Of a stretch of 56,858 nt of DNA, positions 1-56,858 are shown one piece after another (within the stretch, counting starts at the first letter, position 1; the number at the start of each line of letters is the position of its first letter). Location: IMG/VR virus record IMGVR_UViG_3300047548_000085, positions 1 to 56,858 of that record. One strand, written 5' to 3'. Source of the stretch: a virus (taxonomy: Duplodnaviria; Caudoviricetes). A program made the position numbers and the translations under genes. A model generated the notes under the pieces. It saw only the letters and a list, made by a program, of their open reading frames with translations. It had not been told where the DNA came from and made no database searches.

Positions 1-44
1 GTGTTTAGATGCGGTAGGTATGTAACCTTGTATAGAATATGCAT
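1..44 (-). CDS. N-terminus of a gene running off the window (MHILYKVTYLPHLN...), possibly a GIY-YIG/Seg-like homing endonuclease
   Basis: Read manually: ATG at 44-42 preceded by AGGAGGTG Shine-Dalgarno and a CTAAATA late-promoter-like motif (61-67). 'ILYKVT' resembles the first GIY-YIG strand, but only 14 codons are visible. Confidence 0.35.
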   Translation of the reverse strand, partial: MHILYKVTYLPHLN

Positions 45-97
45 ATTCACCTCCTACATCTATTTAGACATTTCAGTTTTTCTAATAGGTGTCGTGG

Positions 98-250
98 TTA
101 AAAATGTTTTCCAAATAAACAGTAAACAACGAACCACTTGTCTGGTGGATTCTCAATCCAATATGGATTTACACGAAAAGAGAGTTCCCAGTCTCTTGAA
201 AACTGGAAATGTCTCTTTCCAAAACGAATGTTGAACCACAGATTGCTCAA
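98..250 (-). CDS. small aromatic-rich hypothetical protein (50 aa, MSNLWFNIRFGKRHFQFSRDWELSFRVNPYWIENPPDKWFVVYCLFGKHF)
   Basis: Not in the ORF track. TTG start overlaps the ATPase TGA stop (TTGA), with AGGTAGG upstream; open to TAA at 98-100; fills the gap on the coding strand. Confidence 0.55.
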   Translation of the reverse strand: MSNLWFNIRFGKRHFQFSRDWELSFRVNPYWIENPPDKWFVVYCLFGKHF

Positions 251-1449
251 ATGAAACCTACCTTTCTTGTCTTAGCAGATTCTGCTTGGGCAGATTGCTG
301 GTTGAAGATCTCAGCCAGTGTATACTTCTGAGTTTCCTTACCACGTGGACGAATTGGTAGTTCAACACCAAGTTTGTCAGCGAGGTTTTGTGCTTGCTGT
401 ACGTCAAGTGCATCGAATGTGACGATATCAAAGCAACGTCCTGGACGAACAAGTGCACTGTCAATATCACGAACGCTTGGTAGGTTGGTAGAGAAAATCA
501 TCTTCTTACCTTTGGTAGTCACAAGACCATCACCTACGTTTAGGAATCGGTGCATCATTGTATTACCATCGCTACGAGATTTCAAGAATGCATCGCTATC
601 TTCAAGAACCATAACTTCGGCATCATCTTCGATAAAGCGAGCAAAGAAGCCATCCTTTTCAAGAATGCCTGAGTCATAGGTTACGATTGCAGATGCGTTA
701 CGATGTGCAAGCAGACCACGAATGAATGTAGTCTTACCAGTTCCAGGTGGTCCAATTAGGAGAAGGATGTTTGCGTTGCTGTCCATGTAGCGATCGTAGT
801 AATCTTCTAGAGATTCATCGCCAAGGAATGGATACATTTCTTTGACAGGTAGTCGTGCACGATTTAGTGGTACGTTGACAGAGTTACCATCACCACCATA
901 AACCCATTCGATGTAAGATGTCACAACATCGAACTTTGATTCGACAATCTCAATCATGTCATCGCAGTAGTCAGCGTCACCAAATGCACGAACTTCAGTT
1001 GAGTTGCTGTTCACAGAGAACTTGATGAAGTTGTTAGTTTCACGTTCAACGATGAACCCAGTTGATGAGTTTGTTTGTGCAAAGAGGTTGTCTTTGAATT
1101 GAACTTCTGCCCAACGCTTCCATGTATCACGGTTAGCAAGGACAGTTGTTTCACGTTGCACAGTTGTCTTATTGGCAAGGAGACGTTTCTGAACGATCTC
1201 AGAAGTTACGAGATCCTCAATGTCACTCACACCAAGGAAGATATTGTTATCAGTGTTTTCCATAATCTTTTTCACATTCAAAATGTTATCATAAGTGTCC
1301 CACGTTGGACGTCTTAAAAACTTCTTACCAAATTTTCTACTTCTTCTTATTGTGCTTCTACGAAGTCTCTGAGATATTGATGGTCGTTCAACAACATCAA
1401 TCCCCAGATTCCTCAGCATCTGACTTACCGAGTTGGTCATCATTATCAC
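247..1449 (-). CDS. AAA+ family ATPase
   Basis: Walker A GPPGTGKT, Walker B VMVLEDSD, LNVGDG, sensor-1 STN, D-SALVRPGRCFD second region of homology; ends in 'VGFI'. Start uncertain (about 1440 after AGGTGA, or 1263). Confidence 0.85.
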   Translation of the reverse strand: MIMMTNSVSQMLRNLGIDVVERPSISQRLRRSTIRRSRKFGKKFLRRPTWDTYDNILNVKKIMENTDNNIFLGVSDIEDLVTSEIVQKRLLANKTTVQRETTVLANRDTWKRWAEVQFKDNLFAQTNSSTGFIVERETNNFIKFSVNSNSTEVRAFGDADYCDDMIEIVESKFDVVTSYIEWVYGGDGNSVNVPLNRARLPVKEMYPFLGDESLEDYYDRYMDSNANILLLIGPPGTGKTTFIRGLLAHRNASAIVTYDSGILEKDGFFARFIEDDAEVMVLEDSDAFLKSRSDGNTMMHRFLNVGDGLVTTKGKKMIFSTNLPSVRDIDSALVRPGRCFDIVTFDALDVQQAQNLADKLGVELPIRPRGKETQKYTLAEIFNQQSAQAESAKTRKVGFI

Positions 1450-1966
1450 CTAAAAAATCGTCTAAATCAACTTGTTTCTTTTTGCGTTTTGCTTTCTTGC
1501 GTTCAATGAAGTCATCCAGCTGATGGTTTTGTTGCATGAACTCCATGTATTGGTTATGGAACTCTCGATCTTCATCTTGCTCTTGAGTTTCAAACATCTC
1601 AAAAGGCATGTCCATAATCAACTTACCTTTAATATAACTCTGTTTCTTTTCCTTGGCAATCCTACGCAAGAATGCATAGTAGATAATCTGTGTGAAGTAT
1701 GCAAAAGGATTGTTGGACTTCGTTGGATCAAAGTTATCAATATACTGAATGCAGTTCTCCACACCATCAAGAATCATATCCTCTCGATACGAGTAGTTTA
1801 TAAAGTTGGGTTTGTAGGAGAGATGGGTAGCGATCTTTAAAATACACTCACCGATGTAGTTGCTGACAACAGGTTTGGGTAATCCAAGTTCTTCTGCTTC
1901 TTTGTTCTTAGCCTTCATCTCTACGATTGCTGCTAAGAAGTCAGCGTTATTTACATAGTGTGCCAT
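1397..1966 (-). CDS. gp55: T4-like late-transcription sigma factor gp55
   Basis: HYVNN..F, YIGEC..KIA..LS.KPNF.NY.Y.EDMI.DG.ENC..Y..NFDP.KS.NPFAYFTQI.YYAFLRRI.KEKKQ signature; syntenic with uvsW. Confidence 0.95.
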   Translation of the reverse strand: MAHYVNNADFLAAIVEMKAKNKEAEELGLPKPVVSNYIGECILKIATHLSYKPNFINYSYREDMILDGVENCIQYIDNFDPTKSNNPFAYFTQIIYYAFLRRIAKEKKQSYIKGKLIMDMPFEMFETQEQDEDREFHNQYMEFMQQNHQLDDFIERKKAKRKKKQVDLDDFLGDNDDQLGKSDAEESGD

Positions 1967-2002
1967 ACATGGTTGTTCCTCATTTAGTTCAAGTTATTCA
2001 TA

Positions 2003-2031
2003 AGTATACATCAACTACAACTGCAAGGCAA
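2003..2031 (-). promoter_or_regulatory. sigma70-like early/middle promoter for gp55
   Basis: Minus strand reads TTGCCT-17 nt-TATACT, ending about 37 nt upstream of the gp55 ATG. Confidence 0.65.
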
Positions 2032-2054
2032 ATCTAATTCATTACAAAATAAAT

Positions 2055-2083
2055 TTGCTTTTTTATTTGTCTTGAGGCATAAT
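2055..2083 (+). promoter_or_regulatory. sigma70-like promoter on the plus strand (antisense to the uvsY-uvsW block)
   Basis: AAAT-TTGCTT-17 nt-CATAAT; shares AAATTTGCTTTTTT with the uvsY promoter. Confidence 0.4.
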
Positions 2084-2112
2084 TCAGGGTGTCTAGGGAT
2101 GATTATGATACA

Positions 2113-2577
2113 TTAGTTTAGTGTATCGTTTCCATCGACTAAGAACTTCAGTTTCTCTTTCCAGTCGATTTCTTCCTCTTCTCCAAGAATGCCTTTGAGT
2201 TGTTGAACTGCCTTTCGAGCAGTTTCGGGAGTCATCTCGTCTTCCCAAGATAACGCTTCTTCTTGACCATTTGGAACGAACAGAGTTGTGTTTTCATGTT
2301 CGTTCACAATTCTCTGATAGTGGGGGATGAATACGTGGTGCAACTTCTTCATAAAAAGAATGTTGTTCTTTGGGATTACAAAATCAGATTCATCCGTGAA
2401 TGCACATAGAGGTGCAGCTGTGAGGTGTTCTTTACCTGCTTCAAAATTCATTATGGATCTCATTACCATTGGGTGTTCAACGAGAACATGCTGATCATCT
2501 TCATTACGCAAGACTGCCATCACATTCTCACCAGATGTAAGTTTGAATACAACGTAAAATTCATCACCAGTTAGCAT
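2113..2577 (-). CDS. conserved T4-like hypothetical protein between uvsW and gp55 (Sm/SH3-like beta-barrel N-terminus)
   Basis: VVFKLTSGE.V.A motif and position typical of cyanophage-type T4-likes; overlaps the uvsW stop. Confidence 0.65.
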   Translation of the reverse strand: MLTGDEFYVVFKLTSGENVMAVLRNEDDQHVLVEHPMVMRSIMNFEAGKEHLTAAPLCAFTDESDFVIPKNNILFMKKLHHVFIPHYQRIVNEHENTTLFVPNGQEEALSWEDEMTPETARKAVQQLKGILGEEEEIDWKEKLKFLVDGNDTLN

Positions 2578-4088
2578 ATCTCCACCTCTACAATCTTGAC
2601 CTTAAATTCTTCTTCAGCGTAGGTCTTATAACGCTCTGCAGCATGGTTAAGAGTATGGTTCTTCCAAGACTTCCAATGCAGATCGTCAGCAATATCAAAT
2701 AATTTACAAGACGCTTTACCGTCTTTCAATCTCAAGCCACGACCAATACTTTGCAGGTTACGAATCTTGGACTTGCTTGGCGATGCGAAGATGACATTCT
2801 CGATAGACGGTATATTGATCCCAGTTGAGAATGTACCAAAACTAGCAACAATAATTGCATCACTTTCTTGTTCAGTGATATGACGGATAGATTCACGATC
2901 TGTTACATCTGTTCCACCATATACAAAGAACACTTTTCTATTATCGTGTACTTTTCCTCTGATCATCTCATAGAGAATCTTGCCATGTTTTTCAACATAC
3001 TGAAAGAGGACAAGAGTATTACCTTTGGATGCTACGGCTAAATTGCGTATGAATTTATTACGCTTTTCGTTGGTGACTAACCAATCCATCTCTTCTTGAT
3101 ACGTCTTGTTTTTTCTTTCTTTACGAACCTCGTCTGAGTATTTCAGAATCAGACAAGTAATATTTAGGCTAGACAATCTTCCAGAATCCATCAACGCTTT
3201 GGTTGATGTTACTTTATGTACTGGACCAAAAATACCTTCAAGCACTAACTGATGAACTTTCTTGTTATCAAGAGTACCAGTTGTACCAACACGATAGCGA
3301 ATATTGTCCATCTTTTCCATAGTGGAAGTTAAAGACTTCGCTTTGAATTGGTGTGCTTCGTCACCGAAGATTACATTGAATTGTTTGAACCAAGACTTTG
3401 GTTGTAGATAGATGGATTGCCAAGTAGTGATTAACACATCCTTAGTAAATTCTTTTGGGAAGCCACTGTAAAGTTTTTGGCAGTGGCTCTTAACTGACCA
3501 GTTGTTGACAGAAGAATAATCTTCGAAGTCAGAATACATCTGCTCAACAAGAGATGTAGTTGGTACAATAAGAATGCACTTGCGACCTTCAGCAATGTGA
3601 TGGCGCATTACAGAGTAAATAATAAATGACTTACCAGAGCCAGTGGGAGATAATAGGAGTGTTCTTTCTTCGTTGACTGCCTTTTGAATAGCGTCAATCT
3701 GATAGTCACGAATCTCAATCTTCTCTGGCAGTTCTAATGCTTTGACGAAAGTTTCAACATCATCATGTGTGATGTTATTTTTAGTGTAAACGCTCTCGCC
3801 TTTATGTGTTAGGAGATAATCGTTGCGTTCACAAAACTTTTCGATGTAGTCAAGCAGACCGATGTAGATGGTCTTTCTTATTGGATCTAATAATCTTACA
3901 CGTCCATCCCAGAGCCTTGCTTTATATTGTGGAGTAAATTTTGCTCCAGGATATTCATATGTGAAGAAATCAACCATCTCTTGTTCAATAGATGGTTCTG
4001 AGAATACTCTCATGTAAACTTCATCAAGTTTCTCAATTGTTACTACGTTTTGTATTTCGTTCTGCATTTTTTCTGCGAATACCTTCAC
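2571..4088 (-). CDS. uvsW: UvsW SF2 DNA/RNA-DNA helicase
   Basis: WDG.VRL, RDYQ, SPTGSGKS, VPTTSLVEQM, DEAH, GTTGT, FSTGINI, LQSIGRGLR motifs. Confidence 0.95.
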   Translation of the reverse strand: MKVFAEKMQNEIQNVVTIEKLDEVYMRVFSEPSIEQEMVDFFTYEYPGAKFTPQYKARLWDGRVRLLDPIRKTIYIGLLDYIEKFCERNDYLLTHKGESVYTKNNITHDDVETFVKALELPEKIEIRDYQIDAIQKAVNEERTLLLSPTGSGKSFIIYSVMRHHIAEGRKCILIVPTTSLVEQMYSDFEDYSSVNNWSVKSHCQKLYSGFPKEFTKDVLITTWQSIYLQPKSWFKQFNVIFGDEAHQFKAKSLTSTMEKMDNIRYRVGTTGTLDNKKVHQLVLEGIFGPVHKVTSTKALMDSGRLSSLNITCLILKYSDEVRKERKNKTYQEEMDWLVTNEKRNKFIRNLAVASKGNTLVLFQYVEKHGKILYEMIRGKVHDNRKVFFVYGGTDVTDRESIRHITEQESDAIIVASFGTFSTGINIPSIENVIFASPSKSKIRNLQSIGRGLRLKDGKASCKLFDIADDLHWKSWKNHTLNHAAERYKTYAEEEFKVKIVEVEIC

Positions 4089-4526
4089 TCACTGCCCAGC
4101 AAGGAACATTTTCCACTGGATGGCTGACTTAATTTGCCAGTCTCTGGCTTTGATTTGCTGAAGAATAGATTCTAAAAGATAAATCATAGTCTCAAGATAC
4201 TTAATCTTGACCTCAAGAGAATTTAGGTCTTCATCTCCAGTGAGGAATTCATCCATCTCATTCTTGAGTGGTTTAATACCTTGCCACTGATCCCAGTTAC
4301 GCTCTTTCAATTCATCACGTGACATCTCGCCACGGAAGTAACGGAATTTATTTTTGCGTGCTAGGTTATAATCAGATTGAAGTTTAGTATGCTTGAGTTT
4401 TACTTGTACAAGCATCTTAACATATTTGGCGTGGAGTTTTGGAGTGGCAACAGATTGTTCACCGAGATAGTTGTCATCAATCTCAGCGTCTGCTTCCCAC
4501 ATTTCTTGCAATTGTTCAATATTCAT
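4089..4526 (-). CDS. uvsY: UvsY recombination mediator
   Basis: W..D..ID...L......PKLHAKY ... R.WQIK.AI.W..F.AG; adjacent to uvsW. Confidence 0.9.
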   Translation of the reverse strand: MNIEQLQEMWEADAEIDDNYLGEQSVATPKLHAKYVKMLVQVKLKHTKLQSDYNLARKNKFRYFRGEMSRDELKERNWDQWQGIKPLKNEMDEFLTGDEDLNSLEVKIKYLETMIYLLESILQQIKARDWQIKSAIQWKMFLAGQ

Positions 4527-4552
4527 AATAACCTCAAAATTGTTATAGAGTA

Positions 4553-4581
4553 ATTATACCCCATCCATTACAAAAAAGCAA
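4553..4581 (-). promoter_or_regulatory. sigma70-like early/middle promoter for uvsY-uvsW
   Basis: Minus strand TTGCTT-17 nt-TATAAT; overlaps the palindrome GCAAATTTGC (4578-4587). Confidence 0.7.
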
Positions 4582-4588
4582 ATTTGCC

Positions 4589-5140
4589 TTACAAGAATTT
4601 GTAGTATGTATACTTAAATGTTGCATTTCCAACCAGATACTGAACGTCTGTGTTAGTTGATTGGAAAGATAGTGACCCAAGAGTAGTTGGGTATAGGTCA
4701 ACAAACTGAACTTGCTTTGCAACTTTGTTTGTACCAGTTAGAATTGATAGCGTACCATCAGAATAGTTCTTTGCTAGTTCTGAGAAGTGAGTGTTGTCTG
4801 TTGCAACGTAGTCAGTGTATTGTTCATGTTTGATTGGAAAACCTAAACCATTCATCCAATTAAAGACTGCTTGGTAGTTTGCCATCTCTGAATCAACTAG
4901 GAATTGTACACGCAACTCACCGAAGTTTAACATCTCTCCTGGAACTGGAACAATAGTTAGTGGTGTTGCTTGTTCAATGTCACCAAGATCTACTTCAGGA
5001 AGATCTACTTGCTGACAGAAGAAATTAACCTCTGGTAACTTAGCGATGCTAAGCATAAAACCATTAGGTGAAAGTGGCACAATGTTGTCAGGAAACGGAC
5101 AACTGATTGTATATGGGTTTGGTGTAATATTGATAGCCAT
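4589..5140 (-). CDS. gp3: gp3-like tail tube terminator / tail completion protein
   Basis: LSPNGF...P.V.FFCQ.V.LP...PG..L.F..L.V.FLVD..M.NY..V.NW..GLGFP; lies between gp23 and uvsY. Confidence 0.85.
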   Translation of the reverse strand: MAINITPNPYTISCPFPDNIVPLSPNGFMLSIAKLPEVNFFCQQVDLPEVDLGDIEQATPLTIVPVPGEMLNFGELRVQFLVDSEMANYQAVFNWMNGLGFPIKHEQYTDYVATDNTHFSELAKNYSDGTLSILTGTNKVAKQVQFVDLYPTTLGSLSFQSTNTDVQYLVGNATFKYTYYKFL

Positions 5141-5145
5141 ACGAT

Positions 5146-5152
5146 TATTTAT
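5146..5152 (-). promoter_or_regulatory. gp55-type late promoter (ATAAATA)
   Basis: ATAAATA just upstream of gp3; matches the T4 late consensus TATAAATA at 7 of 8 positions and recurs upstream of many structural genes. Confidence 0.65.
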
Positions 5153-5154
5153 CC

Positions 5155-5189
5155 AAATAAAAAAGAGGGATCTCGAAAGACCCCTCTTT
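5155..5189 (-). terminator. rho-independent terminator after gp23
   Basis: AAAGAGGGGTCT-TTCG-AGATCCCTCTTT stem-loop followed by a U-tract. Confidence 0.85.
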
Positions 5190-5228
5190 AAGTACCGCTC
5201 TACGTCGGCTCAGTAGCCAACCTAACGA

Positions 5229-6527
5229 TTACATTAGGTTAGAAACCTTAACACGACGGTAGTAGTAGTTTGCGTTAGCAGTTAGGTTGTCCTGACCGCT
5301 AGTACCATCGTCAAGGTTGACGAATGGGTTAGCAACTAGACCGTAACGAGTCTTGAAACCAATCTTTGGTTGGAAGCTGTTTGGATCAACAGCACGAACC
5401 ATTTGTAGAGGTACGTATGGGCAGTAGAACAGACCAGCATCAAATGCTGACTGACCCTTGTAACCAACTACGAAGAATTGAGTTGAAGATACGTTTGCAG
5501 TGTATGGGTCAACGAACACTTTATACTTACCGTTTAGAACACCAGCGTAAGTAGTTGAAGTGTCATCAACAGTTAGATCGTTCTTGCCAGTTAGACCAGA
5601 TGAGTAGTCTAGAACACCAGCCATCGCTAGAGCAGACGCAACGTCAGCAGAAGTGATGATGATGTTACCACGACCACGACGAGTTTGTTGACCGATGGCA
5701 TTGGCTTCACGTTCGATTTGGAACATTAGACCCTTGAACTTTTCAACTGACCAACGACCGTTAGAGTCAGTATCTAGGTCGAAAGTACCAGCAGTAGTAG
5801 TACCAACTGCAGCACCTGCTTTAGCAGTCTTGTAGATAGTACGGATAACTTCACGGTTGATTTCAGCAAGAATCTCAGTTGAAAGGATGTTGCTTAGTTC
5901 ACCTTCAGCATCAAGACCATGAACAGACTTCATATCTTGTGCTAGTTCGATTGAGTATTCAGCCTTTAGAGCACGAGTCTTAGCAGTTACGCTAGTCTTC
6001 TCGATTGAGAATGCCATTTGACCGAATGAACCGTCACCTGAACCACCTTGACCTAGACGCTCACCGTCAGCAGTTGCTAGACCAGTACCAGTAGTTTCTG
6101 AACCACCGAAGTCATAAACACCTGAGTGAGTACCAGTACCTGAGAAGTCTGAATCTGCTTCGTTGAATAGAGCCTCAGTACCACCTTGTGAAGTGTAACG
6201 AGACTTCATTGCGAAGATTAGACCAGTTGGTTGAGTCATTGGCTGAACACCGCAAACGTCATAAGCGATCATTTGTGGCATTGCACGACGAACTAGGCTG
6301 ATTAGAACTGGATCGAACTTAGCGAAACCAGCAGTGTCAGGATATGAACCAACAGCGTTCGCTGGAGCAGCTTCGAAAAGTGCTTCACGTTGCTTTTGCA
6401 TTTCACGTTCTTGGTTCTCTAGAAGAACAGCAGTAACTTCCTTACGGTAGTTATCACGGATTGCTGGGGCAGATTCGTGGTTTAGAACTGGTGCCCACTT
6501 TTCCATTAGTTGTTGACGAGTAGTCAT
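5229..6527 (-). CDS. gp23: major capsid protein gp23
   Basis: KW.PVL, LLENQ, DPVLISLVRRAMP..IAYDVCGVQPM..PTGLIFAM, AKTRALKAEYSIELAQD, EINREVIR, FYCPYVPLQM, FQPKIGFKTRYG. Confidence 0.98.
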   Translation of the reverse strand: MTTRQQLMEKWAPVLNHESAPAIRDNYRKEVTAVLLENQEREMQKQREALFEAAPANAVGSYPDTAGFAKFDPVLISLVRRAMPQMIAYDVCGVQPMTQPTGLIFAMKSRYTSQGGTEALFNEADSDFSGTGTHSGVYDFGGSETTGTGLATADGERLGQGGSGDGSFGQMAFSIEKTSVTAKTRALKAEYSIELAQDMKSVHGLDAEGELSNILSTEILAEINREVIRTIYKTAKAGAAVGTTTAGTFDLDTDSNGRWSVEKFKGLMFQIEREANAIGQQTRRGRGNIIITSADVASALAMAGVLDYSSGLTGKNDLTVDDTSTTYAGVLNGKYKVFVDPYTANVSSTQFFVVGYKGQSAFDAGLFYCPYVPLQMVRAVDPNSFQPKIGFKTRYGLVANPFVNLDDGTSGQDNLTANANYYYRRVKVSNLM

Positions 6528-6538
6528 GTTTTTATTCC

Positions 6539-7552
6539 TTATTTTACGATTTTGTTGAGTGCTGACAGATATGAAGCGATAGTTGGATCAACTTCTGGCT
6601 TCTTTTCTTCAGTTAGTGTTTCAACTGGAGTATCTGTAACTACTGATTTAACATCAGCTGCTTTGGTTGTGAAATAATTTTCACGGATAGTCTTTACTTT
6701 AGTTTCAAAAGTAGATGCATCTTCGTAAGAAAGTTCTTCTACTAGACCTAGGAACTTTTCAGTTTCAATGTCAGTAAGACCTTCGCTTACAGTCTTAACG
6801 ATTTCTTGACGTTGTGCTTCTGCGATTGTCTTAGACATTTCAACATTAGCAGCAACTTGCTCGTTAAGTTTTGCTTCTAGTTCTTCAACTTGCTCTTCTA
6901 GTGAACCAACTAGATCGAATTTCTCTTCAGGAATATCGATATAGTGTTCTTCGAAAAGACTCTTTAGACCACTTACAAATCCTTCAAGAATGTCGGATTT
7001 GATACCACGCTCAAGGGCAATTTCATTCTGTGCCATCCACTGCTCGGCAATATAACCGAGATATCCATCAACTTGTTCAACAAGACCCTCTGTATTCTTT
7101 TCAACTTGCTCAGCAAGTTTACTTTCGAATTCTTCTTCTAGACGAGCAACTTCTTGATTAACACGAGCCATAACAGCTGCTTCAAAAATAGTAGTTGCTT
7201 TGTCTTTAAATTCTTCTGTTAATTCTTCGCCATTGAATAGTGCATCCATGTCTTCCTTAACACCCTTGACAGCAGTACCCTTGCGAACAACTTCTTTGTC
7301 GCCAGCAACGCTAGAAGCAGTAGCTGGGTTAGCAACCTTAGAAGTAGCATCTTCTGCATCGTCTTGGTCGTCTACGTTGTTACGGGCATTGTCTGGGTTT
7401 GGTGTTTCACCACCATTTGGAACTGGGTGTCCCTGACGAATTACTGATTGGTCGCCAGCAGAAGCATTCTCTTTAGTAGATTTGCTTCCACCTTCATTGC
7501 CATGGATCTTTGCTTCGGCAAGGATCTCAGCGATTTTTTGTTCGATTGACAT
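6539..7552 (-). CDS. gp22: prohead core scaffold protein gp22
   Basis: Acidic coiled coil; LTEEFK.KA.TIFEAAV, VD.YL.Y..E.W..N..A.E.GIK, GLK.LF.EHYI.IPEEK. Confidence 0.92.
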   Translation of the reverse strand: MSIEQKIAEILAEAKIHGNEGGSKSTKENASAGDQSVIRQGHPVPNGGETPNPDNARNNVDDQDDAEDATSKVANPATASSVAGDKEVVRKGTAVKGVKEDMDALFNGEELTEEFKDKATTIFEAAVMARVNQEVARLEEEFESKLAEQVEKNTEGLVEQVDGYLGYIAEQWMAQNEIALERGIKSDILEGFVSGLKSLFEEHYIDIPEEKFDLVGSLEEQVEELEAKLNEQVAANVEMSKTIAEAQRQEIVKTVSEGLTDIETEKFLGLVEELSYEDASTFETKVKTIRENYFTTKAADVKSVVTDTPVETLTEEKKPEVDPTIASYLSALNKIVK

Positions 7553-7585
7553 CGTTTTCTCCTAACTGGATAAGTTCTATTAAAT

Positions 7586-7599
7586 TATTTATTATTTAT
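7586..7599 (-). promoter_or_regulatory. tandem late promoters (ATAAATA x2) upstream of gp22-gp23
   Basis: ATAAATA at 7599-7593 and 7592-7586. Confidence 0.7.
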
Positions 7600-8252
7600 C
7601 TGATTTTACTCAGGAAATTTTGGAAAGCGATCATCTTCGCTTCCTGCAATTCTTTTGAAGAAGCCTTACGAATAAACTTCTGAGTTTCTTCAATATGTTT
7701 TTCCACAAACTTTCCATCAACGAAAACCCACTCTTTGTTCTCCATAATCCCACGAACGTAGGCATCTGGAGCAGATGGGTCAGCAACGATGTCAGCTGCT
7801 GTTGACAGCATAAAATCGTCTTGAACAATGGAAATACCCTCATTGTTTGTTTTGAGGGATCCAAGTGCTCTGGATGAAACACCAAGGTTTGCACCGCCAT
7901 CTAGTAAACCACGTGCAATGTTACCCATTGGAGTTTCAAGAATCTTCGCTTTACCGATATAGTTGTGACCTTCTTTACGTAGATCTACGATTAGGTGTGA
8001 AACACGGTCAAGATTGATGCTTGGATTTTCTGGATGACCTAGTTCACCGTATGCTCGGTTGTTCTTAACTTGTTCTTGCATATAGCGAGCAACTTCTTTA
8101 TCCATAATGTCTTCGCTATACATACGCTTATTGCGGTTAACAATATTAGACTGAAGGAAGATACCCTCAATGTAATATTGCTTACCTTTGCCAAGTCCTT
8201 TGTCTTCAACAATGAACTTGGTTTCGTTAATGTCTTCTCTGATTAGTTTCAT
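7596..8252 (-). CDS. gp21: prohead protease gp21
   Basis: YIEGIFLQ...NRN.R.Y, GELGHP..P.INLDRVSH, TPMG.I, LGVSSR.LGSL, DIVADPSAPDA.V.GIME. Confidence 0.96.
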   Translation of the reverse strand: MKLIREDINETKFIVEDKGLGKGKQYYIEGIFLQSNIVNRNKRMYSEDIMDKEVARYMQEQVKNNRAYGELGHPENPSINLDRVSHLIVDLRKEGHNYIGKAKILETPMGNIARGLLDGGANLGVSSRALGSLKTNNEGISIVQDDFMLSTAADIVADPSAPDAYVRGIMENKEWVFVDGKFVEKHIEETQKFIRKASSKELQEAKMIAFQNFLSKIR

Positions 8253-8254
8253 TT

Positions 8255-8719
8255 TTATACCTTATCTGGAGAACCACTTAGTGTAGTAGATGCGCCAACA
8301 CGAGTGCGGTCATCGTAAGCACCGTAAGTAGATTCTTCAACTTTAGTTGCCCAACCAGCTTGTTTACGTAGAACTAGAATACCAGTAACGTCTGTAGCTG
8401 CACCATTAGTAACAACGATGTCGCTAGTGTTCTCGATGTTTAGTGGAACACCCCATGTATTAAATTCTAAGTATGGTGCGTTTTCTGGTGCGCCAGCAAT
8501 AACAAGTTTAGCATTACGAGTAACTGTTACTTTAGAATCTAGTGCACCACTAACAGACCACTTAACAATATCAACAACAGGAGTTCCGCCGACGATAAGT
8601 TCTTGGGTTGCTGCTGCTAATGTATTGATAGTGATAGTGCCTGACTCTGCTGCAGAAGATGCGAAGTGAATCACAGTCTCCTGATTTGTATTCTTTAGTG
8701 TTGTGAAGGTCATTGCCAT
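8255..8719 (-). CDS. head-module hypothetical protein (beta-rich, probably virion-associated)
   Basis: Tightly packed between gp20 and gp21, codon usage like structural genes; no diagnostic motif. Confidence 0.6.
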   Translation of the reverse strand: MAMTFTTLKNTNQETVIHFASSAAESGTITINTLAAATQELIVGGTPVVDIVKWSVSGALDSKVTVTRNAKLVIAGAPENAPYLEFNTWGVPLNIENTSDIVVTNGAATDVTGILVLRKQAGWATKVEESTYGAYDDRTRVGASTTLSGSPDKV

Positions 8720-8720
8720 C

Positions 8721-9158
8721 TTAGTTTTCCTCTAATTTGCTTAGTACATGCATAAAGTTCTTTTTGTTCTCACGCATGTATTCAATAATCTCAGATTGAT
8801 TCTGTAATAGATTATTTAGTCGCTCTTGGGTGTTCTCACTAATTGCTACAATGCTATCGTCCTTTAGAACATAGTGTAGTTTATTTTCAATCAAACGATC
8901 AAGTTTGTTAATAGAGCGAATTTCTTGCACAACTGGATCGACTGAAAACATGTTTGAAGAAGCAAGCTGTTTGTATGATTCTACTAATGTATCTGTTACT
9001 TTAATATCGTGGTATTCTCTAATAATATTAGCGATTGTTTTCTCAGATAGTTCTTCGTATAGTTCTTTAGTTGCTTGCTCCTCCAAAGAGGGTGTGATGG
9101 ATCTGGTGTCAAACGCACCAGATTCCTTAAATTTAGCAATGAACTCTTTATATTGCAT
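8721..9158 (-). CDS. prohead core-region protein (gp68-position)
   Basis: Position in the head module; helical, acidic, with L-x-E motifs; TAATG coupling to the upstream small ORF. Confidence 0.55.
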   Translation of the reverse strand: MQYKEFIAKFKESGAFDTRSITPSLEEQATKELYEELSEKTIANIIREYHDIKVTDTLVESYKQLASSNMFSVDPVVQEIRSINKLDRLIENKLHYVLKDDSIVAISENTQERLNNLLQNQSEIIEYMRENKKNFMHVLSKLEEN

Positions 9159-9301
9159 TATTCTTTAGGGATTTCAACAACAACCTCTTCAGAAGCAGAT
9201 TGCTCTGGTTCTTGTTTTGGCTCTTGTGGTTTCTCAGTGAAAATGTTAGAAGTCCCACCGAGACCCATTGCAGCTAGAGATTGTTGTACTAAATCAGTCA
9301 T
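9158..9301 (-). CDS. small acidic head-module protein (47 aa, MTDLVQQSLAAMGLGGTSNIFTEKPQEPKQEPEQSASEEVVVEIPKE)
   Basis: Not in the ORF track; TAATG overlaps at both ends (9301 and 9158) fill the gap exactly. Confidence 0.75.
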   Translation of the reverse strand: MTDLVQQSLAAMGLGGTSNIFTEKPQEPKQEPEQSASEEVVVEIPKE

Positions 9302-10317
9302 TACTGTGTAACTTTTGTTTGATCGTCAACTACTACTTCTTCAGCAGCTTGTTGAGCATAGTCTTCGCGAAGCCTATGCGCATAGTCTTCGTGTTCGTCA
9401 GCTTTCATTGCGTGTTGATTTGCCACGTAAATGCGACCTTTATTGTTACTCCAATGTTCCATTGCATCGTGGTGGGCTGACATATGTTTGTGGTAAGAGA
9501 AGTGGTCGCCAGATTTGCGTGCTTTTTCTGCAGCTTGCTTATGATCTTGAGCGTCGAAGTAAGGTTTATCAGCTTCAGAATTACCACGATAACCTTCTTC
9601 TAGTTCTGCTTCTTCTTTGATCTTCTTACGCTTTGATAGTTCTTGGCTAACACGCTTTAGTTGTGCAGCAAACGCAGGTGCTGGTCGCTCTTCATCTTTG
9701 TGAGAATCCCAGTGCTTCTGTAGCTTTTCAGTTGACCATTTGCTTAGGTCTTCATCTAGTTCTTGTTCTTCTTTAACATCTTGAACAGCAGGGTGCTTAG
9801 GATTAGTTTTCTTAATATCTTTCAACACTTTTGTTAGATCTTCTCTAGCCTTCTTTTGCTCAGGTGTATCTAAAGGAGAGTCATATGCTTCATTCTGCTG
9901 TTTAGGTAGATTTGAAGAAACAGTAAACTTATGTACCTTACCACCGCTTGACTTATCAGCTTGGAAGTGAACTTCTTTACCATCGTTCTTTGTTACTTTA
10001 CCAGAGATCTTGTCACCAGTGCCATGAGCATAGAAGTCAGTTTGGTTACCAACTTTGTGCATCTTAGCGTGGTCTGGATGCATAACACCTTGTGATGCAT
10101 ATTCACGACCATTGATGAACGCTTCATCTAGATCGGTTTCTTCGTTAGCCATTTGAGCAGCACGACGTTGAGCAAACATGTTTGAAGCAACTGCTTGGCG
10201 CATGTCATCGATCTTTGCAGATAGTTTCTCAGCCATTGCAGCTGCGAACGCTTGTTCTGTTGCTAGTGCATCGCCAGACTTAATGGCATCAACTAGGTTA
10301 TTCACTGTTTCACTCAT
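9301..10317 (-). CDS. gp67-like prohead core protein fused to several internal-protein-like modules
   Basis: N-terminal ~50 aa (LVDAI..GD....E.AF..AM.EK....ID..R..VA..MF) typical of the gene after gp20; then modules separated by acidic L-x-E linkers. Confidence 0.65.
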   Translation of the reverse strand: MSETVNNLVDAIKSGDALATEQAFAAAMAEKLSAKIDDMRQAVASNMFAQRRAAQMANEETDLDEAFINGREYASQGVMHPDHAKMHKVGNQTDFYAHGTGDKISGKVTKNDGKEVHFQADKSSGGKVHKFTVSSNLPKQQNEAYDSPLDTPEQKKAREDLTKVLKDIKKTNPKHPAVQDVKEEQELDEDLSKWSTEKLQKHWDSHKDEERPAPAFAAQLKRVSQELSKRKKIKEEAELEEGYRGNSEADKPYFDAQDHKQAAEKARKSGDHFSYHKHMSAHHDAMEHWSNNKGRIYVANQHAMKADEHEDYAHRLREDYAQQAAEEVVVDDQTKVTQ

Positions 10318-10327
10318 TTATTTCTCC

Positions 10328-12037
10328 TTAATTTGGCCAAGTGTCTGATTTTTGCTTAGACGCTTTGCTTTTCTGTTGTGTTGTTTGGGTGTCTTGTCCA
10401 GCATCTTGCTGAGTATCTTGTGCCTGATCAGGTTGTCCTTGATCAGCAGGTTGTGCTTGTGCTTGCATAGCCATTTGTTGTTGCGCTTGTTGCTGTTGCA
10501 TTTCTGCTTGGGCATCCATCGCTGGCTGTTGCATTGCTGCTTGAACCTCACCTTGGTTAGTAGCAATCTGTAGTAGTTGCTTCTGTTCCTTAGCGATCTG
10601 CTTATCCATTTCCTTAATCTCATCAGCATCCATACGTAGGATGTTCTTCTTGGCATAATCCATTGAGTAGTATTTGCCAACGTATGGGTCAATAATTTGT
10701 AGGAGAGCCATGCGAGATTGCATAATCTCAGAATCACGCAGTTCAGCGTAGTGATTGTCTTCTAGGTAATCGTACTTAATATTATAGACGATGTCATCCC
10801 AATCATCAGGAGTGATAATGCCTTTAGCGATTAACTGAACACGAAGTGCGTTGCTGAATAGAACAGAGAACTTCTTACGAAGTCTAACAATAAACTTATT
10901 GAACTTAATTTCATCACGATTGATTTCTTGCGAACGACCAATTGAGAAGCCTTGTGATTGTTGTAAACGGCTCGCTGGTACGTTCAATGCGTGATATAGT
11001 TTGTTCTGGAAATATTCGATGTCTTGGATCTCACCTAGATTCTGACCACCTGGAAGAGTAGTAATTTCTGTACCCTTACCACCCTCACGACGAGGCATCC
11101 AGAAGTCTTCCATCATTGATAGATGACGACGATCGTCACGTGTTTCACCAGTAGTTGCATCATAAACAATTTTGTTACGGAACTTGTTCATGATGTCAGA
11201 AACATACTGCTCTGCTTTTAACTTTGGTAGGTTACCAACGTCAACGTAGAAAATACGACGTTCTGGTGCACGTGAAATACGATAGATGACTAAAGAGTCT
11301 TCAATCATCTTTAATTGATTAACTGGCTTGATCGCTTTGTGTAGGTAGGACATAGCCATACCAGTATTTGGATCAAAGAAACCAGATGGAACATAAACGA
11401 CTGAATCTAGTGCTAACTTAACACCATGAGTCGTTTGTTCAGTAATTCCTTTGTCGTTGTATAGGTAGTATTCTTCAACTTCCTTAACGACTTCAACACC
11501 CTGTGGGGTGCGTTCTTTTTTGATGTTCTTAATGCGACGAATCTTACGAGGGTCAATGTAACGTAGTTCTACGATACCCTTTTTGATGTTTTGTTCGTCA
11601 ATAAGAACTTGATAATATAATCTACCATCAATGTACCAAGCACGAAATGTTTCATGTGCACGTTCATTGAATTTTAAGATCTTTAGGACATTATCAAATT
11701 CTTGTCGAATTTTATTCTTGATGTTGTCAGATACATCTACTTCATCAAGCACGATTTCAACTGAGCGACGATCTTCATCTGCAACAATTGCTTCGTTTAC
11801 GATATCTTCAATTGCGCCATCACAATCGGAATATTGTGCAACTTCACGATAACGACGAATAAGATCGTTTTCGTTTTTGATTACGCCTTCGAGATCCATG
11901 ACCATACCGTAGTACCCACCAGCATTTACGCCAGTGTTAACTACGGTTGCGCCTGTCTCAATAGGTGACGGTGGCACCACCGAAGGTAGTGCCACATCGT
12001 CCTGTTTACGCTTTATCTCAAAACCAAAAATCTGCAT
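10328..12037 (-). CDS. gp20: portal protein gp20
   Basis: LIRRYRE, WYIDGR, ELRYIDPRKI, SYLHKAIKPVNQLKMIEDSLVIYRISRAPERRIFYVDVGNLPK.KAEQY, EDFWMPRREGGKGTEITTLPGG. Confidence 0.98.
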   Translation of the reverse strand: MQIFGFEIKRKQDDVALPSVVPPSPIETGATVVNTGVNAGGYYGMVMDLEGVIKNENDLIRRYREVAQYSDCDGAIEDIVNEAIVADEDRRSVEIVLDEVDVSDNIKNKIRQEFDNVLKILKFNERAHETFRAWYIDGRLYYQVLIDEQNIKKGIVELRYIDPRKIRRIKNIKKERTPQGVEVVKEVEEYYLYNDKGITEQTTHGVKLALDSVVYVPSGFFDPNTGMAMSYLHKAIKPVNQLKMIEDSLVIYRISRAPERRIFYVDVGNLPKLKAEQYVSDIMNKFRNKIVYDATTGETRDDRRHLSMMEDFWMPRREGGKGTEITTLPGGQNLGEIQDIEYFQNKLYHALNVPASRLQQSQGFSIGRSQEINRDEIKFNKFIVRLRKKFSVLFSNALRVQLIAKGIITPDDWDDIVYNIKYDYLEDNHYAELRDSEIMQSRMALLQIIDPYVGKYYSMDYAKKNILRMDADEIKEMDKQIAKEQKQLLQIATNQGEVQAAMQQPAMDAQAEMQQQQAQQQMAMQAQAQPADQGQPDQAQDTQQDAGQDTQTTQQKSKASKQKSDTWPN

Positions 12038-12060
12038 TATGTAATTGCCTTAATTAAATA

Positions 12061-12648
12061 TTATAGCGGGAAACTGCCAACTGGAGTGTCGATAGAAACA
12101 TTGACACCGAAGCCAGAAGTTGCGCCAGTATTTGAAGTAAAGAAGTTGAAAGTAAACTCTACGTCAAATTGTTCAATAGCATTTTGTTGTTCATAGTCAA
12201 GACCGATTGCAGAGATAGCAGTTGGGTAAGCATCAACGAACTTGTAAGTCTTGATGGTTGCGCCATTGCGGTCTAGTTGGTGTACAAGCAAGTCAACTTG
12301 GTAATCAGTAGGATTAGTACGACCATTAGTGGTGTTGTAATTCTGAATACCAGATTGCCACTGCTCAAGAGCGTTACGAATACCGAAAGTAGTATCGTTG
12401 TAAATTGTTACTGTCCATGGTTGGAAAGTACGCTCGCCAGCAAAGTTCACTGGACGACCACGGTATAGAACTGGTAGGTTCTCTACAGTAGATGCTGGTA
12501 GTTGTGCAGCCTTACATAAGAACTGAGCACGTTGACCAGCAACTGGTCCAAGTGTAACGTATGACGGGAATGTCATTTCAACACGGAACTGATTAGGACG
12601 AGCACCGCCCCCAATCATTTGCGCTTTAAAATCAGCAATATTTGCCAT
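12061..12648 (-). CDS. gp19: tail tube protein gp19
   Basis: GGARPNQF.V, FLCKAA.LP.S, GR....AG.RTF.PWT.T.YND..F.IR.A.E.W, V.QLDR.G. Confidence 0.95.
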   Translation of the reverse strand: MANIADFKAQMIGGGARPNQFRVEMTFPSYVTLGPVAGQRAQFLCKAAQLPASTVENLPVLYRGRPVNFAGERTFQPWTVTIYNDTTFGIRNALEQWQSGIQNYNTTNGRTNPTDYQVDLLVHQLDRNGATIKTYKFVDAYPTAISAIGLDYEQQNAIEQFDVEFTFNFFTSNTGATSGFGVNVSIDTPVGSFPL

Positions 12649-12671
12649 TTAATTCTCCTTGTGTTCTCTCT

Positions 12672-12678
12672 TATTTAT
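12672..12678 (-). promoter_or_regulatory. late promoter (ATAAATA) upstream of gp19
   Basis: Intergenic motif followed by AGGAG SD. Confidence 0.65.
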
Positions 12679-12684
12679 CCCAGA

Positions 12685-14859
12685 TTACGCACCGATTTCT
12701 GAGAAGTTAATCGCAGAACGAGCAGCAACGAAAGTAAGAGTGATAAAGTTGATTGAACGATTTGGCTTAACGAAGATGTCAGCAACGAATTCGTTACGGT
12801 CAATAACTTCGCCAGTGTTGTTAGACTCATCGCACTTAACAACGAAATCAGTAATACCACGACGACCTTGAACATCACGGAGGAATGGCTCTACTAGGTT
12901 CTTGAACTGAGCACGAGTGAAACCATCGTTGAACTCGAATAGTTGGAACTTAGCAGCTGTAGCAATCGCCTTTTCCATAACGATGAATAGACGACGCACG
13001 TTGATACGATCGAACGCACTTGGCTTAGCCAATAGAGTCTTGTCACCGAATAGAACAGTACCTTCTCCTGGGAAAGTAACGACTGGGTTAACACCGTTCT
13101 TGTATAGGTTGTCACGCATTGTCTTGTTTGGATTAACAGCAAGACGAACAACATTCTTGATCTGACCACGGTTCAGACCACCTGGAGACCACCATGGATC
13201 GTTAGTGTAGTCAGTACGTGCGCATAGACCAGCAACGTCACCGTTTAGTGGAACATAACGGTACTTATCATTGTAACGGTCATACTGGTACTTGTAACCA
13301 GAGTCAAGAACTGCGTAAGAAGTGCTTGGTAGTTCGTTACGGTATGCATTGATTTCATCTACTTGAGTAGAAGTAGAACCAATGATAATATCACCAGAAG
13401 TAATATTCTGTGGTGAAGCGAACACAACGCAATCTAGACGAGTTTCAGCAACATTGTTGATAACATACTCAGTAGTAGTTGCAGATGCTTTACCCATGAT
13501 TACTAGGCTGATGTCATATAGTTCTGCGTTAGCGAATAGTTCGTAAGCAGTTTGTTGCTGACCATCAGTTAGAGTGAAGTTATCAGTACCACCAGTTAGT
13601 GAAATAGTAACGTCAGTTAGTAGGTTGCTAAAGTTTACATTAGCAGCATCGCTACCCCAATCAGCTACACCAGTTGGATGATCCATCCACCAGATATATT
13701 GTGAACGAGCATTTAGAACGTCTTTGTAATAGTTGTTAGTACCGTCTGCTTTCTTAGCATCACCAGCTTTAGAAACAAAAGCGAACTTCTCTAGAATTGT
13801 ACCTTGTGTACCAGTGATCGCACCATCTTCGTCAATAACGATAATGTGCATTTCATCATCAGCACCACCAACAGATGCAGCGTATGGTGATGTGCTTGGT
13901 GCACCATCGAACTCATCTTCATAGTCCCAACCAGAGAAAGTTCCTGAGTCAGCTACAGAAATCTTTAGAGAGTTACCCATTGTACCTGGATATTTTGCAG
14001 CGAATGCACCAACTAGACCAGCACCATTGATGTAAGTTGATTGGTATGTTTCACCATTGATAACTTTAACACCAGCAGTAGTAACTGTAGCAGTTGCAAC
14101 GGCAGTAGTACCACCACCAGCTGGAGCAGCAATAGTGATAGATGGAGCAGTTGAGTAACCAGTACCTGGAGTTACAACAGTCAGTGCAGAAATAGTAGAA
14201 GAAGCAACAGTTGCAGAAGCTGCAGCACCAGTACCACCACCACCAGAGAATGTCGCAGTAATTGTACCTTTGTATCCTGAACCACCAGTAGCAACCGCTA
14301 CTGCAGTAACAGCACCGTCAGTAACAGTTACAGTAAATGTTGCACCAGTACCACCACCAGAACCAGAAACTGATAGAGTTGGAGCAGAAGTGTAACCAGA
14401 ACCACCGCTAGAAACTGAAACAGCAGTAATAGCACCACCTGATAGAGTAGCGGTAATAACTGCTTGTGTGCCACCTACTTCGTCTGGAGCACCAACAGTA
14501 ACAGTTGGGGCAGCTGCAGTTGATGAATAACCAACACCTGGATTGGTGATAGTAACGGCAGAAATACCACCAGTTCTATTTGCTACCGCATTCAATGATC
14601 CAGTGTCGGCACGAACTAGCAATAGGTTATTTGTATATGATAGGAAGTTCGCAGCAGTGAAGAAAGATTGGAAGTTGCTATCGTTTGGCTTACCAAAACG
14701 ACGAACTAATTCATTCTCTGAAGCAACAGTAGTTGGTTCAAGAACTGGACCCCATGGGAACGCACCAGCAAAAGCACCGATTGATGAAGATACGGCTGGA
14801 ACGATAGATGAGAAATCTTTTTCTACGACTGCAACGCCTGGAGATAATTGAAACGGCAT
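12685..14859 (-). CDS. gp18: tail sheath protein gp18 with inserted Gly/Thr-rich beta domains
   Basis: MPFQLSPGV...E.D, WGP, F.TAANFLSY; C-terminal YDRYND..R.VPLNGD.AGLCARTD, SAFDRINVRRLF, RSINFITL.FVA. Confidence 0.97.
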   Translation of the reverse strand: MPFQLSPGVAVVEKDFSSIVPAVSSSIGAFAGAFPWGPVLEPTTVASENELVRRFGKPNDSNFQSFFTAANFLSYTNNLLLVRADTGSLNAVANRTGGISAVTITNPGVGYSSTAAAPTVTVGAPDEVGGTQAVITATLSGGAITAVSVSSGGSGYTSAPTLSVSGSGGGTGATFTVTVTDGAVTAVAVATGGSGYKGTITATFSGGGGTGAAASATVASSTISALTVVTPGTGYSTAPSITIAAPAGGGTTAVATATVTTAGVKVINGETYQSTYINGAGLVGAFAAKYPGTMGNSLKISVADSGTFSGWDYEDEFDGAPSTSPYAASVGGADDEMHIIVIDEDGAITGTQGTILEKFAFVSKAGDAKKADGTNNYYKDVLNARSQYIWWMDHPTGVADWGSDAANVNFSNLLTDVTISLTGGTDNFTLTDGQQQTAYELFANAELYDISLVIMGKASATTTEYVINNVAETRLDCVVFASPQNITSGDIIIGSTSTQVDEINAYRNELPSTSYAVLDSGYKYQYDRYNDKYRYVPLNGDVAGLCARTDYTNDPWWSPGGLNRGQIKNVVRLAVNPNKTMRDNLYKNGVNPVVTFPGEGTVLFGDKTLLAKPSAFDRINVRRLFIVMEKAIATAAKFQLFEFNDGFTRAQFKNLVEPFLRDVQGRRGITDFVVKCDESNNTGEVIDRNEFVADIFVKPNRSINFITLTFVAARSAINFSEIGA

Positions 14860-14912
14860 TGTAATTCTCCTTGTTAATAAGTTTTACTAGACAACTTTCA
14901 TGTCTACTGATT

Positions 14913-14919
14913 TATTTAG
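14913..14919 (-). promoter_or_regulatory. late promoter variant (CTAAATA) upstream of gp18
   Basis: Intergenic; followed by a 6-bp leader hairpin (14888-14906) and AGGAG SD. Confidence 0.55.
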
Positions 14920-14933
14920 TTTTTACACGATTT

Positions 14934-16511
14934 CTAGAAGTTTAGAGGAGCCTTTTCTGGACCACCATCGTCATAGAACCCAAACGGAGTCAATTCTTCT
15001 TCGATTGCCTGCATCTGCTTCTTGTACATTACTTCTCTTAGGTTTACATTATTTAGGTCTTTGAAATACGAGTTGGTGGTTAGCCAACCGAATAAGACTA
15101 AAGGCATAACCAAGTCATCATGATAGCCTTCGTCTGCTTCGTATGAACCCTTCTTTTCAATGAAAGTTGAGATCTCGGAAATCGTGTCGGCGTCATTTAC
15201 AATCAATTTGTTCTCTTCAACTAGAGCCTTAAAGTTGTGACATCCGATACGTTTAATCTTCTTATCGGTGTTCACCCCTAGTTGAGTCTTACCACCACCG
15301 AAACCTCCAGAAACTGTCTGTCCGTTAGTGTGGCGTGTAACCATCAGGATATTATCGTATTCTAATTCGCTGTATAAAATATGTGCTACTTGTTCGGAGA
15401 TGTTTGTCTCCATTAGAACCCATGCTTTATTGTAATCGTTACCTACCTTATAGATGACGTTAGGATAGAGCAATGGACTAATTTCGTTGTTACGGTATTT
15501 TGCTACGATTCGATAAGGAATCTCAGTAATGTCAATAACTTGGAACGCTGAATAGTCACCACCAACACCCTTCGCCATATCGGCTACTAGACAATAAGAG
15601 TGTCCAGCCTGTGGTTCAACATAAACGTCTAGTCCATCCTTTTGGTGGATGATAGTATCTGGACTCATCTTAGCGATACAATCAGCACGAACTAAGGTTA
15701 AAGAAGAACCCAAGAAGTTACATAGAACTTCCTGTGTGAATTTTAGTTCGCCAAGTGCAGCCTTTTGTTCTGCAGCCCATGCTTCATCACGACCTGGAAT
15801 TTCCCAATACGGAATAAACAATGGAACGAATCCATTGCGACCCTTTTCAGCGTCAGTCCAGAACTTCCAGAAATGGTTGTAACCAAGTGGAGTTGAAGAC
15901 AATAGAATCTTCGTAGTCTGACCCGCAGAAATTGTAGGGTAAACAGAGGTGAAGAATTCTTCAGCCACGTTGTTTGGAATAATCGCTGCTTCGTCAACGT
16001 ATAGTAAGTTTACAGACTTACCACGAATACCAGAACGACCAGTCGCTGCAGTGAATACCTTTGAACCATTTTCTAATTCGATGTCACCCTTGTTCCATGT
16101 CAGAACACCTTGCTGCATCCAAGCAGGTAATCCTTCATACATGGTCTGATAACGATCTAGAACTTCACGTGCAGCGTCTTTCTTGTTGGCAAGAATCGCT
16201 ACGTTTTTATTTGATTGGAACAGAGTATACCAAAGGATATATGCAGCAGAAGTGGTAGTCTTACCTTGCTGACGACCTTCCATAAGAATCACACGACGAT
16301 TGTTATGGATAATATCAATCTTACGTTTTTGACAATCATACAACTTGAATAGTTGTAGACCATGGTCAAGAGTTACGATGTAGCAGTAGTTCTCAATAAA
16401 GTAAATTGGATCCTGAGAACACTTAATGTACTCTTGAATAGTATCAGGGGTAAACTCAACTTGTACGCCAGCTGCTTTAAGGTTGGCGTTACTATTATAA
16501 ATTTCTGCCAT
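14934..16511 (-). CDS. gp17: terminase large subunit gp17
   Basis: Y..N.NLK, C..DP.YF.ENY, RQQGKTT Walker A, ELENGS, YVDE Walker B, SSTP.G.NHF, nuclease D.A.G.GGDYS and HDDLVM. Confidence 0.97.
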   Translation of the reverse strand: MAEIYNSNANLKAAGVQVEFTPDTIQEYIKCSQDPIYFIENYCYIVTLDHGLQLFKLYDCQKRKIDIIHNNRRVILMEGRQQGKTTTSAAYILWYTLFQSNKNVAILANKKDAAREVLDRYQTMYEGLPAWMQQGVLTWNKGDIELENGSKVFTAATGRSGIRGKSVNLLYVDEAAIIPNNVAEEFFTSVYPTISAGQTTKILLSSTPLGYNHFWKFWTDAEKGRNGFVPLFIPYWEIPGRDEAWAAEQKAALGELKFTQEVLCNFLGSSLTLVRADCIAKMSPDTIIHQKDGLDVYVEPQAGHSYCLVADMAKGVGGDYSAFQVIDITEIPYRIVAKYRNNEISPLLYPNVIYKVGNDYNKAWVLMETNISEQVAHILYSELEYDNILMVTRHTNGQTVSGGFGGGKTQLGVNTDKKIKRIGCHNFKALVEENKLIVNDADTISEISTFIEKKGSYEADEGYHDDLVMPLVLFGWLTTNSYFKDLNNVNLREVMYKKQMQAIEEELTPFGFYDDGGPEKAPLNF

Positions 16512-16514
16512 ATT

Positions 16515-17261
16515 TTAGAAACCGTCTAACCAATTCTCAGTGTTAACTGTTGCAGTTGAAACATCGCCCTCAGCGGTGTAAAGTCTATTTGGGTTAGAGA
16601 AGTCTTCGTTCTGTCCAACATTCGCCATAACAGTGTCAATAACGCTACCGCTACCAGCTGATCCAAATAGATTCATTTTCATTTGGAAGTTAAGAGTATG
16701 GGTTACAAATCTACGAGTCTGAAAGTCACCATCGTATTCATCAGAAACCGCTACGCTGTTCAACACAATAGGCACATCCATAATTACATTAGGTTGTGAT
16801 GTGTGCTGAATCTTTAGAGTGTATTCTGGAGTGAATGTAGGTAGGATTTGTTCTAAAATTTGTAAACCATCTTCTTGAGTTTTAGTCAAGATGTATAGTG
16901 ATAAGTCAATGTTATATGGTACAGGTGTATACATAGTTGTCATATTACCAGTACCGTTACCACACTTAATTTGTTGCATACGATTCATCTTACGCATTGG
17001 ATCGTAGTTGTAACCGATGATTTCAAACGACATTCTTGGCAAAGAAGTATAGGTATGATTCTCTAGGTTTGGATCTTGCTCCAAACGAACCAACCACTTT
17101 TCTTTGGGTGCATATGCTAGTGGAACTTGTAAACGCTGAACAGTAGTTCCTGTAACAGAACCACCTTCTTTTCGGTCAATATAAATGTCACTGAACAGTG
17201 TGCCGAAACCAACGATACACTTACGAATAATTCCGTGATAGAATACTTGATTGTTTAGCAT
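16515..17261 (-). CDS. gp15: tail terminator / sheath stabiliser gp15
   Basis: FYH..IRK..V.FGTLF..I, VPLAYAPKEK, LPRMSFE, PVPYN, QILEQILP.F.P. Confidence 0.93.
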   Translation of the reverse strand: MLNNQVFYHGIIRKCIVGFGTLFSDIYIDRKEGGSVTGTTVQRLQVPLAYAPKEKWLVRLEQDPNLENHTYTSLPRMSFEIIGYNYDPMRKMNRMQQIKCGNGTGNMTTMYTPVPYNIDLSLYILTKTQEDGLQILEQILPTFTPEYTLKIQHTSQPNVIMDVPIVLNSVAVSDEYDGDFQTRRFVTHTLNFQMKMNLFGSAGSGSVIDTVMANVGQNEDFSNPNRLYTAEGDVSTATVNTENWLDGF

Positions 17262-18190
17262 TATTCTGTAAACCTAGTTTTGTCCACTTCGCCGAATGGA
17301 TTCTCTGCTGAGAAAATAACATCAGCACCTTCAATCTTAAACTTGTTGTTATCAGCGTATGATTCAACCTTATCAATGTTTGCTTCGATAACTGATGTGG
17401 CTTGCGCACCTGTACCACCACCGCCAGTAAACCCGATGATTGGAGGAGTTTGATAACCAGTACCACCATTTGTTACATTAACACCAATGATTTTACCAGC
17501 ATTAGTTCCAGAGCCAAGAACTGCAGTAGCAGTGGCACCAAAACCACTTGATGATGTAAATGTTACCGTCGGGACAGAAGTGTAACCACTACCGTTGTTG
17601 GTCATATTAACCTCAATAACCGCACCGTATGGTGAACGAGTGGTATTGGTGGTGAACGTCTTAAGAGTTTCAAATTTATCAACTTCTGCAATACCAGTAT
17701 CAATTCTCTCAGAACTGTACTGGAATAGTTCAACTTGTAACTTATACACATATAGTTTACCAAGTTGATAGAATGGATCTTGATGTTGTACGAACTTAAT
17801 TTCGAACAATCCTTTAGTCAGTGGGAAGTATAGTAAATCACCTTCATTTGGACGATTTGGCAATTGAGTCTGCCCATAACGACCAACGAGTTGATCCCAA
17901 CGACGACGAGCAACTACCAATGTAGCTGACTGTTCCATCATTAAACCAAACTTCTGAATGAACGCACCTTGTCCAGCAAACGAATCTACGTTCTCGAAGT
18001 ACATTTCGATTGGGAAAGAAGATTTAAATTGGCTTAGACGATCTTCACCAAGAATTTCGTCTTTAGCAACTAATGTTCTTGGGATGTAGAAAAACTCTTG
18101 ACCGTAAATCTTAAGAGATTCGATGATCAAGTCTTCAACAAGGTATTGCTCGTTCTTAGTACCTTGTGTAAAGTAAACATTAGTTGGCAT
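17261..18190 (-). CDS. gp14: neck protein gp14 with inserted Gly-rich beta domain
   Basis: EQ.L.EDLIIESL.IYG...YIPR, GED..S.F, KFGL, RP.EGDL.YFP, FEIKFV....PFYQLGK, ENPFG. Confidence 0.93.
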   Translation of the reverse strand: MPTNVYFTQGTKNEQYLVEDLIIESLKIYGQEFFYIPRTLVAKDEILGEDRLSQFKSSFPIEMYFENVDSFAGQGAFIQKFGLMMEQSATLVVARRRWDQLVGRYGQTQLPNRPNEGDLLYFPLTKGLFEIKFVQHQDPFYQLGKLYVYKLQVELFQYSSERIDTGIAEVDKFETLKTFTTNTTRSPYGAVIEVNMTNNGSGYTSVPTVTFTSSSGFGATATAVLGSGTNAGKIIGVNVTNGGTGYQTPPIIGFTGGGGTGAQATSVIEANIDKVESYADNNKFKIEGADVIFSAENPFGEVDKTRFTE

Positions 18191-18193
18191 TTA

Positions 18194-19153
18194 TTATCCC
18201 AAGAAAAAGTCTAATGGTGCTGCTTTATTTTGTAGTTCGTCTTCTAAGTCTTTAATCTCTTGAGTCGCTTCTTGGTATAACTTATCGCCATCGAGAGTTA
18301 CACCACCTGGAAGTTGAATGCCAGAGAATTTCTTTAGGTTAGTCGCCCATTGTTTCTTAAACAGAGCAGTTACGTAGTGCTTTAACCATGGCTCGTTAAA
18401 GACACGACCATAAGTTGATGGATCCATTGCACGATAACCTTGAATGATTATATGATCACCAAGAATAAAGTCTGTTTGCCAGTTAGCGTCTAAGTACAAC
18501 TTGTTTGATAGACGATTGTATCGGAACAATTGATGTCCGTTTAACTCTAGGTCTAGTAGAGCCAAGTGTGACATAACAGTTTTGTAATAGATTAGGCTTG
18601 TAGAAGTTAGATCGTACAAGTCGTTCAAACGTAGTTGATATTGTAAGTCGAAGATGTTCTTTGAAGAAGACGCTTGACCCATACCAAGAATCTTAGTAAT
18701 ACCGTATACATAATCTGGGATCTCGATATAACGATTATCATATTCACGTTTAGTGATAGAAACAGTTGTAGCAACTTGACCAGATCCAGCCCCTGTAATC
18801 GCCTCACCTGCTTGGAATGTACCAACGATATTTTTAACTAGAAGTAAAGTTTCAGTTGAAACACGAGTGGACTCACGAACGACTTCGGCAGTAGCACCCG
18901 ATGTTGCTCCAGTGATTTTCTCTGCAAGTTGATAGTTACCAGCAACAGCAGTAGTTAGAACGATCTCAGAAGCACGAATTGCTTGCTTCATGTAGATTTG
19001 TTCAACACCTTCGTAGTGATATAGATTCCAGTAATCTAATGCTTCATCAATACGATCTTCTAGTTGATCTTCATCTACGTTGATTTCGAGCACTGGTGCA
19101 CCCAATGCTCTTAAGCAGTATTGTTTTAGTCCGTCTCTTGTAGAAACTGCCAT
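18194..19153 (-). CDS. gp13: neck protein gp13
   Basis: L..YCLR.LGAPVLEINV..DQ.EDRIDEAL, WLK.Y.TAL.K.QW..NL.KF.G.QLPGGVTLDG. Confidence 0.95.
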   Translation of the reverse strand: MAVSTRDGLKQYCLRALGAPVLEINVDEDQLEDRIDEALDYWNLYHYEGVEQIYMKQAIRASEIVLTTAVAGNYQLAEKITGATSGATAEVVRESTRVSTETLLLVKNIVGTFQAGEAITGAGSGQVATTVSITKREYDNRYIEIPDYVYGITKILGMGQASSSKNIFDLQYQLRLNDLYDLTSTSLIYYKTVMSHLALLDLELNGHQLFRYNRLSNKLYLDANWQTDFILGDHIIIQGYRAMDPSTYGRVFNEPWLKHYVTALFKKQWATNLKKFSGIQLPGGVTLDGDKLYQEATQEIKDLEDELQNKAAPLDFFLG

Positions 19154-19163
19154 TTTTTATCCT

Positions 19164-21674
19164 TTATACAATCGTCCAAGTTGAACCATCTGGAACTGTG
19201 ACAGTAACACCATTATTAATTGTGATTGGACCAGCTGACATTGCATTATAATTTGATGGAATTGTTACGTTAGCAGAAATTGTGGTTGCTGTATATACGA
19301 ATGGGTTAGTAGAAGTTGCAATAAAACCATCAACTGCAGTAACAGTACCAGCAGAGAAGTCACCATTAGCATCACGAGCAACAATAGTGGAAGCAGTGTT
19401 CGCTGATGTAGCGTTTGAAGTGACTGTGAATGTAGCATTACCAGATTGGTTAGCACTAAATGATGCTGACCCAGAAATACCAGTTCCAGAAGTTGCTAAT
19501 GTTAGAGTTCCGTCACCAACAGAAATAGAACTTGTAGATGCAGCAGTGACACGACCATATGTGTCAATGGTTAGAACAGGAATAGCAGTTGCACCACCAT
19601 ATGAACCAGCAGTAACACCAGAAGCAGCAAGAGTCCAAGTTCGCGCTGCAGAACCGTTATATGCAGTTCCAGATAAACCTGTACCAGCTGTCAAACTGTT
19701 TAGGTTATTACCAAGAGTTACACCAGAAATAGTAGATGCAGCTAGTTTTGAGACATCGATCGCAGCAGATGCACTAATATCACCGTTGACGATAGTGCCG
19801 TCAGCAATCATTGTAGATGTAACAGTACCAGTATCTCCAGTTGTTACTAATGTACCAGAAGTAGCTGGAATGGTGATAGCAGTAGTTCCAGCTGTAGCAG
19901 CTGGAGTCATTGTAACAGTGCCAGATGTAGCACCTGGAAGGGCAATGCTTGAAATACCAGTTAGTGCTAAGTTAGCAGAAGCACGGTTTAGTGCAACCGC
20001 AGTGGTACCAATATAAGCAGTTGAATTACCAAGAACTGCAGAAGGAATTGTTCCAGTTAAGTTTCCAGCAGTTGTATAGTATGAACCATGTTGTCCGTCT
20101 AGGTAATCTACGTTTAGGTTAGATACCAAAGTAGTAGAAGCAACTACTAATGGAGCAGTACCAGTGGCAACAGTAGAAGTGATTTGACCACTGAACGAAC
20201 CAGTTGTTCCAGAGAAACTAGAAGAAGTGATTGTCTTGTTGCTTAATGATTCGGAACCAGCAAGAGTTGCTAAAGTACCAGTAGTTGGTAGTGTTACGCT
20301 AGTTGCAGCAGTAACAGTTAGAGTAGTAGCGAAAGCGCCAGAAGTGGTTAAGTTACCACCTAGTGTGATTGTGTTAGAACCATTGTTTACACCAGTACCA
20401 CCGTAAGTTGGTCCAATGACAGTACCTTGCCAAACACCAGTGCCGATCGTGCCAACAGAAGTCAGAGAAGAAGCAGTAACACCAGAACCAAGAGTCGATG
20501 CGCTTAGAACTGAAGTGCCGTTGATTTCATAAACCTTACCAGAAGCAAGGTTCCAATCTTCAGAAGAAGTCCAACCAGTAGTTGACCAAGTAATAGTCTT
20601 ATCAGTTGCACCTTTAAGTACGATACCACCACCGTTGGCAGTTGTGTCAGTTGGAGTAGCAACAGTACCAAGTTCAATCAGAATATCATCAACTGCTAGA
20701 GTAGTAGAGTTGATTGTAGTAGTTGTGCCGTTAACAGTTAAGTTGCCAGTAATGGCTAAGTTGTTGTTAACAGTAGTAGTGCCAGTAGAAGCACCTAGAG
20801 AAAGTGTAGTAGCAGCACCGAATGCATTGATAGTAGTCGCAGTGGTGTTGAATACGTTGAATGAAGCAGAACCAGTCAATACACTTGTTGTAAATGACGG
20901 GCTAGTACCAAATACTAAAGCACCACTTCCAGTTTCGTCTGAAACTGCAGCAGCGATTTGAGCAGAAGTAGCAGTTAGCGTATTATTCGCTAAGTTGATA
21001 GACTTGTTAGTAAGTGTCTGAGTTGCGGCAATGCCAGCAAGAGTATCTGTGACTGCAGGTAATGTTAGAGTACCAGAAGCAGCAGCTGTCGCTTGAATAC
21101 GAGTAGTACCAGAAGTAGAACCTGCAAAGTCGACTGGTGTATTAGTCAGTAGTCGTGTATAATTCCAACCACCTTGCTTAACACCAGCAGTACCTGCCGC
21201 ATTCTCTGCATAAAATTCTAGTTCACCATTAGATGCACCAGAAGAAGTTTCAGCTAGAATGTAAGTGAAACCATCAACAGACTTAACACCGCCAAGTGAA
21301 GACCAAGCAGTACCGTTATAACCTTCAAATGAAGTTAATGATGAGTTAAAACGGATCTGACCCGTAGAAGCTGTTGGTCTTTGCGCAGTAGTACCTACTG
21401 GAATAACAAGAGCAGTAGTTGCGCTTAGAGTTATTGTGCCAGAATAAGTGTGATCGCCAGCGAACGTACCAGACAAAGTACCGCTAGAAAGTGTTTTATT
21501 TGTTAGTGTTTCTGTTCCTGCTAAAGTAGCAAGAGTACCAGATGCAGTAGGAAGAACAATGGTAGCTCCATTGTTATAGATGTTACTGCTTGTTAAGTCT
21601 AGATTGTCACCAGATGCCAGTTCATAGATCTTAGCGTCTGTCGCATTGACAATCAGAGGAAAACGATTTGCCAT
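19164..21674 (-). CDS. long tail-fibre-like structural protein
   Basis: Ser/Thr/Gly-rich; repeated 'TLATLAG.ETLTNKT'; P.GTTAQRP...G.IRFN module; C-terminal NAMSAGP...WTIV module. Confidence 0.85.
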   Translation of the reverse strand: MANRFPLIVNATDAKIYELASGDNLDLTSSNIYNNGATIVLPTASGTLATLAGTETLTNKTLSSGTLSGTFAGDHTYSGTITLSATTALVIPVGTTAQRPTASTGQIRFNSSLTSFEGYNGTAWSSLGGVKSVDGFTYILAETSSGASNGELEFYAENAAGTAGVKQGGWNYTRLLTNTPVDFAGSTSGTTRIQATAAASGTLTLPAVTDTLAGIAATQTLTNKSINLANNTLTATSAQIAAAVSDETGSGALVFGTSPSFTTSVLTGSASFNVFNTTATTINAFGAATTLSLGASTGTTTVNNNLAITGNLTVNGTTTTINSTTLAVDDILIELGTVATPTDTTANGGGIVLKGATDKTITWSTTGWTSSEDWNLASGKVYEINGTSVLSASTLGSGVTASSLTSVGTIGTGVWQGTVIGPTYGGTGVNNGSNTITLGGNLTTSGAFATTLTVTAATSVTLPTTGTLATLAGSESLSNKTITSSSFSGTTGSFSGQITSTVATGTAPLVVASTTLVSNLNVDYLDGQHGSYYTTAGNLTGTIPSAVLGNSTAYIGTTAVALNRASANLALTGISSIALPGATSGTVTMTPAATAGTTAITIPATSGTLVTTGDTGTVTSTMIADGTIVNGDISASAAIDVSKLAASTISGVTLGNNLNSLTAGTGLSGTAYNGSAARTWTLAASGVTAGSYGGATAIPVLTIDTYGRVTAASTSSISVGDGTLTLATSGTGISGSASFSANQSGNATFTVTSNATSANTASTIVARDANGDFSAGTVTAVDGFIATSTNPFVYTATTISANVTIPSNYNAMSAGPITINNGVTVTVPDGSTWTIV

Positions 21675-21683
21675 TTATTATCC

Positions 21684-21944
21684 TTATACAGTTACCGCTA
21701 CTGAACCAGCACGACCAGTCACAGAAAGAACACCAGAAGTTAGCGTTATGATGGTGTTAGCAGATCTACCATAAACGAAAAGCGATCCTGTTGAGGATGA
21801 GAATGGGCGAACAAGGTTATCTGCACCCTTGTAGTAAATTTTACCATCAGCATAGTTTAGAGCAAGTTCGCCAAAATCAAGATCGCTTGATAGTGGAACT
21901 TTGCCTGTTACGGCTGACTTCTTTAATATAATCTTATTTGCCAT
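21684..21944 (-). CDS. small fibre-associated protein (MANKIILKKS..GK.P...L..GELALNYADGK)
   Basis: Start moved to ATG 21944 (AGGA SD); N-terminal motif shared with the 797-aa fibre (IRIKRS....P..L..GELA). Confidence 0.7.
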   Translation of the reverse strand: MANKIILKKSAVTGKVPLSSDLDFGELALNYADGKIYYKGADNLVRPFSSSTGSLFVYGRSANTIITLTSGVLSVTGRAGSVAVTV

Positions 21945-21984
21945 TACAATTCCTATTGAGGAAACTATTCGCAGTAAGAACTGC

Positions 21985-22012
21985 AAGAGGGAGCGAACTC
22001 CCTCTTATTTAT
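21985..22012 (-). promoter_or_regulatory. late promoter ATAAATA followed by a 9-bp UUCG hairpin
   Basis: ATAAATA at 22012-22006, then AAGAGGGAG-TTCG-CTCCCTCTT without a long U-tract on the minus strand. Confidence 0.55.
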
Positions 22013-22019
22013 TCACAAC

Positions 22020-24413
22020 TTAGTAAGTGCCACCGTCGATGTTGAAACCGTCTAGAGTAGATGTTCCAGCACCAGCACCAGTAATATTCGCACCAACTGT
22101 TACGTTACCAGAAGCACTAAGAGTAGTAAACGCACCAGTGGAAGCAGTAGATGCTCCGATTGGAGTGTTGTTAATAGAACCACCGCTGATTACAGCACCA
22201 GTGATAGTCTTATTCGTTAGTGTTTCTACACCAGCTAGAGTAGCCAGAGTGCCAGTTGTTGGTAGAGTTACGCTAGTAGTACCAGTTACAGTCAGAGTCG
22301 TATTGAACGCACCTGATGTAGTTAGGTTGCCACCAAGAGTAATAGTCTTAGAACCGTTGTTGACACCAGTACCACCGTAAGTTGGGCTAACAACAGTACC
22401 CTGCCAAGTACCAGAACTGATGGTACCAAGAGTAGTGATAGAAGATTGACCAACGTAAGTAGAAGCAATGTCGATACTATCAGCGTTAACAGTAATGCGG
22501 TTAGCAGTACCAACGATGTCTAGAACACCAGATGCGTAAGTAAGACCAGCACCAGCAAGGCTAGACTTCAGCTGTAGGTTATCAGAAACAATTTCAATAC
22601 CACCAGCAGATGCTACGTTTACTTCTAGAGTGTAGCCGTTCTTGCTTAGACCATTACCTGCAATCAGAGTACCAGAAGCAGAGAATAGAGCGAAGTCTAG
22701 TGCGCTAGTACCAAGAGTTATTGGATCGTTAGTGGTTAGAACGAAACCACAGTCAGCGTTAACAGTACCTTCTTCAACGAAGCAGAACATACCGCTAGTG
22801 ACTTCACCACCTGGATTGTTATCCGCATCCGTGGCACGAGTCCAAGAACCAGAAGCAACAACGTAGATACCGTTCTGAGAAGCAGTAGTTTGGTTCTTAA
22901 CAAGAACACGATCGCCAACAGCAAGCGCAATGCCGTCAACAGTCTGAGTGTTACTTAGAGTAATGTTTGCAGTAGTTGCTGCACGAACAGATTGCTTAAC
23001 ATCTAGACCAGAGCGTGCAGCATCAACGTAGTACTTGGTAGCTGCGTCAGAATCAGCAGTTGGCTCAGCAAGATTAGTAATCTTGTGAGCGTTCATATCG
23101 ATAACGCTACCGAAAGTAGCAACACCAGTTACACCAAGAGTACCGCCAACAGTAGTATTACCTGTTACTCCTAGAGTAGAACTTAGAGTAGTTGCGCCAG
23201 TTACAGCTAGAGTACCTGCTACGTTGGTATTACCAGTAGCAGAAGAAACTGTGAACTTGTTAGTGTTAACAGAAAGGTCGTTAGTTACTGCAAGAGTGCT
23301 AGAAAGAGTAACAGCACCAGTGACTGCTAGAGTACCACTTAGAGAAGTGTTACCAGAAACGCCAAGAGTGCCTGCAACGGTAGTGTTACCAGAAGCTGCA
23401 GCAACAGTGAACTTGTTAGTGTTAACAGCGAAGTCGCTTGCTACACCAAGAGTACCACTTAGAGAAGTGTTACCTGTTACGGCTAGAGTGCCACCAACAG
23501 TAGCGTTACCAGTAACACCAAGAGATGATAGACCAGCAAGGCTAGAAGTAGTAGTACCTAGCGTTAGAGTAGAACTACCAAGAGTGATGCTATTGGCAGA
23601 AACTGCGCCAGAAGTAACAGTAAAGTGAGTTGCGTTGAAAGAAGCAACACCCTTGTTAGTAGTGGTTGCGTCTTCAGCAGAGATAGTTAGAGTATTTGCA
23701 GTTACTGCAGTATCAATACCCTCACCACCAACGATAGCCAGAGTCTCGCTTAGAAGAGAGATACCATCAGAGCCAGTATCGCCAGTTAGGTTTAGAGTAG
23801 TGGCAACTGAAACAGTACCAGCTGCAGACAAACGACCCTTAGAGTCAACAGTGAATGTTGGAATCGCAGTAGCAGAACCATAAGAACCCGCTGTTACACC
23901 AGTAGTCTTAAGAGCAAGAGAAGTGGTACCAGCAGTGTCGTCATAAGTAGCATCGATTTCAACACTATCAACGATCTGTCCACCAGTTACGTCTTGAATG
24001 TACTCTGCAAGAGAAGTAGTAGCATCAGTCCAGATGTTGGTAATGATAGACTTACCAGTACCATTTGGAGTGATTAGGATATTACCATTTGTATCAGTAG
24101 AACTGATTGTGTTACCGTTTAGGTCAAGGTTATCGACCTTTAGGTTATCCAACTTAGAGTTGGAATCGACGACGAGTGCAGAGTCAGCAGTCAGAACACC
24201 ACGTGTGTGATCCAACATGTCTGTGAAATACTTACCACCGATGACGATGTGATTCGCTGCATTACCTGCAGTTTCTGTGCCCATACCGATGTATAGACGA
24301 TCACCACCGTTCGAGCCGTTATCTGTTAAAGCGGAATACGCTAATTCACCAGCGCCCAGTACTGCTGGATTGCCTGAAACTGAACTTCTTTTTATGCGAA
24401 TCACTGAAGCCAT
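22020..24413 (-). CDS. tail fibre protein
   Basis: IKRS...GELAYS N-terminus; beta-strand repeats (V.GTL.VTG, VNTNKFTV); DAATK.YVD, DVK.SVR.ATT.NI.L...GDRVLVK.QT....NGIYV; ends IDGGTY. Confidence 0.88.
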   Translation of the reverse strand: MASVIRIKRSSVSGNPAVLGAGELAYSALTDNGSNGGDRLYIGMGTETAGNAANHIVIGGKYFTDMLDHTRGVLTADSALVVDSNSKLDNLKVDNLDLNGNTISSTDTNGNILITPNGTGKSIITNIWTDATTSLAEYIQDVTGGQIVDSVEIDATYDDTAGTTSLALKTTGVTAGSYGSATAIPTFTVDSKGRLSAAGTVSVATTLNLTGDTGSDGISLLSETLAIVGGEGIDTAVTANTLTISAEDATTTNKGVASFNATHFTVTSGAVSANSITLGSSTLTLGTTTSSLAGLSSLGVTGNATVGGTLAVTGNTSLSGTLGVASDFAVNTNKFTVAAASGNTTVAGTLGVSGNTSLSGTLAVTGAVTLSSTLAVTNDLSVNTNKFTVSSATGNTNVAGTLAVTGATTLSSTLGVTGNTTVGGTLGVTGVATFGSVIDMNAHKITNLAEPTADSDAATKYYVDAARSGLDVKQSVRAATTANITLSNTQTVDGIALAVGDRVLVKNQTTASQNGIYVVASGSWTRATDADNNPGGEVTSGMFCFVEEGTVNADCGFVLTTNDPITLGTSALDFALFSASGTLIAGNGLSKNGYTLEVNVASAGGIEIVSDNLQLKSSLAGAGLTYASGVLDIVGTANRITVNADSIDIASTYVGQSSITTLGTISSGTWQGTVVSPTYGGTGVNNGSKTITLGGNLTTSGAFNTTLTVTGTTSVTLPTTGTLATLAGVETLTNKTITGAVISGGSINNTPIGASTASTGAFTTLSASGNVTVGANITGAGAGTSTLDGFNIDGGTY
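23329..23474. repeat. 26-bp exact direct repeat (AGAGTACCACTTAGAGAAGTGTTACC) at 120-bp spacing within the fibre gene
   Basis: Copies at 23329-23354 and 23449-23474 encode GNTSLSGTL; GTGAACTTGTTAGTGTTAACAG is also repeated nearby. Confidence 0.8.
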
Positions 24414-24427
24414 TTATGTTCTCCTAA

Positions 24428-25069
24428 TTATTTTTGTGTAAATCCTGCAGGCTCAGTACCTGGGAAACAGAATTTCTTTTGACCTAATTCGTTTACGTAT
24501 AACTTTCTGCCAGTTAAAGCAACACGCATTTTATCTGCGTATTCCTTTGGTTGTTTTCTGCCAATTCTAGCTTCAGCCATCTTTCTTTTAGTTTCTTCAG
24601 AAGCTGGAATTCCTTTGTTCCATGTAGGATTTCCTTTATGGGCTTCTGACATTTTCTTTTTAACTTCATCACTTCTTTTCAAACCAGTATTTGCTTTCTT
24701 TATAGCATCTATCTGTTTTTGAGAATTTTTGAACATTCCAAACTTACCTTTTCTACCTTTAGCAGCTGCTTCAGGAGAAATGCTAATATTATCAGTCATG
24801 TTTAAGAAGTCGTTTCGGTGAACAACATTCAATTTTTTAAGAACTTTGGTTTCCCAAACTCTTGCTGAATTTTTATCAGAGAACGTCTTTCTTATCTCGT
24901 ACTCGAATGAATCAGAACCATATTGTTCAAGCAACTCTTTAACATACTTTGAACTTGTCTTGTAAGTGTTCCAAAACTCTGATGGGTGACAACCCTCAGC
25001 AAACCTACATCCATAGTAAAATTTACCTGTAGGTTTATGTTTTAACAGATACGTATATGGTGTAGTCAT
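24428..25069 (-). mobile_element. free-standing GIY-YIG (Seg-like) homing endonuclease with NUMOD3-like repeats
   Basis: YTYLLKH..TGKFYYGCR, Y.TSS, conserved E and N; Lys-rich 'S.E.K.KMSEA..G' repeats; more AT-rich than the flanking fibre genes. Confidence 0.85.
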
Positions 25070-25320
25070 TAAAATTCTCCACCTTCCATGTTCTGCGCAT
25101 CAAGCGTAGTGGTAGATGTCCATTTGTTTGTAGTTGTTCTAAACACCAGAATCGCACCATTGGTTTTACCATTGGTTGTGACATCAACGTCACCTACGTT
25201 ATCCAACGATTCTACAACTGCTGGATTTGTCAGATTGGTAGTTGTGGTTACCAGAGTTTCTTGCGCTAGTGTAGCGGTGAACTGGGAGCCATCGTCAATT
25301 ACGACTGTTGTATCTGCCAT
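25069..25320 (-). CDS. small fibre-associated structural protein
   Basis: L..VGDVD......GA.LV......KW motif; ends MEGGEF (like IDGGTY). Confidence 0.65.
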   Translation of the reverse strand: MADTTVVIDDGSQFTATLAQETLVTTTTNLTNPAVVESLDNVGDVDVTTNGKTNGAILVFRTTTNKWTSTTTLDAQNMEGGEF

Positions 25321-25321
25321 A

Positions 25322-25657
25322 TTAAATCTGAGTGATTTCTGGGGTTACTGTGACGATCCCTTCAACTACTCTGGTTCTATTACCAGCTGCTGAAGTGATC
25401 TCTACGTCATACAGGTATCGACCTGGAGGGATTGCTCCCGTTTGAGCTGCGGTTAATTCTAACCTGATTTTGCCTGCCAGTGCATCAAATACGCTGGAAG
25501 TGAAATTATAAGCAATTGTGGAGGTATAAGACTTACGGATTTGCGACTTAACTGTGTAGCCTGTTAGATTAAGCGCACCTGTGCCACTAGAAGCTACGGT
25601 AATAATGTTACTGTAGTTAGCTCCTGCGTCAATAAAAATGTTAGCAATAGTCGCCAC
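25322..25657 (-). CDS. virion structural protein (BppU N-terminal-like fibre adaptor)
   Basis: AN..ID.GA.Y......LNLTGYT..SQIRKSY...G.I.L.LT..QT....GRY.YDVEI......RVVEG.VTV.P; GTG start with GGAG SD. Confidence 0.75.
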   Translation of the reverse strand: MATIANIFIDAGANYSNIITVASSGTGALNLTGYTVKSQIRKSYTSTIAYNFTSSVFDALAGKIRLELTAAQTGAIPPGRYLYDVEITSAAGNRTRVVEGIVTVTPEITQI

Positions 25658-25684
25658 GTGAAGATCTCCAAATTCTGTACTCTT

Positions 25685-25691
25685 TATTTAT
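25685..25691 (-). promoter_or_regulatory. late promoter (ATAAATA)
   Basis: Directly downstream of the terminator and upstream of 25657. Confidence 0.65.
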
Positions 25692-25711
25692 TCGTTTGTG
25701 AATTTGGATGC

Positions 25712-25737
25712 AAAAAACCCGCCGAAGCGGGTTTTTT
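25712..25737 (-). terminator. rho-independent (bidirectional) terminator with cUUCGg tetraloop
   Basis: AAAAAACCCGC-TTCG-GCGGGTTTTTT. Confidence 0.9.
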
Positions 25738-25993
25738 ATACTAACGGTTCTGGTTGTGTGTCTTTTGCAAGTTTAACCCACCCACGATTAAATGCTAGTA
25801 ATACGATCTCGTCTTTAGACGTTGGTAGAGTTGTTGATGTCTCGATTGATTTCTCAAGAGCAATCTTCATAATATCATCCATAGCTACTCTACATCTCTC
25901 GTGAATCACGTTATTAATCCACTCTTCTTGAGATAAAGCAACATGTCCTAGCGCAAGATTTTCCGCTTCAGTTAGTGTTACGTTAAAGTTCAT
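25736..25993 (-). CDS. small partner/chaperone of the C1q-domain fibre-tip protein
   Basis: TLT.AE..AL......EWI.N.I.ER.R.A...I...P.SKDEIV..AF..GWVK; follows the C1q gene. Confidence 0.6.
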   Translation of the reverse strand: MNFNVTLTEAENLALGHVALSQEEWINNVIHERCRVAMDDIMKIALEKSIETSTTLPTSKDEIVLLAFNRGWVKLAKDTQPEPLV

Positions 25994-26006
25994 ATCTACT
26001 CCTATA

Positions 26007-26480
26007 TTATCCTAAAAGGAAAGCCCACATGGAATTGTAATGTGAGTTTCCATGTGATGTATTCTGAATAACCCACCACTCAATATAATCTCCAGCTGCA
26101 AGCACTCTTACAATTTGGGAACCGAAACTGTCGTTACTGCTGTTAGTGTCTTGCGTAGCAGATCCCTGAATGGCAGTGCCATTGATTCGAATCTCTATCT
26201 GACAATCACCAGTACCAGAGTTCCCTAGGTGATGATATCCGATAACATACACTCCACCAACAGGCACATTCACTCTATTGTTGGTGTTATCAATAGACAT
26301 ACCACCACGATATGCGTTATTCGCATTTAACAAAATCTTTCCGTTTGTGATAGTGGTGTTACAGCTAGCTTGAGCGAACGGTTGATAGGGTTTAACAACA
26401 AGTCCACTACTATTTGGTTGTAACGCCCAGTTTGATCCGTTTGTTGAGATACCATCTGTACCCGATAAGACTAATGGCAT
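26007..26480 (-). CDS. C1q/TNF-like domain fibre-tip / adhesin
   Basis: P.A.A...N.R..VPV.GVY.....I.ING......V.L.AGDYIE......LLG C-terminus typical of C1q-fold phage proteins. Confidence 0.7.
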   Translation of the reverse strand: MPLVLSGTDGISTNGSNWALQPNSSGLVVKPYQPFAQASCNTTITNGKILLNANNAYRGGMSIDNTNNRVNVPVGGVYVIGYHHLGNSGTGDCQIEIRINGTAIQGSATQDTNSSNDSFGSQIVRVLAAGDYIEWWVIQNTSHGNSHYNSMWAFLLG

Positions 26481-26481
26481 A

Positions 26482-26802
26482 TTACACTCCCTCTGGTTTT
26501 GGATACTTGGCTTTTACTGCGTTGATAGCATCTTGCCAAGTAGTTGTGCCGTTTACTGAATCCCAATACTGCATATCCATTTGTTCTTGAATAGAAGGAT
26601 ATTCAGCAGCACGAAGACGTTGGTATTCTTTATTGTTATATTCTTGTTGTAATCTAATAACTTCAGATTCAAGTTCTACCTTAGAAGGCTTTTCGCTGTC
26701 TTCCATCCATTCCAAAGTAGAATAGTTGCCGTCTCTAATAACAAAGGATGCGTTTGGATATAAACTGGTAAGAGCATCAACCAGATCGAATTTTTTAATC
26801 AT
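26482..26802 (-). CDS. tail-fibre assembly chaperone-like protein (XkdW-like)
   Basis: AL..L.PNA.F......LEW.....PS..ELE.E..RL...Y...YQRLR..EYP...Q.D...W....AVKAKYPK. Confidence 0.75.
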   Translation of the reverse strand: MIKKFDLVDALTSLYPNASFVIRDGNYSTLEWMEDSEKPSKVELESEVIRLQQEYNNKEYQRLRAAEYPSIQEQMDMQYWDSVNGTTTWQDAINAVKAKYPKPEGV

Positions 26803-27269
26803 GCTGCAATCTCCAATAATGTCATGGTGGCTCCACTACTACCACTACCACCACGATTATAACGAACCTGTCCTCGGTTGCTCCCAACCATCGCATATGT
26901 ATAAGTTAAAGCCGATATTGAAGATGGAGAATCTAGATAATTTGTAGACCACGATTCAATAATCATAGTAGCAATATTACCATATATTCTTTCTCCATTA
27001 AAATAAACTTGAGTTCCGTTTCTTGAAATTCTTTCACCAAAAGAATAATCACTAGAAGTAGGATCACATGCACCAGAACTGTGGATAAGAATTAGAACTT
27101 TACTAGTAGTGAATCTTGGTGTTATTGATGCGCTTAGTACTGTTGGACTAGCAACACCATTAATTGTTGTTTCTGTTCCTCCTGCAGAAGTCTGAACAAC
27201 TTGAAGAACTGTACCATAATTAACACCAGCACTATTCTGCCATGTATCAAATTTTGCGATTGACGCCAT
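26799..27269 (-). CDS. fibre-tip beta-sandwich protein
   Basis: G.VLQVVQ...L.ASITP....SKVLI....YLDSP......TY......MTLLEIAA. Confidence 0.75.
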   Translation of the reverse strand: MASIAKFDTWQNSAGVNYGTVLQVVQTSAGGTETTINGVASPTVLSASITPRFTTSKVLILIHSSGACDPTSSDYSFGERISRNGTQVYFNGERIYGNIATMIIESWSTNYLDSPSSISALTYTYAMVGSNRGQVRYNRGGSGSSGATMTLLEIAA

Positions 27270-27271
27270 TA

Positions 27272-27637
27272 TTAAACTCCTTTAGGATACTTTTGCTTAA
27301 CAGCTTCAACAGCAGCTAGGTAAGCAGTCATTTTAGTTTCATCACCTTGAGATTGCCAATAGATAGCATCAGCTAGATCAGCTAGAGGTGGATATTCGAA
27401 TTTACGAAGTCTCTGGTATTCTGAAGAAACAAACTCTGCTTCTAAACGAGCAATTTCGGCGTCTAGTTCTTCTTTAGACGGCATAGTTTGAACTTCGTCT
27501 AACCAAATAATACTTTTGGATTCAAACTCGCCAGTAGGTTCGCCATTTGCGTTTACAATTTCTTGCCAACCTGCGTCTTCGCCATTAACTGCCCACTGAG
27601 CATTTGGTCTTAAATTTTGTAGTGCTTGTCCAATCAT
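27272..27637 (-). CDS. tail-fibre assembly chaperone-like protein (paralog of 26482-26802)
   Basis: AL..LRPNAQW, PS.EELDAEIARL, YQRLR..EYP.L.D.AD, AVK.KYPK; start moved to ATG 27637 (ATGA overlap). Confidence 0.75.
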   Translation of the reverse strand: MIGQALQNLRPNAQWAVNGEDAGWQEIVNANGEPTGEFESKSIIWLDEVQTMPSKEELDAEIARLEAEFVSSEYQRLRKFEYPPLADLADAIYWQSQGDETKMTAYLAAVEAVKQKYPKGV

Positions 27638-28152
27638 GCTGCTAACTCCCAAACAGTTAATGTGCTTCTAGTTTGTGTGCCATAATAGTTACCATAAGAA
27701 CGATTCAAATATAGTACATAAGAAGCGTTCATCGAAGCGAATTGCGCTTGGAATGTTACAGGGTTTGTAGTTCCAGGTGTAACTATGTTACAGTCGTAAG
27801 AAGTATTCATCTCATAATCAGTGTTGACATTATCAGCGCCATACTGGAACTGCCATTGGGCACTACCATTACCAAGAATTGTTCCTAGAGCACCACCAGA
27901 CCAATACGCTCTACACCCAATATAACATCCGTTTGTGTTCCATGTTCTAGTACCCCAATATAACTGCATCTGAACAAAGAATCTACTGTTAACAGAAGAT
28001 GGAGTTAATGTTACTGCCAGAGGGGTAATATCAACATAACTCGTTGAGCTTGTTGAAAATGTGCTATCTGTTCTTGCAATAGCAACTTGTAATGGCGCTT
28101 GTACAACTGTACCATTAGTTTTTTGCCACTGATTCGCTTTAATAATACTCAT
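27634..28152 (-). CDS. fibre-tip beta-sandwich protein (paralog of 26799-27269)
   Basis: LQV......TSSTSYVDI..L.VTLTPSS.NS.F.V...PGTT..VT....LYLNR....S.LTVWELAA. Confidence 0.75.
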   Translation of the reverse strand: MSIIKANQWQKTNGTVVQAPLQVAIARTDSTFSTSSTSYVDITPLAVTLTPSSVNSRFFVQMQLYWGTRTWNTNGCYIGCRAYWSGGALGTILGNGSAQWQFQYGADNVNTDYEMNTSYDCNIVTPGTTNPVTFQAQFASMNASYVLYLNRSYGNYYGTQTRSTLTVWELAA

Positions 28153-28166
28153 TGTATTTTCCTATA

Positions 28167-28559
28167 TTAAACAATTGTCCAGACAGAGCCATCTGGAACG
28201 GTTACTGTAATACCATCAGAAATAGTTACTGGTCCAGCAGTCATAGCATTCTTACCAGAAGTGATAGTATAGTTCGCAGTAATATTTAGGTCGTTCTCGA
28301 AGAAGACATAGTTACCAACACCACCAGTAGCACCAGCGCCAATAGCACCCCAAGCAGTACCGTTGTGTCCTTCAAACTGATTCAGTTCGCTGTTATAACG
28401 AATCTTACCTGCAACACCAGTTGGTCGTTGAGCAGAAGTACCCTTTGGTAGCTGAATAGAACCAGTAGAAGACGGTATTGACACATATGTGAATTTATAT
28501 GGCATCTGCATTAGATTGCCATTAACATTTTGCCATGTATTAACTTTTAATTTATCCAT
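28167..28559 (-). CDS. short fibre connector protein
   Basis: N-terminal LKVNTWQ..NG, central P.GT.AQRP...GKIRYN...FEG, C-terminal NAMTAGP...WTIV. Confidence 0.75.
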   Translation of the reverse strand: MDKLKVNTWQNVNGNLMQMPYKFTYVSIPSSTGSIQLPKGTSAQRPTGVAGKIRYNSELNQFEGHNGTAWGAIGAGATGGVGNYVFFENDLNITANYTITSGKNAMTAGPVTISDGITVTVPDGSVWTIV

Positions 28560-28567
28560 AATTTACC

Positions 28568-29284
28568 TTATACAATAGTCCAAGTAGAGCCATCTTGTAC
28601 AGTAACAGTCACACCATTAGCAATAGTCACTGGACCAGCTGTCATAGCATTTTTATTTAATGGAATAGTATAATTGTTAAAAACTGTCACATCGTTTAAA
28701 AAGAAAATCTGATCAGTGCTACCACCAACCGCACCAGAAACAGTAACAACACCAGTGGCACCATTCACTGAAATAACGCCAGTGTTTGTGATCGTTGGAT
28801 TACCAGAAACACCATCACCATTTGAAACAGAGATACCTGTGCCAGCAGTAACGGATCTAGATGTTACCGTATTAACGCCATTTCTAACAACAAACCCAGT
28901 AGTGGCTAGGTTTGCTAAAGAAGTCAATTGGTTGCTAAATGCCTGAACGTCTGTACCGATAGCCAAACCAAGATTAGTTCTAGCAGTAGTAGCGGTTGAT
29001 GCGCCAGTACCACCATCTACAATAGCCAAATCTGTGATACCAGTAATAGACCCACCAGTGATGCTAACTGCAGTGGAGTTTTGAGTTGCAATAGATCCCA
29101 ACCCCAAGTTGGTTCTAGCAGTAGTAGCGTTAGTTAAGTCGCTTAGGTTGCTACTTTTCTCTAATTTACCATTATTGATACTAATAAAATTATTATCAAT
29201 TTCAGCGTTAGATAGAGGGGCATCTTTTCTGGTTACGCCATCGACCCCAGTGGTGCCAGTCTGTCTAGTTGTAATAGAAGCCAT
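28568..29284 (-). CDS. tail fibre protein
   Basis: K.APLS.AEID.NF N-terminus, ARTNLGL repeats, C-terminal NAMTAGP...WTIV module. Confidence 0.8.
   Translation of the reverse strand: MASITTRQTGTTGVDGVTRKDAPLSNAEIDNNFISINNGKLEKSSNLSDLTNATTARTNLGLGSIATQNSTAVSITGGSITGITDLAIVDGGTGASTATTARTNLGLAIGTDVQAFSNQLTSLANLATTGFVVRNGVNTVTSRSVTAGTGISVSNGDGVSGNPTITNTGVISVNGATGVVTVSGAVGGSTDQIFFLNDVTVFNNYTIPLNKNAMTAGPVTIANGVTVTVQDGSTWTIV
29066..29091. repeat. 26-bp exact repeat (AACTGCAGTGGAGTTTTGAGTTGCAA), second copy at 38529-38554, within a ~170-bp homology shared by two fibre genes
   Basis: Direct comparison; both regions encode ARTNLGLGS.ATQNSTAVSITGGSITGITDLAIVDGGTGASTA..ARTNLGL. Confidence 0.85.
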
Positions 29285-29313
29285 TTTATGGTTGTTCCTG
29301 TAGGTTTACAAGT

Positions 29314-29327
29314 TATTTATTATTTAG
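29314..29327 (-). promoter_or_regulatory. tandem late promoters (CTAAATA, ATAAATA) right after the radical SAM cluster
   Basis: Minus strand CTAAATAATAAATAA upstream of the fibre gene at 29284. Confidence 0.65.
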
Positions 29328-29875
29328 GAGACTACTAACCCGTGTAGGGAGTCTAAAACTGTATCGTAGTCTTCATTCCAGGAGTATTGGAGGAAAACTC
29401 TAGTTTTATCATCCTTTTTGGTAACGCTATGAAGTTCGTTAATATTAAGCAGATATGCTTCTCCAGCCTTAGCCGACAATGAACACTCTATGTTTAAATC
29501 CTCAAAGTCGTATACATGGTAATCTTCTCTAACTATCCCGTCTTTTGGAGTGTAAAAAATGGTTTCGTCTTCAGATGTGTCAATGTAGTAGTTTAAAGAT
29601 ACCTTAGATTCGCCTCGATCACGATGAACGTCTAGCCACCCCTGTTTTTCAATCTGCCAAATTTGAATGGTGGTTGGAGGAATCTTAAAATTGTAATTTT
29701 GAATGTTGGCATAAAACCCTTCCATATCAGCGATTTCGAAAAATCTAAGCAAGGTATCACCCTTTAGTGGATCAGTATCTACACCAAATGTAAAGATGTT
29801 ATCTCCCCTGTAGTCTAAAATTTTACTAGGGTTTTTAACGAAACATGGTTTTATCTTACTGAAGTATTTGTTCAA
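29324..29875 (-). CDS. 2OG-Fe(II) dioxygenase / cupin-fold oxygenase
   Basis: HxD (VHRD) ... H (LHSV) ... R (TRVFLQ) facial-triad pattern; SLNYYI and AYLLN strands. Confidence 0.7.
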   Translation of the reverse strand: MNKYFSKIKPCFVKNPSKILDYRGDNIFTFGVDTDPLKGDTLLRFFEIADMEGFYANIQNYNFKIPPTTIQIWQIEKQGWLDVHRDRGESKVSLNYYIDTSEDETIFYTPKDGIVREDYHVYDFEDLNIECSLSAKAGEAYLLNINELHSVTKKDDKTRVFLQYSWNEDYDTVLDSLHGLVVS

Positions 29876-31157
29876 TTCCAGACTCCATCAACTCAACCTG
29901 TTCGCCGAATAGTAAAGATAACGAGTTTTGTTGAATAGCCGAATACCAAATCTTTTCGACTCTGCAATTGTGTAAGAAAACTTCGTTAGGGAAGTCGATA
30001 GGACAGCTAGACTTACACAATCTTTTAACGGGGCAGTGATAGCAGTGAGTGTTCTTTCTTTCAAGAGCCATTCCTACAATCTTAACACCCTTCAAATTAT
30101 TTATGTGACCACCTGTAAATTTTTCATTTGTATGTGGACATAATCTTACGCTACCACGGATGTCTAACGATAGAATATCCGCTGAATCTGCACCACATGA
30201 GGAAGTCATCGTTATAGGAATCTGATGACGAGTCAATGCAGCGTATTTAAGAATACCTGTGTCGTTATCTACAATGTTAGACTTTAGGAAACGATCTCCA
30301 CCTTCTTTCTTTTGGCGAATGCATGCTTTAAGATAAGCGTCTACATTTTCCTTAAACTTGGGTAGGAGGTCACCAGTGATAACGTGCTCAGCTGAGTTTT
30401 CCTCTCCACGTTCATCGTACACTCTCGCTGGAATGAATGACAACCTAGCGTCTTTCAATCCTAGACGATCTGCAACTTCTTTAAAGTAATCGTTGATTTC
30501 AAACAGATCGTAGTTAGTGGCTGAAACAACAGAGTTGAAACTAAACTGAACTTTTGGAGCGAGTTCGGCTAGTTGTTTGATAGATGACACTACGCTTTCT
30601 TTATTGAAGATGTCTTCGCCACGAAGTCGTTCATGTCCTGGACCATCGTGTGAAATACCCATCATCACAGATGCCTGTAAAGTCTTAAAGAAGTCTACAT
30701 GCTTTTGACGTAGTGGTGAGCCATTAGTTGAGATGTAGAAGTGACGACCTGGAGCATCAAGAAACTTCATAATTGGAACCATATCATTCCAGTAAAGGAA
30801 TGGCTCGCCACCCCACAACTCAATGCGTTCTAGTTGTTCTAAATCTAAGTGAGTTTTAACTGACTCAATGAATGACTCTAACCAGAAGTTCTCTGGTCGT
30901 TCGTTTGGGTTACCGATGTCTTTTTGCATACAGTAACCACATGAGTAGTTACAAGCATGACCCAGTAGGATGCGTAAAGCGACTGGTTTATTGTTCTTAT
31001 GAGTTACACCGAAAAGACCCTTGTCTTCGAAATACTCCCAACCTTCTTTTGGTGGAAGTGATAGCATCTCACCTTGCTCGCTGTGGATGCTATTATCAGT
31101 GTTGTCGTAGTAGAAAATACGACCAGAATCTTTTAGTTTAAATTTTGAAAAACTCAT
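29856..31157 (-). CDS. radical SAM / SPASM-domain protein
   Basis: CNYSCGYC, WGGEP, STNG, ISHDG; SPASM-like C..G.V.LC ... CxxCx5Cx3C ... C. Confidence 0.92.
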   Translation of the reverse strand: MSFSKFKLKDSGRIFYYDNTDNSIHSEQGEMLSLPPKEGWEYFEDKGLFGVTHKNNKPVALRILLGHACNYSCGYCMQKDIGNPNERPENFWLESFIESVKTHLDLEQLERIELWGGEPFLYWNDMVPIMKFLDAPGRHFYISTNGSPLRQKHVDFFKTLQASVMMGISHDGPGHERLRGEDIFNKESVVSSIKQLAELAPKVQFSFNSVVSATNYDLFEINDYFKEVADRLGLKDARLSFIPARVYDERGEENSAEHVITGDLLPKFKENVDAYLKACIRQKKEGGDRFLKSNIVDNDTGILKYAALTRHQIPITMTSSCGADSADILSLDIRGSVRLCPHTNEKFTGGHINNLKGVKIVGMALERKNTHCYHCPVKRLCKSSCPIDFPNEVFLHNCRVEKIWYSAIQQNSLSLLFGEQVELMESGIEQILQ

Positions 31158-32224
31158 AATTTCGTCACAAAACTTTTGATGGGTGTTCCGTCTAACTTAA
31201 CGAACCCATGTTTAGTTTTTGTCCATCCTCTTTGTTGTAATTTATCACAGTAGCGACTATAAGGAACCATCATCATTGAAGGTATAAAATTATAGTCATC
31301 GTTAAAGGTGTAGTTCAAAGTCTTTGTAAAGTATTCTTTAAACTTAGGATTGGTAGTCCTATCTTTCCACTTGTCATACAAAATTTGTTTACCACGAGCC
31401 AATGAAATTAAGAACTTTTCTGGCTCGAACTCTCTATTTAGAATGTAGTAGGGTTCGATGCTAGGATCGGATGCAACGTCATTGGAGAAGTAAAACCTAT
31501 CAAAGAATAGACAGATGGCTTCATCTCCATAGACCTGCATATTACCTTCGGTATCTACGTCAATCCATGTCACCTGCTGGTCAACCCAGTCTTCAGTTAG
31601 CAACTCTCGCTCACCAGCCAAGAAGTTGTAGTGAAACATCGTCTCAATGTTTTCTTTCTTAGCCCACTCATAATATTCACGCAAGGCATTGATGTTACCA
31701 CAGTCGATTAACTTCAACTGTAGGATAGGCGAAACCTCATGAATCTCTTGTAGCGATCTTTTTAACTTATCACCATTTACCTTTTCAACAAAGTAAGAAC
31801 TAAGGGAAATACTAGCGATCTCTTTGAAGTTGAGTTCCTTCGCCATACCTCTGTAACGGAAAATCTGATTGTCGGTCATTCCGTACTGAAAACGCTTTCC
31901 GTTACGCTTGAAGTAATCGTAGTGCTTTGGGTAGTTCAACTTTAAGAACATCATATCATCGTCTGTTCTTAGATACCCAAAGTAATCAAATACAGTTTCC
32001 CACTTTTCTTCAAGAGCATCATCAAAGTCGAAGTAATAATTACTAAGACCCTTCTTCATGTTCTTGAGGTTTTCTTGAATGTAGCAAACATGGCACCCAG
32101 CATCGCAAAAATAACGAGTGCTGATGCTAAAGTAAAGATCTCGCTTAACTGACTTGATACAATCCTGTAGGAGCCAGTGTTCGTCTAGATCCTTTGCTTC
32201 TTCAAAATGAGTCAAATAGTTCAT
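31154..32224 (-). CDS. divergent radical SAM-like protein
   Basis: CDAGCHVC (CxxxCxxC) near the N-terminus, but no GGEP motif and no SPASM Cys cluster. Confidence 0.65.
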   Translation of the reverse strand: MNYLTHFEEAKDLDEHWLLQDCIKSVKRDLYFSISTRYFCDAGCHVCYIQENLKNMKKGLSNYYFDFDDALEEKWETVFDYFGYLRTDDDMMFLKLNYPKHYDYFKRNGKRFQYGMTDNQIFRYRGMAKELNFKEIASISLSSYFVEKVNGDKLKRSLQEIHEVSPILQLKLIDCGNINALREYYEWAKKENIETMFHYNFLAGERELLTEDWVDQQVTWIDVDTEGNMQVYGDEAICLFFDRFYFSNDVASDPSIEPYYILNREFEPEKFLISLARGKQILYDKWKDRTTNPKFKEYFTKTLNYTFNDDYNFIPSMMMVPYSRYCDKLQQRGWTKTKHGFVKLDGTPIKSFVTKL

Positions 32225-33348
32225 TCGTTAATCTTAAAGTCTTCCTTAACACCAACCCATTCAAGCACAGACTTCTTCTCGTTTAGTTTGGCGTTATGCA
32301 TAATGGCATAATCCATGTAAGTATAGAACTCTTTACAACTACCGTTTGGTTGTTCATCAAATAATTTATAAAGATATTTCAACCCACAACTTGGTCGCTT
32401 CTCGCAAGACGAACAAGAATCGTGGATACGTCCAGCGTCACCTTGATTGCGCCAGAGTTGTTTATTCTTCCAGTCGCCAATACGAGCGTTTTCTGTTTTG
32501 TATTCTAGGAAGTCAAACTCTGGATAAATGTATCCGTCTGGGGAGAGAATGAGTTTGTTGTGTTCACCGAAGTATGCTTTATCAACGTCAGTGTAGCAAC
32601 CATCAATAAACACAGTCAGTTTCTTAACATAAAGAATCTGAATGAATTGAAGGAATGCATCTAAGAATTGTGGTAGGTGGATTCTATCAAGGATAACATC
32701 AAACTTATGTTTTCCTCGTTTGTGTCGTAGGGGAATAATGTTGATAACACGGCAACCAGACTTGTAGCAAGTCGCCACAATTTCTTTGATGTTATCAAAT
32801 GAGAATGACTTTGGGTCATCAATCGGAAGGACGAACTGCCACTGCCAAGAATCGCAAGTTCGGTTTAAAATCTGAGCCATCTCCATGACATCAAACTCAC
32901 TACGATTCTGCCCTTGATACATGAAGTCGTAGCTGACTGTGGCATAAAGGACATCTTTGTACTTGTCAAAGAACCACTCGCATTCCTTAACCAACGAACC
33001 ATTGGTAGTCATAGTGACTTTCCATCCGTTACGTTTAGCCATAGGGTAAAGCCATTCCATAACCTGTTCCATTCGTTTAATGAACAGAAGAGGTTCGCCA
33101 CCATGGAATGACACTCGTTCGATTACGTTTGGTTGAGTTTCAACCCACTCCAAAAACTCCTTCATTTCTAAAAGAGTCTTTGTGTTTAGGTTTTGTCCAC
33201 CAAGCGATTCAATGTAACCTCTATCACAGTAAACACAGTCGAAGTTGCAAGTGTTACCAAGATAAAGAACTACAAGTTTAATTTTGGATAGATCGTTATT
33301 GACTATGCGAACTGGATTCAACAAGTCTTTCACTGAATGTTCCTTCAT
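32221..33348 (-). CDS. radical SAM protein with partial SPASM/twitch domain
   Basis: CNFDCVYC, FHGGEPL, TTNG, VSYD; SPDG.IYPE (Cys replaced by Glu), CxxCx5C...C. Confidence 0.9.
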   Translation of the reverse strand: MKEHSVKDLLNPVRIVNNDLSKIKLVVLYLGNTCNFDCVYCDRGYIESLGGQNLNTKTLLEMKEFLEWVETQPNVIERVSFHGGEPLLFIKRMEQVMEWLYPMAKRNGWKVTMTTNGSLVKECEWFFDKYKDVLYATVSYDFMYQGQNRSEFDVMEMAQILNRTCDSWQWQFVLPIDDPKSFSFDNIKEIVATCYKSGCRVINIIPLRHKRGKHKFDVILDRIHLPQFLDAFLQFIQILYVKKLTVFIDGCYTDVDKAYFGEHNKLILSPDGYIYPEFDFLEYKTENARIGDWKNKQLWRNQGDAGRIHDSCSSCEKRPSCGLKYLYKLFDEQPNGSCKEFYTYMDYAIMHNAKLNEKKSVLEWVGVKEDFKINE

Positions 33349-35032
33349 AAGTCTTGTAAACAGACTGTAAAATAATCATGTGGAGCAATCCAAGATAGAA
33401 CGCTCGTTGGTGTGGGGTCTTTGCTTCAATCTTTTTATTGGTTGGAGCCAGACTTCCTTTTTGTAGAACAAAGTAATAGAAGTCATCAATCTCAGTTAAT
33501 TCGTCAGTTATTGCAAGTTTTATTTGACTAGTGAAGTTTTCTGGGGTAAGATATACAGTGTTCCCGTTGATGAGTGATTTCCAAAGAGTTAACATCTGTC
33601 TGTAATCAATATCTTCTAATCCAGTATGAACCATCTCTAGTTTTGGATGGTAGTTGAAATAGAAGTAAAACAACAGATAACTAATACCCTTCGCAAACGA
33701 TCTCTGTTCTCCCTCTGTATCCAATGCAGAACAGATTGTCTCAAACTTCTTTCTAAACTGCTTCTTAGAAATATCTTCGTGTAAATCCAAATACAATTTT
33801 ACAATCTTCTGACACATATCGTCTGGTCGGAACATTCTCGTTCCAGTATCAAGATTACCAGCTGGACATTGGTAACATGCATTCTTTAGATCACAAGTTC
33901 TGCACTGTTCTTCTTCTTGGAACATCTTAGCGTATTCTGTTTGGAATGCTTTGTAACGATCAATGTAGATTGCATTGTCGTAGATGTTACCAAGAATCGC
34001 TACCTCACCAGCACCAGCCTTTTGGTTAGTGAAGAAGTAGCAACCAGAGAAGTCACCAGAAGCGTCAATGGCAATCATGTCAGAACCAATCATGCAGTTC
34101 TCTTCGCCTTTTTGACCAACACCTTCTGAGAAGTGAATCTGAAGATCGTTATACTTATCTAGAACGAATAGGATATCTTTATGGAGTTTGTCCCATTCAT
34201 CATCGCTCCAACGAATAAATCCCTTGCTTGAATCAAGAACTAGCGGATGAACCACCATACGACGAATACCACGTTGGTATAGATTATCAACAAAGTTTGT
34301 GAAATATGGAGCATTCTCTCTTGCAAGAGTACAACGGATGGTCACACGCTTCTGTTGTTTGGCATCTTCATTGATGTACTGAATCATCTCCATAAGTTTG
34401 TCAATTTTATCTTGACCAATCTCACGATGATCAACTTCTGCTCTATCTGTATCTAATGAGATGAGCATGTAAGTGAAGTCGTATGTGAACCACTCATCAA
34501 CTAAAGACTCAGTTAGAAGAAGACCATTGGTTACCATACCGATGACAGTATTAGTATCTCCACGTGAGTGTAGTTGAATTTCCTCTTTGTTTTTATGAAC
34601 AAAGTCTAGGATAATGTCTTTGTGGATTAGTGGTTCGCCACCGAAGAAGTTAAAGATTTTCTTCTGGCGTTTATTGGAGTTCATCAGAAAACGATATGCC
34701 TTTAGAAGACTCTCGCTAGTGAAACGTCCAAAATCTTTATTATGCTGTTCGTAACAATAGGTGCAAGAAAGGTTGCACGCATTTGTCAGAATGAGGTTCA
34801 TCTGTTTCAATTCTTCGAAAAGATATGGAACAGATTCCATCGGAACGATGGTTTCTTCTGGTTTAGGTACGACTGAAACTAACTTGTTAGTTTTAGAAAG
34901 ACCTTTTGGAGTGATAATTTCTTCACTCTTAAAACGCAATGAACCATCCTCAGATAGTTCAACTGTTGCAGAGTGTTGCGCTTTACGTTCTGCTAATTGT
35001 TCTTTAGTTAACCAAATAACTGGTTGTGACAT
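33296..35032 (-). CDS. radical SAM / SPASM peptide maturase-like protein with C-terminal extension
   Basis: CNLSCTYC, FFGGEPL, VTNG, ISLD; CMIG...GDFSGC ... CRTCDLKNACYQC ... C; directly downstream of the Cys-rich peptide. Confidence 0.93.
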   Translation of the reverse strand: MSQPVIWLTKEQLAERKAQHSATVELSEDGSLRFKSEEIITPKGLSKTNKLVSVVPKPEETIVPMESVPYLFEELKQMNLILTNACNLSCTYCYEQHNKDFGRFTSESLLKAYRFLMNSNKRQKKIFNFFGGEPLIHKDIILDFVHKNKEEIQLHSRGDTNTVIGMVTNGLLLTESLVDEWFTYDFTYMLISLDTDRAEVDHREIGQDKIDKLMEMIQYINEDAKQQKRVTIRCTLARENAPYFTNFVDNLYQRGIRRMVVHPLVLDSSKGFIRWSDDEWDKLHKDILFVLDKYNDLQIHFSEGVGQKGEENCMIGSDMIAIDASGDFSGCYFFTNQKAGAGEVAILGNIYDNAIYIDRYKAFQTEYAKMFQEEEQCRTCDLKNACYQCPAGNLDTGTRMFRPDDMCQKIVKLYLDLHEDISKKQFRKKFETICSALDTEGEQRSFAKGISYLLFYFYFNYHPKLEMVHTGLEDIDYRQMLTLWKSLINGNTVYLTPENFTSQIKLAITDELTEIDDFYYFVLQKGSLAPTNKKIEAKTPHQRAFYLGLLHMIILQSVYKTYEGTFSERLVESSSHSQ

Positions 35033-35046
35033 AACGAATCCTCATT

Positions 35047-35250
35047 TTATAGTGTTCCACGCCCACAAGCGCAAGCGCATTGACATTCACAAACAGTTGT
35101 GTAGTCGTCGTAAAAGATATGATTATGTGATGCTAGTTGTTCTAAAACATCTAACATCTGGCGGTAAGTGTCCGCAGTAATATTGTCTCCGCTATTTTTA
35201 GCAGGAACATCTGAATTAACTGACGTAGTTGATGTGTTTTCTACACCCAT
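35047..35250 (-). CDS. Cys-rich RiPP-precursor-like peptide (67 aa; C-terminal CECQCACACGRGTL)
   Basis: AGGAGA SD; five alternating Cys confined to the C-terminus; immediately upstream of a SPASM radical SAM gene. Confidence 0.85.
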   Translation of the reverse strand: MGVENTSTTSVNSDVPAKNSGDNITADTYRQMLDVLEQLASHNHIFYDDYTTVCECQCACACGRGTL

Positions 35251-35258
35251 GATTTCTC

Positions 35259-36167
35259 CTATTCGATAACATCAACGATGTACTCTCGGAAGAATCGGTT
35301 TTTACTTGCAGTAAAAGCCATGTCCATAGTAGTACCAGTATTCCAACGGATGCTGATGTATCCTCGTTGTTTATTTAGGGTATTGACTATTACCTTATTT
35401 CCGTCCATGGTGTAGTCAAAGTTCGTGTCAACCTTAATCTTGGCGTCTTTGAAGAACTCTGGGAAGTGGTGATTCACAAACCAAGTCTTAAATGGCTCTA
35501 GTGTAAACTCAGTTCCACGAACCATAATGCTATTTTCGCCAATGATTCTAGCGTTTTTGCTAACACGAGGTTTAAAGATGATTTCGTTTAAATTCTTAAG
35601 ATGATTCGCCACTGTGTATACATGGTTCTGCCCATACTTGGCTTCAATGTTTTCAACACACTGAACTGAATGTGGGTTTAGAACGATGTAGTAAAGCGGA
35701 AGGTCTTTGGCTTTGTAACAGAACATCCAAGGAATCATTTTTGGATTTTCAATTTCTTCACCAGATACCAAATCAACAATGGTGTTACCTAACCTGTGAT
35801 ACCAAGAAGTTTTAGAAATAACATCTTTCTGTTCAATTCCACCTGTTGGTAAAATAGCACCCATCATTGCAATGTTATCTGAAGTCTTGTCCATAATTTC
35901 TGCGATTGTGTCAAAATTTAATGGGACTTCAGTTTCTGGGTCGTGTACACTGAATGGACGTTTTAAGATCAAATGATCTTCAGTGTAAACGGCTCCAGTG
36001 ATGGCGAACCTATTATCAACTTTTTGAAAGAATGAAATGTAGTTGGTGTAATCTTTGGCGTTGTTGCTATACCCAAGTCCTGGATTGATACCAACATTAG
36101 CCATGTTTAAAGAATCATCCCATGGATCTGGTTGACCCATAGCAGTTTGTAGTAAGAATACTCTCAT
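35259..36167 (-). CDS. hypothetical protein of the radical SAM cluster (302 aa)
   Basis: Long ORF, ATGA-coupled to the diiron gene; no motif recognised. Confidence 0.75.
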   Translation of the reverse strand: MRVFLLQTAMGQPDPWDDSLNMANVGINPGLGYSNNAKDYTNYISFFQKVDNRFAITGAVYTEDHLILKRPFSVHDPETEVPLNFDTIAEIMDKTSDNIAMMGAILPTGGIEQKDVISKTSWYHRLGNTIVDLVSGEEIENPKMIPWMFCYKAKDLPLYYIVLNPHSVQCVENIEAKYGQNHVYTVANHLKNLNEIIFKPRVSKNARIIGENSIMVRGTEFTLEPFKTWFVNHHFPEFFKDAKIKVDTNFDYTMDGNKVIVNTLNKQRGYISIRWNTGTTMDMAFTASKNRFFREYIVDVIE

Positions 36168-45714: not shown

Positions 45715-48360
45715 TTAGAATTTGATAACTGTTCTTAGTGTGACTGTTTCATCTGCGGATGGAGTGAAACCTGCCTTGTTATCGATAAACATTAATTGTC
45801 CAGAATATTTATCCACCGTTGGGGCAGTCACGGAAGAAACAGTAAAGGTTTTTGCAGAGTCTGTTGCATTTTTAAATGTGTCATTAACCTGAGGCACATC
45901 ATTCTCAAGTGATTCTAAAAGTGCTGCATTTGATGTAACAGTAACTACACGATATAGTCTTTCGAATGTATCTGCACCGACTGTTCTGGAAACAACAACA
46001 TCAGTATCTCTTGGGAAATTGGTCGTATTAATAACACCTTGTACCAAGTAGCAAGATGAGCCAACCTGACTTGTGAAACGAGTTGTGTCAGCAAACTTTC
46101 TGGGGTTCTTGATAATACCAACTTGACGATAGTCGTTATTAACTGCAAGACCTTGGTTCAAGTCAGTTGATAGGTTAGAGTAGAACATCAGAGTAGTTGC
46201 AAACAACTCATCTGGAGAGTTCTTACCATGACCACCATATGGAGAAATAATTGCTCTCAATTTTGCAGCGTGACCATTACCTGTGATAATGATATTAGCG
46301 TATGTATAGCCAGAACCTGGATTTGTGATATTAACCTTTTCGATACTACCAGTAGCACTATTAATAACTGCCTCTGCTGTGCATCCAGTTCCATCACCTT
46401 GAACAGTTAAGTTAGCCACACCATAACCATAACCACCAGAAATAATTCCAATAGCGTTGATAGTTCCATCCTGTACCAAAATTTCATTATTTGCTTGTAG
46501 TGTCTGAATAGAACCGATGCTTAAATCTGCAATAAGTGCTGCATTTTCTCCGTCACCAGTTACGTCAATTGTAGCTGCAGAATAACCGACACCAGCATCT
46601 TTAACAATAACTTGAACGATTTGTCCGTTGTCGATAACTGGTAGAAGTTTGGCTTCTGATTTAGAAGTCAACCATGATGCCTCAGCACCTGAACCCATAC
46701 CACCCGTATCAGTGATAGTAATTGATGGCGCAGAACTATACCCAGCACCATATCTTAGGATCACTTCACCAGTGGCTTTTTGCCCAGCATAAGTTAGTAC
46801 AGCTGTTCCAAGAGTTGCAGTTCCACTAGTATGAGTTGGATTAACTGTACCAGTTGTACCAGCAGTGGTAACTGTGTAAAGATTGTTACCGTAAAAATAT
46901 TGTTGACCAATAGTAACTGCAGTGTTAGTTGGGAATTGCTCACCAAAAACTACTGTAGGTGCGCTAGTGTAATTATCGCCCTGATTAGTAACAGTAACAT
47001 AGATTACTGAATCTTGATATAGTTTGGATTTGGCAGTCGCACCTGAACCTCCACCACCAGAGAAATATACATTAGGTGCAGTAGTATAACCAGAACCACC
47101 ATTGGTCATAGTTACATCATACACTCCACCATTCAGCACAAATCCAGTAATAGCACCTGAACTAACAGTAACGCTACCTTTAACAGTAGTGCCAAGATAT
47201 CTTAGTGCAGCAGTTCCGTTTTGAACTGTACCGAAACGATGAGTTGGTTCTGAAGTACCCAATGTTCCAGGTGCTTCAACCTTATAGAAGTCATCTGTAG
47301 AATTCTTAATAATCTGTGAAATGAACACAGCTGAATTTGCTAAGAATACGTTAGAATCTGTTACTGGTGGTCCAAATGCAACAGTTGGTGTAACGTAACC
47401 AGACCCACCAGAAATAACATTAATCGAAGATAATAAAGTTGGATCTGCTTCAATGTAACCATCACCAACAACAGAAATGTTAGCGTATGTGTATCCAGTA
47501 CCCTTGTTGTTGATAGTAATATTATCAACAGTACCGTTTGAGTAGAATTGGTTGGTTAGAGCAGAAACTACAGGGATATACTGTTCAGATAAGAACTTAC
47601 TTCTTAGGTTGATTGGAACAGTATACATATACTTCCAAACATAACCATCATCAGTGGTAATGGGGTCTACAGAAGTTCCTAGTGGCTTATTCTGAGATTG
47701 AGCACCATTGTTGTTATCTAAACACTTATATACGTTATAATCTTCAGTCATAACGTAGAACTTACATTCTTCTAGTTTCTGAGAACCAGAAGGAGCAACA
47801 TTAACCTTTGCTTTTAACACAGCACCGATACCAGCCCCACCTGTTACTGTAACAGTTGGCTCAGAAATGTATCCTACACCATTAGAAGCATCTGAAATTC
47901 CGTTTGCACGAAGTTCAGCATTATCTTCAATACCGATAATTTGTCCATCAAGGACAATAGGGTAAAATTTAGCCCCAGTACCACCACCACCTGTTATAGT
48001 GATGGTTGGTAATGAAGTGAAACCAGTACCACCGTTGACTACATCAATACCAAGAATTTCTGTAGTGTATTGATCATCATACATATCATAGATTTCACCG
48101 CTAGTCCAGTTAATTCTTGGGATAACGAATGAAACATCTGATGGAGCAATCTGCTTCATTGTGATAATTTGGTTACGAACTTGATTCTCGTATGCCACGC
48201 TATCAAATGGAGCAGGTGGATTTGCTTCATCATCCCACTTCAGAGTTTTACCTAAAAAATAGTAATACTGAGAAGTTCTGTTTGTAATATCCTTATAAAC
48301 ACCGTCTGCTAGTGCTTTATGTAGAATAGTTTTTAATAATGCAGATGATGTAGTCGCCAT
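45715..48360 (-). CDS. gp8: baseplate wedge protein gp8 with multiple inserted domains
   Basis: YYFLGK...W..E..PP.P, VIPR.NW.SG..YD.Y, FYVMT..YNVYKCL.NN.G, DGY.WKYMY, GHG....EL, NDYRQVG, DKYSG...IDN. Confidence 0.88.
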   Translation of the reverse strand: MATTSSALLKTILHKALADGVYKDITNRTSQYYYFLGKTLKWDDEANPPAPFDSVAYENQVRNQIITMKQIAPSDVSFVIPRINWTSGEIYDMYDDQYTTEILGIDVVNGGTGFTSLPTITITGGGGTGAKFYPIVLDGQIIGIEDNAELRANGISDASNGVGYISEPTVTVTGGAGIGAVLKAKVNVAPSGSQKLEECKFYVMTEDYNVYKCLDNNNGAQSQNKPLGTSVDPITTDDGYVWKYMYTVPINLRSKFLSEQYIPVVSALTNQFYSNGTVDNITINNKGTGYTYANISVVGDGYIEADPTLLSSINVISGGSGYVTPTVAFGPPVTDSNVFLANSAVFISQIIKNSTDDFYKVEAPGTLGTSEPTHRFGTVQNGTAALRYLGTTVKGSVTVSSGAITGFVLNGGVYDVTMTNGGSGYTTAPNVYFSGGGGSGATAKSKLYQDSVIYVTVTNQGDNYTSAPTVVFGEQFPTNTAVTIGQQYFYGNNLYTVTTAGTTGTVNPTHTSGTATLGTAVLTYAGQKATGEVILRYGAGYSSAPSITITDTGGMGSGAEASWLTSKSEAKLLPVIDNGQIVQVIVKDAGVGYSAATIDVTGDGENAALIADLSIGSIQTLQANNEILVQDGTINAIGIISGGYGYGVANLTVQGDGTGCTAEAVINSATGSIEKVNITNPGSGYTYANIIITGNGHAAKLRAIISPYGGHGKNSPDELFATTLMFYSNLSTDLNQGLAVNNDYRQVGIIKNPRKFADTTRFTSQVGSSCYLVQGVINTTNFPRDTDVVVSRTVGADTFERLYRVVTVTSNAALLESLENDVPQVNDTFKNATDSAKTFTVSSVTAPTVDKYSGQLMFIDNKAGFTPSADETVTLRTVIKF

Positions 48361-48382
48361 CGTGGAAACCCTAAAATTTTAA

Positions 48383-48841
48383 TTACGCTACTGTAACAAC
48401 CCAAGTAATTGCTAGTGTGTCGCCAGAACCCTTAGTAACAACTGGGAAAGTAGTGCGGCAAAGCATAGTACCACCTGAAGAAGCATTGAAAATACCTGCT
48501 TCAACGATCGCACCGTCGCCAGTACCAGCTGGGAAAGTTGCAGTGAAAGTAACAGCGTTATTGGTAGCAGTATCACCAGATAGTGAAACACGACCAGTCT
48601 GAGTGCCTAGAGCAGTGTCAGATGCTGATGGAGTAGTTGAGTTTGTACCAATAGCCATGTGAGTCATGGATGCTGGTGAGTTTGTGGTTGCACGAAGTTT
48701 TGCTGCGATGAAGTTCTTACCAGTTGTAACAACTAGGTTAGGAACTACGTAATCATAGGTAACTTCACCCTGAGCATTAGTCTTGACGATATGTACACGA
48801 CCAGTTGCTTTAACTTCAGATGTTTCGAATTGTTCAGTCAT
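48383..48841 (-). CDS. baseplate/fibre-attachment structural protein
   Basis: NLVVTTG..FIA......HMAIGT....D.AL....ATF.AG.G.G.I.EAGIFNASSGGTML.R..F.V..K...DTL.ITW.VT. Confidence 0.75.
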   Translation of the reverse strand: MTEQFETSEVKATGRVHIVKTNAQGEVTYDYVVPNLVVTTGKNFIAAKLRATTNSPASMTHMAIGTNSTTPSASDTALGTQTGRVSLSGDTATNNAVTFTATFPAGTGDGAIVEAGIFNASSGGTMLCRTTFPVVTKGSGDTLAITWVVTVA

Positions 48842-48855
48842 AGAGATCTCCTTGT

Positions 48856-50748
48856 TTAATTAGTGAAGGTTGTCTGCAGTCCAACACTATATTCTTCTGA
48901 ATAGTAATCTTGCGCTTGATAAGAGTTTTTCCAAACCTTACCTGTATTAGTCCATGTTCCAACACTGGTATCGGCAAGCGATTTACCTATATTTAGGCTG
49001 TTTGTATCGGATAGACTCTGTGAATCGGATAATGATTTGCCGAAAGAGAAGGTCTCATCATCAGTCATTGTAACGCTAGTGCTTTCTAGAGTTACACCAC
49101 CGAATAAGAATTGAGAACCTAATGCTTTAGTAGTTGAATGAACCCAGTTAGCGTCTGTCATAGAAACGCTATTGTTATCTAGTGTAACCCCACCGAACAG
49201 ATAATGAGAATTCAACGCTTTAGTTGTAGTTCTAACCATTGAATCTGATGGGGATACTGTGTTGTTATCTAGTGTAACTCCACCGAACAGATAATGAGCG
49301 TTTAATGCTTTTGATACATCACGCTTTGTGATAGACTCAGAAACGCTTTGTGATGTAGAAAGTGCCTTACTAAACACAAATGATAGTTCATCTGTAATAT
49401 CTTCAATATAATCTTCAAGACCGATACCAAGAGACTTAACGATACATTCTAGGGCAACGCTTAGGTCAAACTTATTGGTGATATTAAACTCACCAAACAA
49501 CTTCATGCCAGTTGGGTGTAATAGAGTTTTAACAGCTGCTTTATAGTTTTGTAGACGTTCATCAATCTTAACCACATAAGAGTATTTCTGATAATAGAAA
49601 CTGTCTTGTAGTTTGATAGAATCGTCTAAGAAACCATTATTTGAAGTATAGTAACCTGGATACTTAACAAGAGCACCAAGTTTAATAGAAAGTTGAGCAC
49701 CTTCGTTTGAGTCTGTCTGAGCGTTTCGGTAGTTTAGTGCAAATTCACGAGCGATTGTACCAGCGTATGTAGCATCAATGTATTGATAGTCTACCCAATC
49801 TGCATAGTTGACATAACCCTGTTCATCAAAACCTAAAGTTCTATCTCTAATGGTTAAGTCTTCACCAACTACAGTAGAACTAGAAGTTGGAGGATCTGCA
49901 AGATAGTTGTTAATTGAGTTTGACGCAAGAATTGAAACACCAAAGTCTGATGTGTAACCAATACCGAATTTAATCAGTTCGCAATACTTGATACCGTTTT
50001 CTGGAGTAACTTGTGTAACTTTTAGTAGTGCACCAGTACCACCACCAGAGTTGATCTGGAAAACCTGCCCAACACGGAATTTAGTTCCTGGTTGTAGAAC
50101 AATTGGTCTTTGTGTTGCTGGTAGAATTTCTGCTTGGAAAGTGTCACGATATTTAATTTTATCGCCTACGTTGATAACACCAAAGAAACGCTTGTCTAGG
50201 TAAAATTCATAAATATCACCACCAAGAGCAACAATACGATCTACTTCACCAGTAAGAACTTCTTTACGGTCAACTAGAACACGAATAGTTCTACCTGCAG
50301 TAACGATGTCAACAAGTCTTCCGACTACATCATCTGGGTCACCATATTCAACCTTAGCAAAAACTGAGATTTCTTGGTTCCAAGTACCGTCTGATGCTTT
50401 AAGCATCTGTTGACCTGGATAATCAATCTCAACATTCTTACCATAAAGCAATCTGAACAATAATTTGAACGATGCTTGTGAACCCTTTGAACGATATAGT
50501 TCTTTGATTCGTGGTAGTACAAGACGCTCGTCTTCAAGCATTAGCGGTAAGTGAACCGCTAATTCTTTTCTGAATAGTTCGATGTATTGGTCTAGTGTTT
50601 TATCAAGATCTCTAGCATCAACAAAGTCTACTTGTTGAGTCTTTAACCAAGCATAGTACGCTTCAACGAAAGCGACGAATGCTGGGTAATCCTCCCTGAT
50701 AAACTCAGGGAGTTGTCTTGCCACTACTGCTGATAAATCGGTTCTCAT
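48856..50748 (-). CDS. gp7-like baseplate wedge initiator
   Basis: QLPEFIREDYP.FV.F.EAYY.W, Y.SKG...SFK.LF..LYG, LK.SDG.W, LQDS.YYQ.YSYV, K.LLHP.GM.LFGE; lies between gp6 and gp8. Confidence 0.8.
   Translation of the reverse strand: MRTDLSAVVARQLPEFIREDYPAFVAFVEAYYAWLKTQQVDFVDARDLDKTLDQYIELFRKELAVHLPLMLEDERLVLPRIKELYRSKGSQASFKLLFRLLYGKNVEIDYPGQQMLKASDGTWNQEISVFAKVEYGDPDDVVGRLVDIVTAGRTIRVLVDRKEVLTGEVDRIVALGGDIYEFYLDKRFFGVINVGDKIKYRDTFQAEILPATQRPIVLQPGTKFRVGQVFQINSGGGTGALLKVTQVTPENGIKYCELIKFGIGYTSDFGVSILASNSINNYLADPPTSSSTVVGEDLTIRDRTLGFDEQGYVNYADWVDYQYIDATYAGTIAREFALNYRNAQTDSNEGAQLSIKLGALVKYPGYYTSNNGFLDDSIKLQDSFYYQKYSYVVKIDERLQNYKAAVKTLLHPTGMKLFGEFNITNKFDLSVALECIVKSLGIGLEDYIEDITDELSFVFSKALSTSQSVSESITKRDVSKALNAHYLFGGVTLDNNTVSPSDSMVRTTTKALNSHYLFGGVTLDNNSVSMTDANWVHSTTKALGSQFLFGGVTLESTSVTMTDDETFSFGKSLSDSQSLSDTNSLNIGKSLADTSVGTWTNTGKVWKNSYQAQDYYSEEYSVGLQTTFTN
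49080..49315. repeat. three ~90-bp tandem coding repeats (KAL..(H/Q)(Y/F)LFGGVTL(D/E)..)
   Basis: GTTATCTAGTGTAAC.CCACCGAACAGATAATGAG at 49174 and 49264, plus a diverged copy near 49084. Confidence 0.8.
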
Positions 50749-50750
50749 CT

Positions 50751-52637
50751 TTAAGATCTGATAGAATTAAACTTATAGTTGTAACCTGCACCAGTATCAC
50801 CAGAGATGGTATCATCAGCGATAGCAGTAACACGGAGTTCTGTTGGGTCAATCTGCACGATTTGGTTTAGAGCAGAAATAACGTCGTATGTTTCTGGGCG
50901 AACAATCCAGTCATAGATTGGACCATCAAGAGCAGTGATAGTAAGGTTACGAATAACAACTTCACCGAGTTCGTAGTTAATTTGACCAATGGCTGGATTT
51001 ACGATAACTTTATTGAAAGAATCATCTAGGTAATAAAGTCTAACATTACCAACTGAGTCATCATCCATAAAGTGGATTCTTGTGCTATTTGGAATGTAAA
51101 AACCAGTTGTATAGAACGCTGGGTTTTCTTCAGAACCTTCTTGAGAGATTGGGTTAATCAACTTAAGAATATACTGAGTAGATACGTTGTATACTGGGCT
51201 ATGTGGATGGTGTAGAGTTAGCGTTGTGATGTTGTTAGCGATCGCTGGATCTGCAGAGTCAATAACTCGTAGAAGTTTAGAATAGCGAAGAACGCTATCA
51301 AAACGCTCCAACTCTTCATCGTTATACTTCATGATTGCTTCTTTAACCTGAGTCTCAATCTGAACTGAAGTTTTTGGTGTAGCACGTGGATCATAGTAAA
51401 CAGCCACGTCTAAGCCGATGTTAAAGTATTCTGGATCAACAATTTCTGGAACAACAGTAACGATATTACGTTGTTGTAGAATTTGAGTAGTAATCAGTTC
51501 TTTTTGTTGGTTGGTTAGTTTAGTTGCGTCTTTTGGCTTGATGCAAATGAACACCTTACCATATTGTGGTGTCTTACTTTTTGCTTCATCTACGTTAGAA
51601 TATCCAACTGTAATACCAGTTGCGATACCGTCTTCGCCACCCCAAACCTGAACAGATTGAGCGTCAGCAAAGTTATTGTAGACTAGAGTTTTGTAGTCGT
51701 CAGTTGTAACTGCTCGGTTCTGAGCAGCGTACATTCTTGGTGCATTAAATTTAATAGAAGTAATATCTTCTGGAGCACCACCACCGAAAGCAGCAGTGGT
51801 TGTGGTAACTGCCAAGTTACTACCTAGAATGTTTACACCATTATAGGTGAAAGTGCTTGCGCCATTTGGTGCTTCTAGACTAGAAACGAAATAAGAAACT
51901 GTGACAACATTACCAGCGTCTAACGCTTTACCTAAAATGTTGTCACCAAACTGAAGTTCGTATAGACCATCATCAATTTCTTTAATGAAGTATACACGTG
52001 ATTCGCTATTTACAGAAGACAAGTCTTGAGAAACAGTGTATGTGTAATATACGTCTGATGTGGCGTTTTCCTGCATCGTTACAGAAAGAGTATCCAAACA
52101 AACATTGGCGTTTGGAATAATAAATCTTACACCTGGAGCATTAGTGTATCTGTAAGTTAGTGGAGTGCCTTCGTATAGTTTTAGATTATTAAAGACATAA
52201 GCACCACCAGATTTGGCTACCGTAACATCTTCTAGGTTATAGAAAGTATAGGTTTTATTATCAACAATAGTAGTGAATGCTTGAAGTGCTGGGATAGTGG
52301 CAACGTCTGGTGAAGAAGTTGGAGCAATGATTCGAGCAGAAACTTCAGCAATAGAACACTGAGCAGAACGAGGCATGTAACCTAAAGTCTTAGCGATAGA
52401 AACAACAGATGAACGCTTGCTCGCTGAGTCTAAGAACATCTCATTAAATGCTAGATTAGTATAAATGGCATTATAATGAGTGTTATACGCTAGGATGTCT
52501 AAGAGAACTGATAAAGCAGAACCTTCAAAATCATAGTCAGTAAACTGGTCTTGATTCTGTAGATACGCTTTTAGGTTGGTCTTAATGTTATCAAAGTCTA
52601 ACTCTGATACTGCAATTCTTTTGTTATTTGTAGCCAT
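50751..52637 (-). CDS. gp6: baseplate wedge protein gp6
   Basis: ELDFD.IK.NLK.YL..Q..F.DYDFEGS.LS.LLD.LAYNTHYNA, FLDSA..RSSVVS.AK.LGY.P.S, AQNRAVT..DY, VWGGED. Confidence 0.95.
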   Translation of the reverse strand: MATNNKRIAVSELDFDNIKTNLKAYLQNQDQFTDYDFEGSALSVLLDILAYNTHYNAIYTNLAFNEMFLDSASKRSSVVSIAKTLGYMPRSAQCSIAEVSARIIAPTSSPDVATIPALQAFTTIVDNKTYTFYNLEDVTVAKSGGAYVFNNLKLYEGTPLTYRYTNAPGVRFIIPNANVCLDTLSVTMQENATSDVYYTYTVSQDLSSVNSESRVYFIKEIDDGLYELQFGDNILGKALDAGNVVTVSYFVSSLEAPNGASTFTYNGVNILGSNLAVTTTTAAFGGGAPEDITSIKFNAPRMYAAQNRAVTTDDYKTLVYNNFADAQSVQVWGGEDGIATGITVGYSNVDEAKSKTPQYGKVFICIKPKDATKLTNQQKELITTQILQQRNIVTVVPEIVDPEYFNIGLDVAVYYDPRATPKTSVQIETQVKEAIMKYNDEELERFDSVLRYSKLLRVIDSADPAIANNITTLTLHHPHSPVYNVSTQYILKLINPISQEGSEENPAFYTTGFYIPNSTRIHFMDDDSVGNVRLYYLDDSFNKVIVNPAIGQINYELGEVVIRNLTITALDGPIYDWIVRPETYDVISALNQIVQIDPTELRVTAIADDTISGDTGAGYNYKFNSIRS

Positions 52638-53030
52638 TTATCGAGTTCTCTCTAGTGCTAAGTCAAGAGTAATTGGTCTTGTGGTGTTAACGATGCTGAA
52701 TGTTAGAGTAACGTATACAGCGTTTGAGTCGCTTTCATCTTGAACCTCAACGTCTATGATATTGACTCTTGGTTCGAAGTTGTTGATAACATCAATAATG
52801 GCTCTACGCATCATAACCGTAAACATTGGTCCAGGAAGATCAAACAGTAGTTGTCTAACTGGAGAGCCGATTTCGCTATGGAATGGTCGTTCAAAGTTTC
52901 TTGTTAGAAGAAGACTCTTAATAGACTGCTTAATAGCATCTTCATCGTTTCTACGGACAATATCGCCTGTCACTGGGTGAGCAGTAAAATTTAGGTCGAA
53001 GTCGGTGAAGGTTCTTGTATTTCGTGCCAT
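52638..53030 (-). CDS. gp25: baseplate wedge protein gp25
   Basis: D.DL.F..HPVT.D......AIK.S...L.LT...ERPF...IGS...LLF, I.NFEPRV. Confidence 0.93.
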   Translation of the reverse strand: MARNTRTFTDFDLNFTAHPVTGDIVRRNDEDAIKQSIKSLLLTRNFERPFHSEIGSPVRQLLFDLPGPMFTVMMRRAIIDVINNFEPRVNIIDVEVQDESDSNAVYVTLTFSIVNTTRPITLDLALERTR

Positions 53031-53036
53031 ATTGAT

Positions 53037-53043
53037 TATTTAT
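53037..53043 (-). promoter_or_regulatory. late promoter (ATAAATA) upstream of gp25
   Basis: Intergenic motif 6 nt before the gp25 ATG. Confidence 0.6.
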
Positions 53044-53052
53044 TAACCTTTG

Positions 53053-56000
53053 TTAAGCCTTGCTTGGTCTGTAGATTCCGATAATATCGAATCCTTTGTA
53101 TCCACTCATACTAATCAAACCATCATATGACAAACTAACTCGTCCACCCTGTGGGTTGTTTGCTGTGCTACCAGAACCACCTTGGTTACCACCCAGCATA
53201 CCGAACTTACCGTTAGATTTGACGTTCCAAACGAACGCCACGTGATTACCACCTTTGTTAAACTTGATGTGCATTACGTCGCCATTCTGAGGATTATCCG
53301 TAACTTTGGTGAATCCGAATTTTTGTTGCATATTGGTAGCTGCTGCAGCAGAAGCAGTTTGAACCCACTTATGACCAGTTTGTTTGAGTACCCAAGTACA
53401 GAAAGCCATACACCAAGCAGTTTGGTCGCCACCAGCTGCGTAAAGTCCTGGAGAACTTCTATCTGGAACAGGGTTCTGGATTAGGCTGTACAAGCCAATA
53501 TCTTTCCACATGGCAACGATATTTGGATTACTGTCTTCAACTTTACCTGAAGTCATCGCACGTTCAGTCCAATAACTACCCTTACCTAGTTCATAATGCT
53601 TCTGTAGGAATGCTTGTAAATCACCCTCAGCCATAGGTTGCGCTGGTCCAACTGGTGCAGCTGGATCTTCTGGAGGTTGTTTCTTAGCAGCAACTGCGCC
53701 AACACCTGCTGCATCTAGATCTTTATCAATAACAACTGTGCCAGCAGATTCTAACCACTGATCAAGAAGTTCAGTCTTAATTGGTGCTTCTGGTGCTGGA
53801 CGAACTGGAGTAGTTAAAACTTCAAATGAGTCATCTCGAGCATCTGCAGTTGGAGGAGAAGCAAGAGTGGTAACTGGCGCAGTACCACGCTCCAATGATT
53901 CAAAACCTTCTGTTTCAACTGCAGCACCTTGTTGGGCTTTCAACTGAGTACCGTCTAGAGCAACGATACCACCTGGAGATTTAACGTGAACGATATCGCT
54001 ACCAGTTAGTCGAGTTTCTTTACCATACAGGGAAAGCATAACGCCTGCATCTGTTTTAATGTTTCCTGAGGATTTTAGAGAAAGATCTCCAGCTGTTTCT
54101 AGAGCATGTTTACCACCAACATAGTTAATAGAGTCGCCAGTTACAGCAGTTTCGCTACCGCCAGAAACATAATGTGCAGTATTACCAGTTGTTACGCTAA
54201 CCTTATCACCAGAAACCCAAGTGTTGAAGTTTCCTTCCACAGATAGATTGAAGTCACCACCAACTGCCATATTTACGTCTTTGGTTGCACCGATGTCTAC
54301 TTGTCCGTGGAAAATTGCCTGTGTACCACCATTGACTTCAATATTAGCGTCACCTTGAACGAGAATATTGACAGAATTACCAACAGTTAGATTACATTTA
54401 CCAGCAACATAAATCATTCCATTGCGGTCGTAGATTGTGTATCCATCACCAACGATTTTATTAACCTGAGTGCCGTTAGCGTCAATGTCGATGAACGTAC
54501 CCTTGCGATGAGTCAGAGAAATTGTCTCATGACCAGTCGTATCATCAAACATCATAATGTGACCAGACTCAGATTCATACACTTTGTTGTATGGATACTG
54601 ACCACCGAATGGAGCAATAGGTTGCTCAAAAGAAGTTCCAAGTGCACACGGAATCTTCAGTGTTCTGATTTGGTCTTTATACGCAATTGCAGTTTCTTGG
54701 ATAACACCACGTGCTAGACGATTGGTGTCTGGCTCGTTTAGGAGATTACGTAGAGGATACTTACCCTTTGGATCTCTGAAACCAATTGTGGCGTTTTCAG
54801 AACGATCTTCTAGTAGTGCATCTTGCTTTTCTTTTGGTAGCTGAGAAACTTCTTCTTTAGTGTAAACTTTACCAGTTGCGTCATCAACTGGTGGACGAGT
54901 AGTAGGTTGAGCAGAAATTTCTTGACCAAGGAAGTAGTTGTAGAAAACTTCTTTCTTAGCGTAACCACCTTGAATGTCTTTACCTGTGCGCTCTCTAGCA
55001 ATAAAGAAATAACGTGGAGAATCTTGTGGTGTATCCTTCATGCGCTCTTTGTAATAAATAGCACAAGCTGCTGCAGCGCAAGTAATGTCGCTGTTTAGTA
55101 GTTCAGGATTACCTAAGATGTCGTAAGTGTAACCATACTTCTTCAAATCATTTTGCATTTTGGTATAATTTGATTTACCAGTCAGCTGATTAAAACCACG
55201 ACCAAAATACTTTCCACCATCTCCAGGTTCTTTGTTACCTAGTTCTTGACCCTTTGGTGTAGTGTGCCCGTAAATTTTCTCAAAGAACTGTTCAGGTGTA
55301 ACTTTACCACTTGTATACTTTTCTGCTTCAGTGATATCACCTTTGAATGCACGGAAACTATTAACCAGAGTATTTGCGTTAGAGTATCTGTGTCCCTCGT
55401 TCTTTGGAACCCACTTTGTTTCACCGCCAACGATACCTAGAATACCAGCAACAGCATATTTGTGAGTGATACCTAGTTTAGCAAGAGCATTAACGATCTC
55501 TTGGCATGATTGTTTTGCAATACCTTCTTTACCTTTCTCAATTTCTTTTGGAGGTGGCTGAAGGTTGATTGGTGTATTGAGAACAACTGGGTCTGCTTTT
55601 CCAGGTTCTGGTTGAGCAGTGATTGAAGTGTCTTTTGCTGCTGGCGCAGGTGGAATTACGATATCCTTACCTTCTTTATCAGCACCAGTGATTGGTAGAG
55701 TTTTAGTCTGCAGTTTAGCACCAGCTGGTTTACCAAACAGAGAAGCAAACTTATCGCCAAATGCAGCTGCAGTAATCGCAGCCATCTTGTTCTTGATGTT
55801 TTGAATCTCGCTGTCAACTGCAGTTGTTAATTGATTAACTTCTGCTTCTACTCGATTACCTAGAGTAACAACAGAACCATCTGCTTTTGTTACTGGTTTG
55901 CCATCTGGCGCAGCAATAACACCACCATCAGTGGCAATGTTTCCGCTATCTTCTAGAGCAACTGATGCAGCCTTTGATTGTGGAATACCACCAATCGTAC

Positions 56001-56256
56001 CAAGCATAATTGGTTGTTGTTGGTCAGCATCAGCAAATGTTATGATTACAGAAGTACCTTCAACTGGACCAACTGGTGACCAGCCAATACCGTTCATTGC
56101 AGCAGATGTGACTGGCTGCATTGGTGTTGCCCATGGTAATTCTGAAGTAGGTAGAACTGCCTTATCGTGAGTGTGCAAACCTACCACACGAACTTGGCAA
56201 CGACCAAGTTTTAGTGGGTCTTTACGGTTTTCTACAACGCCATAGTATAACTGCAT
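53053..56256 (-). CDS. gp5: baseplate hub/spike gp5 with GH19-like glycosidase and C-terminal CHAP/NlpC-P60-like peptidase domains
   Basis: OB-fold GVVE.R.DPLKLGRC.VRV.G.H...LPWA; GDG.KY.GRG..QLTG..NY (GH19-like); YPYNKV.E.ESGH...DDT beta-helix; AWCMAF..W...GGNHVAFV...LGGNQ. Confidence 0.9.
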   Translation of the reverse strand: MQLYYGVVENRKDPLKLGRCQVRVVGLHTHDKAVLPTSELPWATPMQPVTSAAMNGIGWSPVGPVEGTSVIITFADADQQQPIMLGTIGGIPQSKAASVALEDSGNIATDGGVIAAPDGKPVTKADGSVVTLGNRVEAEVNQLTTAVDSEIQNIKNKMAAITAAAFGDKFASLFGKPAGAKLQTKTLPITGADKEGKDIVIPPAPAAKDTSITAQPEPGKADPVVLNTPINLQPPPKEIEKGKEGIAKQSCQEIVNALAKLGITHKYAVAGILGIVGGETKWVPKNEGHRYSNANTLVNSFRAFKGDITEAEKYTSGKVTPEQFFEKIYGHTTPKGQELGNKEPGDGGKYFGRGFNQLTGKSNYTKMQNDLKKYGYTYDILGNPELLNSDITCAAAACAIYYKERMKDTPQDSPRYFFIARERTGKDIQGGYAKKEVFYNYFLGQEISAQPTTRPPVDDATGKVYTKEEVSQLPKEKQDALLEDRSENATIGFRDPKGKYPLRNLLNEPDTNRLARGVIQETAIAYKDQIRTLKIPCALGTSFEQPIAPFGGQYPYNKVYESESGHIMMFDDTTGHETISLTHRKGTFIDIDANGTQVNKIVGDGYTIYDRNGMIYVAGKCNLTVGNSVNILVQGDANIEVNGGTQAIFHGQVDIGATKDVNMAVGGDFNLSVEGNFNTWVSGDKVSVTTGNTAHYVSGGSETAVTGDSINYVGGKHALETAGDLSLKSSGNIKTDAGVMLSLYGKETRLTGSDIVHVKSPGGIVALDGTQLKAQQGAAVETEGFESLERGTAPVTTLASPPTADARDDSFEVLTTPVRPAPEAPIKTELLDQWLESAGTVVIDKDLDAAGVGAVAAKKQPPEDPAAPVGPAQPMAEGDLQAFLQKHYELGKGSYWTERAMTSGKVEDSNPNIVAMWKDIGLYSLIQNPVPDRSSPGLYAAGGDQTAWCMAFCTWVLKQTGHKWVQTASAAAATNMQQKFGFTKVTDNPQNGDVMHIKFNKGGNHVAFVWNVKSNGKFGMLGGNQGGSGSTANNPQGGRVSLSYDGLISMSGYKGFDIIGIYRPSKA

Positions 56257-56858
56257 TATTTGTCCCTGTTCATATTCATAACTGAAGATTCTTTAATCAA
56301 TTGCATATGACACTCGTGTCTTTCTCTGTCAAAATAATGATTAACTGCTGAGATTAGATAATTACCAGAGAAGATTTTATCTTCAATATCAGTTTCTGCT
56401 TTTTTAATTGGCTCAACTCTGTTTAACTTAACGCTTACTTTCTGACCAACAGTATAGTCACAACGTCCTGGAACAGACATTTCTAGGATATTGGCTTCGG
56501 CTAGTTTCATTGTAGATAAACGCTCTTGATTAAACTTAGCGTTGGTGTTATCGCCATATCCAACGTATGTACCAAACATCTTAGGATAACTCATGATAAG
56601 AGAGTTGGCTTTAAACAATGCTTTATCTGAGTTGATTGGGTTTTCGTTTAAGTGTTTCTGTTCTTTGAATCTGTCAAACATGCTATACACTTTAGTGCTG
56701 TATTGTTTAGTTGTTGTGTCGTAACTAATCTGACGAGAACCGAGCATACCATTAGACAGTCTGTCAAGATAATCAAATCCAACTGGAATGCGAATGTCTA
56801 AAATTCTTTTATAGTCTTCCTGAGTATTTCTGATATCAGAAGCATTTGGAACTTTATC
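56256..56858 (-). CDS. baseplate hub protein (gp27-like), 5' end outside the window
   Basis: Frame is open to the window edge; C-terminal VPG....VG..V.......D...SGNYLISAV.H.F....H...M.L.K.S typical of hub proteins preceding gp5. Confidence 0.7.
   Translation of the reverse strand, partial: DKVPNASDIRNTQEDYKRILDIRIPVGFDYLDRLSNGMLGSRQISYDTTTKQYSTKVYSMFDRFKEQKHLNENPINSDKALFKANSLIMSYPKMFGTYVGYGDNTNAKFNQERLSTMKLAEANILEMSVPGRCDYTVGQKVSVKLNRVEPIKKAETDIEDKIFSGNYLISAVNHYFDRERHECHMQLIKESSVMNMNRDK

Follow-up and report, generated by a model that had tools for sequence, protein, structure and literature searches.

Why would a phage carry, among the genes of its tail fibres, a gene for a 67-residue protein that ends in five alternating cysteines, and why would genes for radical SAM enzymes follow it? 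The question is raised by a viral DNA fragment of 56,858 nucleotides (Duplodnaviria; Caudoviricetes; IMG/VR record IMGVR_UViG_3300047548_000085; CheckV completeness 36%), referred to throughout as the window. Maturation of peptides by radical SAM enzymes is familiar from the natural products of bacteria and from a few enzyme subunits. In phages, according to the accessible text of the reports concerned, an Aeromonas giant phage has eight radical SAM genes inside a cluster of structural genes, an arrangement called highly unusual (PMC12390700), and 11-12 occur in Campylobacter phages (PMC2853527); in that text the clustering is noted as unusual and left unexplained. The accessible text of two further reports describes radical SAM proteins gp71, gp76 and gp79 together with 2OG oxygenases in Burkholderia phage S13 (PMC11898562), and a bacterial defence whose His-x-Ser effector undergoes radical-SAM maturation (PMC13128918). 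A literature search returned no description of the protein family, of the gene set, or of radical-SAM modification of phage fibre proteins. In the window, the cysteine array is best explained as the C-terminal tail of the small protein, designated pep67, which would be the dedicated substrate of a four-enzyme radical-SAM cassette in the tail-fibre module.

The pep67 gene and its cysteine ladder

The gene and the two parts of its product that are central to the argument are as follows.

35047..35250, minus strand: pep67, 67 aa (coordinates including the stop codon), defined as an open reading frame with its translation
35101..35187, minus strand: helix and H-x-H-x-x-Y-D-D-Y module of pep67, about residues 22-50, delimited by hhalign comparison with the HxH128 family
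35065..35091, minus strand: alternating-cysteine ladder of pep67, C54-E-C56-Q-C58-A-C60-A-C62

From its amino terminus onward, pep67 consists of a variable S/T/N-rich segment, the helix and His-x-His module, the cysteine ladder and an RG-x-L end, the translation closing with ...SHNHIFYDDYTTVCECQCACACGRGTL. A sequence-only reading had focused on nucleotides 35047-35105, which comprise the stop codon, residues 50-67 and part of D49, and had claimed that all five cysteines lie in a strict alternating array behind an acidic DDY hinge. The array is as described: the protein contains five cysteines (residues 54, 56, 58, 60 and 62), every one of them inside the ladder, after which come GRGTL and the stop codon. 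The placement of the hinge was only partly accurate, as DDY does precede the array but T-T-V lies between it and the first cysteine.

The gene looks real, because a ribosome-binding-like AGGAGA is found 7 nt 5' of the ATG and because spacing to both neighbours is tight, with 8 nt between the upstream stop and the pep67 start and 14 nt between the pep67 stop and the ATG that follows. A plus-strand ORF of 139 aa (34761..35180) that overlaps pep67 is antisense to two conserved genes and was taken as spurious. A promoter/terminator scan placed no terminator between pep67 and the following gene, rSAM578; its promoter-like sites (26, vs 32.9 expected) were uninformative. In its six frames the window contains a single alternating run of five cysteines, where 60 first-order Markov simulations averaged 0.017 (maximum 1). 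The array is a hallmark of the family and not a product of chance.

Conservation of the ladder

A word-index search identified 156 homologues of pep67 at E<=0.01, and the counts for close homologues given here cover the 120 listed out of these 156 matches. The sequence-only reading had named loss of the array in homologues as one outcome that would speak against it; instead, all five cysteines are kept in 119 of the 120 homologues among the matches listed, the remaining one carrying F at the fourth cysteine. Among the same 120, the last 26 residues are almost fixed (H-x-H-[IVT]-F-Y-D-D-Y-x-T-V-C-E-C-Q-C-x-C-x-C-x-R-G-T-[LVIF]), and the first 25 residues vary. Within an alignment of 44 sequences (A1), the even positions from 42 to 66 are invariant in 13/13 cases (H H F D Y T C C C C C R T) and the odd positions from 43 to 67 in 5/13, giving a two-residue period across 25 residues. 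Such a period fits a single long strand, one face of which is strongly constrained.

More distant relatives retain the ladder in variable length. A profile search of 1.84 billion representatives returned 71 proteins at E<=0.001 (36 at E<=1e-10), 61 of which contain alternating arrays of three (14 proteins), four (15), five (20) or six cysteines (12), and most of these arrays terminate in x-R-G-x-hydrophobic. Spacer residues across this family (n=213) are N in 107 cases, Q in 54, D in 14, A in 14, E in 9 and others in 15; Ala is frequent at the third and fourth spacer positions of the close homologues (117/478 spacers). D48 is the sole residue invariant family-wide. Of the ten representatives that lack an array, several appear to be short N-terminal fragments, whereas P0183 and P0190 are His-x-His proteins with no Cys tail and P0154 and P0170 have a Cys tail of irregular spacing.

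One explanation for such conservation is that the ladder stays unmodified and forms a metal or Fe-S strip, a metallothionein-like C-x-C arrangement beside H-x-H that would serve as a metal-bearing structural element of the fibre complex or as an Fe-S or electron carrier for the neighbouring enzymes; the substrate of those enzymes would then lie elsewhere, for instance in the His-x-His protein or in the fibres. A metal-facing strand would be expected to show just such invariance at 13/13 even positions, in phase over 25 residues, and the mostly polar spacers (N, Q, D, E) would suit its solvent-facing side; H-x-H metal sites, moreover, occur in trimeric phage fibres. Weighing to some extent against this, no Pfam family matches any of 47 pep67-family members, and at E<=1 none of the 47 matches a metallothionein, ferredoxin or other Cys-rich metal-binding Pfam family. 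Further evidence on this explanation comes from the neighbouring genes.

Genomic setting

All genes in the cassette region lie on the minus strand, and the transcription order is fib418, p129, HxH128, diFe262, p302, pep67, rSAM578, rSAM375, p356, rSAM433, p183 and three fibre-like genes.

37734..38990, minus strand: fib418, tail-fibre protein upstream of the cassette; PHROG tail-fibre families; 354 IMG/VR relatives
37360..37749, minus strand: p129, small conserved protein between fib418 and HxH128; homologues in 13/15 IMG/VR loci
36972..37358, minus strand: HxH128, 128 aa, two helix plus H-x-H-x(1-4)-D modules, without Cys ladder; alignment A3
36164..36952, minus strand: diFe262, ferritin-like (rubrerythrin-type) putative diiron protein; Pfam Rubrerythrin 1.2e-6
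35259..36167, minus strand: p302, conserved protein of 302 aa, beta-rich, with a C-terminal Ig-like sandwich
33296..35032, minus strand: rSAM578, radical SAM/SPASM protein; CX3CX2C and seven further conserved Cys
32221..33348, minus strand: rSAM375, radical SAM protein; CX3CX2C and four C-terminal Cys (one auxiliary-cluster-like motif)
31154..32224, minus strand: p356, candidate cryptic radical-SAM-like protein; CX3CX2C[YF]; phrog_36229
29856..31157, minus strand: rSAM433, radical SAM/SPASM protein; 3 + 7 conserved Cys; Pfam Radical_SAM 1.8e-11
29324..29875, minus strand: p183, at the position where relatives carry a DUF3050 protein
27634..29284, minus strand: three fibre-like genes (238, 130 and 172 aa), downstream of the cassette; PHROG tail-fibre and structural matches

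The window also encodes baseplate hub and wedge, fibre, terminase, sheath, portal and major head genes; the cassette is situated inside the tail-fibre gene module of a large myovirus. Searches of Pfam and PHROG gave no match for p129 or for p183, and p183 has no homologue in the 15 IMG/VR loci described below. For p302 there is no enzyme signature and no Pfam, NCBIfam or PHROG match; its AF2 model (pLDDT 78.9) has a best PDB Z of 6.2 over residues about 191-302 and, as top BFVD match, a 295-aa protein of Ralstonia phage RP12 (TM 0.73). Structure comparison yielded no convincing fold relatives of p302 beyond Ig-like sandwiches, and a protein atlas look-up gave no usable lead.

The small size of pep67, its precursor-like layout and its position directly before a PapB/CteB-like SPASM enzyme would all suit a classical RiPP, in which the variable N-terminus and helix form the leader and a sacti- or ranthipeptide-like product, freed by lysis, acts on competitors, on the host or as a signal. 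The cassette genes, as searched with Pfam, NCBIfam and PHROG, include no protease, exporter or immunity gene, and no PqqD/RRE or protease match was found among ten cassette proteins at E<=0.01, a search that a divergent element could escape; phage lysis, for its part, could stand in for an exporter. The near-invariance of the 26 C-terminal residues among the 120 homologues listed, combined with a variable N-terminus, is nevertheless the reverse of what is seen in most RiPPs.

Distribution of the cassette

Pep67 was found at 15 IMG/VR loci, and several phage lineages conserve the peptide, its ladder and the cassette as a set. Both HxH128 and p302 occur in 15/15 of these loci, rSAM578 lies directly 3' of the peptide in 14/15 (the remaining locus, L008, ends too early), and all four enzymes are present in 9/15, the others being cut by contig ends. 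Linkage of the peptide to several radical SAM enzymes, as proposed from the sequence alone, is thus a conserved property. The diiron protein is an accessory part of the set (3/15 loci), and a DUF3050 protein follows the last enzyme in L005, L011 and RP12, where the window has p183.

Among cultured phages, tblastn with the window peptide gave meaningful matches only to the Ralstonia jumbo phages RP12 and RP31 (3 records, E 4e-6); the other 59 records were weak terminase matches (E about 0.1) and were set aside. Equivalent searches of cultured phages with two distant family members (P0127, P0184), and megablast with the cassette DNA, returned nothing. RP12 and RP31 both carry the cassette, and in both the peptide ORF is unannotated. 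In RP12 this ORF has 65 aa, with a four-Cys ladder and a T-R-G-S-L end; it is flanked by ORF074, which encodes a His-x-His protein of two modules, and by ORF075, the structural counterpart of p302 noted above. ORF076, ORF077, ORF078 and ORF079 match rSAM578, rSAM375, p356 and rSAM433, respectively, and ORF080 is a DUF3050 protein. The RefSeq record of RP12 names ORF072 and ORF073 'virion structural protein' and ORF074 and ORF075 only 'hypothetical', the latter being a point in favour of a RiPP and against a virion role. In its accessible text, the paper on RP12 and RP31 places the cassette enzymes only under 'other genes' (PMC5468394).

Use of a degenerate DNA pattern, applied to genomes and viral contigs, added members of the pep67 family in 2/28 genome stretches and 6/9 viral stretches, the remaining matches being unrelated Cys/Asn-rich frames. 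The same set of neighbours was found on a Bdellovibrio MAG contig, on a 253-kb scaffold of an Ewingella americana isolate, where they include tail-fibre and baseplate-wedge genes, and at loci L046, L048 and L061. The Ewingella and Bdellovibrio contigs are not claimed as phages, because no terminase was found in either assembly with the query used.

The radical SAM enzymes

Four proteins of the cassette contain CX3CX2C: two are full SPASM proteins, one has four further conserved cysteines and one is cryptic. A conserved CX3CX2C together with a conserved seven-Cys SPASM, the hallmark of the radical SAM/SPASM peptide maturase superfamily, is present in rSAM578 and in rSAM433. In rSAM578 these 3+7 cysteines are conserved in 16/16 aligned sequences, and both Radical_SAM (3.7e-17) and SPASM (1.5e-4) score above the Pfam cut-off; in rSAM433 the 3+7 cysteines are conserved in 12/12. 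The middle enzyme, rSAM375, matches Pfam Radical_SAM (1.6e-12) and retains its 3+4 cysteines in 15/15. No Pfam family matches p356; it may be read as a cryptic fourth radical-SAM-type protein because, despite the lack of a family match, its CX3CX2C[YF] motif is invariant (12/12 aligned, and 14/14 in a separate count).

The best NCBIfam model for rSAM578 is PapB (2.1e-35; 122.5 bits, vs a cut-off of 340), followed by SCIFF (4.4e-24), CXXX-repeat (9.4e-23) and QhpD (1.2e-21), all far under their cut-offs, and its best PDB match is 5wgg (1.9e-16; residues 76-387 vs 97-413). By their family names, the SPASM enzymes of this branch act on peptide cysteines, a point that weighs against an unmodified metal strip.

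Would the cysteines be bridged, or changed one at a time? Single modification to formylglycine or dehydroalanine, or methylation or epimerisation, with diiron and DUF3050 oxidases adding oxygen-dependent steps, strikes us as the least probable of the alternatives weighed here. That the number of cysteines ranges from 3 to 6 without matching conserved distant acceptors, D48 being the only residue conserved family-wide, suggests a reaction proceeding unit by unit, and oxidase genes do accompany the cassette; rSAM433, in addition, matches the anaerobic sulfatase maturase model over near its whole length (E 1.3e-10), but with 41 bits vs a cut-off of 349. The best relatives of rSAM578, on the other hand, are all thioether formers, and the oxidases are inconstant, diFe262 being limited to 3/15 loci and DUF3050 being absent from the window.

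Ladders at the fibre locus of related phages

The fibre locus was surveyed in 80 loci that contain a fib418 homologue (of the 354 IMG/VR relatives), 22 of which extend at least 7 kb downstream. Radical-SAM-like genes lie beside the fibre gene in 22/22 of these, and are accompanied by Cys-tailed proteins of several forms.

Type A, 8 loci: pep67 cassette, six seen as ORFs and two (L085, L088) by tblastn only
Type D, 7 loci: protein of 171-191 aa with a C-H-x-x-C-H-x-S-C-H-G-S type tail, and two radical-SAM-like genes
Type B, 4 loci: fibre homologue (379-402 aa) with an Asn-Cys ladder at its extreme C-terminus, adjoining one SPASM-type gene
Type B', 2 loci: 126-aa protein with an 11-Cys ladder end, adjoining one SPASM-type gene
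Type C, 1 locus: six CX3CX2C ORFs, one of them 252 aa with four C-T-C-N-C units

The N-terminal ~250 aa of the type B fibre homologues are 45-51% identical to fib418, and rSAM433 is the best match in the window for 5/5 type B/B' enzymes (four of type B, one of type B'; 115-131 bits). The combination of a fibre-borne ladder with a single rSAM433-like enzyme therefore ties alternating-Cys ladders directly to fibre proteins, and points to rSAM433 as the probable ladder enzyme.

Both of the explanations raised earlier are affected by this survey. The presence of ladders fused to fibre proteins in 4/22 related loci, and the position of the cassette, which in all lineages observed is fixed among late structural and fibre genes, are not what a classical RiPP would lead one to expect. 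Similarly, the co-travel of Cys-tailed proteins and SPASM enzymes in several forms at one locus is best explained as an enzyme-substrate relation, leaving an unmodified metal strip improbable, and very slightly more so than the RiPP.

His-x-His modules of pep67 and its neighbour

Comparison of the pep67 family (A4) with the HxH128 family (A3) by hhalign gave a probability of 95% (E 3.3e-8, 43 columns), pairing the helix and H-x-H of the peptide with the second module of HxH128. By profile homology, then, the N-terminal half of pep67 is related to the modules of its upstream neighbour. HxH128 has 321 homologues, and AF2 predicts for it alone (pLDDT 85.7, pTM 0.74) three helices and a hairpin, with the first H-x-H in a strand. 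Foldseek gave no relatives among solved structures at E<=0.001, and the best VIA Z was 4.9. In a protein-atlas look-up the Pfam-named clusters nearest to HxH128 were largely viral, with about a quarter of their members in PF27846, a weak match (0.79) that serves as a lead only.

Modules were counted with the regular expression H-x-H-x(1-4)-D in 17 loci chosen to represent lineages, near-duplicates (L007, L008, L010, L012, L014, L015) and short loci (L050, L053) being left out. Wherever the peptide has one module, the next gene upstream has two (16/16); at the Ewingella locus the peptide has two and an upstream ORF of 85 aa has one; and L061 and L062 are two further 2+1 cases. The counts of the peptide gene and the upstream gene thus always sum to three in the loci examined. 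Matches to the expression elsewhere (RP12 ORF072 and ORF073, a 418-aa ORF in L051, and one enzyme each in L013 and L058) were taken as chance or unrelated. Proteins with three modules in a single chain also exist, one with a ladder (P0158) and one without (P0183); of 253 candidates for near-length relatives of P0158, the only one was P0158 itself. Because module counts follow a 2+1 pattern and single-chain three-module proteins occur, we infer that three modules may form one unit, a putative complex to which pep67 would supply the third. Structure prediction of three copies of pep67 as a homotrimer gave a score of 0.02 and partner pLDDT <50, values from which no conclusion is drawn.

These data also bear on the claim, made from the sequence alone, that a free RiPP core follows the hinge. 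On the present evidence, which points instead to a small protein tied to the fibres, that claim does not hold up: the N-terminal half is a His-x-His module, the whole C-terminal half is near-invariant, and related phages have the ladder as the C-terminal end of a fibre protein. What a classical RiPP would require as a leader is a copy of a module of the folded neighbour HxH128, and we consider a RiPP unlikely. To the homology of pep67 and HxH128 modules and the module sum of three may be added the fibre homologue ending in an Asn-Cys ladder; these are the new points of this work.

Proposed role of pep67

Taken together, these observations favour, with a probability of roughly 55%, a reading in which pep67 is a mini-protein that belongs to the fibre apparatus and is matured by radical SAM enzymes, most likely through thioether stapling, and not a free antibiotic peptide. 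Under this reading, pep67 would dock on the two-module HxH128 as a third module, and up to six His and three Asp of the docked modules may hold a metal. The SPASM enzymes would turn the cysteine thiols of pep67 into thioether bridges to carbons of nearby residues, for which the Asn, Gln, Glu, Asp and Ala spacers are the likeliest acceptors. An enzyme of the rSAM433 type may work on the ladder, and the other enzymes on the H-x-H and F-Y-D-D-Y stretch or on extra links. The stapled mini-protein would then not be exported as an antibiotic but stay with the fibre apparatus, where it would serve as a tip, an adaptor or an assembly factor.

The proposed association with the fibre apparatus is supported by gene context, in that baseplate, fibre, sheath, portal and capsid genes lie around the cassette. 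Standing against it is the finding that, in the pep67 family, the ladder is almost always borne by small proteins, the longest of the 71 representatives being 256 aa. The putative thioether chemistry, for its part, is extrapolated from distant enzyme similarity, with every score far under family cut-offs, and the frequent Ala spacers of the close homologues are poorly suited as acceptors of the PapB type.

A broader version of this proposal, which we put forward tentatively and regard as rather doubtful, is that chemistry of the peptide-antibiotic kind serves large phages in constructing part of the apparatus that binds the host: the 2+1 modules would form a pseudo-threefold metal unit, from which the ladder would project as a rigid rod, covalently stapled by radical SAM enzymes (or metal-loaded), and the fibre locus would swap at least four Cys-tail/enzyme cassettes. 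If so, the modified tail would be a diversifying determinant of adsorption or of fibre stability.

Should radical-SAM maturation prove to act as proposed, it would be a routine virion-building tool in large phages of freshwater, wastewater and soil, and would account for the clustering of radical SAM genes among the structural genes of giant phages. A C-x ladder joined to a His-x-His docking module would constitute a new substrate class, and could supply protein engineers with short tags that are genetically encoded and stapled by enzymes. RP12 and RP31 provide cultured relatives for experiments.

Comparison with known systems

That the spacing of the ladder is unlike those of SCIFF and subtilosin had been surmised from the sequence, and comparison with the SCIFF, PapB and CXXX-repeat systems, from each of which it differs, agrees with this, as do enzyme scores far under the respective cut-offs. 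PapB, a SPASM enzyme, works on a motif of repeated Cys and bridges their sulfur to carbons of acidic residues. Its family (NF047865), which with PapA yields freyrasin, is the best named family for rSAM578, the match covering positions 2-321 of 330. In addition to the low score of the maturase, the precursors differ: pep67 has only C-x-C spacing and lacks the C-x3-D/E of the ranthipeptide, the PapB substrate being C-x3-D. The system in the window further differs in having four enzymes rather than one, in being phage-borne among fibre genes and in its His-x-His module.

CteB, the enzyme of the SCIFF peptide CteA (PDB 5WGG/5WHY; TIGR03974), is the only solved structure with a strong match to rSAM578, and shares with the pep67 system a radical SAM and SPASM architecture and a Cys-rich small substrate. 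CteB has an N-terminal domain with a peptide-binding role, where rSAM578 has only about 75 residues; SCIFF, moreover, is a clostridial housekeeping-type system with another Cys pattern, and rSAM578 scores 85.2 bits vs the TIGR03974 cut-off of 425. The CXXX-repeat system (TIGR04115 maturase; PF27846 target) resembles the pep67 cassette in pairing a repeat-type Cys substrate with a SPASM maturase, but the score is 81.2 bits vs a cut-off of 350 and the spacing in pep67 is C-x, not C-xxx. In relatives, a cassette with a C-H-S-N-C-H-G-S-C type of tail occupies the same fibre locus as an alternative.

With respect to the acceptor residue, PapB, QhpD and NxxcB all form thioethers to acidic or amide residues. 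NxxcB, which acts on NxxcA in a streptococcal radical-SAM RiPP, reportedly forms a thioether from Cys to the Asn beta-carbon; compared by description only, its Asn acceptor recalls the commonest spacer of the pep67 family, Asn (107/213), whereas its N-x-x-C motif and short quorum-regulated peptide are unlike pep67. QhpD staples QhpC, a small Cys-bearing protein of quinohemoprotein amine dehydrogenase that, rather than being exported, stays in a larger complex as one of its subunits. Its family (TIGR03906) is the fourth best for rSAM578 (77 bits vs a cut-off of 453), and pep67 differs in the lack of a quinone cofactor context and in its repetitive ladder of variable length.

His-x-His metal sites are found in the trimeric phage fibres T4 gp37 and gp12, where, as in pep67 and HxH128, H-x-H occurs in fibre modules, and where three copies per unit would give six His. 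The cassette differs in that three putative copies are split over two small proteins (2+1), with no structural match to a solved fibre.

Cysteine-rich tails at the fibre locus

In four related loci, proteins homologous to fib418, the tail-fibre protein encoded upstream of the window's cassette, themselves carry an Asn-Cys ladder:

L125, 8573-9781: fibre protein with Asn-Cys ladder
L132, 10001-11146: fibre protein with Asn-Cys ladder
L141, 8539-9720: fibre protein with Asn-Cys ladder
L143, 9983-11122: fibre protein with Asn-Cys ladder

Homology to fib418 covers the first ~250 residues of these proteins, the ladder forms their extreme C-terminus, and each is followed by one SPASM-type enzyme of 457-472 aa. 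Other gene sets are found next to the fibre gene:

L071, 7096-12301 (also L078, L090, L091, L098, L108 and L128): alternative cassette behind the same fibre gene
L142, 11178-20012: six ORFs in a row matching the pattern CX3CX2C

The former type encodes a 359-aa SPASM-like enzyme, a second radical-SAM-like gene, a protein of 171-191 aa with a C-terminal tail of the C-H-S-N-C-H-G-S-C-H-G-S type, and three unknown genes. In L142, one of the six ORFs, of 252 aa, contains four C-T-C-N-C units and may be a substrate rather than an enzyme.

The degenerate DNA pattern used to find further ladder peptides also matched a family of 97-98-aa Cys/Asn/Gly-rich proteins (N-N-G-C-N-C-N-C-N-C-P-S-G) in Lacrimispora, Clostridium and Paenibacillaceae genomes (L020, L025, L027, L031, L032, L037, L038 and L040). 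These proteins lack the His-x-His module and form a different family with no relation to that of the phages.

Accessory genes and unusual architectures

The accessory genes vary among relatives. Those of the window, together with features of other loci and an overlapping ORF, are as follows:

Window, 36164-36952: ferritin-like diiron protein
Window, 29324-29875: unknown 183-aa protein
Window, 34761-35180, plus strand: 139-aa ORF, antisense to the peptide and the start of rSAM578
Ewingella americana scaffold G001:C38 (L057), 92732-93694: an additional gene of radical SAM/SPASM-like type, sharing 27% identity with rSAM578
L048, 6620-7978: 452-aa two-module His-x-His protein

A DUF3050 protein follows the last enzyme in most relatives and in phage RP12, and occurs together with the diiron protein in three loci. 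The second Ewingella gene lies ~125 kb from the cassette on the same scaffold. The antisense ORF is almost certainly not a real gene. The C-terminal part of the long L048 protein may resemble, in its opening residues (C-F-P-A-G-S-F-V-L-M-A-D-G), a Hint/intein-type self-cleaving domain. Finally, in P0166, a 256-aa member of the peptide family recovered by profile search, the ladder is internal and precedes a proline-rich linker and a domain of ~170 aa; this arrangement may reflect either a fusion or an error in gene calling.

A homologue in Ralstonia phages

The GenBank and RefSeq records of Ralstonia phages RP12 and RP31 carry no annotation for a 65-aa homologue of the peptide, which in RP12 occupies the gap between ORF074 and ORF075:

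L001, 9001-9198 (NC_041911.1, 82888-83085): 65-aa peptide homologue of RP12
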